A model generated the notes under the pieces. The model was not told the DNA's origin, ran no database searches, and was given only the letters and a program-made list of their open reading frames with translations. Shown here piece after piece: positions 1-64,000 of a stretch of DNA of 64,000 nt. A program made the translations under genes and the position numbers. This DNA comes from Capsulimonadaceae bacterium (GTDB lineage Bacteria > Armatimonadota > Armatimonadia > Armatimonadales > Capsulimonadaceae): assembly GCA_965215505.1 (NCBI GenBank), contig OZ244065.1, positions 5,824,001 to 5,888,000 of the forward strand, given 5' to 3'. The first letter of the stretch is position 1, and each line of letters begins with the position of its first letter.

Positions 1-1
1 G

Positions 2-580
2 GTAGACCCGGCGCACGTTTGGACCAATGCGGGCGCGCGGGTGGGGGACTCCTTGATCCTGACCAAGCCGCTCGGCGTCGGCGCAATCACGACCGGTATC
101 AAGCAAGGCGTCGCGCCTGCCGACGCCGTGGAAGCCGCCTTGACGTCAATGCGGACGCTCAACCGGGCCGCGCGGGACGTCGTGGCGACGGTCGGCCCGC
201 GCGCCTGCACGGACGTAACCGGGTTCAGCCTGCTCGGCCATTTGTACCAGATGCTCCGTGCGTCGGGCGTATCGGCCCGCGTCCATGCCAGCCAAGTGCC
301 ATTCCTGACTGGTGCGCTGGATTTGGCGCGTCAGGGCGTCAGTCCGGGCGGGGCGGGGCGAAACCGGGACTACTTCGCCGCGCACGTCACGGTCGCGGAG
401 GGTATTGAGGGGGCCATCGTGTCGCTGCTGTACGACCCGCAGACGTCGGGCGGTTTGCTGGTTTCGGTGGCGGGGGATAAGAAGAATGTTCTACTCGCCG
501 CGCTGACGGCGGCGGGCCTCTCGGCGGCCCATGTCGGGGACGTGACGGAGCCGTCTGCGGGCCGCGTTTTCGTAATATAG
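2..580 (+). CDS. selD: selenide, water dikinase (selenophosphate synthetase), 5'-truncated by window edge
   Basis: Frame open from base 2 (VDPAHVWTNAGARVGD..). SelD motifs LILTKPLGVG, TDVTGFSLLGH, DPQTSGGLL. Immediately followed by tRNA-Sec. Confidence 0.95.
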   Translation, partial: VDPAHVWTNAGARVGDSLILTKPLGVGAITTGIKQGVAPADAVEAALTSMRTLNRAARDVVATVGPRACTDVTGFSLLGHLYQMLRASGVSARVHASQVPFLTGALDLARQGVSPGGAGRNRDYFAAHVTVAEGIEGAIVSLLYDPQTSGGLLVSVAGDKKNVLLAALTAAGLSAAHVGDVTEPSAGRVFVI

Positions 581-582
581 AT

Positions 583-675
583 GGAGGCGTTTGGGGTCTG
601 GTGGCCCTCCTGGTCTTCAAAACCAGTGACCCGCATCACGCGGGTGGTGGGTTCGATTCCCATCCGCTTCCGCCA
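583..675 (+). tRNA. selC: tRNA-Sec (anticodon UCA)
   Basis: Acceptor GGAGGCG/CGCTTCC plus GCCA end; 6-bp D stem GGGGTC/GGCCCT; anticodon stem CTGGT/ACCAG with loop CTTCAAA (TCA at 617-619); long variable arm ACCCGC/GCGGGT; T arm GTGGG-TTCGATT-CCCAT. Confidence 0.97.
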
Positions 676-681
676 AACAAT

Positions 682-1545
682 ATGCTCCCCGAAAACACAC
701 AACAGTCTGGTACCGTCAAGACGATGCCCGTCGCGCGGCTGCGCGACGGGCATCTGGCTGAGGTTGATGACACGCTCGTCGTCGAGGAGCCGCTGGAGAT
801 TCGTCTGGGGATGGAGCGGTTCACGGTCACTATGCGGACGCCGGGCAATGACTTCGCGCTGACGCGCGGCCTGCTGCTGACCGAGGGCGTGATCGGCTGC
901 GAAGCCGACATCGGCCAGATCCGCTACTGCGATACGGGCGAGGCGGCGGACACGGACATTCCCAACATCGTCACCGTACAGCTCAAGACGCCGCCGCTGT
1001 CCGAGAAGCTCTGGCAAAGGACTTTGATGGCGGGGACGAGCTGCGGCCTATGCGGCAAGGCGGCCTTAGAGGCCGTCGGGATGCAGACGTGCCCGCTGCC
1101 GCCTCCTACTCTGCCCATGTTGAGCCGCGAGACACTGCTGTCGCTGCCGCATACACTGCGGCGTCATCAGGCGCTTTTCAAGCAAACGGGGGGCCTGCAC
1201 GCGGTCGGCCTGTTCGACGCAACGGGGGATTGCCGGTGCGTCTTTGAAGACATCGGACGGCACAACGCTACCGACAAGGCCATCGGCTTCGGTGTGGAGC
1301 AGGGCTGGCTTCCTTGGGAGGGTGCCGAGCCACTGATCCTGCTGGTCAGCGGCCGGGCCTCGTTCGAGATCACGCAGAAGGCGCTCATGGCCCGCATCTC
1401 CGTCGTCTGCTCCGTCTCCGCCGCCTCCACGCTGGCGGTGGAACTGGCCCAGGCCAACAACCAGACGCTGGTCGGCTTCCTGCGCGACACGGGCATGACG
1501 GTCTACACGGGCGGCAAACGGCTATCCCTCGCGCCCGATGCCTAA
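682..1545 (+). CDS. fdhD: formate dehydrogenase accessory sulfurtransferase FdhD
   Basis: Motifs [43 protein letters not shown]. The ORF-track start at 601 lies inside the tRNA, so ATG 682 (or 724) is used. Confidence 0.93.
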
Positions 1546-2103
1546 CGCATCGGCGACGCGGTTGATGTAGTTGAACCAGGACGTGATGAGTGTAATCTGC
1601 AAGATGCCCTGGTCATCGAAGCCCACGGCGTGCAGGCGCGCGTGGTCGTCGGGGCTGACCTTCGTGGCGTCCTTCGTGACCTTGACGACGTAGTCCAGCA
1701 TCACCCGGTCCTGCTCGCTGATGGGTGCGGTTCTATAATCCTGGCGCAGTGCTTCCACGAAGCCGTCATCCAGGGTGACTCGACGCAGAAACTCTGCGTG
1801 CGAAACCGTTCAATAGAAACACCGGTTGGTGACGGAGACGGTCGTGGTGATCATCTCCTGCTGCCGCCGCGTCAGCGGCAGGTCCGGGGACATCAGCGCG
1901 CCGAAGGTGGAGAAGGCGTGAAAAAGGGCGTCCGGGATGAGCGTGTGTGACGCGACGATGTTGGGCATGTCCGTCCGCCCCGCCTCGTCCGTCCCCTCGA
2001 CGGGCGTGGCGTACTCGGCGGGATAAAGCTCCCGCTGCTTGCCCATCAGCTCCCCCAGCCGCTCGTCGGCTTCGGACATCGGGACCGTTTTGATCCAGGC
2101 CAT
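1522..2103 (-). CDS. AhpD/carboxymuconolactone-decarboxylase-like (peroxidase-related) selenoprotein, in-frame UGA at 1812-1810
   Basis: ORFs 1810..2133 and 1522..1758 are in one frame, joined by ..[37 protein letters not shown].. This gives CxxU plus a downstream His, as in the AhpD CxxCxxxH motif. ATG 2103 has an AAGGAA SD. Confidence 0.88.
1779..1812 (-). promoter_or_regulatory. bacterial SECIS-like hairpin of the AhpD-like selenoprotein
   Basis: Minus strand after UGA: ACGGT-TTCG-C-ACGCAGA-GTT-TCTGCGT-CGAG. A perfect 7-bp upper stem with a G-initiated loop about 18 nt after UGA. Confidence 0.75.
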
Positions 2104-2131
2104 GTGGTGTTCCTTCCGTTTAACGTACTCC

Positions 2132-2160
2132 ATCCTATCATAAGCAGGCGTTTACGTCAA
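2132..2160 (-). promoter_or_regulatory. sigma70-type promoter of the AhpD-like selenoprotein gene
   Basis: Minus strand TTGACG-17 nt-TAGGAT, about 30 nt upstream of ATG 2103. Confidence 0.65.
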
Positions 2161-2251
2161 GCATTGCAGCGGGAGTGGAGCGATCCTCTGCTGGGTCCGG
2201 GCCTGACGAACGGGGACGGACAACAAAAGGGCCTTTCGCATCACGCCAAGT

Positions 2252-4336
2252 TCAGAGGAGGTGGCGGCTCAGAAACCGCTCGTAAAGCCCGCAGCGCGGC
2301 GCGGCTTCGCGCGGCGTGTTGCCGGTCACGACGCCCGCCGTCCGCAAGCGGAAGAATCTGTCCGGTTCCGGCGGCTTCCGGTCCCGCAGCAGGCCGCGCA
2401 GGCTTTCGGTCATCTGCGGATCCTGGGTGACGGAGATCAGCAAACGCCGCAGATGATCGCCGAATATCCCTTCATCCCGGTCCGCCCCCGCCTCCAGCGC
2501 GGCAAAGTCGAGGCCGGCCATGGCCATCTCGTTCAGGCCGCAGGCGCAAAGGGCAGGCTGTCCGCCGGTCAACGCCTGGAAGCCGGACAATTCCCGTGCG
2601 TTTCGGAGCGGGCTGCCGTGCCGTCGGTTCAGGTCCGCCACCTGGTCCGCCGTGAAGTCCAGCAGGAAGAGGCGCGTCCCCACGTTGAACGGGGATTGGT
2701 TGAGGTCCGAGATGAACAGGTGTGCCTCGGTGGCATAGGCGATGACAAGGGTGAGGCGGCTCCACGGGTCTGCCGGAACGAGGGTCCTGCGGTTGTGCCA
2801 GGAGCGGAAGAGGCCGAACACGTCGCTGCCGTAACCGCAGTGGAACAGGCGATCCACTTCGTCCAGACCCCAGACCAGCGGCGCGTCCAGCCGCTCCAGG
2901 ACTTCCCGGCGAAGGAACCGCTCGAAGTTCATGTTCGGACTCCGATACTCGCTCCAGGAAGCCGGGTCGTAATCCAGGCCGATCTCGTCGGCGATCATCA
3001 CGGTCAGACACCGGTAAAACGACTCCGGCGAGTGAAGGTATTCCGCGTTGAAGGTCTGCAAGTCCGTCAGGATAGTCCGGACCCCGGCGGCTCGGGCTTG
3101 GTGCAGCCCTCGCGCCAGCATCGAAGTCTTGCCGATCTGCCGGGAGCCTTTGAGCAGCACGATGCCATCCCGGCGGGCGATGGCCGCCCGGAGATCGTCG
3201 TCGGCGTCCCGGACGACATAGAAGGCAGAGTCGAGGGGGACGGCACCGCCGGCAGACCCGTGCCGCGGCGGGGCGGAAGGCTCCGGTTCGGGCGGCTTCT
3301 TCATTGCGGCATCAAGTTCTTTCAGCGCAGCGTCCAGGTCCGCCACGAGCCGCACATCGTCCTCGGGGCCGTTCCAGGCGATATACATCAGCGGATCAAG
3401 GATCGCGCCCAGCGATTGTGGCAAGGCTTCCGTGAAGGCGACGCGCACCGGCAGCAGGCGCGGCCGTCCTCCTCTTGCCCAGAGGGCGGCGTGGGCCGTT
3501 TGGACCTCGAACTCGAACATCTCACTGCGGACGGATGCTTCCGAAACGAGCACGATCACGGCCTGGGCGGATTGGATCTGCCTCTTGATCTCCGCCGCCC
3601 ACTCGACCCCGATCGCGATGTGCCGGTCGATGAACAGCGAATGGCCGTGGGCGCTCAGCTTGGAATCGAGAAGGGCCACGACCCCCGCATCCGGCGCGGC
3701 ATGACGCTTGTACAAGATGGCCACGCGCCCCGGCTCCGGCCCATCCTCTGCCACGACTTGCGGGACAAGTCTGTCCGGCAGACCGGTCTTACCAACGTCC
3801 GGCGTGTGGAAGTTGAACAGGCGCACCGTCGTCCCATGCTTGACCTCATACTCGCCTAGATAGGATAAAAAAGCGGCCCAGTTCTCATATTCGCTGATGA
3901 CGTCGGCGAAGCTATGGGACATGAGGATGTGGCCCGCATCTCCGAAGCCCATCACGCGCTCCGCGAGATTGATTCCGCTGCCGGAAACATTATCCTGTCC
4001 ATGAATGTCCGGCTGTCGGGTGACAGGGCCGCTGTGCAGTCCCATCCGCAGGGGCAGGTCCGGGCGCGTCCGCAGAGCGAGGGCGACTTCGCAGGCGCAC
4101 TGGAGCGGGGCGCGTGGGTCACGGAAGAAGATCAGCGCCAGGCCGTCCCCCTGGTCGCGGCAGATCAGGTCCCCCTCTCCCTCAGCGCGCCGGTATTCGG
4201 GGGTCTGCTGCACCCTCTCCCGGAGGCCCTGGACCTGCCGTGCCTGTGCCTCCATGGGCAGCCGGGAGTGGCCGACCAGGTCCATGAAAAGAACGTGGGC
4301 CATCTCCGTCGGGATTCGTGTCGGTTCGTCCGTCAT
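2252..4336 (-). CDS. class III nucleotidyl cyclase - TIR - AAA_35 (STAND-like) NTPase fusion
   Basis: Cyclase motifs VLFMDLVG, GDG, LRMGLHSGPV, GINLAERV. TIR-like segment AILYKRH..LFIDR..WAAEI..VIVLVSEASVRSEMFEFEV. Walker A GSRQIGKTS, Walker B WGLDEVD, and QSPFNVG typical of AAA_35. Confidence 0.85.
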   Translation of the reverse strand: MTDEPTRIPTEMAHVLFMDLVGHSRLPMEAQARQVQGLRERVQQTPEYRRAEGEGDLICRDQGDGLALIFFRDPRAPLQCACEVALALRTRPDLPLRMGLHSGPVTRQPDIHGQDNVSGSGINLAERVMGFGDAGHILMSHSFADVISEYENWAAFLSYLGEYEVKHGTTVRLFNFHTPDVGKTGLPDRLVPQVVAEDGPEPGRVAILYKRHAAPDAGVVALLDSKLSAHGHSLFIDRHIAIGVEWAAEIKRQIQSAQAVIVLVSEASVRSEMFEFEVQTAHAALWARGGRPRLLPVRVAFTEALPQSLGAILDPLMYIAWNGPEDDVRLVADLDAALKELDAAMKKPPEPEPSAPPRHGSAGGAVPLDSAFYVVRDADDDLRAAIARRDGIVLLKGSRQIGKTSMLARGLHQARAAGVRTILTDLQTFNAEYLHSPESFYRCLTVMIADEIGLDYDPASWSEYRSPNMNFERFLRREVLERLDAPLVWGLDEVDRLFHCGYGSDVFGLFRSWHNRRTLVPADPWSRLTLVIAYATEAHLFISDLNQSPFNVGTRLFLLDFTADQVADLNRRHGSPLRNARELSGFQALTGGQPALCACGLNEMAMAGLDFAALEAGADRDEGIFGDHLRRLLISVTQDPQMTESLRGLLRDRKPPEPDRFFRLRTAGVVTGNTPREAAPRCGLYERFLSRHLL

Positions 4337-6804
4337 TATCGCTTTTCGCTTTTGTGTGTAGGAAGAAGGTGTCCGAAGACGAGATCACCTGGCGAAGATG
4401 TGTTCACGTCTCCGGGTCTGATCGGCTGACCATGATCATCCCGACCATCGGGTCCGACACTGTAGAGCAGATAAGTATCTCCTATTGTGGTGTAGTGAAG
4501 AGGGGCACTCCAGACGGACTCGTCGTCGCTGTCAAAAGGATCATCGGGCAGGATCTTGAGGTAGGTTGGCTTAAGCTGGTAGAGGGTTTTCGGGTAGTGG
4601 CCTGATGCAAGGCGGTATGCTCTGAGTGCGGCAGCCATTAGAAGGAGCCTTGTCCTAGTCTCACTCGCCGTGTCAATTAGCCATAAAAAGCTTAGGGGGA
4701 GCGTGAAGCCGCTGCTGATCATACCGCCGGGTGCATCAGGTACAGTCACCTCCTTCCGCAAGGTAGAGCCATATTGGTTTTTGCGCGTCAGTTCAATGCA
4801 AGCGTCAGCATATTGTGTAACCTCTGCCATTGCAGCCCGCTTGCTGCTCGTCATGAGTTCCATCCTCACGCCCACTCGCACCCAGACGAAGGGTTCTGTA
4901 TCTTTGGGAAGTGTGGCGGACAATCCGGAATTTTCGTCCCATTTCCATTGATTCTCCCAGTGCCTCCTATAATAAGTGTCCCGCCAATGTGGACTGTCAA
5001 ACAGTGCCATAAGATCGCTCTCTGTCTGCCATTTGTCCTCTCGCAGGGTTTCCCAGAAGGGGAATCTTGTCTGAAAAAGAGATGTGAGGCGACCGGTCAC
5101 GGCGTTAGCCTGGGAGATGCTGAGGTGGCTAATGGTCTTCTCCAGCGCGCGCTGCCCGATTGCTTCAAAGGCCACTCCGATCTCCCGATTTACGAGGGGG
5201 CCATTTTCCATGACACGCTCACCGAGGGCAATGGCATCCAGGTCGCTCTGGGCGGCGGCCCCCCAGTCTCCACGGGAAATCCTTACTTGTCCTTCCAATA
5301 CCAGTAATCTAGCAAGTGAACGGTAGTCGGCCACAGCACTGTCCCACGCCATGTGTCGGAACCCGTGTACCAGCCCGAGACGCAGCCAATGCAGGGCTGC
5401 CGCATTACGCTGGACCATGTCAGCCTTGTCCTGCGGCGCTATGGGTTCGTCAGCCCCGGCGTAAGCCTCGTCGACTTCGGTCGCACTGGTAAGCGACCGC
5501 ATGGCATTTTCAAAGTCGTCATAGGCGTTTGGGACTGGAGCGGTGCGTTTTGGAATCGTAACGACCGGGTCACGATCAAGCCAGGCACCGCCGCCGAACC
5601 AAACGGTGCCGAGAAGCAGCACGGTAACCGCCAGGGTCCGCGAGACGCCTTTCCAGAAGGCGACTCGCTGCCGGCGCAGTTCCGCCCCCGGCATGACCGA
5701 TCTGATCCAGGCCCGGTCGAAGACGCGGGCGTAGATGCGGTTGCGGACCCGAAGGCATCCGGCCTCATCGCCTGCGATGCCGGACAGCCGCAGAAGACCT
5801 GCGCGCGGGTCGGCCTCGGCGCAGAGGATGCGCCGCCGGGAATACCGAAGGCGGCGATAGAAGTCCAGCAGGCCGGCCAGGTCCGTGTCACTCTCCAGCA
5901 GTCGGCGGCGGACGAATGCCAGATTGCCGTCCTGCTCCGGCGACTCCTGCGTGAAGAACAATGACCGGCACAGGCGGTCCACGTTCGGAGCCGCCCCCGC
6001 CGCCACGGCCTCACAGAGCCGCTGCGTGAGGTACGGGTGTCCCCCCGTCCAATACAGAACGCGCCGCAGCCGTCGGCTCCCCGTGCGCCGGTCCCGGCCC
6101 AGGCCGGCGGCGAGAGGAGCGGCTTCGTCGGCGGAAAAGTCTGTCAGCTCGATGCGCCGGCCGATGTTGAATGGCGTCGTTTTCGTGTCCTCAACGAGTT
6201 CCGCCGGCGAGGCCACACCCAGCATGCAGAACGTCAGGCGCGCGAGAGACGGGTCATGCGCCCGCTGATTGAAAAAGGCACGGACGGCGGCGAAGAACTC
6301 ATCGGTGGAGAAAGGCAGCGAGCGGACGGCATCTATCTCATCCACGAAGATGACGAGCGGGGAACTACAATCAGGGAGGACGACTTTGCGGATCACCAGC
6401 TCAAACCCCTGGAGGGGACCCCGCTGCCGGTTCCGATCCCAAAACCCCTCGATCTCGTCTTCCAGTCCCAACTGCTCGCCGAGCATGCTCACGAGGCCTT
6501 CGTACCACTGCGCGATGCTCACCTGCCGCCCGACGGTCGTCAGGTCCAGGATGGCCACACGCACCCCGGCTTCCTCAAGCCGCGCCTTCGTGCGGACCAT
6601 CAGCGAAGACTTGCCGACCTGCCGCGTGTCCAGGATATAGCAGAACTCACCCCGAAGGAGCGTCTGTAACAGGACGTCGTCCGCCTGCCGCTCGACGTAG
6701 GAGGGTGCGCCCGGATGGAGTGTCCCGCCGGAGACGAAAAAGGGGCCGGCGTTCTGGAATGGCTGCGAAAGAGAAGGGACCCCGGAATCTGTACTGGTAG
6801 GCAT
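4336..6804 (-). CDS. AAA_35 (STAND-like) NTPase - TM helix - extracytoplasmic helical domain with pseudopilin-like C-terminus
   Basis: GGTL..SYVERQAD, DTRQVGKSS, IFVDEID, TPFNIG, WTGGHPYLTQ. TM segment LAVTVLLLGTVWFGGG. C-terminal GHYPKTL..LPDDPF..LYSVGPDG. Stop overlaps the start of the next gene at 4336. Confidence 0.82.
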   Translation of the reverse strand: MPTSTDSGVPSLSQPFQNAGPFFVSGGTLHPGAPSYVERQADDVLLQTLLRGEFCYILDTRQVGKSSLMVRTKARLEEAGVRVAILDLTTVGRQVSIAQWYEGLVSMLGEQLGLEDEIEGFWDRNRQRGPLQGFELVIRKVVLPDCSSPLVIFVDEIDAVRSLPFSTDEFFAAVRAFFNQRAHDPSLARLTFCMLGVASPAELVEDTKTTPFNIGRRIELTDFSADEAAPLAAGLGRDRRTGSRRLRRVLYWTGGHPYLTQRLCEAVAAGAAPNVDRLCRSLFFTQESPEQDGNLAFVRRRLLESDTDLAGLLDFYRRLRYSRRRILCAEADPRAGLLRLSGIAGDEAGCLRVRNRIYARVFDRAWIRSVMPGAELRRQRVAFWKGVSRTLAVTVLLLGTVWFGGGAWLDRDPVVTIPKRTAPVPNAYDDFENAMRSLTSATEVDEAYAGADEPIAPQDKADMVQRNAAALHWLRLGLVHGFRHMAWDSAVADYRSLARLLVLEGQVRISRGDWGAAAQSDLDAIALGERVMENGPLVNREIGVAFEAIGQRALEKTISHLSISQANAVTGRLTSLFQTRFPFWETLREDKWQTESDLMALFDSPHWRDTYYRRHWENQWKWDENSGLSATLPKDTEPFVWVRVGVRMELMTSSKRAAMAEVTQYADACIELTRKNQYGSTLRKEVTVPDAPGGMISSGFTLPLSFLWLIDTASETRTRLLLMAAALRAYRLASGHYPKTLYQLKPTYLKILPDDPFDSDDESVWSAPLHYTTIGDTYLLYSVGPDGRDDHGQPIRPGDVNTSSPGDLVFGHLLPTHKSEKR

Positions 6805-6945
6805 GGTTTCCCCGGCTGATGTTATAGGGTGATGATACGGGACGACGGCCTATGGCATTGAAGGCAGTATATCCGGGTAGTGTGACCACATTCGGCGGGG
6901 TTCGGTGTGACAAAAGACACACGCTACCCTAAGCAGGTGGTCACG

Positions 6946-8400
6946 CTAAGCCGGGTGTTTGAGATGGCTGAGTGCGGCCATCGCGGCGTAGTATCCCCCC
7001 ATGCCGTGGACGCCGCCGCCGGGCGGGGTGGCGGAGGAACACAGATACAGGCCGGGGACGGGCGTAGACCACGGCGTCCAGCGGGCGATGGGGCGGGTGA
7101 ACAATTGCCGCCAGTCCTGGATGCCGCCGTTGATGTCCCCGCCGATGTAGTTGGCGTTGTACCGCTCCATCGCCGACGGGCCGATGGTGTGCTTGGCGAG
7201 GATGCGGTCCCGGAAGCCCGGTGCGAACCTCTCGATCTGCGCCTCGATGCGGCCCGTCATGTCCACGGTGCAGCCGTTAGGGACGTGGCAGTAGGCCCAA
7301 ACGGTGTGCTTGCCATCGGGGGCGCGGGTCGGGTCAAAGAGGCTCTGCTGGGCCAGCAGGATGTAGGGCACGTCCGCGACCTCGCCGCGCGCCGAGGCCC
7401 GCTCGGAGCGGCTGAGTTCGGCCCGCGTCGCGCCCAAATGCACGGTCCCCGCTGAGGTCACTTCGGGCGACTTCCAGGGGACCGGGCCGTCCAGGGCATA
7501 GTCCAGCTTGAACGCCCCCATGCCGTAGCGGTAGCGGCCCAGCCGCGTCCGGTAGCCGGTGGGCAGCTTGTCCCCGGCGATCTTGACGAGCTGGCGGGGC
7601 GTGATGTCGCCCATGATGACGCGCGACGGCGGCAGGTCATCCAGCGACTTCACCTCCCGCCCCGTTTCCACCTTGCCGCCCAACGATTCCAGGTGCGCGA
7701 CCAGGGCGTCAATGATCTTCTGGGACCCGCCGCGCGGGAACGGCCAGCCGACCGCGTGGCCGGCGATGCCCAGCGCCATGCCAAAGGCGGCGCTCGGCGA
7801 CTGTTCCAGGGGCAGCATCGAGTGGGCGGCCATGCCGGAGAAGAAGCCCCGCGCCCGGCCCCCCCGGAACGCGGCTTCGGTCAAGGCTTGCGAGGACAGA
7901 ATCGCCTTCAGGCCGAACCGCGCCAGGCCGAACGGGTAACACGCCAGCCGCAGCGGCTCGCGCAGCGCCCTGGAAGTCTCCTCCCAATCGGGCACGAGCG
8001 GCCCCATCAGGCGCGTGTAGTTGTCGGCGTCCGCCCCCAGCGTCGCCGCCGTCTCTTCCACCGACTGGTACAAGAGTGCGGGCGGCCCGTCGTCAAATGG
8101 GTGTGCCAGGGCGGCGGGCGGCTGTATCCACTCCAGCCCATGCTTTTCGAGCGGCAGCGTCCGAAAGAACGGCGACCCGTAGCCGAGCGGGTGGATGGCC
8201 GAGCAGATGTCGTGCGTGAAGCCAGGCAGCGTCAGCTCCGCCGACCGGCAGCCCCCGCCGGGGGTGTCCTTGGCCTCGACCACGAGGACGGAATGGCCCT
8301 CCTGCGCGAACCGGATGGCGGCGGCCAGCCCGTTCGGGCCGGAGCCGATGACGACGGCATCATAGTCTTGTGCTGATGAGCGAGCAGCAGATGGTGTCAT
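6946..8400 (-). CDS. phytoene desaturase-like FAD-dependent oxidoreductase
   Basis: Rossmann motif VVIGSGPNGLAAA, HDICSAIHP, LCSSATPPGGGVHGMGG. Confidence 0.9.
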   Translation of the reverse strand: MTPSAARSSAQDYDAVVIGSGPNGLAAAIRFAQEGHSVLVVEAKDTPGGGCRSAELTLPGFTHDICSAIHPLGYGSPFFRTLPLEKHGLEWIQPPAALAHPFDDGPPALLYQSVEETAATLGADADNYTRLMGPLVPDWEETSRALREPLRLACYPFGLARFGLKAILSSQALTEAAFRGGRARGFFSGMAAHSMLPLEQSPSAAFGMALGIAGHAVGWPFPRGGSQKIIDALVAHLESLGGKVETGREVKSLDDLPPSRVIMGDITPRQLVKIAGDKLPTGYRTRLGRYRYGMGAFKLDYALDGPVPWKSPEVTSAGTVHLGATRAELSRSERASARGEVADVPYILLAQQSLFDPTRAPDGKHTVWAYCHVPNGCTVDMTGRIEAQIERFAPGFRDRILAKHTIGPSAMERYNANYIGGDINGGIQDWRQLFTRPIARWTPWSTPVPGLYLCSSATPPGGGVHGMGGYYAAMAALSHLKHPA

Positions 8401-8846
8401 GTCAAGTGTTCTAAATCGCTGAGGTCTTTCAGCCTGCCGCTGGCTTGCTTGTTGACCTTGAGGCTGTCCATGTCAATCACGTTTATGGGTACGCCGTCCA
8501 TAAGGATCACCTCGCGCTTCAGCCAGCAGTCAGTGAATTCTACGCCTGAGATGCTGGTAAGCAGTTCAATCCGCAATGGAGGGTTGCCCATGCGGATGAC
8601 ACGATCTGCCTGCAAAAATACCCCCACGGCGATATCGTCGCTTGAGAACCCGAAGCCGCGCAATGCAGCCGCCACTCCCTGTGCGTTGTCTTCGCTACGC
8701 GCTATCCAGATGTCCATGTCGCCCGTAGCACGGGGGTAGCCGTGGTGCCCGACCGCGTAGCCCCCGACCAGAAGATACTCAACGCCGTTCTCGTTCAACA
8801 ACTTCAAGAAATCTTTGAAGTCGGTCGGTAGAAGGATCGTAGCCAT
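8397..8846 (-). CDS. minimal nucleotidyltransferase (putative TA component)
   Basis: LVGGYAV..HGYPRATGDMDIW motif; C-terminal NKQASGRLKDLSD. Confidence 0.8.
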   Translation of the reverse strand: MATILLPTDFKDFLKLLNENGVEYLLVGGYAVGHHGYPRATGDMDIWIARSEDNAQGVAAALRGFGFSSDDIAVGVFLQADRVIRMGNPPLRIELLTSISGVEFTDCWLKREVILMDGVPINVIDMDSLKVNKQASGRLKDLSDLEHLT

Positions 8847-8991
8847 ACATCACCTGCCGCATCAATTCGAGCGCTTCCAGCCTTGCCTGGGGAGACTGGG
8901 TTTTCCAGTAGTCCGCCTCATCTGACGGGTCATGGAGCGAAACGATGGACAGGCTCGACTTGTCCATCTTTAGAGTATCACGCAGAGACAT
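8779..8991 (-). CDS. small partner protein of the nucleotidyltransferase (putative antitoxin)
   Basis: ATG 8991 with GGAGGA SD. Sequence MSLRDTLKMDKSS..DYWKTQSPQARLEALELMRQ; overlaps the NTase gene. Confidence 0.6.
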   Translation of the reverse strand: MSLRDTLKMDKSSLSIVSLHDPSDEADYWKTQSPQARLEALELMRQVMYGYDPSTDRLQRFLEVVERERR

Positions 8992-9589
8992 TTTTGTCCT
9001 CCCCGACTGCGCTGGGTTCGTCCAGGGAAACCTTGTCATAGACCTCCGATAGGGGCAGGGAGCAGCCGAGAGAGGGGAGGAACAGGCTGGCCGCCAGCCC
9101 CTCCACGGCCCTGAACTTCCAGGAACCATCGTCCTGCCGGACGTACTGCTCGACGCGCGCCTTGTTCTGGGAAACAAGGATGTACTCTTGCAGCGAGTCC
9201 AGCCGCCGATAGTGCGCCCACTTCTCGCCCCGGTCGTAGGCTTCCGTCGTGGGCGACAGCACCTCGAACAGCACCGTCGGGTTGATGATGCTGTTCTTGT
9301 CGAGCGGGTGCCGGTGCTGCTCCCCGCAGACGACCGACACGTCCGGGTGCGTCATCAGGCCCGACTGCATGATTGTCACGCGCAGGTCGCTGTTGAAGAC
9401 TTGGCACGGCTCGCGCTTGAGCAAGTTCCCCATCTCACGCCCTATGTTGTTACCGATGGCACTATGCTCAGGGCTGCCGCCTGCCATCGCGAAGATCTGG
9501 CCGGACAGGTATTCGCTCTTGAACTCGGAGGTTTTTTCCAGTTCTATGTACTGTTCAGGCGTGTAGAATGGAACGGGTTGGGCCGACAT
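8978..9589 (-). CDS. Uma2 (DUF820) family PD-(D/E)XK-like protein
   Basis: EYLSGQIFAMAGGSPEH, HPDVSVVC, FEVLSPTTEAYDRGEK, LQEYILVSQ. Confidence 0.9.
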   Translation of the reverse strand: MSAQPVPFYTPEQYIELEKTSEFKSEYLSGQIFAMAGGSPEHSAIGNNIGREMGNLLKREPCQVFNSDLRVTIMQSGLMTHPDVSVVCGEQHRHPLDKNSIINPTVLFEVLSPTTEAYDRGEKWAHYRRLDSLQEYILVSQNKARVEQYVRQDDGSWKFRAVEGLAASLFLPSLGCSLPLSEVYDKVSLDEPSAVGEDKNVSA

Positions 9590-9634
9590 ATTTATGCCTC
9601 AGTATTTGGCGTCATACAGCGGCTGCAAAGGGAG

Positions 9635-9769
9635 CCATGCCCTGAAGGGCACGGCTAACCGGCGCAGACGCCGAGAACTACCGCTTCGCGGCAGTGGGAA
9701 AAAGGTACTAGCCCCGCGAAGCGGTGCTTGTTGGCCGAAGGCCGTCTAGCCGTGCCCTTCAGGGCATGG
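9635..9769. repeat. REPIN/MITE-like palindromic element
   Basis: Perfect 23-bp terminal inverted repeats CCATGCCCTGAAGGGCACGGCTA (9635-9657 / 9747-9769), each itself a hairpin. Inner perfect 12-bp IR at 9680-9691 / 9714-9725. Confidence 0.85.
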
Positions 9770-9774
9770 TTTTC

Positions 9775-10158
9775 TTAGCACAATGCCAAGCTGTTCCACT
9801 CTGTCAGCTTCGCTTTCATCTGCGGCTCTGACCTGAAACCCACAAGTAGTTCATGGAGGAAGCCGTTGAAAATGCAAACCAGCGTCGGCGTAGTCAGCAC
9901 ATCCCATTCTCTTGCGAGCGGCCAATTTTGCTCCTGGTCAAGATCCATCGCGTAGAAGCGCAGGCTTGTGTGGCCCTCGCGCATTCGTTGCAGCCGGGCA
10001 TCAAGGCTCCGACTGGTTGGGTCCCAGACCGCCCAGAGTAGGATTACAATTACACAGCCGCTTCCAGCCGCCTGACTGAAGCTCTCTGCTTCAATGACTG
10101 GCAGAGACGGGACATACGTTTCCATGAAAGCAGCCTTATGGAACAAGTACCACGCCAC
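9775..10158 (-). CDS. thioredoxin-fold protein lacking CxxC
   Basis: WAVWDPTS at the WCxxC position; DLDQ..LAREWDVLTTPTL..F.NG matches the thioredoxin C-terminal pattern. Confidence 0.65.
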   Translation of the reverse strand: MAWYLFHKAAFMETYVPSLPVIEAESFSQAAGSGCVIVILLWAVWDPTSRSLDARLQRMREGHTSLRFYAMDLDQEQNWPLAREWDVLTTPTLVCIFNGFLHELLVGFRSEPQMKAKLTEWNSLALC

Positions 10159-10299
10159 TCATCGGCATTCCTGCATGATTCTCCCATAGATGATCATGCC
10201 GTCTTTCCGATTAACGGCGACAAAAAGAGGGTAGAAGCCGTAATAACCACCTGCAATATTCCCCAGTCCTTTTGAAAGTCGGAAAGGCATTCATCCACC

Positions 10300-13200
10300 A
10301 TGTTCAAACTGCCACTCTTCTCGTCCAGCGGCGGCGATGGGAAGAAGCGCCAGGCCCAGCCGTTCAGCCGGATGACGCAGCACAAGGAGTCGCGGCTCGA
10401 AGGCGCGACCGTGACCGAGAGCGTCTGCCCCTACTGTGCGGTCGGGTGCGGCCAGCACATCTACACCAAGGGCGGCCAGATCATTGACATCGAGGGCAAC
10501 CCGCACTCGCCGATCAATGAGGGGACGCTATGCCCAAAGGGCGCGAACGTCTTCCAGCTCGCCCGCAACCCGCACCGGGTCAAGCATGTCCTGTATCGCG
10601 CGCCCTATGCGACCGAGTGGGAGCGGAAGCCGCTGGAGTGGGCGATGGAACGGATCGCGCAGAAAGTCCACGACGCCCGCGAACGTGGCTGGACCGAGAA
10701 GGACGACCAGGGCCAGACGATCAACGCCGTCCGCAACATCGGAACGCTGGGCGGCGCGACACTGGACAACGAAGAGAACTACCTGATCAAGAAGCTGTTC
10801 ACGGCGGGGCTGGGAGTGCTTTCCGTCGAGAATCAGGCGCGCATCTGACATTCTGCTTCCGTGCCCGGTCTGGGCGCGACATTCGGCCGCGGCGCGGCCA
10901 CACAATACCAGCAGGATCTCGCCAACAGCGACGCCATTCTCATCATGGGTTCCAACATGGCCGAGGCGCACCCGGTCGGCTTCCGCTGGCCGATGAAGGC
11001 CAAAGCCAAGGGCGGCAAGATCATCCATGTGGACCCCCGCTTCACGCGCACCTCGGCGATGGCCGACCTGCACGTCCAGATCCGGGCTGGCTCGGACATC
11101 GCGTTTTTGGGTGCGCTGGTCAACTACGTCTTGACCCAAGAGCGCTGGTTTAAAGAGTATGTGCTGGCATATTCCAACGCTTCCACGATCGTGGACGAAC
11201 GGTTCCAGGATACGGAGGCGCTGGACGGCCTGTTCAGCGGCTACGACCCGGAAACACGCTCCTACGACCCTTCCGAGGGCTACTGGAGTTACAAGCAGCC
11301 GGAGGGCGAAGACAAAGGCGATGGCGACGCTCGCGGCAAAATGTCCGGCAACTCGAACGGAGTCCACGGGCCGGGCATCCAGGGCGGGGCCAGTACGCAC
11401 AACTCCCCCCAGGGCCAGTCCACGGAGTCCAAGGCCGGGTACATCGAGCGCGACGAGACTTTGCAGGACCCGAACTGCGTCATGCAGCTTTTGCGCCGCC
11501 ACTTCGCGCGCTACACGCCTGAGATGGCCGCCGACATCTGCGGCTGCACCCCGGAGCAGGTCATCAAAGTCGCCGAAACCTTGTGCGACAATTCGGGCCG
11601 GGAGCGCACCAGCGCCCTCGTCTACGCGGTCGGCTGGACCATGCACACGACCGGCGTCCAGATCATCCGCACGGCCAGCATCCTCCAGACTTTGTTGGGG
11701 AACATGGGGCGGCCGGGAGGCGGCATCATGGCCCTGCGCGGCCACGCCAGCATCCAGGGATCTACGGACATCCCGACGCTCTACGATCTGCTGCCGGGTT
11801 ACCTGCCCCAGCCGACTTCCGAGCCGTCGCACGATACGCTGGACTCGTATGTGAAATACGAGGGCCTGCCGACCGGCTATTGGGCCAACTTCAAGGAGTT
11901 CATCGTCAGCCTGCTCAAAGCCTATTACGGTGAGGCGGCCACGAAGGCGAACGACTTCTGCTACAACTGGCTGCCGCGTCTCGACGACGACTACTCGATG
12001 ATCCTGGCCTTCCAGCGTATGGCGAAGGGCGACTTTGAGGGTTACTTCCTGTTCGGCCAGAACCCCGCCGCCGGGTCGGTCAACGCCAAGGTCGTCCGCG
12101 AAGGCTTGCGGAACCTGGACTGGCTCGTCGTCGCCGACTGGTTCGAGACGGAGAGCGCCGTCTTCTGGAAGAACGACCCGACCGGGCCGCCGCCTGAGCA
12201 AGTAGCGACCGAAGTGTTCTTCATCCCGGCGGCTTCATCCCCGGAGAAAGAGGGGACGCTGACCAACACGCAGCGGCTCATCCAATGGCACGACAAGGCT
12301 ATTGACCCGCCGGACGACTGCCGCTCGGACCTGTGGTTCCTGTACAACCTGGGCAAGCGACTAAAAAAGCTGTATGAAGGCTCGACGCAGTCGAAAGACC
12401 AGCCCCTCCTGCACCTGACCTGGGACTACGATTACGATGAGCATCCACTGCTGCCGGACGGCACGTCGAGCCGCATCGAGGGCGAGCCGGACGCCTTGAA
12501 AGTGCTTCAGGAGATCAATGGCTACCACACGACCGAGGTAGACCCGGAGACTGGCAAGTGGAAATTGCTGTCGGGCTTCTCGGACTGCAAGGATGACGGC
12601 ACGACGGCCTGCGGCGGCTGGATCTATTCCGGCGTCACGCCCGCGCCAAATGTCAACCGCGCCCGCGACCGGGTCCGCACGCCGGACAACCCGCTGGACC
12701 CCAAATGGGGCTACGCCTGGCCTCATAACCGGCGCGTCCTGTACAATCGGGCCAGCGCGGACCCCGAGGGTAACCCCTGGTCGGAGCGCAAGAAGCTGAT
12801 CTGGTGGGACAAGGCCGAGAAGAAGTGGACCGGCGACGACGAGCCGGACTTTGAGCCGGACAAGGACCCCGCCTACCGCGCCCCCAAAGACGCCGTTGGG
12901 ATGAAGGCCATTGACGGCGATGCGCCGTTCATCATGCACCCGGACGGCCTGGCCTGGCTGTTCGCGCCCGGCGGGACTAAGGATGCGCCGCTTCCGACCC
13001 ACTACGAGCCGGTCGAGTCGCCAGTCCGCAACCTGCTCTACAATGCGACGCAGGACAACCCGACGACGCGCTATTTCGCCGACCTGCCGGGGAACCAATT
13101 GGCGCGCTACCCGGAGGATGATTTCCCGGTCGTCGCCTGCACCTTCCGGCTGACGGAACACTACCTGAGCGGCCCGATGTCGCGGTTCAACTCGTGGCTG

Positions 13201-13674
13201 AACGAGCTGATGCCTTCCATGTTCATCGAGATCGGCCCGGAACTCGCCGCCGAGCATGGCATTTCGAACGGGGACTGGATGACCTGCGAGTCGAAGCGGG
13301 CGAAGATCGAGGCCCGCGCCCTGGTGACGCGGCGCACCAAGCCGATGGTCATTGACGGCAAGACGATCCACCAGGTCGGCATCCCGTTCCAGTGGGGCTT
13401 CGCGGGCGAGGTGGTCGGCAGCAGCGCCAACGACTTGACCTCGCTCGTCGCTGACCCGAACGTGACGATGCACGAGGCGAAGGTCTTCGCCTGCCGCGTC
13501 CGCGCGGGCCGGGCCGACGACCAGCCGCGCGAGCCGACGGCGAAGATGGAGCAATGGGCTAACCGTGAGCCGGTCCCGGACACGCCTGCGGGCGCACAGC
13601 CCGAGGGCCATTTGGGGAGGCACTTGCGTCAGGACGGGCCGACCATCGGCCCCGTAGAGAAGAAGCAACCATGA
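10300..13674 (+). CDS. fdnG: formate dehydrogenase alpha subunit, selenocysteine-containing (UGA at 10846-10848)
   Basis: CPYCAVGCG..LCPKG Fe-S motif. ENQARI-TGA-HSASVPGLGATFGRG is the conserved Sec site; ORFs 10300..10848 and 10861..13674 are in frame. Molybdopterin motifs AEAHPVG, LRGHASIQG, RLTEHY. Confidence 0.95.
10846..10877 (+). promoter_or_regulatory. SECIS element of the FDH alpha subunit
   Basis: GTGCCC-GGTCT-GGGCGC hairpin beginning 12 nt after UGA, with a G-containing apical loop. Confidence 0.85.
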
Positions 13675-14522
13675 TCCAACTAGAAATGATGCAGAGCCTG
13701 GGCAACGCCTTCCCGCCCCGGCGGACGGAGGTTCCAAGCCCCGGCCCGGACGGGCAGGACCAGATGGGCTTCTTCACCGACACCAGCCTTTGCATCGGCT
13801 GCAAGGCCTGCGAGGTCGCCTGCAAGCAGTGGAACCAACTGCCCTCGGACGGCTTCAAGTTCACCGGGAACTCCTACGACAACACGGAGGCGCTGTCGGC
13901 GACGACTTGGCGGCACGTCGCGTTCCAGGAGCAGATCGGCGAAACGTCGTCGCGGTGGCTGATGATGAGCGACGTCTGTAAGCACTGCGAGGATGCGCCC
14001 TGCGTCCAGTCCTGCCCGACCGGGGCGCTGATCTATAACGAGTACGGCAACGTCTACGTCCAGGATGACATTTGCAACGGCTGCGGGTACTGCGTCTCGG
14101 CCTGCCCATTCGGCGTGATCGGGCGCTCCTCAGAAGACGGCCACGCCCACAAATGCACACTCTGTTATGACCGCCAGAAGGGCGGGATGCAGCCCGCCTG
14201 CGCCAAAGCCTGCCCGACGGCGTCCATCCAGTTCGGGCCTGTGGACAAGCTCCGGGAACACGCCCGCCAGCGCGTCGAGGACCTGCGCGCGCAGGGCAAC
14301 GACAGCGCCTATCTTTATGGGGCAGAGTCGGTTGGCGATTACGGAAGCCTGAATTCGTTCTTCCTGCTGGAAGACCACCCGAACCGCTACAACCTGCCGG
14401 AAGCCCCGCCGCAGCCGCTCAAGACGCAGAACAAGCGCTACGCGGCCAGCCTCCTGACGGGGCTGGCCTTGACCGCGCTGGCGGGCCTGTTCCTGGCGAA
14501 AGGGGCGAGTGATGCCGCCTGA
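13671..14522 (+). CDS. fdnH: formate dehydrogenase beta (4Fe-4S) subunit with C-terminal TM anchor
   Basis: CIGCKACEVAC, CKHCEDAPC, CNGCGYCVSACP, KCTLC..PACAKACP; hydrophobic C-terminus. Confidence 0.9.
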   Translation: MIQLEMMQSLGNAFPPRRTEVPSPGPDGQDQMGFFTDTSLCIGCKACEVACKQWNQLPSDGFKFTGNSYDNTEALSATTWRHVAFQEQIGETSSRWLMMSDVCKHCEDAPCVQSCPTGALIYNEYGNVYVQDDICNGCGYCVSACPFGVIGRSSEDGHAHKCTLCYDRQKGGMQPACAKACPTASIQFGPVDKLREHARQRVEDLRAQGNDSAYLYGAESVGDYGSLNSFFLLEDHPNRYNLPEAPPQPLKTQNKRYAASLLTGLALTALAGLFLAKGASDAA

Positions 14523-15618
14523 GACAGAGACGCGGGGCCGCTGGGACGCCGTGGACGGCATCCCGGTCAACAAGACACCCGACGACATAACGCCCTTCGA
14601 GCAGACCTTGAAGCAGAAGCCTTTCACCGAGGGCCTGCCCGCTTTCAGCACGGGCGACAAGAAGGACGGCACTCCCGCCTATTACGACATCCCGCTGCTG
14701 AAAGCGCCGGTCTGGACGCACGAGGTCGGCATCTACTTCTTCCTGGGCGGCATGTCCTCCAGCGCGTTCAGCATCGCGCGGATGGCGGACCGCTTCGGGC
14801 GGGGCAAGTACCGGAACGTGACGCAGGTTGGCACGACGATCGCCGCCCTGACGGCCCTGCCCTGTGCGCCACTGCTGATCTGGGACCTCGGGGACCGCAC
14901 CCGGTTCCATCACATGCTGCGCGTCTGGAAGCCCTCCTCGCCGATGAACCTGGGGAGTTGGACGCTGACCGTTTACACCCTCATGGGCGGCATTGCCGCC
15001 CTGCGCGAGTTCCTGCGGGTCCTGCGGAAAGACGCGCCGCTCACCGGAACCGCGAGGGCGGTGGACGAAACGGCGGGCCTGGTCGCCGACGGCGTGGGCG
15101 TCCCACTCGGCCTGTTGCTGGCCGGCTATACGGGCGTCCTGCTGTCCACGACGGCAAACCCGCTATGGAGCCGCAACTCCTGGATCGGTGCCCTCTTCAG
15201 TGCAAGTGCTGTCGCGGCTGGCTCGGGGGCCATCAAGCTGTCCCTGGAGGTGCTGGGGCAGGAGGGCGCGGCGACCGAAGCATTAGGAAAGGTCGAGTCG
15301 GCGGCCCACGCCGTCGAGGCCGTCTGCCACGCCGGGTTCTTGGCGCAGGCCGGCCCGCTGGCGAAGCCGCTGACGCAGGGCGAGTTCAAGCACGAGTACC
15401 TGTGGGGCGCGATTGGGGCGGGGATCGTCCTGCCGGAACTGCTGAACTGCATTCCCGCGCCCAAGCCCGCAAAACGCTGGCTGACGGTCGCGGCGGGCCT
15501 CGCCGCCCTGGCCGGCGGCTTCGCCCTGCGCTCGGCCTTCGTCGCCGCCGGCAAGCCCGCCGCCGACGACCCGGACCTATCCCGTCTGGCGACCGGCGAG
15601 AGAGGCGGCACGGCATGA
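14509..15618 (+). CDS. NrfD/PsrC family membrane anchor subunit
   Basis: YYDIPLLKAPVW..YFFLGG, LIWDLG..RFHHML, SPMNLGSW, YTGVLL; multiple TM helices. Confidence 0.88.
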   Translation: MMPPETETRGRWDAVDGIPVNKTPDDITPFEQTLKQKPFTEGLPAFSTGDKKDGTPAYYDIPLLKAPVWTHEVGIYFFLGGMSSSAFSIARMADRFGRGKYRNVTQVGTTIAALTALPCAPLLIWDLGDRTRFHHMLRVWKPSSPMNLGSWTLTVYTLMGGIAALREFLRVLRKDAPLTGTARAVDETAGLVADGVGVPLGLLLAGYTGVLLSTTANPLWSRNSWIGALFSASAVAAGSGAIKLSLEVLGQEGAATEALGKVESAAHAVEAVCHAGFLAQAGPLAKPLTQGEFKHEYLWGAIGAGIVLPELLNCIPAPKPAKRWLTVAAGLAALAGGFALRSAFVAAGKPAADDPDLSRLATGERGGTA

Positions 15619-16013
15619 AAGTCCGCTGGAACCGAGACAGCGTCCGCCTGCGTATCACACCTTCGGAGATGGCGATGATCCTGGGCGGCGAACAGGTCGC
15701 GGAGGAGCTTTGTTTCCCCGGCGGGGCGGCCTGGCGGATCGTCGTCAATGCCGGGCCGCAGACCGCCCTTGCCTCGGAAAGCAGCGCCGCAAGCGTCGCC
15801 CTCTCGGCGGAGGACCGCGAAAAGCTTGCCGAGCCGGACGCCGAGGGCGTCTACCTTCAGGCTGGCGGCCTGCGCTACTACATCGAGAAAGACTTCCCGT
15901 GCGTCCACAAGCGCGGTGCCGAGGCATTAGAACCGGACACGGAGACGTTCGTCCCCCCGGCGGGGTTTGAAGAGCGTAAGTTAGAAACGGAGACGGAGAT
16001 AAATGGCGACTGA
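15615..16013 (+). CDS. conserved hypothetical protein at the end of the fdh operon
   Basis: ATG overlaps the NrfD stop. MKVRWNRDSVRLRITPSE..IEKDFPC. Confidence 0.7.
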   Translation: MKVRWNRDSVRLRITPSEMAMILGGEQVAEELCFPGGAAWRIVVNAGPQTALASESSAASVALSAEDREKLAEPDAEGVYLQAGGLRYYIEKDFPCVHKRGAEALEPDTETFVPPAGFEERKLETETEINGD

Positions 16014-16410
16014 TCTGGTACGCTGGGGCTATACGCCGGACGGCGACGGTGGGCGTGACAGCGAGAATGAGAAAGAGGACGAGTGGAACCGGCCCCCGGT
16101 TGAACCGCGCCCGCACCGGCGCTCCGGCCCGATCCATGATGGCCGCAGTGAGTTCGGCGCGCGCCAGGCGGACCGGGAAGCTGCCGACGCGCAGGCGCGG
16201 GGCGATGTCTCCTTCGCCAAGATGCGCGAGGGAGACGCCGCCGACCTGCGCCAGAGCCGCTGGGACTGGGGCGATGCGCGGACGTGGATATGGATCGTCG
16301 GCATGTGCCTCGCGTTTCTGCTGGTCAACATTCTCATCTACTATATGCCCTATGGCCGTCACAACCAAAACGACGGGACCAATCCGACGCCCACCATCCG
16401 CGTTTACTAA
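16003..16410 (+). CDS. hypothetical single-TM protein
   Basis: Overlaps the upstream stop; GGAG SD; hydrophobic WIWIVGMCLAFLLVNILIYY. Confidence 0.55.
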   Translation: MATDLVRWGYTPDGDGGRDSENEKEDEWNRPPVEPRPHRRSGPIHDGRSEFGARQADREAADAQARGDVSFAKMREGDAADLRQSRWDWGDARTWIWIVGMCLAFLLVNILIYYMPYGRHNQNDGTNPTPTIRVY

Positions 16411-16449
16411 CCCCGCTTGATGCCCTTCCGCCCCTTCGATTAGGTCCTC

Positions 16450-18096
16450 TTGGCGGGAGGCATCTCGCGTCACTTCCGGGGTGCTGCTGTTCTACCTCGG
16501 TTCCCCGTGAACGCGCGCTCCCTTTTCCGGCAGAAGGAAACCGGGACAGCCGCGCCGAACGATGTGACAGTGTTATCTTCCTCCCCTTCAGAGCCTTTGT
16601 GGGACAAGCGGGCCTGGTTCCTCGGCCTGCTCCTGAGCAACCTCGCCGGTCTGCTGCTGTTCTGCGCCTGCTACCCGACCTCCCGCCGCTTCCTGGAGTC
16701 TGCTTTTCCCTACTCGGTGTTCGGCTTCGATACCGATGACTCGCTTGGCATAGTAGGCGTAGGGCTTGGCATGATCTTTGCCCCTGCGATCATGTCAGGT
16801 ATAGCAGGCCGCTTTTACGCACTTTGGGGGCTGCTGCCATTCCCCTTGTTCTCTGTATGGTTTTCTGCCGCTGCCGTCGTTGCCTATGTGCCCATAGATT
16901 TAGACGGCAGCGTCGTTCTTTCAACAGCAGTGATCTGCTGGGGCGTTTCTTCATGGCCTATCTCTCTGGTCCGGTATTACCTCCAGCGCCACCGTAAAAT
17001 CGCGGTGCCTACCGCTCGCTCCGCCTTCGAGCCGCCGCCCCGAAGCCGTTTTGCTGCCACCAGTGTCACTGCCGCATTTACCGCGATCACACTCCTCGGC
17101 TGGTACAATCTCAAACACCCTGCCTCCCTTGGAGTCAATGCCCGTACTTCTTGGCGGCTCGGAGCGGAGGCTCATGTCCCTCTCATTATAAATGACAGGA
17201 AGGTTTACATGAATGCATGGTTCGGTGGCAAAAAAGAAGTCTGCCGGTTGGATACCGGCATGGACACAGTTGAGTGGTCGAAAAGGTTACACCTTCGGGG
17301 AAACCCGACCAGGGAGTATGGACAAAGCTGTGACCCAACAGGAAGTTGTGTTGATACCCAGACCGTCATACTGCCGGATGTTCGCATCGGAAATTATGGA
17401 GTGGCCGACCTGCCGACAGATGCCATAGGGATTGACCTGAACCCGCTATCAGTCTTTCGTCCGACCGACGTTAATCCTGAAGTGACGCTTGGCAACGCCG
17501 CTTTCATTCAAACCGTGATGACGGTAGATTACCGGAACAGGGAGTTGACCCTCCGCCCATCCAAATACAACTTCATGCAGCATCTGAAGGAAGGGGATCG
17601 AGTCTTACAGATGCGTTGGGCGACGGACGATGGGGATAACAACCAGGAGCGCAGGCTTTACGGCTGGCCCGCCGTTCGGGTATCGGTTGACGGGGCTTCT
17701 TTCTGGTGTACCCTGGACACAGGATGGGATGGACCGGAACTCGGCCTGACGGGAGATTTCATGAAGCGCCATCCTTCCGTCGGGGGAGCTAAACACGATC
17801 TATTCCAGTTCGGCGCGATGCACGGCTCCGCACAGGTGGAGCGCCTCCACGACCTCAACGTCACCCTCCCTTGTTCCTGGCCGCCGCACACGGCTCCTCT
17901 CCCTCTGCGAATGGACGGCCTGGTCACGCCGACGCTCTATGGAGGTGATGGGGTGATCGGCCTCGCCCTGATGAGGCGCTACCGCATCACGATAGACTAT
18001 CAAAGGGGGCGCGTCCTGCTGGAGCCTTACGCACAGGACGGGCTAGGCCGGAAGCAGGAGAAGGCAGGGCCGAAGCCGAAACAAAAGGCCATATGA
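16450..18096 (+). CDS. membrane protein with tandem retropepsin-like aspartyl protease domains (start uncertain)
   Basis: N-terminal TM helices; two LDTG motifs (CRLDTGM, CTLDTGW); GVIGLALMRRYRITIDY. Confidence 0.75.
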   Translation: MAGGISRHFRGAAVLPRFPVNARSLFRQKETGTAAPNDVTVLSSSPSEPLWDKRAWFLGLLLSNLAGLLLFCACYPTSRRFLESAFPYSVFGFDTDDSLGIVGVGLGMIFAPAIMSGIAGRFYALWGLLPFPLFSVWFSAAAVVAYVPIDLDGSVVLSTAVICWGVSSWPISLVRYYLQRHRKIAVPTARSAFEPPPRSRFAATSVTAAFTAITLLGWYNLKHPASLGVNARTSWRLGAEAHVPLIINDRKVYMNAWFGGKKEVCRLDTGMDTVEWSKRLHLRGNPTREYGQSCDPTGSCVDTQTVILPDVRIGNYGVADLPTDAIGIDLNPLSVFRPTDVNPEVTLGNAAFIQTVMTVDYRNRELTLRPSKYNFMQHLKEGDRVLQMRWATDDGDNNQERRLYGWPAVRVSVDGASFWCTLDTGWDGPELGLTGDFMKRHPSVGGAKHDLFQFGAMHGSAQVERLHDLNVTLPCSWPPHTAPLPLRMDGLVTPTLYGGDGVIGLALMRRYRITIDYQRGRVLLEPYAQDGLGRKQEKAGPKPKQKAI

Positions 18097-18788
18097 TCTT
18101 GAGGAAACACTTCGGCCCCTCGGGCCTGCTGTTGGTCGGCGCGCTGTGCGGCCTGTTTGGCGCGGGCTGCCGCACGGGGTCGCAGCCGGAGGGGGGGACG
18201 GCCCAGGTGCGGCTGATCAATGCCGTGCCGGACTCGGGGGGGCTGAACGTCTCCGCCGACGGGCGGCGCGTCTGGACGCGGGCGCTGTTCCGCAGCAGCA
18301 CCGGCTACCAGGGGGTCAATGCCGGAACCTACCCGGTGCGTCTGGATTCTGCCGCGTTCGGCGCGACGCTGCTGGTGCGGCCCATTTCGTTTGAAAAGGG
18401 CCACGATTACACGGTGCTTGTCCTGGGGCAGATGCGGAATGGGGGGAGGCCGGTGGAGGCGCAGGTGGTGGAGGACGACACGCCGGGTCGGGTCGAGCAG
18501 GGCAAAACGACCCTGCGGCTGGTCAACGCGGCGTTGGGGCTTGAGCCGGTGGATTTGGTCGTCAGCAACATCGTCGGCCTCCAGAACGTCGCCTACGGCA
18601 AGCGCAGCCCGGCCCTGACGCTGGACGGCGGCTCTTACGACCTGAAAATCGTCCCCGCTGAGACGCCGGACACGCTAGTCGGACCGATCACACTGCGCCT
18701 CGAACCGGGCCGCGCCTATACGCTGGTCGTGATGGGCCGGGCATCCGACGGCACACTCAGCCTGGAAGCCTTCCCGGACGCCCCGTGA
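18093..18788 (+). CDS. DUF4397-like lipoprotein
   Basis: Lipobox-like FGAGC; duplicated VRLINAVPD / LRLVNAALG..YTVLVLG / YTLVVMG repeats. Confidence 0.75.
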   Translation: MILRKHFGPSGLLLVGALCGLFGAGCRTGSQPEGGTAQVRLINAVPDSGGLNVSADGRRVWTRALFRSSTGYQGVNAGTYPVRLDSAAFGATLLVRPISFEKGHDYTVLVLGQMRNGGRPVEAQVVEDDTPGRVEQGKTTLRLVNAALGLEPVDLVVSNIVGLQNVAYGKRSPALTLDGGSYDLKIVPAETPDTLVGPITLRLEPGRAYTLVVMGRASDGTLSLEAFPDAP

Positions 18789-18790
18789 AA

Positions 18791-18815
18791 AGGGCGCGAT
18801 GAATCACGCCCCTAC
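18791..18815 (-). repeat. GTAG-type REP palindrome
   Basis: Reverse complement GTAGGGGCGTGATTCATCGCGCCCT, between convergent genes; near-identical copy at 20265-20289. Confidence 0.75.
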
Positions 18816-19114
18816 TTGCCGCGCTCGATGTAATCGCAGACGCGGCGGTAGGACGTGGTCAGGTAATCCGACATCAGCAGCTCACGGCTGCCCTCGTAGT
18901 ACCACTTCGTCCGCTCGCCCAGGTTCTCGTCGGGATCGCCGATCTGATAGGTCGCGATCTCGCGCGGCAGGGCGTAGGCGCGGCCCGTTGCCTGATCCAC
19001 GGCTTTGAAGGCCGTCTTGAAGATGTGGTCCTTGTCCTTGAAGTTTTCGTCCCAGGTCATCGTGACCTCGTAGTCGCGCCCGTCAACGCAGTGGTATCGG
19101 CTTTTCTTTTCCAT
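18812..19114 (-). CDS. hypothetical protein (100 aa)
   Basis: AGGA SD; coding-like codon usage; directly downstream of the CoA-binding gene. Confidence 0.7.
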   Translation of the reverse strand: MEKKSRYHCVDGRDYEVTMTWDENFKDKDHIFKTAFKAVDQATGRAYALPREIATYQIGDPDENLGERTKWYYEGSRELLMSDYLTTSYRRVCDYIERGK

Positions 19115-19123
19115 AATGTCCTA

Positions 19124-19528
19124 CTAGTTTTGAAACTTTGCGGTCCGCAGCAGCACCATGATGCAGGGGCCGCCGGAGACGACCTGGATGCCGCTCGCGT
19201 GGCAGGCCGCGACCGCCGCTTCCGACTCCGCGCCGGGCTGCATCCAGACCTTCGTGATGCCGAGCCGGGCGCACTCCGCCACGGCGGCCTCGGTCACGGG
19301 CGGCGGGACGACCATGACTGCGGCCTGGGGCGTCTGCGGCAGGTCTGAGAGGCTGGGCCAGCACGGGTCGCCGTCCACTTCGGTCGCCCTCGGGTTGACG
19401 GCCAACGCCGTCTTGCCGGCGGCTTTGAGCGAGCGGTAGACGAGGCAGCCGTACTTGTCCGGGTCGCGGGACGCGCCCACCACGGCGAACAAGTCCGCCG
19501 CCAGGATGGCCTGTATTTCGGGTGTCAT
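19124..19528 (-). CDS. CoA-binding protein (YccU-like)
   Basis: AVVGASRDPDKYG, VNP, VWMQPGAES, GPCIMV. Confidence 0.9.
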   Translation of the reverse strand: MTPEIQAILAADLFAVVGASRDPDKYGCLVYRSLKAAGKTALAVNPRATEVDGDPCWPSLSDLPQTPQAAVMVVPPPVTEAAVAECARLGITKVWMQPGAESEAAVAACHASGIQVVSGGPCIMVLLRTAKFQN

Positions 19529-19623
19529 GGGTTTGGTCGCTCGCCGGCGGAACTGAAAGTGCTGCCTTGATGGTATCCTTTTTGGGGGGATGTTGTCAAC
19601 CCCTCTTCTTTAGGAGTATCCCA

Positions 19624-20166
19624 ATGCATTCGCCTCGCCCCTTTGTTGCCCTTGCCGCGCTCTCGCTGGCCTGGGCCGTCCCCGCCGCCGCCCAGCAGAT
19701 GATGACCGCCCCGCCGCCCCCGCTGCCTGCGGGGACGCGCGCCCCGGCCTTCACGACCAAGACATTGGCGGGCAAGCCGCTTTCCCTGCGCGACCTGCGG
19801 GGGAAGGTGGTCCTGCTGGACTACTGGGCGACCTGGTGCGGGCCGTGCCGCATGGCGACCCCGACCCTGCGCGGCTTGCAGCAGAAGTTCCACGGCCGGG
19901 GCTTCAGCGTGGTCGGCATGAGCATGGACCAGGCCGACACGCTGGCCCAGGTGAAGCCGTTCGTCAAGGCCATGCACATCACCTACCCCGTCACCGTCGG
20001 CCTCGCCGCCAACAACCGCGCGCAGGCCGCTTATCACGCGGACGCGCTCCCCTCGCAGTATCTGATTGACAAGAAGGGCGTCGTCCGCTGGAGCCAGGCG
20101 GGTTACTCGGTGGACGAAGGCAAAGAGCTGGACGGGATGATCCAAAGGCTGCTGGCGGAGCGGTGA
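19624..20166 (+). CDS. TlpA-family thiol-disulfide oxidoreductase, secreted
   Basis: Signal peptide; LRGKVVLLDYWATWCGPC; AGGAG SD before ATG 19624. Confidence 0.9.
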   Translation: MHSPRPFVALAALSLAWAVPAAAQQMMTAPPPPLPAGTRAPAFTTKTLAGKPLSLRDLRGKVVLLDYWATWCGPCRMATPTLRGLQQKFHGRGFSVVGMSMDQADTLAQVKPFVKAMHITYPVTVGLAANNRAQAAYHADALPSQYLIDKKGVVRWSQAGYSVDEGKELDGMIQRLLAER

Positions 20167-20176
20167 GTGGGGGGCG

Positions 20177-20351
20177 TTTTCCACGGGGCTGAACCCCCGT
20201 GCTTTGATAGAGCAAGCCCCCGCCTTCGCGGGCGAGGATACGCAACAGCCAAGACCGGAGAAAGAGGGCGCGATGAATCGCGCCCCTACTCGGATGCCCG
20301 CGGAGGTGGGGAGTCGCAAGGCTAAAGCACGGGGGGGCAGCCCCGTGAAAA
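20177..20351. repeat. REPIN/MITE-like palindromic element with a nested GTAG REP
   Basis: Terminal IRs 20177-20205 / 20324-20351 (CACGGGGCTG..CCCCCGTGCTTT); inner IR 20217-20233 / 20296-20311; GTAG REP at 20265-20289 in the loop. Confidence 0.75.
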
Positions 20352-20357
20352 CAGAGA

Positions 20358-20396
20358 GGGCACCGGCATCACTGCCGATGCCCGCTGTTGTTTTAA
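20358..20396. terminator. intrinsic terminator between convergent genes
   Basis: GGGCACCGGC-ATCACT-GCCGATGCCC followed by GCTGTTGTTTT. Confidence 0.55.
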
Positions 20397-20408
20397 CCGT
20401 GAAGCCGG

Positions 20409-21491
20409 CTAGGGTGCGAAGTCCAGTACCACATAGGAGCCGGGCACGACGCCCCGGCGGCCACGGCGTGGCGGCGCTGCCCCGGCGGCGGGCGCGGCGG
20501 CGTCGGCGGGCGGCGCGGGCTGCTCCGTCGCCGTCATCAGATAGACGTGGTGCGTCTTCGGGTCCAGCGCCATCGTGCGCGCGCCGGCTTGGGTGGGGAC
20601 CGTCGCCACCACCTTGAACAGATTTGCCCCAGTCTCCTGGACCACGTTCAGCGTGCCGTCCTCGCCGTTGGGGCTGAAGGCAACGCCCAGGGACGGATCA
20701 AAGGCGCTGGCGTCGGGGCCGTTGCCGATGGGCAGCGTCGTGACGATCTTTCCCGTGTCGGCGTCCAGCACCGTCATCTTCTGGTTGCTGCACACCGAGA
20801 AGACGCGCCTGGTCTTCGGGTCCATCGAGATGCCCGAAGGGCCGTCGCCCGGCGCGATGGACCAGGAGTTCTCCACCTTGAGCGTCTTGGCGTTGATCGC
20901 CGCCACCTCGCTCTTGTCCTCGATGTTGTTGTAGATCATGCCCTTGCCGTCCGCGACGGCGTACTCGGGGCGGCCCGGCAGCGTGACCGTGCCCAGCACC
21001 TTGCCCGTCGCCCCGTCAATGGCGGTCGCGTCGTTGCTGCCGCCGTTGAAGGTGAAGACGCGCTCGGTGGCCGGCTCGAAGATGATGCAGTCCGGGTTGG
21101 TGCCGACGGGAACCTCGGCGACCTTGGCGAGCGTCTTGAGGTCGAAGATGGTGACGGTGTTCGCGCGGCCGTTGGAGGTGAACCCGTGCCCAGACTTGGG
21201 ATCAATGGCGATGCCGTGGACGCCGGACGTGTTCGGGACGTCGCCTACGACCGTTCCCGTGGTCAGGTCCACCACGTTGACGTGGTTGGAGCGGCTGACG
21301 TAGAGCCGCTTGGCCGCGCTGTCGAGCGAGAGGTAGTCCCAGCGTCCGTCCCCGGTCAGGGTGATCTTGCGGGCGAGGTGATAAGAAGGGGCGGCTGCCG
21401 GGGCGGCGAGCAGGGGGGCTGCCGCGCCCGCCAGGAGCGCGCCGCCGGCCAGCAGCGCCGCCGGTGGCGCGTGGTGGAAAAATGTTTTCAT
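20409..21491 (-). CDS. YncE/YVTN-like beta-propeller secreted protein
   Basis: Signal peptide; GRWDYL, GVHGIA, VGTNPD, IGNGPDA, GARTMALD repeats. Confidence 0.85.
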   Translation of the reverse strand: MKTFFHHAPPAALLAGGALLAGAAAPLLAAPAAAPSYHLARKITLTGDGRWDYLSLDSAAKRLYVSRSNHVNVVDLTTGTVVGDVPNTSGVHGIAIDPKSGHGFTSNGRANTVTIFDLKTLAKVAEVPVGTNPDCIIFEPATERVFTFNGGSNDATAIDGATGKVLGTVTLPGRPEYAVADGKGMIYNNIEDKSEVAAINAKTLKVENSWSIAPGDGPSGISMDPKTRRVFSVCSNQKMTVLDADTGKIVTTLPIGNGPDASAFDPSLGVAFSPNGEDGTLNVVQETGANLFKVVATVPTQAGARTMALDPKTHHVYLMTATEQPAPPADAAAPAAGAAPPRRGRRGVVPGSYVVLDFAP

Positions 21492-21599
21492 AAAGGGTGG
21501 GCCTTTCAAAAGCGTGTCATGACCGACACCGTGATTATGACAGGCCCAGATTAGAATGGCATGAAACCCGCGCCAGGCGGCGTGAGGGTCCGGCAGAGG

Positions 21600-21977
21600 T
21601 CAGCGGGTCGGGTCATCCAAATGCCGTGGCAGCTTCGTCAGGGCAAAGGCCGACGGGTCGGTGTCGCTCGCGACTCGGTTGTAAGCCTGGACTGCTTCCT
21701 GGGTGAGCCTCCAGCATTCCGGCGTGAAGGGCGGCCGGCCCTCGGCCAGACGGCGCTGGTAGAGGCGATACTCGGCCTGGAGGTACACCGTCATGGACTT
21801 GTTGCAGTTGGCCGGCTTCGGCTGGGGGCCGTCCCTGAAAACAACCTCTTGGGGGATGCGTGGCCCGCTCCGGTGGGACTGGAAGGCCATGCCCAGCAGA
21901 AGCATACCGAGCGCGACCGGCACGAACAGCGCCGAGAGGGTGGGGAGGCTCGGGCGCATGATGTTTCGAGGTGTCAT
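21600..21977 (-). CDS. hypothetical secreted/membrane protein
   Basis: N-terminal hydrophobic helix; coding-like composition. Confidence 0.5.
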   Translation of the reverse strand: MTPRNIMRPSLPTLSALFVPVALGMLLLGMAFQSHRSGPRIPQEVVFRDGPQPKPANCNKSMTVYLQAEYRLYQRRLAEGRPPFTPECWRLTQEAVQAYNRVASDTDPSAFALTKLPRHLDDPTR

Positions 21978-22064
21978 GCTTAGATTGACCCGCGATTGGC
22001 GAATTAGTTGCATTCCGACCGGGAGTGTACGCCGCCCTCGAGCCTCCTACCGCTAGTGCCGCCC

Positions 22065-22093
22065 TTGACAATCGGCCCCAAGTCTTGTATACT
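22065..22093 (+). promoter_or_regulatory. sigma70-type promoter of murA-mreB
   Basis: TTGACA-17 nt-TATACT with extended TG. Confidence 0.8.
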
Positions 22094-22200
22094 AGGACGA
22101 ACCCATCGTTACTGACTAGATATTGACCGGTGATCGCCCCCATAACCCCTGCCCGAAATGAATCACCGGCGACACGCGCCCCGAGCAGGAGGACCCGCAT

Positions 22201-23544
22201 TTGCAGAAGATAGAAACCGTCGGCGGACGACGCCTGGAGGGCGAAGTGTGCCTGAGCGGCAGCAAGAACGCCACCGTCGCCATCCTCGCCGCCGCCCTGC
22301 TGCCGGCAACCGGCCAGACTGTACTGAAGAACGTCCCCCGCATCAGCGATGTCCTGACACTGCTGGACATCTTGAAGTACCTCGGCGTCGGCGTTGACTT
22401 CACCGATAACGTCGTCACCCTCGACTCCACCGCCCTCGCAACCTCCGAAGCCCCCTACGAACTCATCCGCAAGATGCGCGCCTCGTTCCTCGTGCTGGGG
22501 CCGCTGCTGGCCCGCTTCGGCACGGCGCGCGTCGCCCTGCCCGGCGGCTGCGACATCGGCGCGCGCCCCGTGGACTACCACGTCAAGGGCCTGGAGCGGC
22601 TCGGCGCGCGGACGACGGTCGAACACGGGAACGTCGAGGCGGTCATCCCGCACGGCCTGCACGGGGCGGACATCTACCTGGACCGCAGCAGCGTCGGAGC
22701 GACCACGCACCTGATGACGGCCGCCGCCCTGGCGGAAGGGGTGACGACCATCTCCAACGCCGCCCAGGAGCCGGACGTCGTGGCGACCGCCGACCTCATC
22801 AACCTGATGGGCGGCCGGGTGCGCGGGGCGGGGACGAAAGAGATCACCATCGAGGGCGTGAAGTCGCTGCACGGCGCGGAATACACCATGCAGACCGACC
22901 GCATCGAGGCGGGGACTTTTGCCGTCGCCGCCGCCATCACGCGCGGCGACCTGTTCATTCGGGGCGCGGTGGAAGAACATGTCCAGCCGATCATGCGAAA
23001 ACTGGCCGAGGCGGGCGCGGCCGTAAACTACAACGACGACGGCGTGCGCGTCCGGGTGGCGGCGAACCAAGTCCTGAACGCCATCCGTATCACTTCCAGC
23101 CCGTACCCAGGTTTTCCGACCGACATGCAGCCGCAGTTCGCCGCCATGCTGACCATGGCGAAGGGGACCTCGACGATCACCGAGACGCTCTTCGAGCGGC
23201 GCTTCAAGTACATTGACGAACTGGCGCGCATGGGTGCCAACATCAAGACCGAGGCCAATGCGGCGATCATCGAGGGCGTCACGCGCCTGACGAGCGCCCC
23301 GGTCGCCGGGTCGGATTTGCGGGCGACGGCGGCCCTCGTCCTCGCCGGGCTGGCGACGGAGGGGCGGACGGAGATCACCGGCATCCAGTTCCTGGACCGC
23401 GGCTACGAGGGCTTTGAAGCGAAACTGCGGGCCGTGGGCGCGCAGATCGAGCGCACCGGTGACGTGAGCGGGGCCGTCGGCAAGGGCCACCCCGGCAACG
23501 GCACCGGGGCGGCCAAGCGGCTGGCGACGGGGGCGGCCTCCTGA
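22201..23544 (+). CDS. murA: UDP-N-acetylglucosamine 1-carboxyvinyltransferase
   Basis: SGSKNA, MRAS, LPGGCDIGARP (active Cys), DRIEAGT, PGFPTDMQ, DLRA, DRGYE; TTG start with AGGAGG SD. Confidence 0.97.
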   Translation: MQKIETVGGRRLEGEVCLSGSKNATVAILAAALLPATGQTVLKNVPRISDVLTLLDILKYLGVGVDFTDNVVTLDSTALATSEAPYELIRKMRASFLVLGPLLARFGTARVALPGGCDIGARPVDYHVKGLERLGARTTVEHGNVEAVIPHGLHGADIYLDRSSVGATTHLMTAAALAEGVTTISNAAQEPDVVATADLINLMGGRVRGAGTKEITIEGVKSLHGAEYTMQTDRIEAGTFAVAAAITRGDLFIRGAVEEHVQPIMRKLAEAGAAVNYNDDGVRVRVAANQVLNAIRITSSPYPGFPTDMQPQFAAMLTMAKGTSTITETLFERRFKYIDELARMGANIKTEANAAIIEGVTRLTSAPVAGSDLRATAALVLAGLATEGRTEITGIQFLDRGYEGFEAKLRAVGAQIERTGDVSGAVGKGHPGNGTGAAKRLATGAAS

Positions 23545-24554
23545 TGCGTTTCAGCCAGGACATCGGCATTGATCTGGGAACGGCCAACGTCCTGGTTTAT
23601 GTGCATGGTAAGGGAATCATCATGCGGGAGCCGTCCGTGGTGGCGATGGACGTCAACAGCCGGAAGGTCCGCGCGGTCGGCGAGAAGGCCCGCGAGATGC
23701 TGGGCCGCACCCCCGTCAACATCGTCGCCGTGCGCCCCATGACCGAGGGCGTCATCGCGGACTACACGACGACGCAAAGGATGCTGGAACACATCCTGCA
23801 CAAAGTCTGCGGCGTCAAGCGCCTCTTCAAGCCGCGCGTCCTGCTCGCCGTGCCCTCCGGCGTGACTTCGGTCGAGCAGCGGGCCGTCAAGCAGGCGGCT
23901 CTTGCGGCGGGCGCGGGCGAAGCCCTGACCATCGAGGAGCCGATGGCGGCGGCCATCGGGGCGGGCCTGCCGATCTCCTCGCCCGGCGGGAACATGGTGG
24001 TGGACATCGGCGGCGGGACTACCGACATCGCCGTGCTGTCGCTCGACGGCATCGTGCTGTCGCGCAGCCTGCGGATCGGCGGCATGAAGCTCGACGACGT
24101 CATCATCCGCCACATCCGCCAGGCCTACAACCTGCTGATCGGCGACCGGACGGCCGAGGAGATCAAGATCGCCATCGGCAGTGCGGTCGGGCAGCGTGAG
24201 GAGACGGCCATGGAGGTGCGCGGGCGCGATCTCCTCAGCGGCCTGCCCCAAACCGTCACCGTCACCTCAGAAGAGATCCGCGAGTGCATGGCCGAGCCGA
24301 TCAGCCAGATCGTCAGCCGGGTCAAGAACGTGCTGGAAAAGACGCCGCCCGAGCTGGCCTCGGACATCATCGAGCGCGGCATCGTCCTGACCGGCGGGAC
24401 CGCCCTGCTGCGCGGCCTGGACATCCTGATCGCCCAGACCGCGAACGTCCCCACCCGCGTCGCCGACGACCCCCTCTCCTGCGTCGCCCTGGGCACCGGC
24501 ATGGCTTTAGAGCAGCGGCGCGGCATCACCGAAGACCTGCTGGCGGCCGCCTGA
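23544..24554 (+). CDS. mreB: rod shape-determining protein MreB/Mbl
   Basis: IGIDLGTAN, EPMAAAIGAG, DIGGGTT, AEEIK, LTGGTALL; coupled to the murA stop. Confidence 0.95.
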   Translation: MRFSQDIGIDLGTANVLVYVHGKGIIMREPSVVAMDVNSRKVRAVGEKAREMLGRTPVNIVAVRPMTEGVIADYTTTQRMLEHILHKVCGVKRLFKPRVLLAVPSGVTSVEQRAVKQAALAAGAGEALTIEEPMAAAIGAGLPISSPGGNMVVDIGGGTTDIAVLSLDGIVLSRSLRIGGMKLDDVIIRHIRQAYNLLIGDRTAEEIKIAIGSAVGQREETAMEVRGRDLLSGLPQTVTVTSEEIRECMAEPISQIVSRVKNVLEKTPPELASDIIERGIVLTGGTALLRGLDILIAQTANVPTRVADDPLSCVALGTGMALEQRRGITEDLLAAA

Positions 24555-24564
24555 CGTCCCGCTG

Positions 24565-24596
24565 AAAAAGGGCGAACCTTGTGTTCGCCCTTTCTT
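24565..24596. terminator. bidirectional intrinsic terminator
   Basis: AAAAAGGGCGAAC-CTTGT-GTTCGCCCTTTCTT between convergent genes. Confidence 0.85.
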
Positions 24597-24627
24597 CATG
24601 TCTGCCCCTCTTTTATCGCCGTGGCTC

Positions 24628-26598
24628 TCACACCCCCGCCGTCTTGTCACCCGCCGCCTTCTCCGCCAGGTGCAGGACGATGGGCTGCTTGCGGAGGGTG
24701 ACGATCTTCTCGTGCTGGGCCTTGGCGGCGGCATAGTCGGCGGGCGCGATTAGGCCGGGGTGGGACGTGACCGTCAGCTTGACGGTCAACGTGTTGCCGA
24801 CCAATGTGACCGTCTCGTCGAAGGAGCCGAGGGCGGTCTTCTCGTGGATCTCGTCGGGCTTGTCTTCCAGGGTGTAGCCCGCCGGCAGGGTGATGATCTG
24901 GTCATCCTCGGCCTGGTCGGTGGCAGCCTGGTAGATCGGGAAGGTCCGGTCCGCCCGGTCGTAAGGGGCGCTTGTCATGTCCTGGCCGTTCAGGATGAGC
25001 AGGTGGCCGGTCTTGACCGCCCACAAGGGGGCATGGAACTTCAGGTCGAAGACGACCGGCTTATCGCGGTCCCCGGTGGGGCTGAGGGAATAGTCGGAGA
25101 GGGTGGCGTTGGGGCTGAAGTGGCTGACCATGTTCTGGAAGCCCGGCTTCACCTGCGCGTCCTGGAGGCCCCGGAAGGAGACCCGCGCGCCCAGGCCGCT
25201 GTCGCCGTCCAGGTGGATCGTCGTCCGGCAGTCCGCGCTGCCGTCGGCGTGCAGGTCCACGTTCGTGATGGTCGTCTGCCGGTTGTCTCCGGGCCCTCCG
25301 GTCGGGATCGTCTCGAACGTGCCCGTGCCGTCGCGGACCACGAAGGCGTCCACGCCCCGGTCGCCGCCGGGGATCTGGCCGAAGGGGCACATCTCCGCCG
25401 TCGAGTCGAACCAGTACGGCTTGCCGTCGATGTCGGCGCGCACGATGGCGTGGTTGAAGAAGTAGGGGGCGGCCAGCTTGTCATGCACCGGCTGGATGTT
25501 GCCCGCGCCCAGCAGGACCGGCCAGGCGGTCTTGATGCCCGCCTCGTGCAGCATGGTGACCAGCAGAGTCGCCATGTCCTTGCAGTCGCCGTACCGGTTG
25601 CGGCAGACTTCGCCGGCGGGGTGGGGCTGGAAGGCGGACAGGCCGAGTTCCAGGGCAACGTACCGGGTGCGGCCCTCGACCCAGTAGTAGATGGCCTTGG
25701 CCTTCTCGGTGTCGGTCGTCTTTCCCGCCGTCAAGGTCTTCACCGTGTCCCTGATCTCGGGCGAGACGGCCATCTGGCCCGCCGCCAGCCCCTGATACCA
25801 GTGCGAAATGCTCTGCCAGGAGGGGATCGTTGACATCTCCACGGTGGGCAGGAAGGTGGAGGCGGGCGGCATCATCGGCTCGGGCACGATGGGGGCCAGG
25901 TTCTCCATCTTCCAGACGTAGGTCTTGCGCGCGCCGTCCGCCGACGGGGTTTCGGTCGCGACCATGCCGGACGTGTTGTGCGGCAAAGTCTGGATCTTCA
26001 TGGAGGCGGGCGCGCTCAGGGTCATCTTGCTGAGGACGACCGGGTCCACGCCGTCGCGGAAGGTCCACTGCTCGCTGTACTGGCCGGGCAGGAAGGCCCG
26101 CGTCGTCGTCCGGGTGTAGACGTAGTCAATGATGACGCCGTCCTCGACGCCGGGCATGGAGACGCCGATGTCCTTGGCGTCGTCGTACATGGCGAATTCG
26201 GAAAACGGTGCGGTCTGGTGGATGTCCCCGCCGCTTGCCGTTAGGACCGTGCCGTCCGGCTTGATGGTGCGGGCGTGAAGATTGGTAATCTTCTCGTTCG
26301 AGGCGTTGAACGGGATGGACAGCTCGGCCTTCTCGTGGCCACGCTGGTTGAAGATTTTGAACGTCTCGTGCGTCACGTCCGTGCTGGTGCCGTCGGCGTT
26401 CAGCTTGGCGACGCTCTCGTCGCGCAGCGTGATGGCCGAGGCGTCCGGGAAAGCGGCCGCCGCCGGCGCGGACTTGACGAGCGCGGCGGCGGACACGTCG
26501 AAGGCCGGCGCGGGCGCGGGCAGGGCGGCCGGCGCGGCGTGGGCCGCGAGCAGACCGGCGACCGAGAGCGAAAACGCGAGAACAGGCCGATTAGGCAT
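24628..26598 (-). CDS. DUF3857 + transglutaminase-like secreted protein
   Basis: Signal peptide; RYVALELG..GDCKD, FNHAI, WFDST (Cys-His-Asp triad). Confidence 0.88.
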   Translation of the reverse strand: MPNRPVLAFSLSVAGLLAAHAAPAALPAPAPAFDVSAAALVKSAPAAAAFPDASAITLRDESVAKLNADGTSTDVTHETFKIFNQRGHEKAELSIPFNASNEKITNLHARTIKPDGTVLTASGGDIHQTAPFSEFAMYDDAKDIGVSMPGVEDGVIIDYVYTRTTTRAFLPGQYSEQWTFRDGVDPVVLSKMTLSAPASMKIQTLPHNTSGMVATETPSADGARKTYVWKMENLAPIVPEPMMPPASTFLPTVEMSTIPSWQSISHWYQGLAAGQMAVSPEIRDTVKTLTAGKTTDTEKAKAIYYWVEGRTRYVALELGLSAFQPHPAGEVCRNRYGDCKDMATLLVTMLHEAGIKTAWPVLLGAGNIQPVHDKLAAPYFFNHAIVRADIDGKPYWFDSTAEMCPFGQIPGGDRGVDAFVVRDGTGTFETIPTGGPGDNRQTTITNVDLHADGSADCRTTIHLDGDSGLGARVSFRGLQDAQVKPGFQNMVSHFSPNATLSDYSLSPTGDRDKPVVFDLKFHAPLWAVKTGHLLILNGQDMTSAPYDRADRTFPIYQAATDQAEDDQIITLPAGYTLEDKPDEIHEKTALGSFDETVTLVGNTLTVKLTVTSHPGLIAPADYAAAKAQHEKIVTLRKQPIVLHLAEKAAGDKTAGV

Positions 26599-26688
26599 GG
26601 GAAGTCCTTTCGAGAAAAACCGCAGGGCTGCCTTGATATACGGTAGAATCCATGACGGTGTTACCAGGCCACGGCGACAGGTGCCCGG

Positions 26689-27264
26689 TCATAGACCGGG
26701 TGAAGGACGCTTGAGGCGCGTGAATAGTTCAATGAGCGTCGAGATGCTGGTTATGGCCACCAGGAGGATGAGGCCGAGCATGAGGGTAAGCATTCCCAGC
26801 GGGAGGACGTAATCAACGATCAGTCCACTCAGGACCCCCTGACTGCTGAGGACCTGGCGGCGGCAAAGGATTCTGTACAGGTAGGCCCCCGCCGTTATGA
26901 GAGTGACGAGCAAAAAGCCCATGCCGATGTAAAGGGTGCTTGAGTCGATCCCCCCCGTGTGGTGCATCCGCCGAAATGCCTCCCCCTTGCGGAGCCAGAC
27001 GATGCCACCGAGCGAGTTCAGCCCCGAACACACCAGCCCGATCAAAAACATCTTCGATAGGAGCTGCTGATGCGTCATGCAGAAATGCAGCCATACTGGT
27101 TGTGGGGCGGACGGCGATGTCGCTCTTACTGACGACATGATGGGGAACGAAAGGAGGAGAAAGATGATGAACGTGGCGGCCGGGACGATCAACAGCACCA
27201 AAGGGACCCACGCGCTCTTTGACCGTGGCCTGGGACTGCTTTGAGTCTGCCGTAGCTCCCGCAT
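26689..27264 (-). CDS. hypothetical membrane protein (about 4 TM)
   Basis: ATG 27264 with GGGGAG SD; four hydrophobic segments. Confidence 0.6.
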   Translation of the reverse strand: MRELRQTQSSPRPRSKSAWVPLVLLIVPAATFIIFLLLSFPIMSSVRATSPSAPQPVWLHFCMTHQQLLSKMFLIGLVCSGLNSLGGIVWLRKGEAFRRMHHTGGIDSSTLYIGMGFLLVTLITAGAYLYRILCRRQVLSSQGVLSGLIVDYVLPLGMLTLMLGLILLVAITSISTLIELFTRLKRPSPGL

Positions 27265-27280
27265 GATCTGCTTCTCCCCG

Positions 27281-27636
27281 CTAATCAGGCCGGCGCGGCG
27301 ACGGTGGCCATACGCCCTGCTGCTCTTCATCCGTTCCGAAGCCGAGCGCCTCGGCAGACTTGATCTCCCGCTTGTAGCGGCTGTAGCGGCCATACCTCCA
27401 CACGAGGGCGAGACAGGAAGCCGCCAGGGCTGCAAACGGCTCCAGCCGCGTCACGTTCCAGACATTCCAGCCGGAAGCGTGGAAGTCGTCGGCACAAATG
27501 ATGGCAAACGCACACCCCGCAGCGCTAAAACTGATGGTGAATAGGATCAACGATCCGAGATCGCCGTCCCTCGGAGACAGTCGCCGTATTTTTTCCCTTC
27601 AACGATCAGGGGCCTGTTATCATGTCGCCTTGCCAT
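27281..27636 (-). pseudogene. small 2-TM membrane protein, apparently frameshifted at GGGAAAAAA
   Basis: MARRHDNRPLIVEGKK joins IRRLSPRDGDLGSLILFTISF.. only after a -1 shift in the A6 run near 27589-27594. Confidence 0.35.
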
Positions 27637-27648
27637 AGTCAGGTCCCA

Positions 27649-27843
27649 TTAGCCCTTTGGCGGAGGTTTCACGACGGAGCGCAAGGACTAGAGGACCAGC
27701 CCGGTCCAGCCGACAGCCATGACGTACTCGTACCATCCTGGTGCGCTCTTGCCGCGCAGGTGCATCCCGAGAGCATCCGCGATGCTGATCAAGGCCACAA
27801 TGGTGACGGCGATGGACGACAGCAGTTGTTCACGCGGCTTCAT
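27649..27843 (-). pseudogene. small 2-TM protein with a TAG at 27690-27688
   Basis: MKPREQLLSSIAVTIVALISIADALG..YVMAVGWTGLVL*SLRSVVKPPPKG*. Confidence 0.35.
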
Positions 27844-27931
27844 GCATCAACCCCCCTGTCCGCCGCAGGCGACCCATGGACGCGCAGGCACGGCGCGTAC
27901 CGCCATCGGTGGTCTCACGCCCGGTGCCTCA

Positions 27932-28873
27932 TCACCCGGCCCGCGTGATGTTGTCTATTTTCCACCCTTGCGCCGTCTTTACCCAATGCTGCACCCAGTA
28001 GTAGCTGACACTCATGTCGGCGTCTTTCCCGGCCCCTTTGAACCTCTCCTCGACCAATGCCGCTGCCGTGGTCGGCTTGACGAAGAACTTGTTGACCGTG
28101 AGGAAATAGCCGGGGAACTCCTTCATTATCTCGTGAATCTGACCGGCGAGTTTCAGGGAGGCTTGATGGCTCAAGACTTCGCCGTCATCGGTGCAAGTGA
28201 AGCCTGGCGTCAGAAGTGACCGGAAAGCCGCCTCGTCGTGGTGTTTCAGGGCGTCGAGGTAGGGGTCATACAGGTCCCGCACCGGGCCGGAGGCCGGGGG
28301 AGTGCCGAGGTCCGTGCCCATCACGGTCGTGTTGAGCGTCAGGGGAGTGTCCGACGACGAGCCGAAGGAGTGCGTCATGATAGGGGTAGGGCCTTTGATT
28401 TCCGGCGGCCTCTGATCGCTCGCCACCAACCTCCACCCCTGCGGCGTTTTTCGCCAAGTCTGCGTCCAGTATCGCGTTGTCACGACCGTCGTTTCAGGGT
28501 CGAGCTTCCGGCCCGCCGTTTCTACCGTCAGGGCGACCGCCGTATTCCTTGTGAGCGTCACCTTCGGGATGTTCACATAGAAAACGCCGTCCTGCAAGCC
28601 CTTCAAAGGCTGTTCCAGTGCCGCAAACGCCTCTTGGCCCTTGTAGTTTTTGCCGTCAAGGCTCAGTATGAAATCCGGCGAGGTGATCTTCTGAAGCCCG
28701 GCTACGCCATGCTCCTTGACTCCCTGTTCATAAACGTAGTATGCGGACGCGACGAATCTGCGGACTGCGGGGCGGCCGTTGTTGCCCAAAGAAAGTAATG
28801 CGGCTGTGGCAGGCAGGGTACTCCCTGACAGGATGAGCCAGAGCATCAGGGTAATTGAGGATTTCGCTTGCAT
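27932..28873 (-). CDS. secreted protein with two NTF2/SnoaL-like (DUF4440) domains
   Basis: Signal peptide; two repeats ending WRKTPQGWRL and WVKTAQGWKI. Confidence 0.75.
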   Translation of the reverse strand: MQAKSSITLMLWLILSGSTLPATAALLSLGNNGRPAVRRFVASAYYVYEQGVKEHGVAGLQKITSPDFILSLDGKNYKGQEAFAALEQPLKGLQDGVFYVNIPKVTLTRNTAVALTVETAGRKLDPETTVVTTRYWTQTWRKTPQGWRLVASDQRPPEIKGPTPIMTHSFGSSSDTPLTLNTTVMGTDLGTPPASGPVRDLYDPYLDALKHHDEAAFRSLLTPGFTCTDDGEVLSHQASLKLAGQIHEIMKEFPGYFLTVNKFFVKPTTAAALVEERFKGAGKDADMSVSYYWVQHWVKTAQGWKIDNITRAG

Positions 28874-29002
28874 CTGTCTTCCTTACTGCCGAGCGTCAAC
28901 TTTCGGGGAGGAGAGGGACCCACGGAGGGGTGCCGGTCTTGACGGAGTAACATGAAAGCGCGGGTGACGACCAAGGAACCGGTCATCACCCGCCGCGAGC
29001 CT

Positions 29003-29069
29003 TGTTACAGCGCTGTCACAAACCGGCGCGGGGGTGCCTGATTATGGCACGGGTGGGGCTGGCTGTCAA
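29003..29069 (-). promoter_or_regulatory. sigma70 promoter with a downstream LacI-type operator
   Basis: Minus strand TTGACA(29069-29064)-17 nt-CATAAT(29046-29041); palindrome TGTTACAGCGCTGTCACA at 29003-29020. Confidence 0.75.
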
Positions 29070-29150
29070 GAGGATGCTAACTGCTGTACGGACGGCGCAG
29101 CTAATCACCGCATCACCCTATAGGCTCCATGCAACGAGAGATGCAGCTGT

Positions 29151-30839
29151 TCAATGCCCCCCGCCCCCGCCGCCGGGCGGGGCCTTCTTGGCTTTGCCTA
29201 GCAGCAGCAGCGCGGGGGTGGCGAGGACGAAGGTGATCCCCAGCAGCAGGAAGGCATCGTTATAAGACATGGTGGCGGCGTTGACCTGGACCACGCGGTC
29301 TATCGAGCGCACCGCCACCTGATGCGCCCCAGTCGCGCTGAAGCCCGCCGAGGCGAAGTGGGCGGCGGCGCTGGCCTGGCGGCTCAGGAAAGCCGCGTTG
29401 CCGGGAGTCAGGTAGGAGACGATGTTGGCGCGGTGATACGCCTCCTGGTTGGAGATGTAGGTGTTCAGGTAGGCGATGCCGAACGACCCGCCGAGCTGCC
29501 GGGCAAGGTTGATCAGTCCGGACGCCTGCTGGATCTCCGGCCCCTTTAATGCCGCGAAGACGACGAAGTTGATGGGGGCGAACAGGAAGCCCAGCCCCAG
29601 CCCGCGCACGATCAGGCCGATGCGCGTGTCCGGCTCGCCCGACTGCGGGGTCAGGTGGCCCAGCATCCACATGGAGGTGATAAAGATGCCCATGCCGAAG
29701 AGGATCAGGACGCGCGGGTCCACCAGCGGCTTCGCGCCGTTGAGCGCGCGCCCGCAGAACATCGCCGCCGCGCCGGTCGCCAGCCCGCCGGGCAGCAGGA
29801 CCAGGCCGGTCGCGGTCGGGCTGAAGCCCAGCACGTTCTGGACGAACATGGGGAAGATGAAGACCCCCCCGTACAGGCCGAAGCCCAAGGCGAGGAACAG
29901 GACCAGGCCCGCCGTCAGGTCCTTGTTCTTCAGAATCCGGAAATTGACGATCGGGGCCTTGTTGCGGGGCGACAGTTCCCAGGCCAGCATGGCGGCGAGC
30001 GTGACGGCGGCCAGGATGGACAGACGGACAATCCCGACGCTGTTGAACCAGTCGTCCCGCTTGCCTTCCTCCAGGACGTACTGCAAGGACCCCAGGCCGA
30101 CGGTCAGCAGGGCGATGCCAGGGACGTCGATGGGCGGGGCCTTCCCCTGGTTCGGCGAGTCGTGCAGGAAGGTCACGACCAGGAAGGCGGAGATCAGCCC
30201 GATGGGGATGTTCACGAAGAAGATCCAGGGCCAGTTATAATTGTCGGTGATGTAGCCGCCGACGACAGGCCCCAGGGTGGGGGCCATGACGATGCCCAGG
30301 ATGAACAGGGCCTGTACGACCCCCTGTTGCTCCTTGGGGAAGATCTGCCGCAGAGTGGCCTGGCCCGTCGAGAGCAGGGCCGCGCCGCCCGCGCCCTGCA
30401 AGATGCGCCACGCGATGACCTCGTTCAAGGTGCGCGACGTCCCGCAGAAGAACGAGGCGACGATGAAGATGATGATGGAGGTCGTCAAATAGTTCTTGCG
30501 CCCGAAGCGCAGCGACAGCCACGCCGTCATCGGCAGGATGATGACGTTGGCGAGGATGTAGGCCGTCGAGATCCAGGCGATCTCGTCGGTCGTCGCGTTG
30601 AGGTTGCCGGCCATCTGGGGCAGGGCGACGTTGATGATCGTCGTGTCCAGCACCTCCATGATGGCCGCCGTGATCAGACCGATCAGGATGATCCACCGAT
30701 ACGGGTCCGGGGGCGCCGCGCCCGCCCCACCGCCCTGCGGACCGCCGCCCTGTTGCTGACCGCCCTGCGCGCCGCCACCCCCGCCGCCTCCGTGCGGCTG
30801 GGGGCGGCGGTCCCGCCCGTCAAGTACCTGTGTTGCCAC
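29151..30839 (-). CDS. DHA2 (EmrB-like) MFS efflux transporter
   Basis: MEVLDTTIINVALP, WRILQGAGG, APTLGPVVGG, WPWIFFVNIPIG, LARQLGGSFG. Confidence 0.93.
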   Translation of the reverse strand: MATQVLDGRDRRPQPHGGGGGGGAQGGQQQGGGPQGGGAGAAPPDPYRWIILIGLITAAIMEVLDTTIINVALPQMAGNLNATTDEIAWISTAYILANVIILPMTAWLSLRFGRKNYLTTSIIIFIVASFFCGTSRTLNEVIAWRILQGAGGAALLSTGQATLRQIFPKEQQGVVQALFILGIVMAPTLGPVVGGYITDNYNWPWIFFVNIPIGLISAFLVVTFLHDSPNQGKAPPIDVPGIALLTVGLGSLQYVLEEGKRDDWFNSVGIVRLSILAAVTLAAMLAWELSPRNKAPIVNFRILKNKDLTAGLVLFLALGFGLYGGVFIFPMFVQNVLGFSPTATGLVLLPGGLATGAAAMFCGRALNGAKPLVDPRVLILFGMGIFITSMWMLGHLTPQSGEPDTRIGLIVRGLGLGFLFAPINFVVFAALKGPEIQQASGLINLARQLGGSFGIAYLNTYISNQEAYHRANIVSYLTPGNAAFLSRQASAAAHFASAGFSATGAHQVAVRSIDRVVQVNAATMSYNDAFLLLGITFVLATPALLLLGKAKKAPPGGGGGGH

Positions 30840-30891
30840 TGCGCGCTCCCGTCCTTCTATCCCGTCCTTCTATCCCTGCCTCGTCTGTACT

Positions 30892-32670
30892 CTAGTCCTT
30901 ATGCCGGCCCGTGCTCACGTCAATCGTGGCGACGACGGACATGCCCTGCCGGAGATTGTGGATGTCGTCTATCCGGGCGTACTTCTTGTCGTCGCCGTCA
31001 TTGGCCTTGTCCAGCTCGATGCGGACGGGGATGCGCTGGACGACCTTGGTGAAGTTGCCCGTCGCGTTATCCGGAGGCAGCAGGGCCTCGGTCGCGCCGG
31101 TCGCCTCGTTGATGCTCTGCACATGGCCTTTGAAGACGCGGCCGGGGAACGAGTCCACCTCGATCTCCGCCGACTCGCCGGGCTTGACGTCGCGGAGCTG
31201 CGTCTCCTTGAAGTTCGCCGTGACGTAGACATAGTCGCCCTGGGTGATGGTCACCACCGTCTGGCCGGGCGAGAGGGACGCCCCGACGTTGACCGCCTTC
31301 TTGACCACCGTGCCGTCGGCGGGCGAGGGGATCAGGCAGTCGTTCAGAGTCACCAGGGCGTTCGCGAGCGCGGCCTTGGCCGAGTTCGCCTGGGCGCGGA
31401 AGGTGTTGATCTGGTCCCGGCGCAGCGCGATCTGCGTCTTCCCGGCCTGGGCGGTGGCGAGGTCGGCCTGCGCGCCGGAGTTCTGGCCCAGGTTGCCGAC
31501 GACGTTCGCCTGCTGGATGCCGATCTGGGACAGGTTGGCGCGGGCGATGCCAAGCCCCGCCTGGGCGACCTGGACGTTCTGGTGGAAGGCGTCGGCGGCC
31601 CGCTGGGCGGCCCGGAGCTGGGCTGCCGCCTGGGCGACGTTCGCGCGGGCGGCGTTCACCTGCGAGTGCGCCTGGGCCGCCTGGTAGCGCGAGGCGTCGA
31701 GCTGCGACTGCGCGCTGGTGGCGGCTGCCGCGGCGGCGTCATACTGCTGGGGCGTGACGGCCTCCTGGCGGACCAGGACGGCGTAGCGCTTCTGGTCGTT
31801 GGACCTCTGGATGGCGGTCCCAAGGTAGCCCGCGATGGTCGAGTCGGCGGCGTCGGCGGCCCTCTGGGCGGTGCGGACCGTCTGCTGCTGGGCGTTGACT
31901 GCCGCCCGCGCCGTCTGCACCTGGGCGTCATACTGGGCGGCCTGCTGGCGGGCCTGCTCCACCTGGCTCTCGGCCTGGCGGACCTGGTTCCGGACCTGAC
32001 CGCTGCTCAGAACGACCTGCTGCTGTGCCCCGAAGGTCCTCGCCTGCTGGGCGGCGAGATCCGCCTGCGCCTTGCGGATGGCGGCCTGCGTGGCCTGCTG
32101 CTGGTAGAGGAGGTTCTGCTGGGCCTGCGGGAGCTGGCTGAGGGCGGCCTGATAAGTGGCCTGCGCCTGCTGGACGGCTGCGCGCGGGCCGCTGTCTTCG
32201 AGCCGCCCGAGGGGCTGGCCCTTTTTGACCTTGTCGCCCTCGTCCACCAGGAGCTGAGTCAGGGTGCCGCTGATGATCGGGCTGACATTGACCAGGTTAC
32301 CCTGGACGTAGGCGTCGTCCGTGCTGACGTGGTCCTGGTTGTAGTGGTAGAAGGAAAGGCCATAGATCAGGCCCGCAATCAGCAGGGCGGCTACGACCGC
32401 CCCGATGATGAGCTTCCTGACGGGGCTGGCCGGCTTCTTCCCCGCCTCCTTGTCATCGGCCTTGCCGCCATCCCCCTTGCCGCCATCCCCCTTGCCGCCA
32501 TCGTCCTTTTTTTCTTCCTTGGGGGCGGCATACTTCGCGCCGTCATGCCCTTCCGGAGTGACGGCGGGGAACTTGGCCTGGCCGTGACCGTTCCCGTTGC
32601 CGTTGACAACATCCTTCGCCGGGGCCGGGTAGACCTGTGACTGTGTTTTCTGCTGCTGTTCGTCTGCCAT
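30892..32670 (-). CDS. HlyD/EmrA-family membrane fusion protein with a long coiled coil
   Basis: STDDAYVQG, ANFKETQL, LLPPDNATGNFTKVVQRIPVRI. Confidence 0.93.
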   Translation of the reverse strand: MADEQQQKTQSQVYPAPAKDVVNGNGNGHGQAKFPAVTPEGHDGAKYAAPKEEKKDDGGKGDGGKGDGGKADDKEAGKKPASPVRKLIIGAVVAALLIAGLIYGLSFYHYNQDHVSTDDAYVQGNLVNVSPIISGTLTQLLVDEGDKVKKGQPLGRLEDSGPRAAVQQAQATYQAALSQLPQAQQNLLYQQQATQAAIRKAQADLAAQQARTFGAQQQVVLSSGQVRNQVRQAESQVEQARQQAAQYDAQVQTARAAVNAQQQTVRTAQRAADAADSTIAGYLGTAIQRSNDQKRYAVLVRQEAVTPQQYDAAAAAATSAQSQLDASRYQAAQAHSQVNAARANVAQAAAQLRAAQRAADAFHQNVQVAQAGLGIARANLSQIGIQQANVVGNLGQNSGAQADLATAQAGKTQIALRRDQINTFRAQANSAKAALANALVTLNDCLIPSPADGTVVKKAVNVGASLSPGQTVVTITQGDYVYVTANFKETQLRDVKPGESAEIEVDSFPGRVFKGHVQSINEATGATEALLPPDNATGNFTKVVQRIPVRIELDKANDGDDKKYARIDDIHNLRQGMSVVATIDVSTGRHKD

Positions 32671-32692
32671 TTGTTTGCCTTCCTGCCTTGTC

Positions 32693-34606
32693 CTACTGCA
32701 CCTGCGGCGTCCCCACCGCGTTCTGGAACTGGGCACGCGCGACCAGATAATTGTAGACCGCGTCCACCTGATTGTTTTCCGCCTGCACGAGCGCGGCCTG
32801 GGCGTCGGTGACTTCCAGGTAAAGCCCGACCTGGCCCTGATAGCGGAGCTGGGCGAGCTGCCGCGCCCCGACGGCCGACTGCAAGGCGGCGTTCGCCGCC
32901 CCGATCTGCTGGGCCGCCGTCGCCAGGTTCAGGTACGCCTGCCGGACGTCCAGGGCCACGTCGGAGCGGGTGGAGGCAAGAGACGTCTCTGCGTTCTGCG
33001 TCCGCAGCCGCGCCTCCTGCACCCTGTCGCGCGTCAGGCCGCCGTCATACAGCGGGATGTCGAGCGTGGCCGTGAGCTGTCCGACCCGCTTGCGCGGGAA
33101 CTGGAACGAGGGCGTCGGGTAGTAGTTCCCCGCCGCGCTCAGGCTGAAGGTCGGCTCCAGGCCCGCCCGCGAGAGCTTCACGCCGGTCTCGGCCACGCGC
33201 ACATTGACCTGGGCCTGCAAAATCTCGGGCCTCTGCGCGTTCGCTGTTTGAAGCGCGCGGTTCACATTGATCGCCCCCACCTCGTTCGGGGCGGTCGGCA
33301 GCGGCGGCTGGGCCTTCGGGTCGGGGGCACCGACGCTGGAGAAGTCCGTCACCGGCTGCTGGATGACGACGCCCGGCGGGTCCACGAGCCGCACCGGGGC
33401 GGGCAGGGGACGCCCGACCAGGTCATTGAAGCTGGTCAGGGCGATGGCGAAATTGTTCTGGGCGCTGTCCAGGTTCTGCTGGGCCGTCGCCACCTGCGTC
33501 TGCGCGCGCAGGACATCTATCCGCTGCCCGACGCCCGCCGCGTTGAGGTTCGTCGCGTCCTGGAGCTGCCGCTCGGCGTTGTTCAGGGCGGCCTGGGCGA
33601 CGTCCACCTGGTGCTGGGCGCGCAGGGTGTTGAAGTAGATCGTCTGCGCCCGCAGGATGCGGGCGTTGCGGATCTGCCCCAGGATGAACTCGTCCGCCAG
33701 GCTTTGCAGCCGCGCCTGGTCGGTGGCGGCGCGGATCTGGCCGGTCAGATCAAAGCGGTTGCTGACGTTGAGCGTCAGGATCTCCTGGTGCGTCGGCGTC
33801 ACCTGGATGGGCGGGCCGCTGCCGAGGGCGATCTCGGTCGCCTGATCGTACCGGATGGCCGTCCCCGAGGCATCCACGTTGGGCCGCCCGGCGTCGGCGG
33901 CCTCGTCGGAGCGCTTGCGGTCTATCTGGACGTTGCGCGCCGCCGTCTGCACATCCGCGCTGCTCTGGATCGCCGCCCGGATGGTCGCCGGCAGGTCGAA
34001 CAACTGCGGCCCGCCGGACGCGCCGGGGACGGGCAGGCTGCCCTGCGCGCCGCCGGTCCCGGTGTCCCCGCTCCCATTCGTGCCGTTAGTCCCCGTCGTC
34101 CCGTTCTGCGAGGAGCCGACGCCGTTGCTCCCGTTAGTCCCGTTAGCGCCATTGTTCCCATTTGTGCCGGTATTGCCGGTGGTGCCCGCCGCGCCGTCCG
34201 TACCCCCTGCGCCGTTCGTACCTGTATTCCCTGCGCCTGCCGTCCCGGTGCCGTTCGCATTCCCGACTCCCGTGGCCGTTCCGGGGGCCGCGACGCCGCT
34301 GCCCGTCCCGTTCCCGGTGCCGCCGGCATTGCCGGTCGCACCCGCGCCGACGCCGGTTCCGCCGACCCCCGACCCGCCGACGCCCGTGCCGCCGGTCCCG
34401 TTGGCTCCCGTCCCCGCCGCGCCGCCCGTGCCTGTGTTCCCCCCGGCACCCCCCGTGCCGCCCGCCCCGGCCCCTGAGCCGCCAGCTTGGCCGAACAAGA
34501 TGAAGCCGGGCGCGAGCGGGCCGGCGGCGAGTGCCGGGACGGCGCTGAGACTGAGTGCGACGCCCAGGGACGCGGCGGCGCGTCGGGCGCGTGTTCGTTT
34601 GGTCAT
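32693..34606 (-). CDS. TolC-family outer membrane factor with a Gly/Thr/Ala/Asn-rich N-terminal extension
   Basis: Signal peptide; low-complexity tract; OEP repeats (IPLYDGG, LDVRQAY, RYQGQVG..EVTDAQ); ATGA overlap with tetR. Confidence 0.88.
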   Translation of the reverse strand: MTKRTRARRAAASLGVALSLSAVPALAAGPLAPGFILFGQAGGSGAGAGGTGGAGGNTGTGGAAGTGANGTGGTGVGGSGVGGTGVGAGATGNAGGTGNGTGSGVAAPGTATGVGNANGTGTAGAGNTGTNGAGGTDGAAGTTGNTGTNGNNGANGTNGSNGVGSSQNGTTGTNGTNGSGDTGTGGAQGSLPVPGASGGPQLFDLPATIRAAIQSSADVQTAARNVQIDRKRSDEAADAGRPNVDASGTAIRYDQATEIALGSGPPIQVTPTHQEILTLNVSNRFDLTGQIRAATDQARLQSLADEFILGQIRNARILRAQTIYFNTLRAQHQVDVAQAALNNAERQLQDATNLNAAGVGQRIDVLRAQTQVATAQQNLDSAQNNFAIALTSFNDLVGRPLPAPVRLVDPPGVVIQQPVTDFSSVGAPDPKAQPPLPTAPNEVGAINVNRALQTANAQRPEILQAQVNVRVAETGVKLSRAGLEPTFSLSAAGNYYPTPSFQFPRKRVGQLTATLDIPLYDGGLTRDRVQEARLRTQNAETSLASTRSDVALDVRQAYLNLATAAQQIGAANAALQSAVGARQLAQLRYQGQVGLYLEVTDAQAALVQAENNQVDAVYNYLVARAQFQNAVGTPQVQ

Positions 34607-35187
34607 GATTTGCGAAGTCCTCGGACCGTAAGGTCCACAATTTCGGAGATTTCCGAGGCGATCTCGCCCTCGGATGACACGCACGGGTGCGGCGGCAGGA
34701 ACCCCATGCACATGGTCTTCAGGGTGCGGGCCGCCCGCAGGGTGTCCGGGACATCGAAGACGCCGAGCCGGTTGCCTTCCTCCAAAACTCCCGCCAGCAG
34801 TTCCCATTCCTGCTCCAAGTAGGGCCGCATCCGCCCCTGCCAGTGGGGCTTGATTGCCACCACCAGTTCCAGCGTCGCCGGAGACTCGTGGCATCGCTGG
34901 AAGGCATTGAGCATCGGCCGCTGGAGCATCTCCGTCAGCTTCTGCACCGGCGTCTTGCCGGGGTCGCAGGCGACCGCCCGGCTCTTCTCCAGGCTGTCTT
35001 CCTTGTACTGCGCCATGATCGCCAGCCCGATGTCTTCTTTACCCTCAAAGTAGAGGTACACCGTGCCCTTGCCCACGCCCGCATCAGAGGCGATCTCGTC
35101 AATCGTCGTCTTCTTGAAGCCGTAGTGCCAGAGCCGCTGCTCCGCCGCGTCCAGGATTTTCTGCCGCACGTCGCCGTTGCGTGTCAT
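34603..35187 (-). CDS. TetR/AcrR family transcriptional regulator
   Basis: ILDAAEQ..GFKKTTIDEIASDAGVGKGTVYLYF HTH. Confidence 0.95.
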   Translation of the reverse strand: MTRNGDVRQKILDAAEQRLWHYGFKKTTIDEIASDAGVGKGTVYLYFEGKEDIGLAIMAQYKEDSLEKSRAVACDPGKTPVQKLTEMLQRPMLNAFQRCHESPATLELVVAIKPHWQGRMRPYLEQEWELLAGVLEEGNRLGVFDVPDTLRAARTLKTMCMGFLPPHPCVSSEGEIASEISEIVDLTVRGLRKS

Positions 35188-35214
35188 GGGAACTCTATCT
35201 CACTTGCTGAACAA

Positions 35215-35267
35215 CTGACTGATTTGTTATTCTAGTCAGAGTATACCACGCCAACACCGATTTTCAA
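35215..35267 (-). promoter_or_regulatory. tetR operon promoter and probable TetR operator
   Basis: Minus strand TTGAAA-16-(TG)TATACT; inverted repeat CTGACT-N13-AGTCAG (35215-35239) over the predicted start site. Confidence 0.6.
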
Positions 35268-35331
35268 TCCGGCGTTCCCTTGTTGCAAAAATGTGCCGGA
35301 CCGGTTAAACTTATCCCAAGAGGACCCGACC

Positions 35332-36228
35332 ATGCCGACCATGCCGTTCTACATCGCCGACTCGTTCACACCCACCCGCTACGCCGGGAACCCCGCCGGG
35401 GTCGTCTTCCCCGACGCGCCGCTCACCGAGGCGCAGATGCTGGCCGTCGCGGGCGAGTTGCACCTGGAGTCCGCTTTCGCCACGCCCCACGACGGGCCGG
35501 AGGCCGACTACCTCGTCGCCTACTACACCGGTGCACAGCGCATCCCCCTGTGCGGCCACGACACCATCGCCCTCGCCACCGTGCTGGCGCAGACGGGCCG
35601 GCTGGATACCCCCGGCACGGTCCGGCTGCTGACCGACGTCGGCGTCCTGGCCGTGGAGGTGGCGGAGGGCGGCACGGTCACGATGAGTCAGGCCCTGCCC
35701 CACTACGGGCAGATCGTGGACGCCGCCGACGCCGCCGGGGCACTGGGCCTCCCCGCCCACGAGATCACCGACAGCGGCCTGCCGGTCCAGATCGTCTCCA
35801 CCGGCACCCCGTTCCTCATCGTCCCGGTCGCCCGCCGCGCCGCCCTGTCCGCCCTCCTGCCCGACATGACCGCGCTCGTCACCTACGGCGACACCCTGGC
35901 CGCCCCCATCGCCGGCTTCTACGTCTGGACGACCGACACCGAGAGCGCCGACGCCCAGATTCACGCCCGCTGCTTCTGCCCCGCCGTCGGCCTGCCCGAA
36001 GACCCCGTGACCGGTACGGCCAGCGCCGCAGTGGGGGCCTACCTCGCCCTCCACGGCCCCCTCCGGCCCGATGCGGGCGGCGTCCTGCGCTTCCGCACCG
36101 AGCAGGGCCACGCCATGGGCCGCCCCGGCAGCGCCGCCGTCCGCCTGGAGACGGACGGCGGGAAGGTGACGCGCGTCCAGATCAGCGGCGGCGCGGTCCT
36201 GGTGGGGGAGGGGAAACTGTGGCTGTAG
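35332..36228 (+). CDS. PhzF family isomerase/epimerase
   Basis: DSFT..GNPAGV, LESAF, LCGHDT, EDPVTGTA, EQGHAMGRP. Confidence 0.9.
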   Translation: MPTMPFYIADSFTPTRYAGNPAGVVFPDAPLTEAQMLAVAGELHLESAFATPHDGPEADYLVAYYTGAQRIPLCGHDTIALATVLAQTGRLDTPGTVRLLTDVGVLAVEVAEGGTVTMSQALPHYGQIVDAADAAGALGLPAHEITDSGLPVQIVSTGTPFLIVPVARRAALSALLPDMTALVTYGDTLAAPIAGFYVWTTDTESADAQIHARCFCPAVGLPEDPVTGTASAAVGAYLALHGPLRPDAGGVLRFRTEQGHAMGRPGSAAVRLETDGGKVTRVQISGGAVLVGEGKLWL

Positions 36229-36257
36229 GGGAACGGACTACAAGAGAACAGAACGCA

Positions 36258-37787
36258 ATGAAGACACGCCGGGCACTCTTTTACGCCCTCCTCCTGCTCG
36301 CCGCGCTCCTGACCGGGCGACCCGCCGCCATCGCTCAGGGCGCACTCAGCAGCGTTCCCAGCGTCAGCGTGTCCGGGAGCGGCTTCACGGTGCAGACATT
36401 GCGCGAGGGCGGCACGGCCTACGGCAACCGCGTCTATGTGTGGCGCGGCGTCCCCGCCGCCCTGCAAGGCTGGCAGTACACGCAGACCGACGGCGGACAG
36501 GCGGCGGTGCTGACCGTGACGCCCGGCTCGGCCGGGTTCGTGTATGCCGCCTCGTCCGCCGCGCTGCCGGGCTGGGAGGAGGTTCCCGCGCTCGCCTTCC
36601 ACTACTCCGACAAGAACGTGACCGCGATGGTCGTCTACCGGCACCCATCCCCCGCCGGCGGTTCCCTCCCCGTCCCGCAGGTCGGCTGGACGGGGACGAT
36701 CGTCCTCGCGCCCGCCGTGGAGCTAAAGACCGCGCCCGTCCCCGGCGTCGTCGTGGACTACTCCCCCGCCTCCACCGGCAGCTACATCGGCTCGCCCAGC
36801 CTCGTCCTCCTGCCCAGTGGCGATTATGTCGCCTCCCATGACCTGTTCGGGCCTGGCTCGACGTCGGACCAGACGCGGCTGTTCGTGTCGCACGACAAAG
36901 GGCAGACCTGGGCACCCCTCGCCGACCTCCGGGGGCAGTACTGGTCCACCCTGTTCGTCAGTGGCGGGCATCTTTACCTCATGGGCACCAGCCGCGAGTT
37001 CGGCGACGCCGTGATCCGCCGCTCGGATGACGGGGGGCGGACCTGGACGACGCCCGCCGACGCCTCGACCGGCCTGCTCGCCTCCGGGGGCCGTTTCCAC
37101 TGCGCGCCCGTCCCGGTCGTCGTCCAGAACGGGCGCGTGTGGCGGGCGATGGAACACCTCGCGCCGGGCGGGGGCCGCCACTTCCTCGCCTTCGTCCTGT
37201 CCGCGCCCCTCGGCGCGGACCTGCTGCAAGCCGCAAGCTGGACGGCCAGCTGGCCGCTGGACTTCCATCCGGACTGGCCCGGCGACAACTGGCTGGAAGG
37301 CAACGCCGTGGTGACGCCGCAGGGCGCGGTGGTAGACATCCTGCGCGTCGGACTGCCTCACGCGGACCGCGCGGCCATCGTCCGCGTCTCCCCGGACGGC
37401 ACGGCGGCGGCCTTCGATCCCGCCGCCGACCTGATAGACTTCCCCGGCGGGAACACCAAGTTCACGGTCCGCTATGACCCCGTTTCGCGCCGCTACTGGT
37501 CCCTGGTCAACCCGCAGAAGGACCCGCCCGCCGAGCGCAATATCCTCGCCCTGACCTCCTCCGCCGACCTGCGCCACTGGGCCGTCGCCTCCGTCCTCCT
37601 CCGCGACCCCGACCGCCGCTCGGTCGCGTTCCAGTATGTGGACTGGCAGTTCGACGGCAGCGACATCGTCGCCGTCTCGCGCACGGCCTTTGGCGGCGCG
37701 CACTCCTACCACGACGCGAACTATTTGACCTTCCACCGCATCGCCGGCTTCCGCTCCCTCGCGGCGGTGAGCGGCGCAAAGCCTTGA
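36258..37787 (+). CDS. secreted BNR/Asp-box (sialidase-like) protein
   Basis: Signal peptide; YIGSPS; Asp-boxes SHDKGQTW, SDDGGRTW, SADLRHW. Confidence 0.8.
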   Translation: MKTRRALFYALLLLAALLTGRPAAIAQGALSSVPSVSVSGSGFTVQTLREGGTAYGNRVYVWRGVPAALQGWQYTQTDGGQAAVLTVTPGSAGFVYAASSAALPGWEEVPALAFHYSDKNVTAMVVYRHPSPAGGSLPVPQVGWTGTIVLAPAVELKTAPVPGVVVDYSPASTGSYIGSPSLVLLPSGDYVASHDLFGPGSTSDQTRLFVSHDKGQTWAPLADLRGQYWSTLFVSGGHLYLMGTSREFGDAVIRRSDDGGRTWTTPADASTGLLASGGRFHCAPVPVVVQNGRVWRAMEHLAPGGGRHFLAFVLSAPLGADLLQAASWTASWPLDFHPDWPGDNWLEGNAVVTPQGAVVDILRVGLPHADRAAIVRVSPDGTAAAFDPAADLIDFPGGNTKFTVRYDPVSRRYWSLVNPQKDPPAERNILALTSSADLRHWAVASVLLRDPDRRSVAFQYVDWQFDGSDIVAVSRTAFGGAHSYHDANYLTFHRIAGFRSLAAVSGAKP

Positions 37788-37852
37788 ATGCGGTATGATG
37801 GTGGCAGGGGAACTTACTATCACGCCACAGCATCCTCTGGGAGAACAGCACG

Positions 37853-38971
37853 ATGGCAAGGGCAAAAATCAACCGCGACCTCGGCAGACGGCATTTTGAT
37901 GAAGGCAATCATCTGTCCGGGTCTGGTCAGGGGGACGCCGCGATCCGGGAGTATGTCGCGGCGACCCGAGCGAATCCCAACAACTCCGAATACTTCCTGA
38001 ACCTCGGCGTCGCCTACACCGAGGCGGGCGACCTGGAAGCCGCCCGGCTCTCCTATGAGGCGGCACGGAATCTCGCCCCGGAAGACCCGAGCGTCCTCTA
38101 CAACATCGGCCTGAACCTGGCGCAGAGGGAACAATTCGAAGAGGCGGCCCGCGTGTTCCGGCAGTTGATCGTGCTTACCCCGGACGATAGCGACGCTCAC
38201 GCGGCGCTGGGCAACGCGCTCCTGTCCAGCGGCAAGGCGGAGGAATCGGCTCAGGTCTACCGGGACGCCCTCCAGGCTGACCCGGAGAATGCACAACTGC
38301 ATTACGGCCTGGGTCGCGCTCTGAAAGAGGCCGGCGAGCCGCGCTCGGCCATCGCCTCATACAAGAAGGCTCTTCAGATCGCACCCGAGCGGGGCGACAT
38401 TTATTTCAGCCTCGCCCTCGCTTTGAGGCAGGAGGGTTTGCTGCGGGAGGCCATCGGCTTCTACGGCAAGGCCATCGAGTTCCAGAAAAATCCCGCCAGC
38501 GCCTATCACAACCTGGCATTGGCATTCGCCGCCAACGATCAGCCCGAGGACGCGCTCGCGACGTTCCGCCACGCGCTCCGCCTCCGCCCGGATGACCCGG
38601 ACACATACGCGGGCCTGGGCGACGTTCTCCGGAACCTCGGCCGCTTTGAGGAGGCCGCCCACGCCTACGAGGAGGCGATCACGCTCCGCCCCGGCGAGTC
38701 CCTGTTTCATGCGATTCTGGGAGACCTGTACGACAACATGGGGCTGACGACCGCCGCCGTCGCCGCGTACCAGCAGGCCCTCCGCCTTGCCCCCTCCGAC
38801 GCCCAGACCTACTACGATCTGGGAGTGGCGCTCGAAGGCGCGGGGCGCACTGCGGAGGCAAAGGGGGCATGGACGCAGGCGATCACCCACAGCCGCGCTG
38901 CCGACTTGACCCAAGCCGCAACGGAGGCGCTGGCAGGCCTGCTCCACGCTTCTTCTGGGCCGGATGGGTAG
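37853..38971 (+). CDS. tetratricopeptide repeat protein
   Basis: About ten TPR units (A..NLG..Y..A...P). Confidence 0.9.
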   Translation: MARAKINRDLGRRHFDEGNHLSGSGQGDAAIREYVAATRANPNNSEYFLNLGVAYTEAGDLEAARLSYEAARNLAPEDPSVLYNIGLNLAQREQFEEAARVFRQLIVLTPDDSDAHAALGNALLSSGKAEESAQVYRDALQADPENAQLHYGLGRALKEAGEPRSAIASYKKALQIAPERGDIYFSLALALRQEGLLREAIGFYGKAIEFQKNPASAYHNLALAFAANDQPEDALATFRHALRLRPDDPDTYAGLGDVLRNLGRFEEAAHAYEEAITLRPGESLFHAILGDLYDNMGLTTAAVAAYQQALRLAPSDAQTYYDLGVALEGAGRTAEAKGAWTQAITHSRAADLTQAATEALAGLLHASSGPDG

Positions 38972-38995
38972 GGGCGCGGCAAGCAGCGCCCCTAC
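38968..38995. repeat. GTAG-type REP palindrome
   Basis: GTAGGGGCGC-GGCAAGCA-GCGCCCCTAC; its TAG serves as the TPR gene stop codon. Confidence 0.7.
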
Positions 38996-39091
38996 GAATG
39001 ACCGCGCCCCGAAGCAGGGAAACGGCCCGCCTCTGGTGAACACTCCCCCTGTAATCAATTGGCACACAACGGAGTGCTACCAGGGGGCCGA

Positions 39092-41721
39092 ATGGATCAA
39101 AGGCATAAACAAGGGCGCAGGCGGTGGGCGGCGGTCTTCGGGGCGGGCCTGGCACTGGCCGGCCTGGCGCGGGCGGGGGCACAGGCACCGATGCCCTTCC
39201 AAGACCCCTCCCTGCCGACATCGCAGCGGGTGGACGACCTGGTGGCGCGGATGACGCTGCCCGAGAAGGCCGCGCAGATGGGCACCGACGCCCCCGCCAT
39301 CGCGCGCCTGGGCATCCCCGCCTATTACTGGTGGAGCGAGTGCCTGCACGGGGATGCGGTCGGCCCAGCCACCGTCTTCCCCGAACCCATCGCGCTGGCC
39401 GCCACGTTTGATCTGGGCCTGCACGCGCAGGTCGCCGACGCCATCTCCGACGAGGACCGGGCCTGGTACAACCGGACCGGCGGCGCGGGCCGTCCGCAGG
39501 GCTTCCACGGGCTGACCTTTTTCGCCCCCAACATCAACATCTTCCGCGACCCGCGCTGGGGCAGGGGGCAGGAGACATACGGCGAAGACCCGTACCTGAC
39601 CGCCCGGTTCGGCGTCGTCTACGTCAAGGGGTTGCAGGGCAGCGACCCCAAGTACTTCAAGGTCATCGCCACCGCCAAGCACTACGCCGTGCATAGCGGC
39701 CCCGAGCCGGAGCGGCACCGCTTTGACGCCGTCGTGTCCCCCTACGACCTCTACGACACCTATTTGCCCGCCTTCCAGGCCACCGTCGTGTCGGCCCACG
39801 CGCAGTCGGTCATGGGGGCCTACAGCAGCCTCTACGGCGTCCCCGCCAACGCCAGCGATCTGCTGCTGAAACAAAACCTGCGCGACAAGTGGGGCTTTGA
39901 CGGCTACGTCGTCTCCGACTGCGGGGCCATCGGCGACATCTTTTACAACCACCACTACGCGAAAAGCATGGAGGAGGCCGCTTCCGACGCCGTCAAGGCC
40001 GGCTGCGACCTGGACTGCGGCGGCGAGTACAGCGCCCTGCCCAACGCCGTCAAGCAAGGGCTGATTACCGACGCCACCATAGACAAGTCGGTCAAGCGCC
40101 TGTTCACCGCCCGGATGCGGCTCGGCCTGTTCGACCCGCCCGCGCTCGTCAAGTACGCGCAGATCCCCGACAGCGTGATAGACAGCCCGGCCCACCGGCA
40201 GCTCGCACTCCGGGCCGCCCGCGAGTCCATCGTGCTGCTCAAGAACCAGAACGGACGACTGCCGCTGTCCCCCGCCATCAAGTCGCTGGCCGTCATCGGG
40301 CCGAACGCCGACGATGCGGGCGTCCTATTGGGCAACTACAACGGCACCCCCTCCCACGCCGTCACCGCCCTGGCCGGCATCCGGCAGCGCGCCGGAGCCA
40401 ATGTCCGCATTGAGTATGTCAAGGCCACCAGCCTGACCGGCGTGAGCGAGCTGACCCCCGTTCCCGCCTCCGCCCTGCGCTCCGGGGGACAGCCAGGCCT
40501 GAGCGCCGAGTATTTCTCCACCGAGGACTTGACCGGTGCCCCCTTCGCCACGCGCCGGGACGCGCAGGTAGACCTGAACTGGGCGCGCGGCAACCCCGTC
40601 CCCGGCCTGCCCGTCTTCCACGTCTCCGCCCGCTGGACCGGCGAGCTTGTCGCGCCGACGGACGGCGAATACACCCTCGGCGTCCGTGGCGATGACGGCT
40701 TCCGGTTATACGTCAGCGGCCAGAAGGTGATTGACGACTGGGCAGTCCACCCGCCGGAGACGCGGAACTACACCGTGACCCTGACGGCGGGCCAGGCCGT
40801 CCCATCCGGCTGGAATACTACCAGGCCGAGGGCGGGGCCGAGATTTCGCTGCAATGGAAGCAGCCCGGCTCGAACAAGTTCGATGACGCCCTGGCGGCGG
40901 CCCGCCGTGCCGACGCCGTGATCTTCGTCGGCGGCATCTCCTCGCAGATTGAAGGCGAGGAGGGTACGGGCGGCAACGGCGACCGGACTAGCCTGGACCT
41001 CCCCGCCGTCCAGGACCAGCTTCTGAAGGCGCTTCATGCCACCGGCAAGCCGGTCATCCTGGTCCTGATGAACGGCAGCGCCCTCTCGGTGAACTGGGCG
41101 CAGGCCAACCTCCCCGCCATCGTGGAAGCGTGGTATCCCGGCGAGGAGGGCGGCACCGCCCTGGCGGATGTCCTGTTCGGCGATGTGAACCCCTCGGGCC
41201 GCCTCCCCGTCACTTTCTATACCGGCGTGGACCAGCTCCCGCCCTTCCGCGACTACGCCATGAAGACCCGCACCTACCGCTACTTCGGGGGCAAGCCACT
41301 CTACCCGTTCGGGTACGGCCTGAGCTACACCCGCTTCTCCTATAGCGGCCTGCACCTGTCCAAATCGGCCACCGGCCAGCCCGTCCACGGGACGGTGACG
41401 GTGCAGAACACCGGCGACCGGCCGGGCGATGAGGTCGTGGAGGTCTACCTGCGCCCCGACCCGAACGGCAAGGCGCGGCAGATCGCGCCCGGCCAGCCCA
41501 TGCCGCGCCTCATCCTGGCCGGCTTCAGCCGCGTCTCGCTCGCCCCGCACGGGCGCGCGGTCGTCCCTTTCACCCTCGCGCCCGAACAGCTCATGCTCCT
41601 GGACGCCAAAGGGAACCGGACCCTACACCCCCACGCCTGGCAGGTCTACGCGGGCGGCGCGCAGCCGGACCTGGGTACGTTGCAGAACAGCGTCGCGTCG
41701 GGTATGTTGACTGTCAGGTAA
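39092..41721 (+). pseudogene. GH3 beta-glucosidase/xylosidase with PA14 insert, 1-nt frameshift near 40801
   Basis: WWSECLHG, RDPRWGRGQETYGEDP, KHY, VVSDCGA. ..GQAVP continues as IRLEYYQAEGG..AVIFVGGIS in the -1 frame; one C is missing in GTCCCATC. Confidence 0.85.
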
Positions 41722-41745
41722 GTTTTTCGTCTACCTGCCTTCGAC

Positions 41746-41775
41746 TTGACACGAACGTAAGTTTCGAGCGATACT
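41746..41775 (+). promoter_or_regulatory. promoter with an overlapping LexA-like (GAAC-N4-GTTY) box
   Basis: TTGACA-18-GATACT; CGAAC-GTAA-GTTT at 41752-41764 inside the spacer. Confidence 0.5.
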
Positions 41776-41810
41776 TCTGCTGGCTGACCGTTCAGCCGGG
41801 AGGTTCAACT

Positions 41811-42227
41811 GTGGTATCAAACTTCTTTGCTGTAAAGGACTCAGCAGCATTTAGCCGCTTCTGTGGGCGCTGGGATTTGGACGTAACAACCGACAAGGCG
41901 GGGCTGAGTGGCTTCAATGAGAAGAGCGATGTCTGGAGCAATGATGACTGGTGCTTACACAGTGGAGTCGAAGACGATGAATCAAAAAAAATGGATTGTG
42001 CAATCCATGATGCGTCTTTCGTAGATGAGTTAGCCGATCAACTCGCGGATCATTATGTTGCGGTCGTTCAAGATCAGCCATGTAAGCACCATTTGTACCC
42101 ACGCGGCCCTGGTGCGGCAGTATTCGCTGTCAACAGTCGGCACGAGACGGCGGAACTGAACCTGAATGCCATCTTCAAACTAGCCGCCTATTTGGGGCAC
42201 TATGTTGTCGAAGACATGGCATTCTGA
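41811..42227 (+). CDS. hypothetical protein, AT-richer, possibly from a mobile element
   Basis: GGAGG SD, GTG start; SNFFAVKD..FVDELA..AVNS..LNAIF. Confidence 0.65.
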   Translation: MVSNFFAVKDSAAFSRFCGRWDLDVTTDKAGLSGFNEKSDVWSNDDWCLHSGVEDDESKKMDCAIHDASFVDELADQLADHYVAVVQDQPCKHHLYPRGPGAAVFAVNSRHETAELNLNAIFKLAAYLGHYVVEDMAF

Positions 42228-42319
42228 TCCCCGGTAGGTGCGACTAGCAAAAAGTCGAGAGGAAAACAGGCCCAAGTCGAAGAATAGCAACAACATCGTT
42301 TTGTTGCTAGGAGTTCGGC

Positions 42320-43492
42320 TTGAACGGTTCCCTGCTGGCGGCGCTAGAGTCGAAGATCACTGAAATACAATCCACGCTCGCGGAAGCGGCAGCGGCCGGG
42401 TACAAGTGGAACGAGGCGCAGACCGAGTCTGTCGTGATTGACCCGCTGCTTGCGGTACTCGGCTATGGCCCGTTGCAGGCGCACAAGCAGGGGCACGATG
42501 CGATCACGAAAGACATTCCTGATTACACCCTACTGCCTAATAGCCCGCACAAGTGGTTCCTGGAAGTCAAAAGGCTGGACCTGACGCTGAAAGACGCGGA
42601 AGCCCATCAAGCAGTCAGTTATGCGGTGGCGCAGGGTTCGGAGTGGGCGGTGCTGACTAATGGGCGGGCCTGGTATTTCTACAACGCCCATTATCCCAAG
42701 CCTCTCACCGAGAAGCGCGTGTTCCAGATCGGGGACCTGTTCACTGAGCCGGGGGCGGCCCTGCTGCTGTCGCGACTGTCGCGCGACTCGATGATGAATA
42801 GGGGGCTGACGCAGGCTTGGGCGGCAAGCCGGGTAGCCGACATCGTGCGGCGGCAGTTGCAGACGCCGAACTCCGCCGTCCGTAAGGCGCTCAGGAAAGC
42901 CGCCTCGGAAGAGTTGCAGACGGCGGTCACGGACAGCCTGATCGGCAGTGCCCTGGAGGATGTGGCCTTTACGAAGATGGGTGCGGCCTATCCGCAAGCC
43001 CCTACTGATAGTCTGCTCCCGTCTCCCAGCATTCCGACACCGAAGGACAAGCCTGCCCCGAAGCCACCGCCGCCCGCCGTTCAGGCCGACCGCCTTTATA
43101 TGCTGCAAGACCTAGCGGCACACCCGGAACTGGTGACCGGCAAGAAGCCGTCCCTGCTGGAAATGTTTGGCGAAGCACCTCAACCGGTCAAATCGTGGAG
43201 TGAGCTGGTCCAAAAGACAATTACGGCGGTCGCGGCGCGCTATGGGCTGCCAAGCCTGCCTTTCGTCGGCAGCCAGCAGGGCGAAAAGTATTTCCTGAAC
43301 ACAAGCCCCGTTCGGGCGGACGGCAAGCCGATGATTACGGTGGTGCAGATCCCTGTGAACGAGGCGATAATCTATGCCGACATGAACCGGAGCGCCATCA
43401 ACACGGTGCAGGGCCTCCTGCTGTTGCTGAAAGCGGCCGGTGCGCCGCTTGACGCCGCGAGGCTGAGGGTCGGTCCGACCGACACGGAGTAA
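42320..43492 (+). CDS. HsdR-N-like PD-(D/E)XK nuclease with linker and C-terminal domain
   Basis: NEAQT..IDPLL..LGY, PDY, LEVKR, QAVSY, VLTNG..W motifs; no helicase or methylase. Confidence 0.78.
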   Translation: MNGSLLAALESKITEIQSTLAEAAAAGYKWNEAQTESVVIDPLLAVLGYGPLQAHKQGHDAITKDIPDYTLLPNSPHKWFLEVKRLDLTLKDAEAHQAVSYAVAQGSEWAVLTNGRAWYFYNAHYPKPLTEKRVFQIGDLFTEPGAALLLSRLSRDSMMNRGLTQAWAASRVADIVRRQLQTPNSAVRKALRKAASEELQTAVTDSLIGSALEDVAFTKMGAAYPQAPTDSLLPSPSIPTPKDKPAPKPPPPAVQADRLYMLQDLAAHPELVTGKKPSLLEMFGEAPQPVKSWSELVQKTITAVAARYGLPSLPFVGSQQGEKYFLNTSPVRADGKPMITVVQIPVNEAIIYADMNRSAINTVQGLLLLLKAAGAPLDAARLRVGPTDTE

Positions 43493-43497
43493 ACTGT

Positions 43498-44142
43498 TTG
43501 CAACACCTAATCGACGGCATTACACACATCATTTCCGCCCTCGGCTACCCCGGCGTCCTCCTGCTGATGACCCTGGAGTCCGCCTGCATCCCCGTCCCCA
43601 GCGAGGCGATCATGCCCTTCGCCGGGGCGCAGATCTCCCACCCGACCGGCGGCTTCCACCCCAGCCTCTGGGCGCTGGCCTTCACCGGGGCCTTGGGCAA
43701 CCTGATCGGCTCGGTCATCGCCTACTGGGTCGGCCACTTCGGGGGCCGGCCCTTCCTGAGCAAGTACGGCAAGTACGTCCTCATCCGCCAGCGCGACATT
43801 GACAAGGCCGACGAGTTCTTCCACAGGCACGGCGACATCACCGCCCTGTTCAGCCGGTGGCTGCCCATCGTCCGCACCTTCATCTCGCTGCCCGCCGGCA
43901 TCTCCCGGATGAACTTCCCCAAGTTCTGCCTTTACACGTTTGTCGGGGCCCTCCCTTTCTGCTATCTGCTGGCTTGGGCGGGCGTCAAGTTCGGCGAACA
44001 CATGGAGACGATCAAGGCCGCCCTGCACAAAGCCGACTTCGCCGTCACCGCCGTTCTGGTCGTCCTGTTCGGGCTGTGGCTGTGGCACCACCTGCGGCCC
44101 GAACCGGAAGAGGCCGGAACAAACCCGACACCGGCCTCGTAA
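43498..44142 (+). CDS. DedA family membrane protein
   Basis: LESACIPVPSE..PFAG, YWVG..GGR, RWLPIVRTFISLPAG. Confidence 0.93.
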   Translation: MQHLIDGITHIISALGYPGVLLLMTLESACIPVPSEAIMPFAGAQISHPTGGFHPSLWALAFTGALGNLIGSVIAYWVGHFGGRPFLSKYGKYVLIRQRDIDKADEFFHRHGDITALFSRWLPIVRTFISLPAGISRMNFPKFCLYTFVGALPFCYLLAWAGVKFGEHMETIKAALHKADFAVTAVLVVLFGLWLWHHLRPEPEEAGTNPTPAS

Positions 44143-44172
44143 TGAGAAACAACAAAGCAGGCGGTGAAAACA

Positions 44173-44181
44173 TGGTATAAT
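44173..44181 (+). promoter_or_regulatory. extended -10 promoter of the prkA leader
   Basis: TG-G-TATAAT within the palindrome CATGGTAT-N8-ATACCATG. Confidence 0.55.
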
Positions 44182-44256
44182 AGTAGATACCATGCTTCAA
44201 AGACGAACGCTTGGTCGGGCCAGCGCGCCCGGCAAGGCGGGAAGGAAGAGCGGACA

Positions 44257-44328
44257 ATGAGCGTCTGTCGCCAGCACCCCACCACCACCCACCTTCATAA
44301 CACGATCCGAGGCACAGCGGGCGGATGA
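44257..44328 (+). CDS. putative leader peptide MSVCRQHPTTTHLHNTIRGTAGG
   Basis: Purine-rich GGAAGGAAGAG upstream; 23 codons; contains the antiterminator strand CCGAGGC. Confidence 0.5.
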   Translation: MSVCRQHPTTTHLHNTIRGTAGG

Positions 44329-44383
44329 ACACGGTTTAGGGACAACTCAGGGACAACACGGAACGCGGACTTTTTCAGATCGC

Positions 44384-44433
44384 AGCCTCGGTGACTTCGT
44401 AGCAGACTACGAGCGCCGAGGCTTTGTCGTTTT
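44384..44433 (+). terminator. attenuator terminator in the prkA leader
   Basis: AGCCTCGGTG..TCGTAG-CAGA-CTACGA..CGCCGAGGCT then TTGTCGTTTT, about 75 nt before the prkA ATG. Confidence 0.7.
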
Positions 44434-44506
44434 CAAAGTGCAGGCATCACGCAGCATAACGCAATCAAATCATCGAACAACCTATCGGACGCGGAAAGGA
44501 TACAGA

Positions 44507-46438
44507 ATGAGCACCTGGGATATTCTGAAGCAGGCGGAAGAGCAGAGGCAGACGGCAGACAAGCTGCACTGGGAGGGCACGTTCAAAGACTATTTGGACA
44601 TCGTCGCCAAAAACCCCAAAGTGGCCGACCTCTCGCACGCCCGGATGTACGACATGATCAGCGCGGCGGGCGTGGAGGACCCCGGCGAGGGGCAGCCCAA
44701 AGTTTACAAGTTCTTTGAGGGCGAGCTGTTCGGCATGGAGCGGACGATCCAGCACCTCGTGGAAGAATACTTCGCGCCCGCCGCCCGCCGCCTGGACATC
44801 CGCAAGCGGATTCTGATGCTGGTCGGCCCGGTCGGCGGCGGCAAGTCCACGCTCTCCACGCTGCTCAAGAAGGGCCTGGAGAAGTATTCCAAGACCGACG
44901 AGGGCGCGGTGTACGCCATCAAAGGCTCGCCGATGCACGAGGAGCCGCTGCACCTGATCCCCGAGGACCTGCGCGACACCTTCAAACAGCAGTTCGGCAT
45001 CCACATTGAAGGTGACCTGGACCCCGTGGACGCGCATAGGCTCAAGCACGAGTGGGGCGGCCGGATTGACGACGTGCCCGTGGAGCGCATCACGCTCTCC
45101 GAGCGGGAGCGGCGCGGCATCGGCACCTTCAAGCCCGCCGATCCCAAGTCCCAGGACGTGGCCGAGCTGACCGGCTCGGTCAACATCCAGGCCCTCACCG
45201 AGTACGGCCTGGAGTCCGACCCGCGCGCCTACAACTTCGACGGGGAGCTGAACATCGCCAACCGGGGCGTCATCGAGTTCATCGAGATGCTGAAGGCCGA
45301 GAAGCGGTTCCTTTACGAGCTGAACACCGTCGCGGGCGAGCAGACCATCAAGGCGTCGCGCTTCGCCCTCATCTACGCGGACCTGGTCGTGCTGGCGCAC
45401 ACCAACGAGTACGAGTATAACTCTTACTTCGGCAACAAAGAGAACGAGGCGATGATCGACCGCATCTTCGTCGTCCGCGTCCCCTACAACCTGCGGCTGA
45501 CCGAGGAAATCAAGATCTACGAAAAGCTGATCGGCCAGTCCCAGCTCTCCGAGGACCGCGCGGACCTGACCGCCGTCCACATCGCCCCGCACACCCTGCG
45601 GACCGCCTCCATGTTCGCCCTGCTGACGCGCCTGAAGCCGTCCAAGAAGTCGGGGCTGTCGCTGATGACCAAGCTGAAGCTGTACGACGGCGAGAAGCAG
45701 GTGGGCGACTGGGACCAGAAGCACATCCGCGAGCTACAGGACGAGTTCATGGACGAGGGCATGAGCGGCGTCTCCCCCCGCTTCGTCATCAACCGCATCT
45801 CCGCCGCCCTGGTCAAAGGCGGCAAGGGCTACGTCACGCCCATTGACGTCCTGCGCGGGATGCGCGACGGCCTCCAAGAATACACCAGCAGCGAGGAGGA
45901 GCATCGCCGCCTGCTGGGCTTCATTGACGAGACGCGCAAGGACTACGACGAGCTGGCGAAGAAGGAGGTCCAGCGCGCCTTCGTCTACTCCTACGAGGAG
46001 TCGGCCAAGACCCTGCTGGAGAACTATTTGGACAACGTGGACGCCTTCTGCAACCGCACCAAGGTCAAGGACCCCATCACCAGCGACGACGTGGAACCCG
46101 ACGAGCGCCTCATGAGGAGCATCGAAGAGCAGATCGGCGTTTCGGAGAACGCCAAGCGCGAGTTCCGCGAGGGCATCATGCGCTCCGTCGCCTCCGTCTC
46201 CCGCCGGGGCGGGTCCTTCGGCGTCGGCACCGACGAGCGCCTGAAAGAAGCGCTGGAGAAGAAGCTGTTCTCCGACCTCAAAGACATCGTCAAGATCACG
46301 ACCAGCACCAAGACGCCTAACCAGGAGCAACTACGCCGCATCAACGACGTGGTGGACCGCCTGGTGAAAGACCAGGGCTACACCGAGCAGTCCGCCAACG
46401 AGCTGCTGAAGTACGTCGGCACGCTGCTCAATCGGTAA
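44507..46438 (+). CDS. prkA: PrkA/YeaG family AAA+ serine kinase
   Basis: GPVGGGKST, PMHEEPL, DPKSQD, DGELNIANRG..EMLK, AHTNE, GVSPRF. Confidence 0.95.
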   Translation: MSTWDILKQAEEQRQTADKLHWEGTFKDYLDIVAKNPKVADLSHARMYDMISAAGVEDPGEGQPKVYKFFEGELFGMERTIQHLVEEYFAPAARRLDIRKRILMLVGPVGGGKSTLSTLLKKGLEKYSKTDEGAVYAIKGSPMHEEPLHLIPEDLRDTFKQQFGIHIEGDLDPVDAHRLKHEWGGRIDDVPVERITLSERERRGIGTFKPADPKSQDVAELTGSVNIQALTEYGLESDPRAYNFDGELNIANRGVIEFIEMLKAEKRFLYELNTVAGEQTIKASRFALIYADLVVLAHTNEYEYNSYFGNKENEAMIDRIFVVRVPYNLRLTEEIKIYEKLIGQSQLSEDRADLTAVHIAPHTLRTASMFALLTRLKPSKKSGLSLMTKLKLYDGEKQVGDWDQKHIRELQDEFMDEGMSGVSPRFVINRISAALVKGGKGYVTPIDVLRGMRDGLQEYTSSEEEHRRLLGFIDETRKDYDELAKKEVQRAFVYSYEESAKTLLENYLDNVDAFCNRTKVKDPITSDDVEPDERLMRSIEEQIGVSENAKREFREGIMRSVASVSRRGGSFGVGTDERLKEALEKKLFSDLKDIVKITTSTKTPNQEQLRRINDVVDRLVKDQGYTEQSANELLKYVGTLLNR

Positions 46439-46442
46439 GGCG

Positions 46443-46778
46443 ATGACTCTGGATGAAGCCATCGCTTTGGTATTGGAAGGGGGGATGAAGACTGAACCCG
46501 TCCCGTACAACGCGATGGCTCACATCCTGCACCGAGGGCATGAGCCGGACCATAAACACATCGCGCCGCTGATCGAGGCGTTTGATGTCATTCGGCGCGG
46601 GCTAAAGGGGCAGGCTCTCTTGAACCGAGAGCTTGCTACCGCTCTTTATGTGTTGGGGTCAGAGGCCGCCGGTTACCTAGCACTGGCGTCACAGGGATCG
46701 GACGCTGGTAAGGGTGTCATGTTCAATCAGGTCTTGGGCTTGATGATGTCGGTTGATCACATCTTTTACGACGAGTAG
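46443..46778 (+). CDS. hypothetical protein
   Basis: Starts 4 nt after the prkA stop; helical 111-aa ORF. Confidence 0.65.
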   Translation: MTLDEAIALVLEGGMKTEPVPYNAMAHILHRGHEPDHKHIAPLIEAFDVIRRGLKGQALLNRELATALYVLGSEAAGYLALASQGSDAGKGVMFNQVLGLMMSVDHIFYDE

Positions 46779-46812
46779 CGAGCAGAGGCGCGGAACGAAG
46801 TTGGGGTGACAG

Positions 46813-47442
46813 ATGGCGACAGCACTTCTCGAAAAACAGGACGTTGAGAGGCCGGAGGCGGCGGACGGCGAAACGGCACCCGTACCGTATCACTGGACCG
46901 TAGCCGCGCTTTACCGTGCGCTGGATGCCGGGGTGTTCGAGCATCCCGAACGGCTGGAACTTGTCCAGGGAAGGATTGTCGAGAACATGTCACAGGACCC
47001 ACTGCATCGGTCAGCGCGCGTCCGTCTTGGTAATCGGTTCCGTGCCGCTTTCGCGGGTAAGCTCATCGTGATAGACGAATGCCCGGTGCATATCGCCTAC
47101 GATGGCGAGTTGACCCCCGATCTCGTCGCGTTGCGAGGGGCAGAGGCCGATTTCGATGCGCGCCACCCAGAAGGGAAGGACATCGCGGTTCTAGTGGAGG
47201 TGTCAAACACCACAGCGGCTTACGATCTGGGCGAAAAGGCCCTGCTGTACGCTCAGGCAGGCGTCACGGATTACTGGGTGGTGCTGGTAAATGAAGCCAC
47301 CATCGTCCGCCACCGTGTCCCGACGCCGGAGGGTTATCAGGAAGTGACGCGGCTGTCGGGCGCGGACCCACTCTCGCTGCTGGAACTGCCGGAAGTCGTC
47401 TGGACCATAGATGCCCTGTTCGGGCATGGGGATTCACTATGA
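46813..47442 (+). CDS. Uma2 (DUF820) family protein
   Basis: LELVQGRIVE, PDLV, VEVSNTT..YDLGEKALLYAQAGVTDYWVV. Confidence 0.9.
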   Translation: MATALLEKQDVERPEAADGETAPVPYHWTVAALYRALDAGVFEHPERLELVQGRIVENMSQDPLHRSARVRLGNRFRAAFAGKLIVIDECPVHIAYDGELTPDLVALRGAEADFDARHPEGKDIAVLVEVSNTTAAYDLGEKALLYAQAGVTDYWVVLVNEATIVRHRVPTPEGYQEVTRLSGADPLSLLELPEVVWTIDALFGHGDSL

Positions 47443-48059
47443 GCGTCACGCTCTCGCCGCCGCCCCTGCCGGAACAACGCCCCGAGGACCGACACTGGAC
47501 GGTAGAAGAGTTCCACCGCGCCGCGTCTGCTGGCGTCTTCAACGATCCCGGCCGCATGGAAATCATTCAAGGAAGGATCGTGGAGAAGATGCCGGAAGGT
47601 GGCCGCCACACGGGTATGCGGAGGCGCATTGCCCGCCGCCTGCGGGCGGTTCTAGAGCCGGACAGTTTCGTCTGTGAGGAGTGCCCTCTGCGTATCGCCT
47701 TCGATGGCGAACCGATCCCCGACGTGGTGTTTACCAGGGAAGAGGATTATGGGAGTCAGCATCCAACGCCGGAAGATGTCGTGCTGCTGATTGAATTCTC
47801 CGATACCACGGTCGCCTATGACCTCGGCGGTAAAGCGTTGCTGTACGCGCAGGCGGGCATCGCCGACTATTGGGTGGTCCTGGTGAACGAGGCGGCCATC
47901 GTCTGCCACCGGGGACCGGCGCCGGAGGGCTACCAGGAGGTGACGCGCCTGTCCGGGGCAGACACGCTCTCGCCGCTGGCCGCGCCCGAGGCCGCCTGGA
48001 CCGTCAACGCACTGCTGGGGCGCGAGGAAGCGCCCGAAGGGAACCAAGAGGGAAACTAA
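47439..48059 (+). CDS. Uma2 (DUF820) family protein, tandem paralog
   Basis: MEIIQGRIVE, PDVV, IEFSDTT..YDLGGKALLYAQAGIADYWVV. Confidence 0.9.
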   Translation: MSVTLSPPPLPEQRPEDRHWTVEEFHRAASAGVFNDPGRMEIIQGRIVEKMPEGGRHTGMRRRIARRLRAVLEPDSFVCEECPLRIAFDGEPIPDVVFTREEDYGSQHPTPEDVVLLIEFSDTTVAYDLGGKALLYAQAGIADYWVVLVNEAAIVCHRGPAPEGYQEVTRLSGADTLSPLAAPEAAWTVNALLGREEAPEGNQEGN

Positions 48060-48095
48060 CTGGAACACCTGCTCTTTCACATCCCGTGGCACGAC

Positions 48096-48617
48096 ATGTT
48101 CCTGCCCAAGCCGTCCTGGGCCGAAAAGGTCATCCGCCCCATCCTGATCTACATCGCCCTGCTGCTGGCCTTCCGGTTCATGTCCAAGCGCGACCTGACC
48201 CAGAACACGACTTTTGACCTGCTGATCGTCCTGCTGCTGTCCAACATCGTGCAGAACGCTCTAATCGGCGAAGACAATTCCATCCTGGGGTCGCTGGCGG
48301 GGGCGGTGACGCTGCTGCTCCTCAGCACCGGCCTGAACCGCTGGACGGCGAAGAGCGTCAAGGCCCGCCGCATTTTGGAAGGCGAGCCGATCCTGCTGGT
48401 GCATAACGGGCGGCTCCTGGACGACAACCTGACCAAGCACGCCGTCTCCCGCGCCGACCTGAACGCGGGTCTGCGGGGGCAGAACATGATCACCCTGGGG
48501 GACGTGCGGTATGCCTTCCTGGAACTCGACGGCACCATCAGCGTCATCCGCAAGTCCGAGCAGTCCGGCGTCGCCGACTGCATGCCGCCGGAGCTGGCCG
48601 CAAAATACTCGGAGTAG
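48096..48617 (+). CDS. DUF421 (YetF-like) membrane protein
   Basis: KRDLTQ..FDLLIVLLLSNIVQNA, EGEPILLVHNG, LELDGTISV. Confidence 0.88.
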   Translation: MFLPKPSWAEKVIRPILIYIALLLAFRFMSKRDLTQNTTFDLLIVLLLSNIVQNALIGEDNSILGSLAGAVTLLLLSTGLNRWTAKSVKARRILEGEPILLVHNGRLLDDNLTKHAVSRADLNAGLRGQNMITLGDVRYAFLELDGTISVIRKSEQSGVADCMPPELAAKYSE

Positions 48618-48654
48618 CAGCTTATGAGACGGGAAGAAGGACACCGAAACGCTC

Positions 48655-49827
48655 ATGCCCGAACCGTCACCGCAATCGTCACCGCCGCCCGCGCCGCCGC
48701 AGGTGGGCTTCTCCGCGCTGAAGATCGCCACCGTGGCGGGCATCCCGATCCGGCTGCACTTCACGTTCCTGCTGTTCCTGCTCTGGATCTATGTCGCAAG
48801 CCCCAGCAACGGGCGGCTGGTCAGCGTCGGGTACGTCCTGACCGTCTTCCTGTGCGTCGTGCTGCACGAGCTGGGGCACAGCCTGGTCGCCCTGCGCTGC
48901 GGCATCCCCGTGGCCGACATCACTCTGTACCCGATCGGCGGCGTCGCCAGCATCGAGAAGCGGCCTGACGCGCGTCAGGAACTCGTGATCGCCGTCGCCG
49001 GCCCCGCCGTCAACGTGGTTATCGCCGGCCTGCTGGCCGCCGTCCTGGCCGCCCAGGGGAAGCTGCCGCTGGCCGCCGACCTGTTCCACTTCGGCGGGGG
49101 CTTGACCGGCTTCGTGGCGGGCATCCTGAAGGCGAACATCTGGCTGGTCCTGTTCAACCTGATCCCCGCCTTCCCCATGGACGGCGGGCGGGTCCTACGC
49201 GCCGTCCTCGCGCTCAACATGCCGCCCAGCCGGGCGACACAGATCGCCTCCGGCGTCGGCCAGTCCATCGCCATCGCGGCGGGGGTCTGGGCGGTGATGA
49301 GTCACCCGCCGCAGTGGATGCTGATGTTTATTGCCCTGTTCATCTACATCGGCGCGGGCCAGGAGGCGTCGTCTTATGAGCAGGCCGCGTTAATCGCGGG
49401 CGTCCCCGTCCGCAGCGCCATGATGACCGACGTGCGAACTTTGACCGTGGGTAACACACTGAAAGAGGCCGCCGACGTGCTGCTGGACACCGCCCAGCAC
49501 GACTTCCCCGTCCTGCACGGGGACCAGGTGCAAGGGGTCCTTACCCGCAACGGGCTGCTGCGCGGTCTATCCGAAGCCGGGCCGTCCGGCTACGTCGCGG
49601 GGGCCATGAGCCGGCAGTTCGCCTCGGCGGGTCCTGACGACGACCTGGGCGAGACGCTGCCCGCCTTGCAGGCGCAGCCCGGCCCGCTGCTGATCATGGA
49701 CCCGGCCCGGCCCGGCAAGCTGCTGGGGCTGGTGACCAGCGAGAACATCCAAGAGTATTTCGCCATCAAACAGGTCGTCGCCGCCCGCGACGGCAAGAAC
49801 AGAAACGGTAAGAACGAACGAGTCTGA
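48655..49827 (+). CDS. site-2 protease (M50) with CBS domains
   Basis: HELGH, IGGVA, AGPAVN, FNLIPAFPMDGGR; C-terminal CBS pair. Confidence 0.93.
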   Translation: MPEPSPQSSPPPAPPQVGFSALKIATVAGIPIRLHFTFLLFLLWIYVASPSNGRLVSVGYVLTVFLCVVLHELGHSLVALRCGIPVADITLYPIGGVASIEKRPDARQELVIAVAGPAVNVVIAGLLAAVLAAQGKLPLAADLFHFGGGLTGFVAGILKANIWLVLFNLIPAFPMDGGRVLRAVLALNMPPSRATQIASGVGQSIAIAAGVWAVMSHPPQWMLMFIALFIYIGAGQEASSYEQAALIAGVPVRSAMMTDVRTLTVGNTLKEAADVLLDTAQHDFPVLHGDQVQGVLTRNGLLRGLSEAGPSGYVAGAMSRQFASAGPDDDLGETLPALQAQPGPLLIMDPARPGKLLGLVTSENIQEYFAIKQVVAARDGKNRNGKNERV

Positions 49828-49853
49828 ACGAAAGAGTCTGAACGAAAGAGTGT
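49812..49853 (+). repeat. 3 x 14-bp tandem repeat spanning the S2P stop and the yhbH RBS region
   Basis: GAACGAACGAGTCT / GAACGAAAGAGTCT / GAACGAAAGAGTGT. Confidence 0.85.
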
Positions 49854-49858
49854 AAACT

Positions 49859-51031
49859 ATGGCCGATCCGCTGTATTCTCTCTCCAATGACCCCTGGGAC
49901 CTGCACCGGCGCGCGGACCGCGACCGGGGGCGTCACAACGACAAGATCAAGGAGGTCATCAAGCAGAACCTCGGCGACATCATCTCCCAGCAGGACATCA
50001 TCACCGCCGACCGGGGTAAGATCGTCAAGGTCCCCGTGCGCGGGCTGGAGCTGCCGCGCATCCGCTTCGACCCGCACGACCGCCAGCGCATCGGCCAGGG
50101 GCCGGGGGGCACCAAGCCCGGCGACGTCATCGGCCGCGCCCCCTCCAATAAGGAAGGCCAGGGCGTCGGCAAGAAAGCCGGCCAGGACCCCGGCGTGGAC
50201 TATTACGAGGCCGAGTTCACCCTGGATGAGCTGGCCCAGATGGTCTTCGAAGACCTGTCGCTGCCGAACCTGGAGGACAAAGGGGCCAAGCAGATCCTCT
50301 CGGAACACGCCGAGTTCAACACCATCACCCGGCGCGGACTCGCTTCCAACCTCGACCGCAAGCGGACATTGCTGGAAGCCTACCGGCGCAACGCCCGGCT
50401 CGGCAACGAGAACAAGTGGGAGGTGCGCCCCGAAGACAAGCGTTTCAAGAACTACGAGCTTGTCACCGAGCCGCAGCGCAACGCCGTCGTCTTCGCCATG
50501 CGCGATGTGTCCGGCTCCATGGGCGAGTTCGAGGCCTACATCTGCCGCTCGTTTTACTTCTGGATGACGCAGTTCCTCAGAACAAAATACACCAACACCG
50601 AGATCGTCTTCATCACCTGCCACACCGAGGCCAAAGAGGTGACGGAAAACCAGTTCTTCAGCCTCGGCGACAGCGGCGGGACGCGCATGAGCAGCGCCTA
50701 CCGTCTGGCCCTGGACATCATCGGCAAGCGCTACAACCCGCGCGAGTGGAACATCTACCCGTTCCTCTTCTCCGACGGCTACAACTGGGGCGACGCCGAA
50801 TGCGTGGACCTGGTCAAGAAGATGCGCGACCTGTGCAACCTGATCGGCTACGGCGAGATCGGCAGCGACGGCTGGCAGTCTTCCTTCGGCTTCGCCCCGC
50901 TCGGCCAGGCCTACGAGGAGGCCTTCAGCGCCGACCCGCGCGTCGTCCTGGTCAAGATCAACGACAAGGAAGACGTCTGGCCCGCGCTCAAAAAGTTCTT
51001 CGCCAAGGGGCATCCTGAGATCGCCCACTGA
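49859..51031 (+). CDS. yhbH: YhbH/YeaH (DUF444) vWA-like partner of PrkA
   Basis: RH..KIKEVIK.NL, LSLPNL, MRDVSGSM, SGGT..SSAY, WNIYPFLFSDG.N. Confidence 0.92.
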   Translation: MADPLYSLSNDPWDLHRRADRDRGRHNDKIKEVIKQNLGDIISQQDIITADRGKIVKVPVRGLELPRIRFDPHDRQRIGQGPGGTKPGDVIGRAPSNKEGQGVGKKAGQDPGVDYYEAEFTLDELAQMVFEDLSLPNLEDKGAKQILSEHAEFNTITRRGLASNLDRKRTLLEAYRRNARLGNENKWEVRPEDKRFKNYELVTEPQRNAVVFAMRDVSGSMGEFEAYICRSFYFWMTQFLRTKYTNTEIVFITCHTEAKEVTENQFFSLGDSGGTRMSSAYRLALDIIGKRYNPREWNIYPFLFSDGYNWGDAECVDLVKKMRDLCNLIGYGEIGSDGWQSSFGFAPLGQAYEEAFSADPRVVLVKINDKEDVWPALKKFFAKGHPEIAH

Positions 51032-51347
51032 GTAGCTGGGGCGGCGGTAAAAGGCACTGAAGACACAGTTAAAAATGTGGCTGGCTTCGTCTGTCTGCTG
51101 AAAAAGCGTCGCTGGCTTCTTGGCAACCTCGCGTTGTGAACGGGGCTAACGGCATTTTGTCAACTCTGCCGCCGGGTTCTCAGTGCAACCAGAACAAGCT
51201 GACAATCACCGTAGATGCTCCAGAAATAGCTATTGATGCCGCAGCTTTTTCTGGTACACTTACTGTACGGTGGTCAAGGGGAAGGTCGTAAAAGCAGGAA
51301 CATATTTAGGTCAGGGAAAAATTTGAAGCTGGTGAACAGGACACAGG

Positions 51348-52457
51348 ATGACCAATCTTAGAGAAAATTTAGTTTTGCTACAGCAAAAGGCTCGGGAGCG
51401 CACAGTTAAGACTCAGAATATTGAGTACGACCTGGAAACTCTTGTCAAGAAGATCAAGCGCGGAACAATAAAGCTAGACCCTGATTATCAGAGGCGTCAT
51501 AGGTGGTCGGACGAAACTTCCTCCCGTCTGATTGAGAGTCTGATCCTCAACATTCCGATACCGCTAATCTACCTCTCGCAAGATGTTGATGTTGATGAGG
51601 AGGACAGTGACGATAACGCGCGGTACTCTGTCATCGACGGTCAGCAAAGACTCACTGCGATCACCAAATATCTGAGTAATGAATTCGCACTGAGTGATTT
51701 ACAAACCCTCAAGGAACTTGATGGGGCTTTTTATAAAGACCTTCCTCCATTTCTAATCCGGAGGCTAGAAGAGCGAACCATAAAATGCCTCCGGATAGAC
51801 TCGACTGTTGATGCCCAAGTCAAATACGATATATTTGAAAGGCTAAACTCTGGCTCTATCAAGCTGGAACCGCAGGAGCTTCGGAACGCCCTATATGGAG
51901 GTCCTTTCAACGATCTTATAAAACGGCTAGCCACAGACCCAAACTTCCGCATCATGCTCCATATCAACTTAGATAACCCGATTAATAGTAGTCGTGTAAA
52001 AAAGATGGAAGACGCGGAACTCGTTTTGAGGTTTTTCGCCCTCAGCAACGGCAACTACAAAACGTTCAGAGGTGGCTTTAAGACATTTTTAGACACCGAA
52101 ATGGAGAAGTTTTCTCTCCTAAACAGCGTACAGTTGCTCGATCTTGAGAAAACCTTTCTAAGAACGATGAAAATCATCCGCCAGTTTTTTGGGGACTCAG
52201 CGTTCGCGAAGTTCAGGTGTGAAGACGGTGTTTTCATCGAGATGTCTAACTTCAATGTCGCTGTCTATGACGCATTATCAAACGCAGTTGCCATAGAGGT
52301 AGATCCGCTGGAGCCGCGAATAACGCCGGATGCAGTACAGCGATACCGCGACCTCTTTGCAGATAGTGGCTTCTTCGCATCCATAGAAGGTGGCACCGCC
52401 GACAAGGCCAAGGTTATCACTAGAATTGACGCTGCTAGGCAGGCGTTGTCAGGATGA
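51348..52457 (+). CDS. DUF262 (GmrSD N-terminal/ParB-like) protein
   Basis: PDYQRRHRW, LIESLILNIPIP, VIDGQQRL, FERLN..L..QELRN; visibly AT-richer than its flanks. Confidence 0.9.
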   Translation: MTNLRENLVLLQQKARERTVKTQNIEYDLETLVKKIKRGTIKLDPDYQRRHRWSDETSSRLIESLILNIPIPLIYLSQDVDVDEEDSDDNARYSVIDGQQRLTAITKYLSNEFALSDLQTLKELDGAFYKDLPPFLIRRLEERTIKCLRIDSTVDAQVKYDIFERLNSGSIKLEPQELRNALYGGPFNDLIKRLATDPNFRIMLHINLDNPINSSRVKKMEDAELVLRFFALSNGNYKTFRGGFKTFLDTEMEKFSLLNSVQLLDLEKTFLRTMKIIRQFFGDSAFAKFRCEDGVFIEMSNFNVAVYDALSNAVAIEVDPLEPRITPDAVQRYRDLFADSGFFASIEGGTADKAKVITRIDAARQALSG

Positions 52458-53266
52458 CAACTTTCGCTCGCGATCTTGTTGACTCCCTCGACGCGAGATG
52501 GTCTGAAATCAATTTGTTGATCGCTGAGGCCGAGAGCAGAGCAAGCGATATCGACCTCTACAATGCAATCTGCCGCTCTATCTCTGTACTGATGGTCGCT
52601 CAGTTCGAGGGATTTACGAGAGATGCGGCGCGAGCGATTTTGGACGACATCAACACGTTCTCGTCATTTAGGCAAGCTCCTTCAGCTCTGAAGCAAACAT
52701 TCTGTCGCTCGTTCTTGGAAAAAGAGGATGGGGTAAATAGCAAGGAACTTCAGTCGCGCATCCAGAAGTTAATCAGCACTTTCGATGGCTTAGAAACCAA
52801 ATTCACGCTTGAGCCTTTTTTGGTGAGGGACTCTCACGACTATAACAAAAACCCGTCCCCATCAGTCATTGACCGGATCACAGAAAACTTCGGCGTCCGT
52901 AAATTCTTCACCGTACTAGACGGTTCCGATCTCGATGCCGTATTCAGCGATACCGCACCAGAAGTCGACAAGTTGAAGAATCGAATCAAAAGTTATGTCA
53001 TTACGGGTGTCGAAAACTACCCCTACATATTGGACTCTGCCGCCTTCAATGTTGGAGTCGTGACTGTGCAGATGGGAACATCTACTGGTAAGAAGCGAAC
53101 TTTCTGGGAAGACTTCCTAGACAACGTGATGTCTAAGCGACACGGTATCGCTCATGGATCAATTTCCAATAATCCCAACTCAGTTGAAGAAATCAGAAGT
53201 AGCTTAGTCAAGCTTGAGATTCTTCAGTTAGCCATCCTTATGATGGTTTGTGAAAAATCAGTTTGA
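52454..53266 (+). CDS. HEPN-domain protein (MAE_28990/RiboL-PSP-like)
   Basis: V..FEGF N-terminal motif, NP, RHGIAHG (RxxxxH); ATGA coupling to the DUF262 gene. Confidence 0.8.
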   Translation: MTTFARDLVDSLDARWSEINLLIAEAESRASDIDLYNAICRSISVLMVAQFEGFTRDAARAILDDINTFSSFRQAPSALKQTFCRSFLEKEDGVNSKELQSRIQKLISTFDGLETKFTLEPFLVRDSHDYNKNPSPSVIDRITENFGVRKFFTVLDGSDLDAVFSDTAPEVDKLKNRIKSYVITGVENYPYILDSAAFNVGVVTVQMGTSTGKKRTFWEDFLDNVMSKRHGIAHGSISNNPNSVEEIRSSLVKLEILQLAILMMVCEKSV

Positions 53267-53282
53267 ACGAAGCAGCGACCTG

Positions 53283-54419
53283 CTACTCCGGCAGCGCCTC
53301 CACCGCCCGCTCGATCTCCTCATGTGTATTATAGAAGTGCGGCGAGAACCGCAGCTTGCCGCCCCGCACCGCCCCCGTCACGCCCGCCGCCGTCAGCGCC
53401 TCCAGGACAGCCTCGTTGGTGTGCGTCGGGTGCTGGAACATGACCAGACCCGCGCGCTGATGGTCGGCGCGGGGCGACGTGACCTGACAGCCCTTCGCTT
53501 CCAGCTTCTCGGCGGCATGAGCGGTCAGGGTCAGGACTTGCGCGGCGATGGCCTCCGTCCCGACCTCTTCCAGCAGCGACAGGGCCGTGTCCAGGCCAGC
53601 GATCCCCAGCCCGTTCGGGCTGCCTTCCTCGAAGCGCTGGGCGGTGGGCTTGACGGTGAAGTCTAGCGGGTCGAACTTGGCGACGTCCACAACCGCGCCC
53701 GCCCCCATGTTGACCAGGCGCATCCGCTCCAGGGCGTGGGGCGCGATGTACAGCCCGCCCATCCCCGCCGGGGCCATCAGCCACTTGTGCGAGCCGGTGA
53801 CGGCGATGTCCACCCCCCGTGCCTCGGCTTCCAGCGGCAGGACACCCAGGCCCTGGATGACGTCCACGATGAACAAGGCCCCATGCGCGTGGGCCAGAGC
53901 GGCGCAGGCGGCCAGGTCGCAGCGGAAGCCCGTCCCAAACTGCACCCAGGAGAGGGTCAGGACGCGCGTCCGGTCGTCCATGACGGCGGCCAGGTCATCC
54001 GGCGTGAACACACCATCGGCGCGCGGCGTGACCAGGCGTGTCTCGATACCTCGGTCGGCTTGCGCGTACCAGGGATAGACGACGCTCGGGTACTCACAGT
54101 CCACGCTCACCACATTGTCGCCCGGTTCCAGCCGCAGCCCGTCCGCGACGATGGACAGTCCGTGCCCCGTGTTCTTGACCAGGGCCAGGTGTTCGGCGGG
54201 GACGCCCATCAGCCGGGCCAGCCGGGTCCGCGCTGATTCGCGCCGGGCCATGACCCCCTCCGCGCCCATGAAGAACTCCATCGGATCGCGCCCCGAGAGG
54301 GCGGCGGTCTCCTGGACGGCGCGGACGACGCGGGCCGGGGCGGGCGAAACGCCGGCATGGTTGAGGTAGACGCCCCGCGCGGTGGAGGGCGCAAATTCGG
54401 TGTCACGGTATGGCTGCAT
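53283..54419 (-). CDS. class V aminotransferase / cysteine desulfurase-like PLP enzyme
   Basis: YLNHAG, EYPS..YPW, VDVIQ, GSHKWLMAP.G, RFEEG, RFSPHFYN. Confidence 0.9.
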   Translation of the reverse strand: MQPYRDTEFAPSTARGVYLNHAGVSPAPARVVRAVQETAALSGRDPMEFFMGAEGVMARRESARTRLARLMGVPAEHLALVKNTGHGLSIVADGLRLEPGDNVVSVDCEYPSVVYPWYAQADRGIETRLVTPRADGVFTPDDLAAVMDDRTRVLTLSWVQFGTGFRCDLAACAALAHAHGALFIVDVIQGLGVLPLEAEARGVDIAVTGSHKWLMAPAGMGGLYIAPHALERMRLVNMGAGAVVDVAKFDPLDFTVKPTAQRFEEGSPNGLGIAGLDTALSLLEEVGTEAIAAQVLTLTAHAAEKLEAKGCQVTSPRADHQRAGLVMFQHPTHTNEAVLEALTAAGVTGAVRGGKLRFSPHFYNTHEEIERAVEALPE

Positions 54420-54500
54420 GACAGGTATAATACCCATTATCTCAATCTCTCGACGGCGCAGCCCGGCAGGCCGGACGTGCCGAAGTCCAGGAGGCAAGAC

Positions 54501-54797
54501 ATGACTGCGGAAGACGCCGAAATCGGGCGCAACGTGCGCCGCGAACTCGGCAAACGGCCCATCAACTCCACCATGGTGGACGTCCAGGTCAAGGCCGGCA
54601 AGATCACGCTCACGGGCCGGCTGACGCACCTGCGGGACGACAAGACCGTCAACCTCCGGTCCGAGATCGATGTCGTGATGAAGAACATGACGCGCGACCG
54701 CCTCGTCAAAGGCTTTTTCGACCAGTTGCAGTACGCCATCGACCACGGCGACGACGGCGAGAAGGACCGGGGCAGCCGCGGGCGCATGCGGACGTGA
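54501..54797 (+). CDS. BON-domain-like small protein
   Basis: AGGAGG SD; D..I...V..EL..VDVQVKAGKITLTG. Confidence 0.65.
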   Translation: MTAEDAEIGRNVRRELGKRPINSTMVDVQVKAGKITLTGRLTHLRDDKTVNLRSEIDVVMKNMTRDRLVKGFFDQLQYAIDHGDDGEKDRGSRGRMRT

Positions 54798-54890
54798 CCG
54801 CGACCGCCGCTTCAGACGGATGCCGCCTTCGCCCTGTACGAAAAGACGCGCGGGGCGAGGCCCCTCCCCGTGCCAAGAAAGTGAGCCGCA

Positions 54891-55184
54891 ATGGTACAGA
54901 GGCAGCCAGTCAAGACTTACCGTGTCACCTGGGATGAGCTGATGAGCCGCCGCAGCGAGATCGCCCCCGGTGCCGTGCTGGAAGTCAGCGTCTACGAGCC
55001 GGAGGCCGCGCCGAAGGTGTCTGCCAAGAACGCCGCCGCCATCGCCTACTTAAAACAGCGCATCTCTGAAGAGGCCACGGATGACCCGGAAGATATCCGC
55101 GCGGCTGACGCCGAAGTCAATGAGCTGATGGAGAATCTGAACAGGAATCGGATCGAAGCCGGGGAGAGGCCTCTCTTTCCATGA
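54891..55184 (+). CDS. putative antitoxin
   Basis: 97 aa, acidic C-terminus, ATGA-coupled to the PIN gene. Confidence 0.65.
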   Translation: MVQRQPVKTYRVTWDELMSRRSEIAPGAVLEVSVYEPEAAPKVSAKNAAAIAYLKQRISEEATDDPEDIRAADAEVNELMENLNRNRIEAGERPLFP

Positions 55185-55633
55185 CGCTCCACATCCTGCT
55201 TGACTCCAGCCCGCTGGGGCTTCTGTCAAAGCCCATTCGCGGCACGGCCGCCCCCATTGCTAGCTGGGCGGTGGCCTGTCTCGCCGCCGGTCACGAACTC
55301 TACGTCCCAGAAGTGATTGATTATGAGTTGAGACGGGAGTTACTGCGGGCGGGCAAAGTGAACAGCATCAGAGAACTGGACGGGCTCAAATCCGCGCTCA
55401 ACTTCCTGCCGATTACAAGCCCCGCCATGCTCCTCGCCGCCGATCTCTGGGCAACGTCCCGGCAGAGCGGCCAGCCGACCGGCGACCCGAAGAAGCTGGA
55501 TATTGATGTCATCCTCGCCGCCCAGGCCTTGACCCTCGGCGTCCCCACCGGCGACTTGATTGTGGCGACCAGCAACGTCGCCCATATCTCCCGGTTCGTG
55601 CCTGCCGACCTGTGGAGTAATATCAAGCCGTAG
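55181..55633 (+). CDS. PIN-domain (VapC-like) toxin
   Basis: ILLDSS, PEVIDYELRRE, LDIDVILAAQA, VATSNVAH. Confidence 0.85.
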   Translation: MTLHILLDSSPLGLLSKPIRGTAAPIASWAVACLAAGHELYVPEVIDYELRRELLRAGKVNSIRELDGLKSALNFLPITSPAMLLAADLWATSRQSGQPTGDPKKLDIDVILAAQALTLGVPTGDLIVATSNVAHISRFVPADLWSNIKP

Positions 55634-55728
55634 GATGAGAGTGCTGTTCAGCGAAATGGGAAGTGGAGAAGGCGTGACGGCGCGAGAACACAAGATAAAA
55701 TGTCAAAACGAACTGGTACAATGACCCC

Positions 55729-56751
55729 ATGAGCGAACGGATGATCTCCCCACAGGCGGGCGACGAGGACAGCGACGAGTATTCGCTGCGGCCCAAACGG
55801 CTGCGCGAGTTCATCGGGCAGCCCAAGATCAAGGAGAGCCTGAGCATCTTCCTGCTGGCCGCACAGCGGCGCGGGGAGGCGCTGGACCACGTCCTGCTGC
55901 ACGGGCCGCCGGGCCTGGGCAAGACCTCGCTGTCGCTGATCATCGCCAACGAAATGGGGGCGGCCTTGCGGGCAACCTCCGGGCCGGCCATCGAGCGGCC
56001 CGGCGACCTGGTGGCGATCCTGACGAACCTGGAAGCAGGCAGCGTCCTGTTCCTGGACGAGATTCACCGGCTGTCCCGGCCCGCCGAGGAGATCCTCTAC
56101 TCGGCGATGGAAGACTACCAGGTAGACATCGTCATCGGGCAGGGGCCGTCGGCACGGACGGTCAAGCTGGACGTGCAGCCGTTCACCCTCGTCGGCGCGA
56201 CCACGCGGGCGGGCCTGCTGTCGTCGCCGCTCCGGGACCGCTTCGGCATCCAGCACACGTTCGAGTTTTACACTCCCGAGGACCTGGTGGAGATCATCAC
56301 GCGCTCGGCGGCGATCCTGGACGTGCCGATTGACCTGGACGGGGCAGGGGAGCTGGCGCGTCGCTCGCGCGGGACGCCGCGCGTCGCCAACCGCCTGCTC
56401 AAGCGCGTCCGCGACTTCGCCCAGGTGAAGGCGGACGGCCACATCAGCCGCGAGGTCGCCGCCGCCGCCCTGGCGATGCTGGAGGTGGACGCGCTGGGGC
56501 TGGACGAGTTCGACCGCCGTCTGCTGCGTATCCTCATCGAGAAGTTCGGCGGCGGCCCGGTCGGCGTCGAAACCCTGGCGGCCGCCATGTCCGAGGAGCG
56601 GGACACCTTGGAGGACGTCTACGAGCCGTACCTGATGCAGATGGGCTTCTTGCAGCGGACGCCGCGCGGGCGGGTCGCCACCCGCCGCGCCTGGGAGCAT
56701 CTGGGCCTGACCCCGCCACCGCAGCAGCCGGGGCAGGGCGGCTTGTTCTGA
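55729..56751 (+). CDS. ruvB: Holliday junction branch migration helicase RuvB
   Basis: [47 protein letters not shown]. Confidence 0.98.
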
Positions 56752-56781
56752 GGGATGCGCCCCAGCCTGGCCCGCTCGCCC

Positions 56782-56810
56782 TTGACAAAGCCCCGGATGT
56801 GTGATATTCT
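56782..56810 (+). promoter_or_regulatory. sigma70 promoter of the TPR/PilZ cluster
   Basis: TTGACA-17-(TG)TATTCT; 2 x 14-bp repeat GAGAGACTTYGTAA (56853-56880) just before the RBS. Confidence 0.7.
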
Positions 56811-56890
56811 TAGGGGAGGAAGTTAGACAAGACTTCGCCAGAATGACCACCCGAGAGACTTTGTAAGAGAGACTTCGTAAGGAGCAGCAA

Positions 56891-58291
56891 GTGCATTGCC
56901 ACGACTGCAACACGGCCAACACCGTGGACAGCAAATATTGTAAAGAATGCGGTGCCAAGATCAACGAGGGATACCGGACGATGATGCTGTCGGTCCAGGA
57001 CCTCCCGTTAGGCCAGAGTGATGAAACCCTGGACCGTCTGACGCGCCTGCTGGACATGGCCTTCTGGCACAACGAGGCGGGCAACCTCGCCGCCGCCATC
57101 ACGGCGAGTGAGGCGGCCCTCGCGATCAACCCCAACTCCACCACGGCGCATTCCCTGCTGGGATCGCTCTACGAGAAGAAGGGCGACGACGCCCAGGCCA
57201 TCAACCACTTTGAAGCGGTCCTGGCCCTGAACCCGGAGAGCGCCGCCGATGCCGCCAAGCTGGACCAGATCCGGCGTGGCGTCCACGTCAAGGCCGTCGC
57301 GCCGCCGATCACGCACCAGCTGGTGCCGCCGGTCCTGGTGAAGCTCGGGCCGACACTGCGGCAGAAGTGGGCGGGGCTGTCCGAGGCCACTGCCTTGCGC
57401 GCAGGCGAGCCGGGGCTTGGCCTCCAGCGCCGGCCGCTCTATGCGGCGGGCGCGGTCGCGGGGGTCGTCCTGCTGGCGGGCCTGGCTGTGGCGCGGCCCT
57501 GGGCCGGCACACAGACGGCCGGGAACACGGTCCCCGCCGCGCCGCAGCCTAGCTCCGCAAGCCGTTCAGCCTTCGCCGGAATGGTGGCCTCGGCTGCCCC
57601 TGTCGCCGCACCCGCCCCGCCGCTCATCCTGACGCCCGCGCCGCCTTCGGGGACAGCCTCGTATCCGGCCCCAACGGCCGTGACACATGACCCCTTCGTC
57701 GGGCGCGTACCTGCGCCCACCCCACCGGACACCGCCTCGCCCGCCTGGTCCCTGCCCCCCGTACTCCCCCACGCGGCGGCTGCCCGGCGACGCCGACTAG
57801 CCGGCCATGATCTGCCGCCCCTGCGCCTGGCCGCCCTGCCCATGGTCAGCTCCGACGGGGGTATCGCGCCCGCGCCGGTCACCCTGCCTGCGGGCGTCAC
57901 GGCCCCGATGGCGTCCATCGCCTCCATCCCCCAGCACACGGTCGTCGTCGGCTCGCTCGCGGGCGGGACGGGCAGCGTGCCCGCCCAACCCGATGCGCCC
58001 TCGCACATCCGCATCACGGTCCACCAGGTCAGCGACGCCGACAACGCCGACGCCCCGATCGAGTCGAGTGGCGGGAGCGCGCCGGACGGCGGCAGTGCGA
58101 AGGGAGCCTCCTACCAGGAGAACGCCCTGTCCTTGCAGCAGGGCGGCCAGTTCAAGCAGGCGCGTCTCGCCTACCAGCGCGCCATCCGCGCGTATGAGTC
58201 GCAGATTGCTTCCGGGCAGGACTTGGAAACCGCCCAGCGCGGCCTCGCGGCCTGCCAGACAGGACTTCAGATTTGTCAGCAAAGCCAGTAG
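56891..58291 (+). CDS. zinc-ribbon - TPR - TM - Pro/Ala-rich - TPR-like protein
   Basis: CHDC..CKECG, TPR pair, TM segment AVAGVVLLAGLAVA, low-complexity linker. Confidence 0.75.
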   Translation: MHCHDCNTANTVDSKYCKECGAKINEGYRTMMLSVQDLPLGQSDETLDRLTRLLDMAFWHNEAGNLAAAITASEAALAINPNSTTAHSLLGSLYEKKGDDAQAINHFEAVLALNPESAADAAKLDQIRRGVHVKAVAPPITHQLVPPVLVKLGPTLRQKWAGLSEATALRAGEPGLGLQRRPLYAAGAVAGVVLLAGLAVARPWAGTQTAGNTVPAAPQPSSASRSAFAGMVASAAPVAAPAPPLILTPAPPSGTASYPAPTAVTHDPFVGRVPAPTPPDTASPAWSLPPVLPHAAAARRRRLAGHDLPPLRLAALPMVSSDGGIAPAPVTLPAGVTAPMASIASIPQHTVVVGSLAGGTGSVPAQPDAPSHIRITVHQVSDADNADAPIESSGGSAPDGGSAKGASYQENALSLQQGGQFKQARLAYQRAIRAYESQIASGQDLETAQRGLAACQTGLQICQQSQ

Positions 58292-60339
58292 ACGCCGCCC
58301 GCCTCGGCCTTGCCGCCCTGTGCCTGCTGGCCGGCGGCCTGGCCCCCGCCCGTGCCAAAGCCCCGCTGCCGACCGTGTTGCTTTTCCCGGCGACGGCCTC
58401 TGACGTGCCCGCGATGGTGGACCTGCGGACGCGCCTCCGTCTCGACGGCGTCCTCCAGGCCCTGACCTACGACCCCGACTCGGCCTCGGTCAAGCGGGTG
58501 GCATCGGAAACCTCGCACCCGGAGTGGCTGATTGGGACGCTCTCCGACAACGCCCGCTTGGCCCTGGCCCGTGCCCTTGGGGTGGCCTTCTACGCCGTGG
58601 TCAGCCCCGGACGCCAGAGCGACAGCACCCACATTGAGCTTGTCCAAACCGCCCCGCCCGCCCTCACTTTCGACTGGTACGGCGTCAACCGGCAGTATGG
58701 GGCGCGTGCCTTAGAATCTCAGGCCCAAGCCGCGCTCGGGCCGGTCGCCCAAGCCGCCAGCATCCCCGCGCCCACTTCCGGCGCGATGGCTTCGGCTCCC
58801 GGTATCTCGGCACCCGCGTTCGCCGTTCCCGCTCCCGCGCCCGTGGTGGTCGCCCCCGCTCCCGCGCCCGTGGTGGTCGCCCCCGCTCCCGCGCCCGTGG
58901 TGGTCGCCCCCGCTCCCGCGCCCGTGGTGGTCGCCCCCGTTGCTCCTGCTGCTCCCAGGCCCTTTATCACTGCGCCGCCTGCGTTGCCTCCAGTAATAGC
59001 ATCGCCCGCCGGACCTGCCCCCGTCGTCAAACCTGTTCCTGTCCCGGAGCCGGCTCGAATCGCGGTCAATCCGGTGCCGACATCCGTGGCAACTCCGATG
59101 CCCGTGCCGGTCATCGCGCCGCCCGTGCCGGTCATCGCGCCGCCCGTGCCGGTCATCGCGCCGCCCGTGCCGGTCATTGCGTTGCCTGTCCCGATCACCA
59201 CGCCGCCTGCTGCCCGCGTCGCCGCGCCTGTTCCCCAGGCCACCAAAGCCGCACCGCCTGCTCCGGCCGTCGTGCCCCGCGCTCCTGTGCCCCTCGTGGC
59301 TGCCCTGCCGCCACGCCCGAGCATCTTCGCCCCGCCGACGCCACAGGACTTCACGGCCATACCACCCGCCCGGCCCGCACCGGCCCGTGACGTCATTGCC
59401 CCCGTCAAGCCTGCCCCTAATGCGGAAGACCTCGCAGCCATCGCGCCGCTGATGCGGAAGGGCGACGCCGCCCTGGAAGGCGGCGACGTCGTCGGGGCCA
59501 TCGCTCTGTACCGTCAGGCCGTCAACGGCGCTCCTCTGAGCCTTGTCCCGCGCCTCAAACTGGCACAGGCATACCAGAAGGGCGGGTTGAGCGAGAAGGC
59601 ACTCAGCGAGGCACAGCGCGCGCTGGAGATCGCGCCGGACAACCAGCCGGTGCAGCAGTTCCTCTCCGAACTGGACCAGGAGAACGGCACCTCAGACGGC
59701 ACCCTGGCCCGCTACCGTGTCCTGATCGAGCATAACGCCGATGAACCGGCCGCCCATGCCGGGCTGGCCGAGGCCCTGTGGAACAGCGGCGACCTGAGCG
59801 GGGCAGAAACCGAATACAAGACCGCCAAGCGGCTGGCACCTCCCGGCGACCACACCGCCGATGCCCACCTCGCCCAGCTTTATGCCACCCAGGCCCGCTA
59901 CGATGACTGCCTGGCCGCACTCCAGGAAGCCGGCAAGGACGGTTACGCGCTGGCCCTCAAGATCGTCAAGAACCGCGCGGACACACTCAGCGGCACCATC
60001 GAAGCCTCGCGCGAGGCCTTCGCCGGCGGCAAGAGTACGCGCGAGCAGTTCTACGACGGGGCTAAGACGACCGACTCCCAGGCCCAGGCGCTGGCCGGCT
60101 TCGTCGCCCGCGTCACCCCTCCCGCCGAGTACAAGCTGTCTCACCTGCACCGGATGCTCTCCACCAACCTGCTCGCGCAGGAGGCGGCCACCCTGCGGGC
60201 CTTCATCGAAACCGGCGATGCCAAGCAGAGCGACAGCGTCTCCAAACTGGAGAAGGCCGCCCAGACCGAGATGCTGACCGCCCAGGCGGCGGAGGAGAAA
60301 CTCGGCCTGTGGGATAGGAACAGCGAAGCCAGGAAGTAA
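58273..60339 (+). CDS. secreted Pro/Ala/Val-repeat + TPR protein
   Basis: Signal peptide; tandem APAPAPVVV and PVPVIAP repeats; C-terminal TPRs. Confidence 0.75.
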   Translation: MSAKPVDAARLGLAALCLLAGGLAPARAKAPLPTVLLFPATASDVPAMVDLRTRLRLDGVLQALTYDPDSASVKRVASETSHPEWLIGTLSDNARLALARALGVAFYAVVSPGRQSDSTHIELVQTAPPALTFDWYGVNRQYGARALESQAQAALGPVAQAASIPAPTSGAMASAPGISAPAFAVPAPAPVVVAPAPAPVVVAPAPAPVVVAPAPAPVVVAPVAPAAPRPFITAPPALPPVIASPAGPAPVVKPVPVPEPARIAVNPVPTSVATPMPVPVIAPPVPVIAPPVPVIAPPVPVIALPVPITTPPAARVAAPVPQATKAAPPAPAVVPRAPVPLVAALPPRPSIFAPPTPQDFTAIPPARPAPARDVIAPVKPAPNAEDLAAIAPLMRKGDAALEGGDVVGAIALYRQAVNGAPLSLVPRLKLAQAYQKGGLSEKALSEAQRALEIAPDNQPVQQFLSELDQENGTSDGTLARYRVLIEHNADEPAAHAGLAEALWNSGDLSGAETEYKTAKRLAPPGDHTADAHLAQLYATQARYDDCLAALQEAGKDGYALALKIVKNRADTLSGTIEASREAFAGGKSTREQFYDGAKTTDSQAQALAGFVARVTPPAEYKLSHLHRMLSTNLLAQEAATLRAFIETGDAKQSDSVSKLEKAAQTEMLTAQAAEEKLGLWDRNSEARK
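58828..59177 (+). repeat. intragenic tandem repeats (4 x 27 bp; about 3.7 x 21 bp)
   Basis: CCCGCTCCCGCGCCCGTGGTGGTCGCC x4 (58828-58935); CCCGTGCCGGTCATCGCGCCG x3+ (59101-59177). Confidence 0.95.
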
Positions 60340-60361
60340 GCCTGATCAGGAAGTAAGCCCG

Positions 60362-61099
60362 ATGTCGTTATGGAACCAGTGGCTGCCTGGGGCGTCGGAC
60401 GCGGCGGAGGCCGAGCGCGTCCCACTGCCGCGCGTCGGCGAGACCGTCCGGATCCACGCGGTGGGGGATGCCTACCTCGGCGTCTACCATTCGCGAGTCC
60501 GCGCTGTCGGCCCGCGCCGGATCACGCTGAACAGCCCCGAGGCGGCGGGTTCCTCGGAGACGGTGGGCGATGTCGCCCACATCCTCCCGGTCTATACGCC
60601 GCTGACGCTCTCCTTCATCCGGGCGGATGAGCTGTACCAGTGCGAGACGCGCGTCGTCGGGCCGGTCAAGGCGGGGACCCTCACCGTCGCCCGCCCGCGC
60701 CTCATCACGCGCGTCCAGCGCCGCCAGTTCTACCGCCTGCCGCTGCACTCGCATACCCATTTCCGGGTGCGCGGTGAGACCGGCAGCACCGCCCTCATCC
60801 CCGCCCGGCTGGTCAACCTGTCCGGCGGCGGCGCGCTCCTCGCCTCCCCCAAGCCAGTCCTCGGCGGCCTCCGCGTCAGCCTCCGCGTCCCGTCCGGCAA
60901 AGACGGCGAGCCGCTGGAAGTGGAGGCCGACGCCCTCGACTGCCGGGTGACGACCCAAGGCACGGCGCGCACCTACCTGGTTCGCCTCCGCTTCCTCGGC
61001 CCGCCGCTCCTGACGGAAGAGGACCGCGACGAGATCGTCGCCTACATCTTCGAGCAGCAGCGCTTCCTCCTGCGGAACCGGAAACTCCTGCGGGCGTGA
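60362..61099 (+). CDS. YcgR-like PilZ c-di-GMP receptor (flagellar brake-like)
   Basis: QRRQFYR (RxxxR) and NLSGGG motifs, with an N-terminal YcgR-like domain. Confidence 0.88.
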   Translation: MSLWNQWLPGASDAAEAERVPLPRVGETVRIHAVGDAYLGVYHSRVRAVGPRRITLNSPEAAGSSETVGDVAHILPVYTPLTLSFIRADELYQCETRVVGPVKAGTLTVARPRLITRVQRRQFYRLPLHSHTHFRVRGETGSTALIPARLVNLSGGGALLASPKPVLGGLRVSLRVPSGKDGEPLEVEADALDCRVTTQGTARTYLVRLRFLGPPLLTEEDRDEIVAYIFEQQRFLLRNRKLLRA

Positions 61100-61113
61100 C
61101 CGCTTGCTGAGAC

Positions 61114-61315
61114 AAAAAAATGCCTGTGGCCGATTCGCGGAAAGCGTTTCAGCCACAGGCTCCGCCAGAAAGGCGGATCTTGAAAAGGAGGACATGCGCC
61201 CTTTAACCTACGCACGGACGTTCCGAAAAGTTCCGGTGGGGGCGTAAAGCACCCATTTCTGTCCCTGGGTATCCTGTATTCTTCCTCACTACTGGTGGCA
61301 CCCGGAGTGCGTGCC
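61114..61315 (-). ncRNA. putative orphan small RNA (about 200 nt)
   Basis: Minus-strand promoter TTGGCG(61350-61345)-17-TACAAT(61327-61322) and minus-strand terminator GCCTGTGGC..GCCACAGGC-A-T7, while both flanking genes are on the plus strand. Confidence 0.6.
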
Positions 61316-61395
61316 TGCATGATTGTAACCCCACATTAACCCCCCGCCAAACCCCCGGCATTTACATACGAGAGCCTATAGGCTAAAATAAGGGC

Positions 61396-62376
61396 ATGGA
61401 ACGACGCGCGCCTTCGCAGATGTTCATCGGCGCGTCTCCTCACGCTGGCCGTATGCCTCTCCCGATCCTTTGCTTGATGATCGGCATTAATCTTCTGTGG
61501 TCAGGGTCGGGCCTCGCGGCCAAGATCGCGCTCCACAGCATCCCCCCCATGACCCTGGCGTTTGCCCGGTTCGCCATCGCCGCTCTGCTGATGTACGCCC
61601 TCGCCCTCGCGCTCAAGATAGACCTCCGGGTCGCGCGGCGCGACTGGGGCATGTTCTGGGCGATGGGCGTTCTCGGCCTGGCCCTCACGTACTTGCTGCA
61701 ATACATGGGTCTGCGGCTGACTACGGTGTCCAATGCCGCTCTGCTGCATGCCACCGAGACCGTTTTCCTCTCACTCCTGGCCTTCTTTTTCCTCCGGGAA
61801 GCCATGCCGAAGGCCAAAATCGCCGGCATCACGCTCGGCCTGGTCGGCGTTTATCTGATCGTCGCCAACGGCCTGAGACCGCCCGCGTTCTCCGGCATGA
61901 CACAAGGGAATTTGCTGATTGCCCTGGCCCTCGCCTTTGAGGCCGCCTCCAGCATCGTAGGCAAGGGCCTGGTGGCCCGCTACCCCATCCACTCGGTCGT
62001 CACCTACCAAATGTTGAGCGGCGCGGTCGCCCTGGCGCCGTTCTCCGCCTATGAGCTGACACGGATGATCTCCCAGGGTCATGCGCTGGCGGTCCCGCCC
62101 GCGCCTGCCTTGTGGAGCCTAGCCTACCTCATCCTCCCCTGCACCGTGTTCGGCTATATGGTCTGGTTCACCATCCTGGACAAGCATGAGGCCGGCGAGA
62201 TGTCCGTGTTCCTGTTCATTCAGCCCGTTGCCGGCGCATTCCTCGGTGCCTATTTCCTGGGAGACCCGATCACCACGTTCACTGTGGCGGGCGCCGTCCT
62301 CGTCCTCCTCGCCGTCGGCCTGGTCAACCGGAGGCCTTCCGCCCCGCAGCCCTCGCCGGCACCGCCGGGGCCGTGA
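61396..62376 (+). CDS. DMT/EamA family transporter
   Basis: LLWSG, PPMTLAFARF, two EamA halves, QPVAG..LGDPIT. Confidence 0.92.
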   Translation: MERRAPSQMFIGASPHAGRMPLPILCLMIGINLLWSGSGLAAKIALHSIPPMTLAFARFAIAALLMYALALALKIDLRVARRDWGMFWAMGVLGLALTYLLQYMGLRLTTVSNAALLHATETVFLSLLAFFFLREAMPKAKIAGITLGLVGVYLIVANGLRPPAFSGMTQGNLLIALALAFEAASSIVGKGLVARYPIHSVVTYQMLSGAVALAPFSAYELTRMISQGHALAVPPAPALWSLAYLILPCTVFGYMVWFTILDKHEAGEMSVFLFIQPVAGAFLGAYFLGDPITTFTVAGAVLVLLAVGLVNRRPSAPQPSPAPPGP

Positions 62377-62387
62377 AAGCGCAAAGA

Positions 62388-62420
62388 AAGACGGGGACGT
62401 GCTGGGCACGTCCCCGTCTT
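62388..62420. terminator. bidirectional terminator
   Basis: Perfect 15-bp stem AAGACGGGGACGTGC-TGG-GCACGTCCCCGTCTT between convergent genes. Confidence 0.85.
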
Positions 62421-62456
62421 AGTTATTGAACGATGCTGTTGTCTAAAGCTCGCTTG

Positions 62457-63224
62457 TTAAGCTCGCTTGCGGCGGCGGGCGATGGCGACGCCGCCCAGAC
62501 CCAGGGCGAGCAGCAGGCCAAAGCTGGCCGTCGTGGAGGCTTCCGGCACGGCGGGAACGCCCGCGTTGAGGGCCAGAGTCGGTGCGGAGTAGCCGGCGCC
62601 GGTGTACTTGGCACCGTCAATCTCCGTCCCGACGGTGCCGCCCGCCGGAGCACCCATGACGAGCTTGACGTCGCCGGCCTTGAGGTCGTTGGAGAGTGCG
62701 GTCTGTGCCGCCGCGCTCAGGATGAACGTGAAACTCGCGGGGCCGCTGACGGTCGTTCCACCTGCGGTATAAGGCTGGGTGGTGTAGGTTTGGGTGCCGA
62801 GGGACGTCAGGGTGCCGAGCTGCGTGCCAATGCCATCGTTCGGGCCGTCTGCCCCCGCAGCGCCAACCTGGTAGAGCAGGCCTTCCGAGCCGGTTCCGGT
62901 GAGCGGGGTGGTGTTGCCGGACAGGAAGAAGTCAAGGGGGCCGGACACGCCGTACTTGCCCGAGTAGGTGGTCATCGTCAGCGTGAAGCTGGTGATGGGG
63001 CTGGTGGAGGCACTCGTGCCGGCGAAGTCGAAGACGCCGAATTCCCCGAAGCCCACGTCGCCGGGGGCCGTGTTGGACTCGACGGAGATTGAGTTGGCGC
63101 TCGTCCCTTCCTTGGTCGCTGAGGCGTAGGCACTGTTGGTTTCGCTAAGCGTCTGCGCCATCGCCCCGGTCATGCTGCCTGCCGCAAGCATCGCGGCGAT
63201 GGTGAGTGTCTTAAATAATCGCAT
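62457..63224 (-). CDS. PEP-CTERM-type sorted surface protein
   Basis: Signal peptide; Thr/Ser/Gly-rich body; C-terminal VPEASTTASFGLLLALGLGGVAIARRRKRA. Confidence 0.88.
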   Translation of the reverse strand: MRLFKTLTIAAMLAAGSMTGAMAQTLSETNSAYASATKEGTSANSISVESNTAPGDVGFGEFGVFDFAGTSASTSPITSFTLTMTTYSGKYGVSGPLDFFLSGNTTPLTGTGSEGLLYQVGAAGADGPNDGIGTQLGTLTSLGTQTYTTQPYTAGGTTVSGPASFTFILSAAAQTALSNDLKAGDVKLVMGAPAGGTVGTEIDGAKYTGAGYSAPTLALNAGVPAVPEASTTASFGLLLALGLGGVAIARRRKRA

Positions 63225-63280
63225 CGTGGATAATCTCCTTGTCGTAGTCACCCGCAGTCTTAGTTTTGTGGGTACAGGAG

Positions 63281-63335
63281 ATTAAAGCACACCGATGTTA
63301 AGACAGTGTTAAGGCTGGCTTAACTTCACGTTAAG
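63281..63335 (-). promoter_or_regulatory. Pho-box-like array (OmpR/PhoB-family sites) and -10
   Basis: TTAA at 63298, 63309, 63320, 63331 (exact 11-bp period; CTTAAC on the minus strand), 10 nt upstream of TTTAAT (63286-63281). Confidence 0.65.
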
Positions 63336-63356
63336 CGGTATCCACTCCTACCAAAC

Positions 63357-63929
63357 TCACCCATTAAAACGATTCATCGCCCGTTCGATGCCTTCAGCCA
63401 GCCACACTTCAAGTGCGGCGACGGCCCGGCCAGTCGTCTCGTCTACATCCTTCTGCTCGGCCCGGCTAAACCGCCCTAGCACGAAATCAATCTGCACGGA
63501 TGGGTCACGGGGGGCGCCGACGCCGAAGCGCAGACGCGGGAAGGCCTGCCCATGCAGGTGCGCGATGAGCGACTTTAGGCCGTTATGCCCTCCCGCCGAG
63601 CCTTCCGCCCGCAGCCGCAGCTTGCCGACGGGCAGCGCGATGTCGTCCGTCACGACCAGGATATCCACGAGGGCCAGTGGCTTCTGGCGCAGGAAGGCGG
63701 CGACCGACTGGCCGGACAGGTTCATGAACGTCTGCGGCTTCAGCAGAAAGACGCGCGCATCACCCACGCGCCCGTCACCGACCAGCGCCTGCCCCTCCCG
63801 CCGCGTCACGGCGATGCCGTGGATGCGCGCGAAGGCGTCCACCACATCAAATCCAATGTTGTGCCGCGTGCGCTCGTACTCCTTGCCCGGATTGCCCAGG
63901 CCCACGATCAGCTTGGTCGGAATGTCCAT
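63357..63929 (-). CDS. pth: peptidyl-tRNA hydrolase
   Basis: LIVGLGNPG..TRHNIG, KPQTFMNLSG, GGHNGLKS, RLRFGVG, MNRFN. Confidence 0.97.
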   Translation of the reverse strand: MDIPTKLIVGLGNPGKEYERTRHNIGFDVVDAFARIHGIAVTRREGQALVGDGRVGDARVFLLKPQTFMNLSGQSVAAFLRQKPLALVDILVVTDDIALPVGKLRLRAEGSAGGHNGLKSLIAHLHGQAFPRLRFGVGAPRDPSVQIDFVLGRFSRAEQKDVDETTGRAVAALEVWLAEGIERAMNRFNG

Positions 63930-64000
63930 CGATGTGTATGTTTCCAATGGCGCAATGCGCGAGGAATGGAGAAGGCGGAAACAGAGAAGGGCGAGAAAAG

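Follow-up and report, generated by a model that had tools for sequence, protein, structure and literature searches.

In NAIP-NLRC4 and in the paired and helper NLRs of plants (RRS1/RPS4 and the NRC network), signalling is divided between two paralogous STAND NTPases, one of which senses and the other of which provides the output, and the two co-assemble through their NTPases. In bacteria, Kaur, Iyer, Burroughs and Aravind (2021, eLife, PMC8195603) predicted nSTAND2, an operon of two genes that both encode STAND NTPases; in the part of that paper available to us it is described as mobile and predicted to form a hetero-multimer, one partner having eroded NTP-binding motifs and bearing GT4 or HEPN effectors. 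Single-chain regulators such as the AfsR-type 'large SARP' proteins and MalT combine a DNA-binding head, an NTPase switch and a repeat sensor. Pycsar and Pucsar include a class III-type cyclase and a TIR within one system, as separate proteins, the TIR protein bearing a cNMP-binding domain (for Pucsar, as far as the part of the source available to us goes).

The locus described here belongs to a Capsulimonadaceae bacterium (Armatimonadota; assembly GCA_965215505.1, contig OZ244065.1) and was analysed within a window of 64,000 nt, the whole stretch of DNA from 5,824,001 to 5,888,000. Two adjacent genes encode a membrane receptor (gene 1) and a cyclase-TIR enzyme (gene 2) with a common AAA_35 switch module (Table 1). 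A genome search recovered them as the only two AAA_35 genes of the source genome, and both proteins exceeded the AAA_35 (PF14516) gathering cut-off of 27 bits in Pfam as well as in that search. The data support a conserved functional pair, in which gene 1 carries the sensor (transmembrane helix and outside domain) and gene 2 the output. We consider it probable, at roughly 60%, that the pair forms one split, NLR-like transmembrane signalling device.

The initial annotation had read the locus as two overlapping minus-strand genes with a TAATG junction at 4336, each with an AAA_35 NTPase, the first with a transmembrane helix and an extracytoplasmic helical domain, and the second with an N-terminal class III cyclase and a TIR retaining its catalytic-position Glu in SEMFEFEV. 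This anatomy was borne out by the open reading frames, Pfam, hydropathy, structural models and alignments detailed below. The genes overlap by the single base 4336, where the TAA of gene 1 meets the ATG of gene 2 (minus strand, CGATAATGACG). A scan for promoters and terminators within and upstream of the gene pair gave nothing above shuffled expectation.

Table 1. Features of the AAA_35 gene pair, in window coordinates
Feature	Residues	Position	Strand	Basis
Gene 1, class-B AAA_35 receptor protein	822 aa	4336..6804	(-)	ORF, translation, Pfam AAA_35 5e-30
Class-B AAA_35 NTPase module, cytoplasmic (predicted)	15-385	5650..6762	(-)	conserved module in relatives' alignment
Single predicted TM helix, N-in/C-out by charge	391-409	5578..5634	(-)	Kyte-Doolittle 1.75
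Alpha-helical repeat, predicted extracytoplasmic	~427-705	4690..5526	(-)	AF2 pLDDT 90, helices at model positions 23-330
Pseudopilin (GspG/EpsG/PulG)-like C-terminal domain	~706-822	4339..4689	(-)	VIA; weak Pfam T2SSG
TAATG stop/start overlap of genes 1 and 2		4334..4338	(-)	sequence reading
Gene 2, class-A output protein cyclase-TIR-AAA_35	694 aa	2252..4336	(-)	ORF, translation, Pfam
Class III nucleotide cyclase domain, D19/D64/N123/R127 kept	5-180	3797..4324	(-)	profile, structure, alignment
TIR domain, invariant E277	199-344	3305..3742	(-)	Pfam TIR_2 2e-16, PDB profile, structure
Class-A AAA_35 NTPase module	358-691	2264..3265	(-)	Pfam 4e-68, invariant motifs, VIA

The Pfam match of gene 1 to AAA_35 covered residues 27-268 and only HMM positions 4-244 (105 bits), and its module scored 568 bits with a custom class-B HMM compared to 116 bits with a class-A HMM. 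The Walker A (G64-K65-S66) and Walker B (D155-E156-x-D158) motifs were invariant in an alignment of 57 class-B sequences, and relatives of gene 1 were numerous (4687 at E<=1e-3 among 8000 scored). One Kyte-Doolittle segment follows the module, preceded in the translation by a K/R-rich stretch and followed by DRD; the helix and its topology are predictions from hydropathy and charge only. A transmembrane segment was found at the same place in 91 of 120 gene 1 relatives, 35 of 40 class-B proteins from the phylum and 58 of 62 class-B proteins from metagenomes.

Beyond the membrane, gene 1 is predicted to place a helical repeat followed by a pseudopilin-like domain. The best VIA matches of the repeat, at Z ~8, were to designed helical repeats and TPR-like proteins; this level is common among helical repeats, is not specific and names no family. 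The outside domain had no Foldseek match in the PDB at E<=1e-3. The C-terminal 117 residues aligned by VIA with EpsG (4lw9; Z 7.5, rmsd 3.3, 98 aligned, 22% identity) and PulG (5wda; Z 6.6, rmsd 2.1, 84 aligned), and Pfam T2SSG scored 15 bits on gene 1, under its 21-bit cut-off, which some relatives exceeded. The pseudopilin-like domain sits here at the end of a larger protein; type II secretion pseudopilins themselves join such a globular domain to an N-terminal prepilin leader/methylation motif.

Gene 2 had more than 1000 relatives, the best 119 of them at 47-56% identity, and its AF2 model reached a pLDDT of 91.5. Despite a Pfam Guanylate_cyc score on residues 91-168 below the cut-off (17.4 vs 21.9 bits), the class III assignment of the N-terminal cyclase is secure: a profile of 70 family members matched solved class III cyclases (3mr7, 1.7e-11; Rv1900c, 5.8e-10), and the model superposed on Ma1120, Rv1264 and Rv1900c with Z 19-20 and rmsd ~2 A over ~158 residues. 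Residues D19, D64, N123 and R127, invariant in 70/70 sequences, aligned with the two metal-binding Asp and the Asn/Arg of class III enzymes, positions that we take to be catalytic. The cyclase-like domain was also considered as a dead adaptor, a reading that was rejected because these four catalytic-core residues are invariant. The Lys (ATP) or Glu (GTP) that usually specifies the substrate was absent, R60 standing in place of the Ma1120 Lys and Leu being the family consensus. Close relatives of the cyclase domain (~50% identity) also head many other signalling proteins, including TPR, kinase, PD40 and NB-ARC fusions.

The TIR_2 match of gene 2 spanned residues 212-323. Searched with phmmer as one sequence against the PDB, the TIR region gave chance matches only, and a profile of seven sequences was required to match the TIRs of RPP1, SARM1 and 7xoz; the modelled domain also superposed on the SPARTA TIR (Z 17.9). 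E277, in SEMFEFEV, was invariant in 70/70 sequences. When the HMMER alignment is extended without gaps, it lines up with the Glu position of the RPP1 TIR, which is presumably the plant TIR catalytic Glu. Judged by its modelled fold and its conserved alpha-C Glu, the domain is a predicted NADase-type TIR.

The class-A NTPase module of gene 2 matched AAA_35 over residues 364-690, across HMM positions 4-330 (230 bits), with Walker A (G402-K403-T404) and Walker B (D492-E493-x-D495) motifs invariant in 70 class-A sequences. In its Walker motifs and its superpositions it conforms to the STAND organisation, in which helical and winged-helix domains come after a P-loop NTPase carrying both Walker motifs. 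Its best structural matches by VIA were the archaeal STAND-like ATPases PABY2304 (2qen; Z 21.5, 309 aligned) and SSO1545 (2fna; Z 20.4, 303 aligned), whose superposition (Z 20-21) spanned the whole 334-residue module, and CED-4 (Z 17.9, over 290 residues). Identities with these three were 12-15%, and unlike the present proteins they have no paired partner, transmembrane receptor, TIR or cyclase.

For the whole gene 2 model, the best Foldseek match was the RPP1 resistosome (E 2e-11, 558 columns), so that the likeness to plant NLRs drawn in the initial annotation gained structural backing in the TIR-NTPase part. As in RPP1 (7dfv/7crc), the TIR lies directly N-terminal to the NTPase and keeps the catalytic-position Glu; unlike RPP1, gene 2 has no LRR/C-JID in its chain and carries an extra N-terminal cyclase, and the two share only 12-13% identity. 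With respect to NAIP-NLRC4 and the paired NLRs, the split of sensor and output over two paralogous NTPases is alike, and co-assembly is something that we infer for the present pair. They differ in that the sensor here is predicted to span the membrane once and to expose its sensing domain outside, the NTPase is AAA_35 and not NACHT/NB-ARC, and the output is a cyclase plus a TIR.

Across relatives, the two AAA_35 modules fall into two separate paralogous classes, whose members generally lie near each other. A survey of 201 genomes of the phylum with PF14516 listed 150 matches, 73 of class-A type (long, high-scoring) and 77 of class-B type (partial). Among the listed class-A matches, 47 of 73 lay no more than 12 kb from a class-B match of the same contig, on the same strand in 42 of the 47 cases, and 26 had none within that distance; conversely, 26 of the 77 listed class-B matches had no class-A match within 12 kb. 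To judge from coordinates, some of the contigs holding the 26 unpaired class-A matches span just a few kb. In metagenomes, where 80 loci retrieved with the class-A alignment yielded 86 TIR-bearing class-A genes, 72 of the 86 had a class-B neighbour, which lay immediately downstream on the same strand with a gap of at most 350 nt in 63 cases. The neighbourhood survey proposed in the initial annotation as a check on co-conservation came out in favour of the pair. The receptor-first order of genes 1 and 2 is a minority arrangement, found in 12 of 47 phylum pairs and 2 of 72 metagenome pairs.

The modules of the two classes have also diverged together: over 92 pairs, class-A and class-B pairwise distances correlated with r=0.87, the maximum of 500 permutations being 0.24, although such co-divergence is expected of any two co-inherited genes and is therefore no proof of contact. 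A search for longer fused forms returned three proteins, a small yield that constitutes weak evidence, of which one was informative. This single metagenome record (P0391, 1896 aa) unites in one chain a kinase, a class-A module, a class-B module, a transmembrane segment and WD40.

A complex prediction of the two NTPase modules scored 0.55 compared to 0.00 for the best of three controls, with runs agreeing in at least 84% of contacts and partner pLDDT of at least 83. In the benchmark, that mark was reached by 58 of the 80 solved complexes and by 2 of the 110 mismatched pairs; only 7 of the 80 solved complexes reached it with a score of 0.60 or less, as did both of the passing mismatched pairs. 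Moreover, the two chains are homologous AAA-type modules, and their resemblance to solved oligomers may account for the pass. The prediction thus lends weak support to a physical association of the modules, and the complex prediction suggested in the initial annotation as a check on its hetero-oligomer went only slightly in its favour.

The same data bear on an alternative in which the two AAA_35 proteins are co-regulated but homo-oligomerise separately, their genes lying side by side through nothing more than duplication and shared regulation. Both NTPases possess complete Walker motifs, so each could work alone, the complex-prediction score is weak, and besides the unpaired class-B matches there are orphan class-A genes. 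Among the 14 metagenome class-A genes without a neighbour, 5 had less than 600 nt of downstream sequence and 9 of the 86 had at least 600 nt; among six TIR-AAA_35 loci on genome contigs, a partner was present at one only (L005) and three were cut by contig ends. Orphan class-A genes on genome contigs are L003, flanked by 7 kb on either side, and L007, with 2.4 kb downstream. We nevertheless regard this alternative as very unlikely, given the tight tail-to-head layout of 63/86 class-A genes, the natural A-B fusion and the strength of module co-divergence. In addition, in the pairs examined, no class-A protein had a sensor domain and no class-B protein an output domain, so neither partner is a complete signalling protein alone.

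The reading as one split signalling device also agrees with the architectures of the relatives. Class-B proteins nearly always show an NTPase, a transmembrane segment and then a variable outside domain (WD40, PEGA or TPR): WD40 was present in 37 of 40 proteins, and in a second set (n=60) PEGA/CarboxypepD_reg was found in 22 and WD40 in 16. The class-A heads in phylum pairs (n=42) were BTAD (19), TIR_2 (15), Trans_reg_C (10), cyclase (9), HTH_3 (2) and trypsin (1), and among the best 119 relatives of gene 2, nine were kinase-TIR and five SARP-cyclase-TIR proteins. Class-A outputs are swappable, comprising SARP DNA-binding heads, TIR, cyclase and kinase. The sensor/executor pair of the initial annotation consequently survives as a conserved sensor/output pair, on the strength of co-location, co-divergence and fusion, whereas the term executor does not suit a family with BTAD in 19 of 42 pairs and HTH heads. 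In their OmpR-type wHTH and BTAD heads on a class-A NTPase, the sister pairs resemble AfsR-type large SARPs and MalT, with the same architectural logic; unlike in these single chains, the sensor of the pair family is on a second, membrane-spanning protein, and gene 2 has a cyclase-TIR output and no DNA-binding head.

A role in phage defence was considered, in which the pair would be a TIR-STAND anti-phage or abortive infection system: gene 1 would detect phage at the envelope, the TIR would deplete NAD+ and the cyclase would give an accessory signal. The TIR with its invariant catalytic-position Glu, the TIR-NTPase order shared with the plant TNL RPP1 and the variable sensor domains of class-B proteins are all in keeping with such a role, as is the patchy distribution of AAA_35, which occurred in 38 of 201 phylum genomes and in none of 7 other congeneric genomes, with up to 11 copies in some genomes. 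Kaur et al. (2021, PMC8195603), in the part of the paper available to us, place MNS-clade STAND NTPases with an N-terminal TIR among counter-invader systems. However, the outside sensor predicted for gene 1 contrasts with the intracellular sensing of phage proteins by characterised bacterial STAND defence proteins, as described in the available part of the 2026 Nature STAND survey (PMC13581612).

Genomic context points both ways. Uma2 nuclease-like and nucleotidyltransferase-like genes lie nearby, and the locus is at a synteny break, with fdhD and the formate dehydrogenase gene ~9 kb apart here compared to ~117-800 kb in four congeners. A synteny test against these congeners revealed no clean insertion, the two flanking genes just being widely separated there, and the genes around the pair are housekeeping (selD, tRNA-Sec, fdhD and an FAD oxidoreductase). 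The Pfam-scanned proteins (larger ORFs) of window positions 1-13.7 kb included no SIR2, Macro or SLOG families.

No PADLOC system model matched the locus: gene 1 matched none of the families, and gene 2 had weak TIR-domain matches and a weak match to the P-loop model PDC-S01 (3e-4). Neither protein matched Avs, bNACHT or other PADLOC defence STAND models, the only match relevant to Thoeris, which combines a ThsB TIR protein with a ThsA effector (SIR2/Macro-SLOG), was a sub-threshold one to ThsB (E 0.062), and NCBIfam gave no family-level name to either protein. The analogy with Pycsar put forward in the initial annotation was not supported, as neither protein has a cNMP-binding domain in Pfam that would mark an effector and the PADLOC Pycsar models gave no match. 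Unlike the separate proteins of Pycsar and Pucsar, the cyclase and the TIR are here in one chain with an NTPase.

Against the defence role, sister pairs with the same two NTPase classes most often carry SARP/HTH DNA-binding heads, which are regulatory and not lethal outputs. This frequency of transcription-factor heads argues for a signalling device of general use, whose outputs can be exchanged, and against a system dedicated to death or defence; a general signalling role is somewhat more likely, and the defence role appears rather unlikely for the pair.

Under the favoured reading as a split signalling device, gene 1 would be a single-pass membrane receptor with its NTPase in the cytoplasm and its helical repeat and pseudopilin-like domain outside, and gene 2 a soluble output protein with a class III cyclase and a TIR mounted on the paralogous AAA_35 NTPase. 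A ligand or a change in the envelope, acting on the outside domain, would bring the receptor NTPase into an NTP-bound, assembly-competent state. The receptor module might then nucleate or co-assemble with the NTPase module of gene 2, in the manner of NAIP with NLRC4. Class III cyclases are active in dimeric form, and TIR NADases work only once self-associated; the proximity brought about by co-assembly could produce catalytic cyclase dimers and an NAD-cleaving TIR assembly. The outcome would be a cyclic-nucleotide and/or NAD-derived signal in the cell, or loss of NAD.

The pair family is widespread and apparently unstudied, and probably relays outside signals to swappable inside outputs. More tentatively, with the balance slightly against it, the pair may exemplify a large and undescribed class of transmembrane signalling systems in bacteria, with single-pass receptors bearing extracellular sensors (WD40, PEGA, TPR, pseudopilin-like), a relay by nucleotide-dependent AAA_35 co-assembly and not phosphotransfer, and TIR, cyclase, Ser/Thr kinase, SARP or HTH outputs. 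Such a class would in effect be a split NLR working as a 'two-component system', with extracellular sensing tied to TIR chemistry. If the modules do co-assemble, the pairs would give bacteria an equivalent of the sensor/helper NLR pairs, differing in a sensor that reaches across the membrane, and a new principle of signal transmission beside two-component, ECF-sigma and Ser/Thr-kinase pathways. The proposal, if true, would account for thousands of unannotated 'AAA-like domain' proteins of soil and freshwater bacteria (over 4600 relatives in class B and over 1000 in class A), and the cyclase-TIR version would put TIR enzymology under an extracellular cue. Such control would bear on the wiring of TIR signalling that preceded the immune receptors of plants and animals. 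The system is amenable to ordinary tools, as it comprises just two genes, offers clear point mutants and can be followed through simple metabolite read-outs.

Literature searches agreed with the initial annotation that no characterised system has this architecture, a statement that needs qualifying by the paired-STAND operon predicted as nSTAND2 (PMC8195603, in the part available to us). Like the present locus, nSTAND2 is a bacterial two-gene operon with a STAND NTPase core in both products. It differs in the eroded partner described in that part of the paper, as genes 1 and 2 both keep G-K-[ST] and D-E-x-D, and the present family has one transmembrane receptor partner and TIR, cyclase, kinase or SARP outputs. 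No publication describing the AAA_35 receptor/output pair family was found: searches for PF14516 by accession returned none and those for AAA_35 by name only noise, and the phrases transmembrane STAND, membrane-anchored STAND and transmembrane NLR were absent from the literature searched. The AAA_35 pair is likewise absent from Kaur et al. (2020) and from the 2026 Nature STAND survey (PMC13581612), as far as these sources were available to us, and their supplementary tables may list it.

Two stand-alone paralogues of the gene 1 outside domain occur elsewhere in the source genome, next to leuS, a sigma-70-type factor and unknowns, neighbours that offer no clue to a ligand. The same outside domain was also found fused to a BlaR1-type sensor protease in another protein (P0321).

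Window positions 2252-6804 were filled by two minus-strand ORFs, the final A of the P0002 stop codon TAA being the A of the P0001 ATG. In Pfam searches, AAA_35 matched the N-terminus of P0002 (residues 27-268, 5e-30) and residues 364-690 of P0001 (4e-68), which also had a TIR_2 match (2e-16) and a weak Guanylate_cyc match (17.4 bits, under cut-off). ORFs, Pfam and structural models together confirmed the anatomy described in the initial annotation, i.e. overlapping genes with an AAA_35 each, one adding a TM segment and an outside domain, the other a cyclase and a TIR. No AAA_35 gene beyond these two was found in the genome (one contig, 6.18 Mb).

Coordinates of the AAA_35 pair and of the surrounding genes in the window
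Feature	Position	Strand	Remarks
P0002, AAA_35 receptor gene, 822 aa	4336-6804	minus	ORF; upstream gene of pair
P0001, cyclase-TIR-AAA_35 gene, 694 aa	2252-4336	minus	ORF; downstream gene of pair
selD 3' end (AIRS_C)	2-580
tRNA-Sec, anticodon TCA	583-675		directly after selD 3' end
fdhD	~700-1545		listed GTG start at 601 overlaps tRNA-Sec; homologues match from residue ~35
FAD-dependent oxidoreductase	6946-8400	minus	upstream of pair
Small nucleotidyltransferase-like protein	8397-8846	minus	weak DUF2204; 4-base overlap with oxidoreductase
Uma2-family putative endonuclease	8978-9589	minus	upstream of pair
Formate dehydrogenase alpha subunit	within 10300-13674		~9 kb from fdhD; in-frame TGA at 10846-10848

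An AlphaFold2 model of P0001, for which 70 relatives were aligned over their full length (alignment A1), had a mean pLDDT of 91.5, and re-examination of its Foldseek matches with VIA-align resolved three domains. Residues 5-180 superposed on the class III cyclases Ma1120, Rv1264 and Rv1900c (Z 19-20, rmsd ~2 Å, ~158 aligned), and residues 199-344 on the SPARTA TIR (Z 17.9, 138 aligned). For residues 358-691, the superposed structures were two archaeal Walker ATPases, 2qen (Z 21.5, 309 aligned) and 2fna (Z 20.4), together with CED-4 (Z 17.9, 290 aligned). With the whole chain, Foldseek ranked the resistosome of the TIR-NLR RPP1 first (E 2e-11, 558 columns). Several residues were invariant in all 70 sequences of A1: in the cyclase, the two metal-binding Asp (D19, D64) plus N123 and R127 as the Asn/Arg pair, all aligned to solved cyclases; in the TIR, E277; and in the NTPase, the motifs Walker A (G402-K403-T404) and Walker B (D492-E493-x-D495). 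E277 was in register with the catalytic Glu of the RPP1 TIR (HMMER alignment, ungapped extension). Where adenylyl cyclases usually have a substrate-specifying Lys, P0001 has R60 and the family consensus has Leu. All of the best 119 P0001 relatives carried TIR_2 and AAA_35, with a Ser/Thr kinase replacing the cyclase in nine and a SARP head added in five. The cyclase domain is one of a subfamily (~50% identity) found at the head of many further signalling proteins, e.g. TPR, kinase, PD40 and NB-ARC fusions.

P0002 possessed one hydrophobic segment (391-409), located after the NTPase module and flanked by RRQR..K..R before and DRD after, which fits an N-in, C-out orientation. Its C-terminal 418 residues had 7872 matches at E<=1e-3 among 1.84 billion representative proteins, mostly proteins of 400-460 residues that stand alone and are anchored at their N-terminus; in one match, the partner in a fusion was a BlaR1-type M56 sensor protease. 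The outside-domain model, built from 60 of the matched sequences (pLDDT 90), showed a helical repeat and, after it, a small beta domain resembling two pseudopilins, EpsG (Z 7.5, rmsd 3.3, 98 aligned) and PulG (Z 6.6, rmsd 2.1, 84 aligned); the helical part had no specific structural match in Foldseek and VIA searches. Two tandem stand-alone paralogues of the outside domain (35-37% identity, ~450-500 aa each; L163-L165) were also present outside the window at G000:C1:5973810-5976359, adjoined by leuS, a sigma-70-type factor and genes of no known function.

PF14516 matches occurred in 38 of 201 Armatimonadota genomes searched and were absent from all seven other genomes of the genus. The 150 matches listed were divided at 140 bits, a threshold chosen after two groups had been seen, into class A (73 matches that were full-length and scored high, in frames of ~450-900 aa, like P0001) and class B (77 matches that covered only HMM positions 4-245 and opened frames of ~1000-1600 aa, like P0002). 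Class-specific HMMs confirmed this divide on 40 fetched phylum loci, picked for holding pairs, with 42 genes of each class. Class B has the architecture of a receptor: of 120 database relatives, 91 had a TM segment after the class-B module, as did 35 of 40 paired phylum genes and 58 of 62 metagenome genes. The outside part was a WD40 propeller in 37 of 40 phylum pairs; 60 metagenome partners of TIR proteins included PEGA/CarboxypepD_reg (22) and WD40 (16), and TPR, LolA-like, FGE-sulfatase and PAS occurred in other class-B proteins. Class A had no sensor and varied in its N-terminal heads (BTAD 19, TIR_2 15, Trans_reg_C 10, Guanylate_cyc 9, HTH_3 2 and Trypsin_2 1 in the 42 phylum pairs). A different, membrane-embedded receptor variant (P0126, 1303 aa, and L091:4479-8312) carried two class-B modules per chain with an LptF/LptG-like multi-pass permease domain between them.

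A gene-neighbourhood survey, suggested in the initial annotation, found the two classes co-located in the phylum and in metagenomes. Among the phylum matches listed, 47 of 73 class-A matches shared a contig with a class-B match no more than 12 kb away: 28 tail-to-head with <300 nt between the NTPase domains, two A-then-B and separated by 300 to 3500 nt, 12 in the window's order (receptor first) and five on opposite strands. The other 26 had none within 12 kb, although the coordinates of some indicate contigs of just a few kb. Scanning metagenome contigs with A1 yielded 80 loci with 86 TIR-bearing class-A genes, 72 of which had a class-B neighbour (directly downstream on the same strand in 63); five of the 14 without one had <600 nt of downstream sequence. 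Counting against the pairing, a partner was shown in genome_contigs at only one of six TIR-AAA_35 loci, two (L003, L007) lacking it despite flanks and three stopping at contig edges. Gene order differed between samples: cyclase-bearing class-A genes of the phylum were mostly downstream of the receptor (9/11 fetched loci; L071-L079, L044, L047, L060), and TIR-bearing ones in metagenomes (L082-L161) were upstream in 63/86.

Pairwise distances of A and B modules were correlated across 92 pairs (r=0.87; maximum of 500 permutations 0.24), which shows that the modules have long been inherited together and would fit co-evolution, but does not prove contact. One protein (P0391, 1896 residues) united kinase, A module, B module, TM and WD40 in a single chain. 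Comparative genomics offers good support for a sensor/output pairing. At several loci (L044, L076, L105, L113, L119), two or three class-B receptor genes came after a single class-A gene, or A-B units were repeated in tandem, so that one output protein may serve several receptors.

Judging from domain content, neither protein is complete alone, P0002 being a sensor without output and P0001 carrying outputs without a sensor. The simplest and most likely reading, in which hetero-oligomer formation and the products of both enzymes are inferred, is a three-step relay: the state of the outside domain would pass via the TM helix to the class-B module, which in its NTP form would recruit or nucleate the class-A module, and the outputs would then act by proximity. 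Class III cyclases act as dimers, and self-association is required for the NADase activity of TIR domains. Complex prediction for the two NTPase modules, proposed earlier as a check on hetero-oligomerisation, scored 0.55 against 0.00 for the best control; the result is weak and is taken only as a hint of co-assembly, since both chains are homologous AAA-type modules.

The pair would work like the sensor/helper pairs NAIP-NLRC4 and plant paired NLRs, and its TIR-NTPase part like plant TNLs, but it is not a member of these families because its NTPase is AAA_35. The nearest printed precedent found is the nSTAND2 two-gene operon of Kaur et al. 2021 (PMC8195603), predicted to form a hetero-multimer and carrying GT4 or HEPN effectors; one of its partners is inactive, whereas Walker motifs are intact in both P0001 and P0002. 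Among STAND NTPases, the same paper names an 'MNS clade (Npun2340/2341 family)' with N-terminal TIR and other effectors. No description of a membrane-receptor/output pairing was found in the literature searched, though an earlier mention may exist. Paired STAND-type switches are known, and the AAA_35 pair family is widespread and uncharacterised.

General signalling was ranked ahead of a dedicated defence system. Defence would suit a catalytic-looking TIR mounted on a STAND-like switch, variable sensors, and a patchy distribution with multiple AAA_35 copies per genome, but the sensing domains are extracellular, the heads of sister pairs are mostly transcription factors, and PADLOC gave no system match for the pair. 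The location points both ways: a synteny break and nearby Uma2-like and nucleotidyltransferase-like genes favour defence, and the housekeeping flanking genes speak against it. Even so, the TIR-cyclase members could be the conflict arm of the family.

The window holds a selenium-utilisation set (2-1545 and 10300-13674), and the pair sits between its fdhD and formate dehydrogenase genes; the in-frame TGA of the formate dehydrogenase gene falls in the motif ...ARIUHSASV, which identifies its product as a selenoprotein. As these two genes are ~117 kb to 800 kb apart in four congeners (G112, G130, G103, G121) and ~9 kb apart here, the pair is placed at a rearrangement point. The genome is 1.7-2.6 Mb larger than those of congeners, and GC content fell to 0.56-0.60 around 4000-5500 and 8000-10500.
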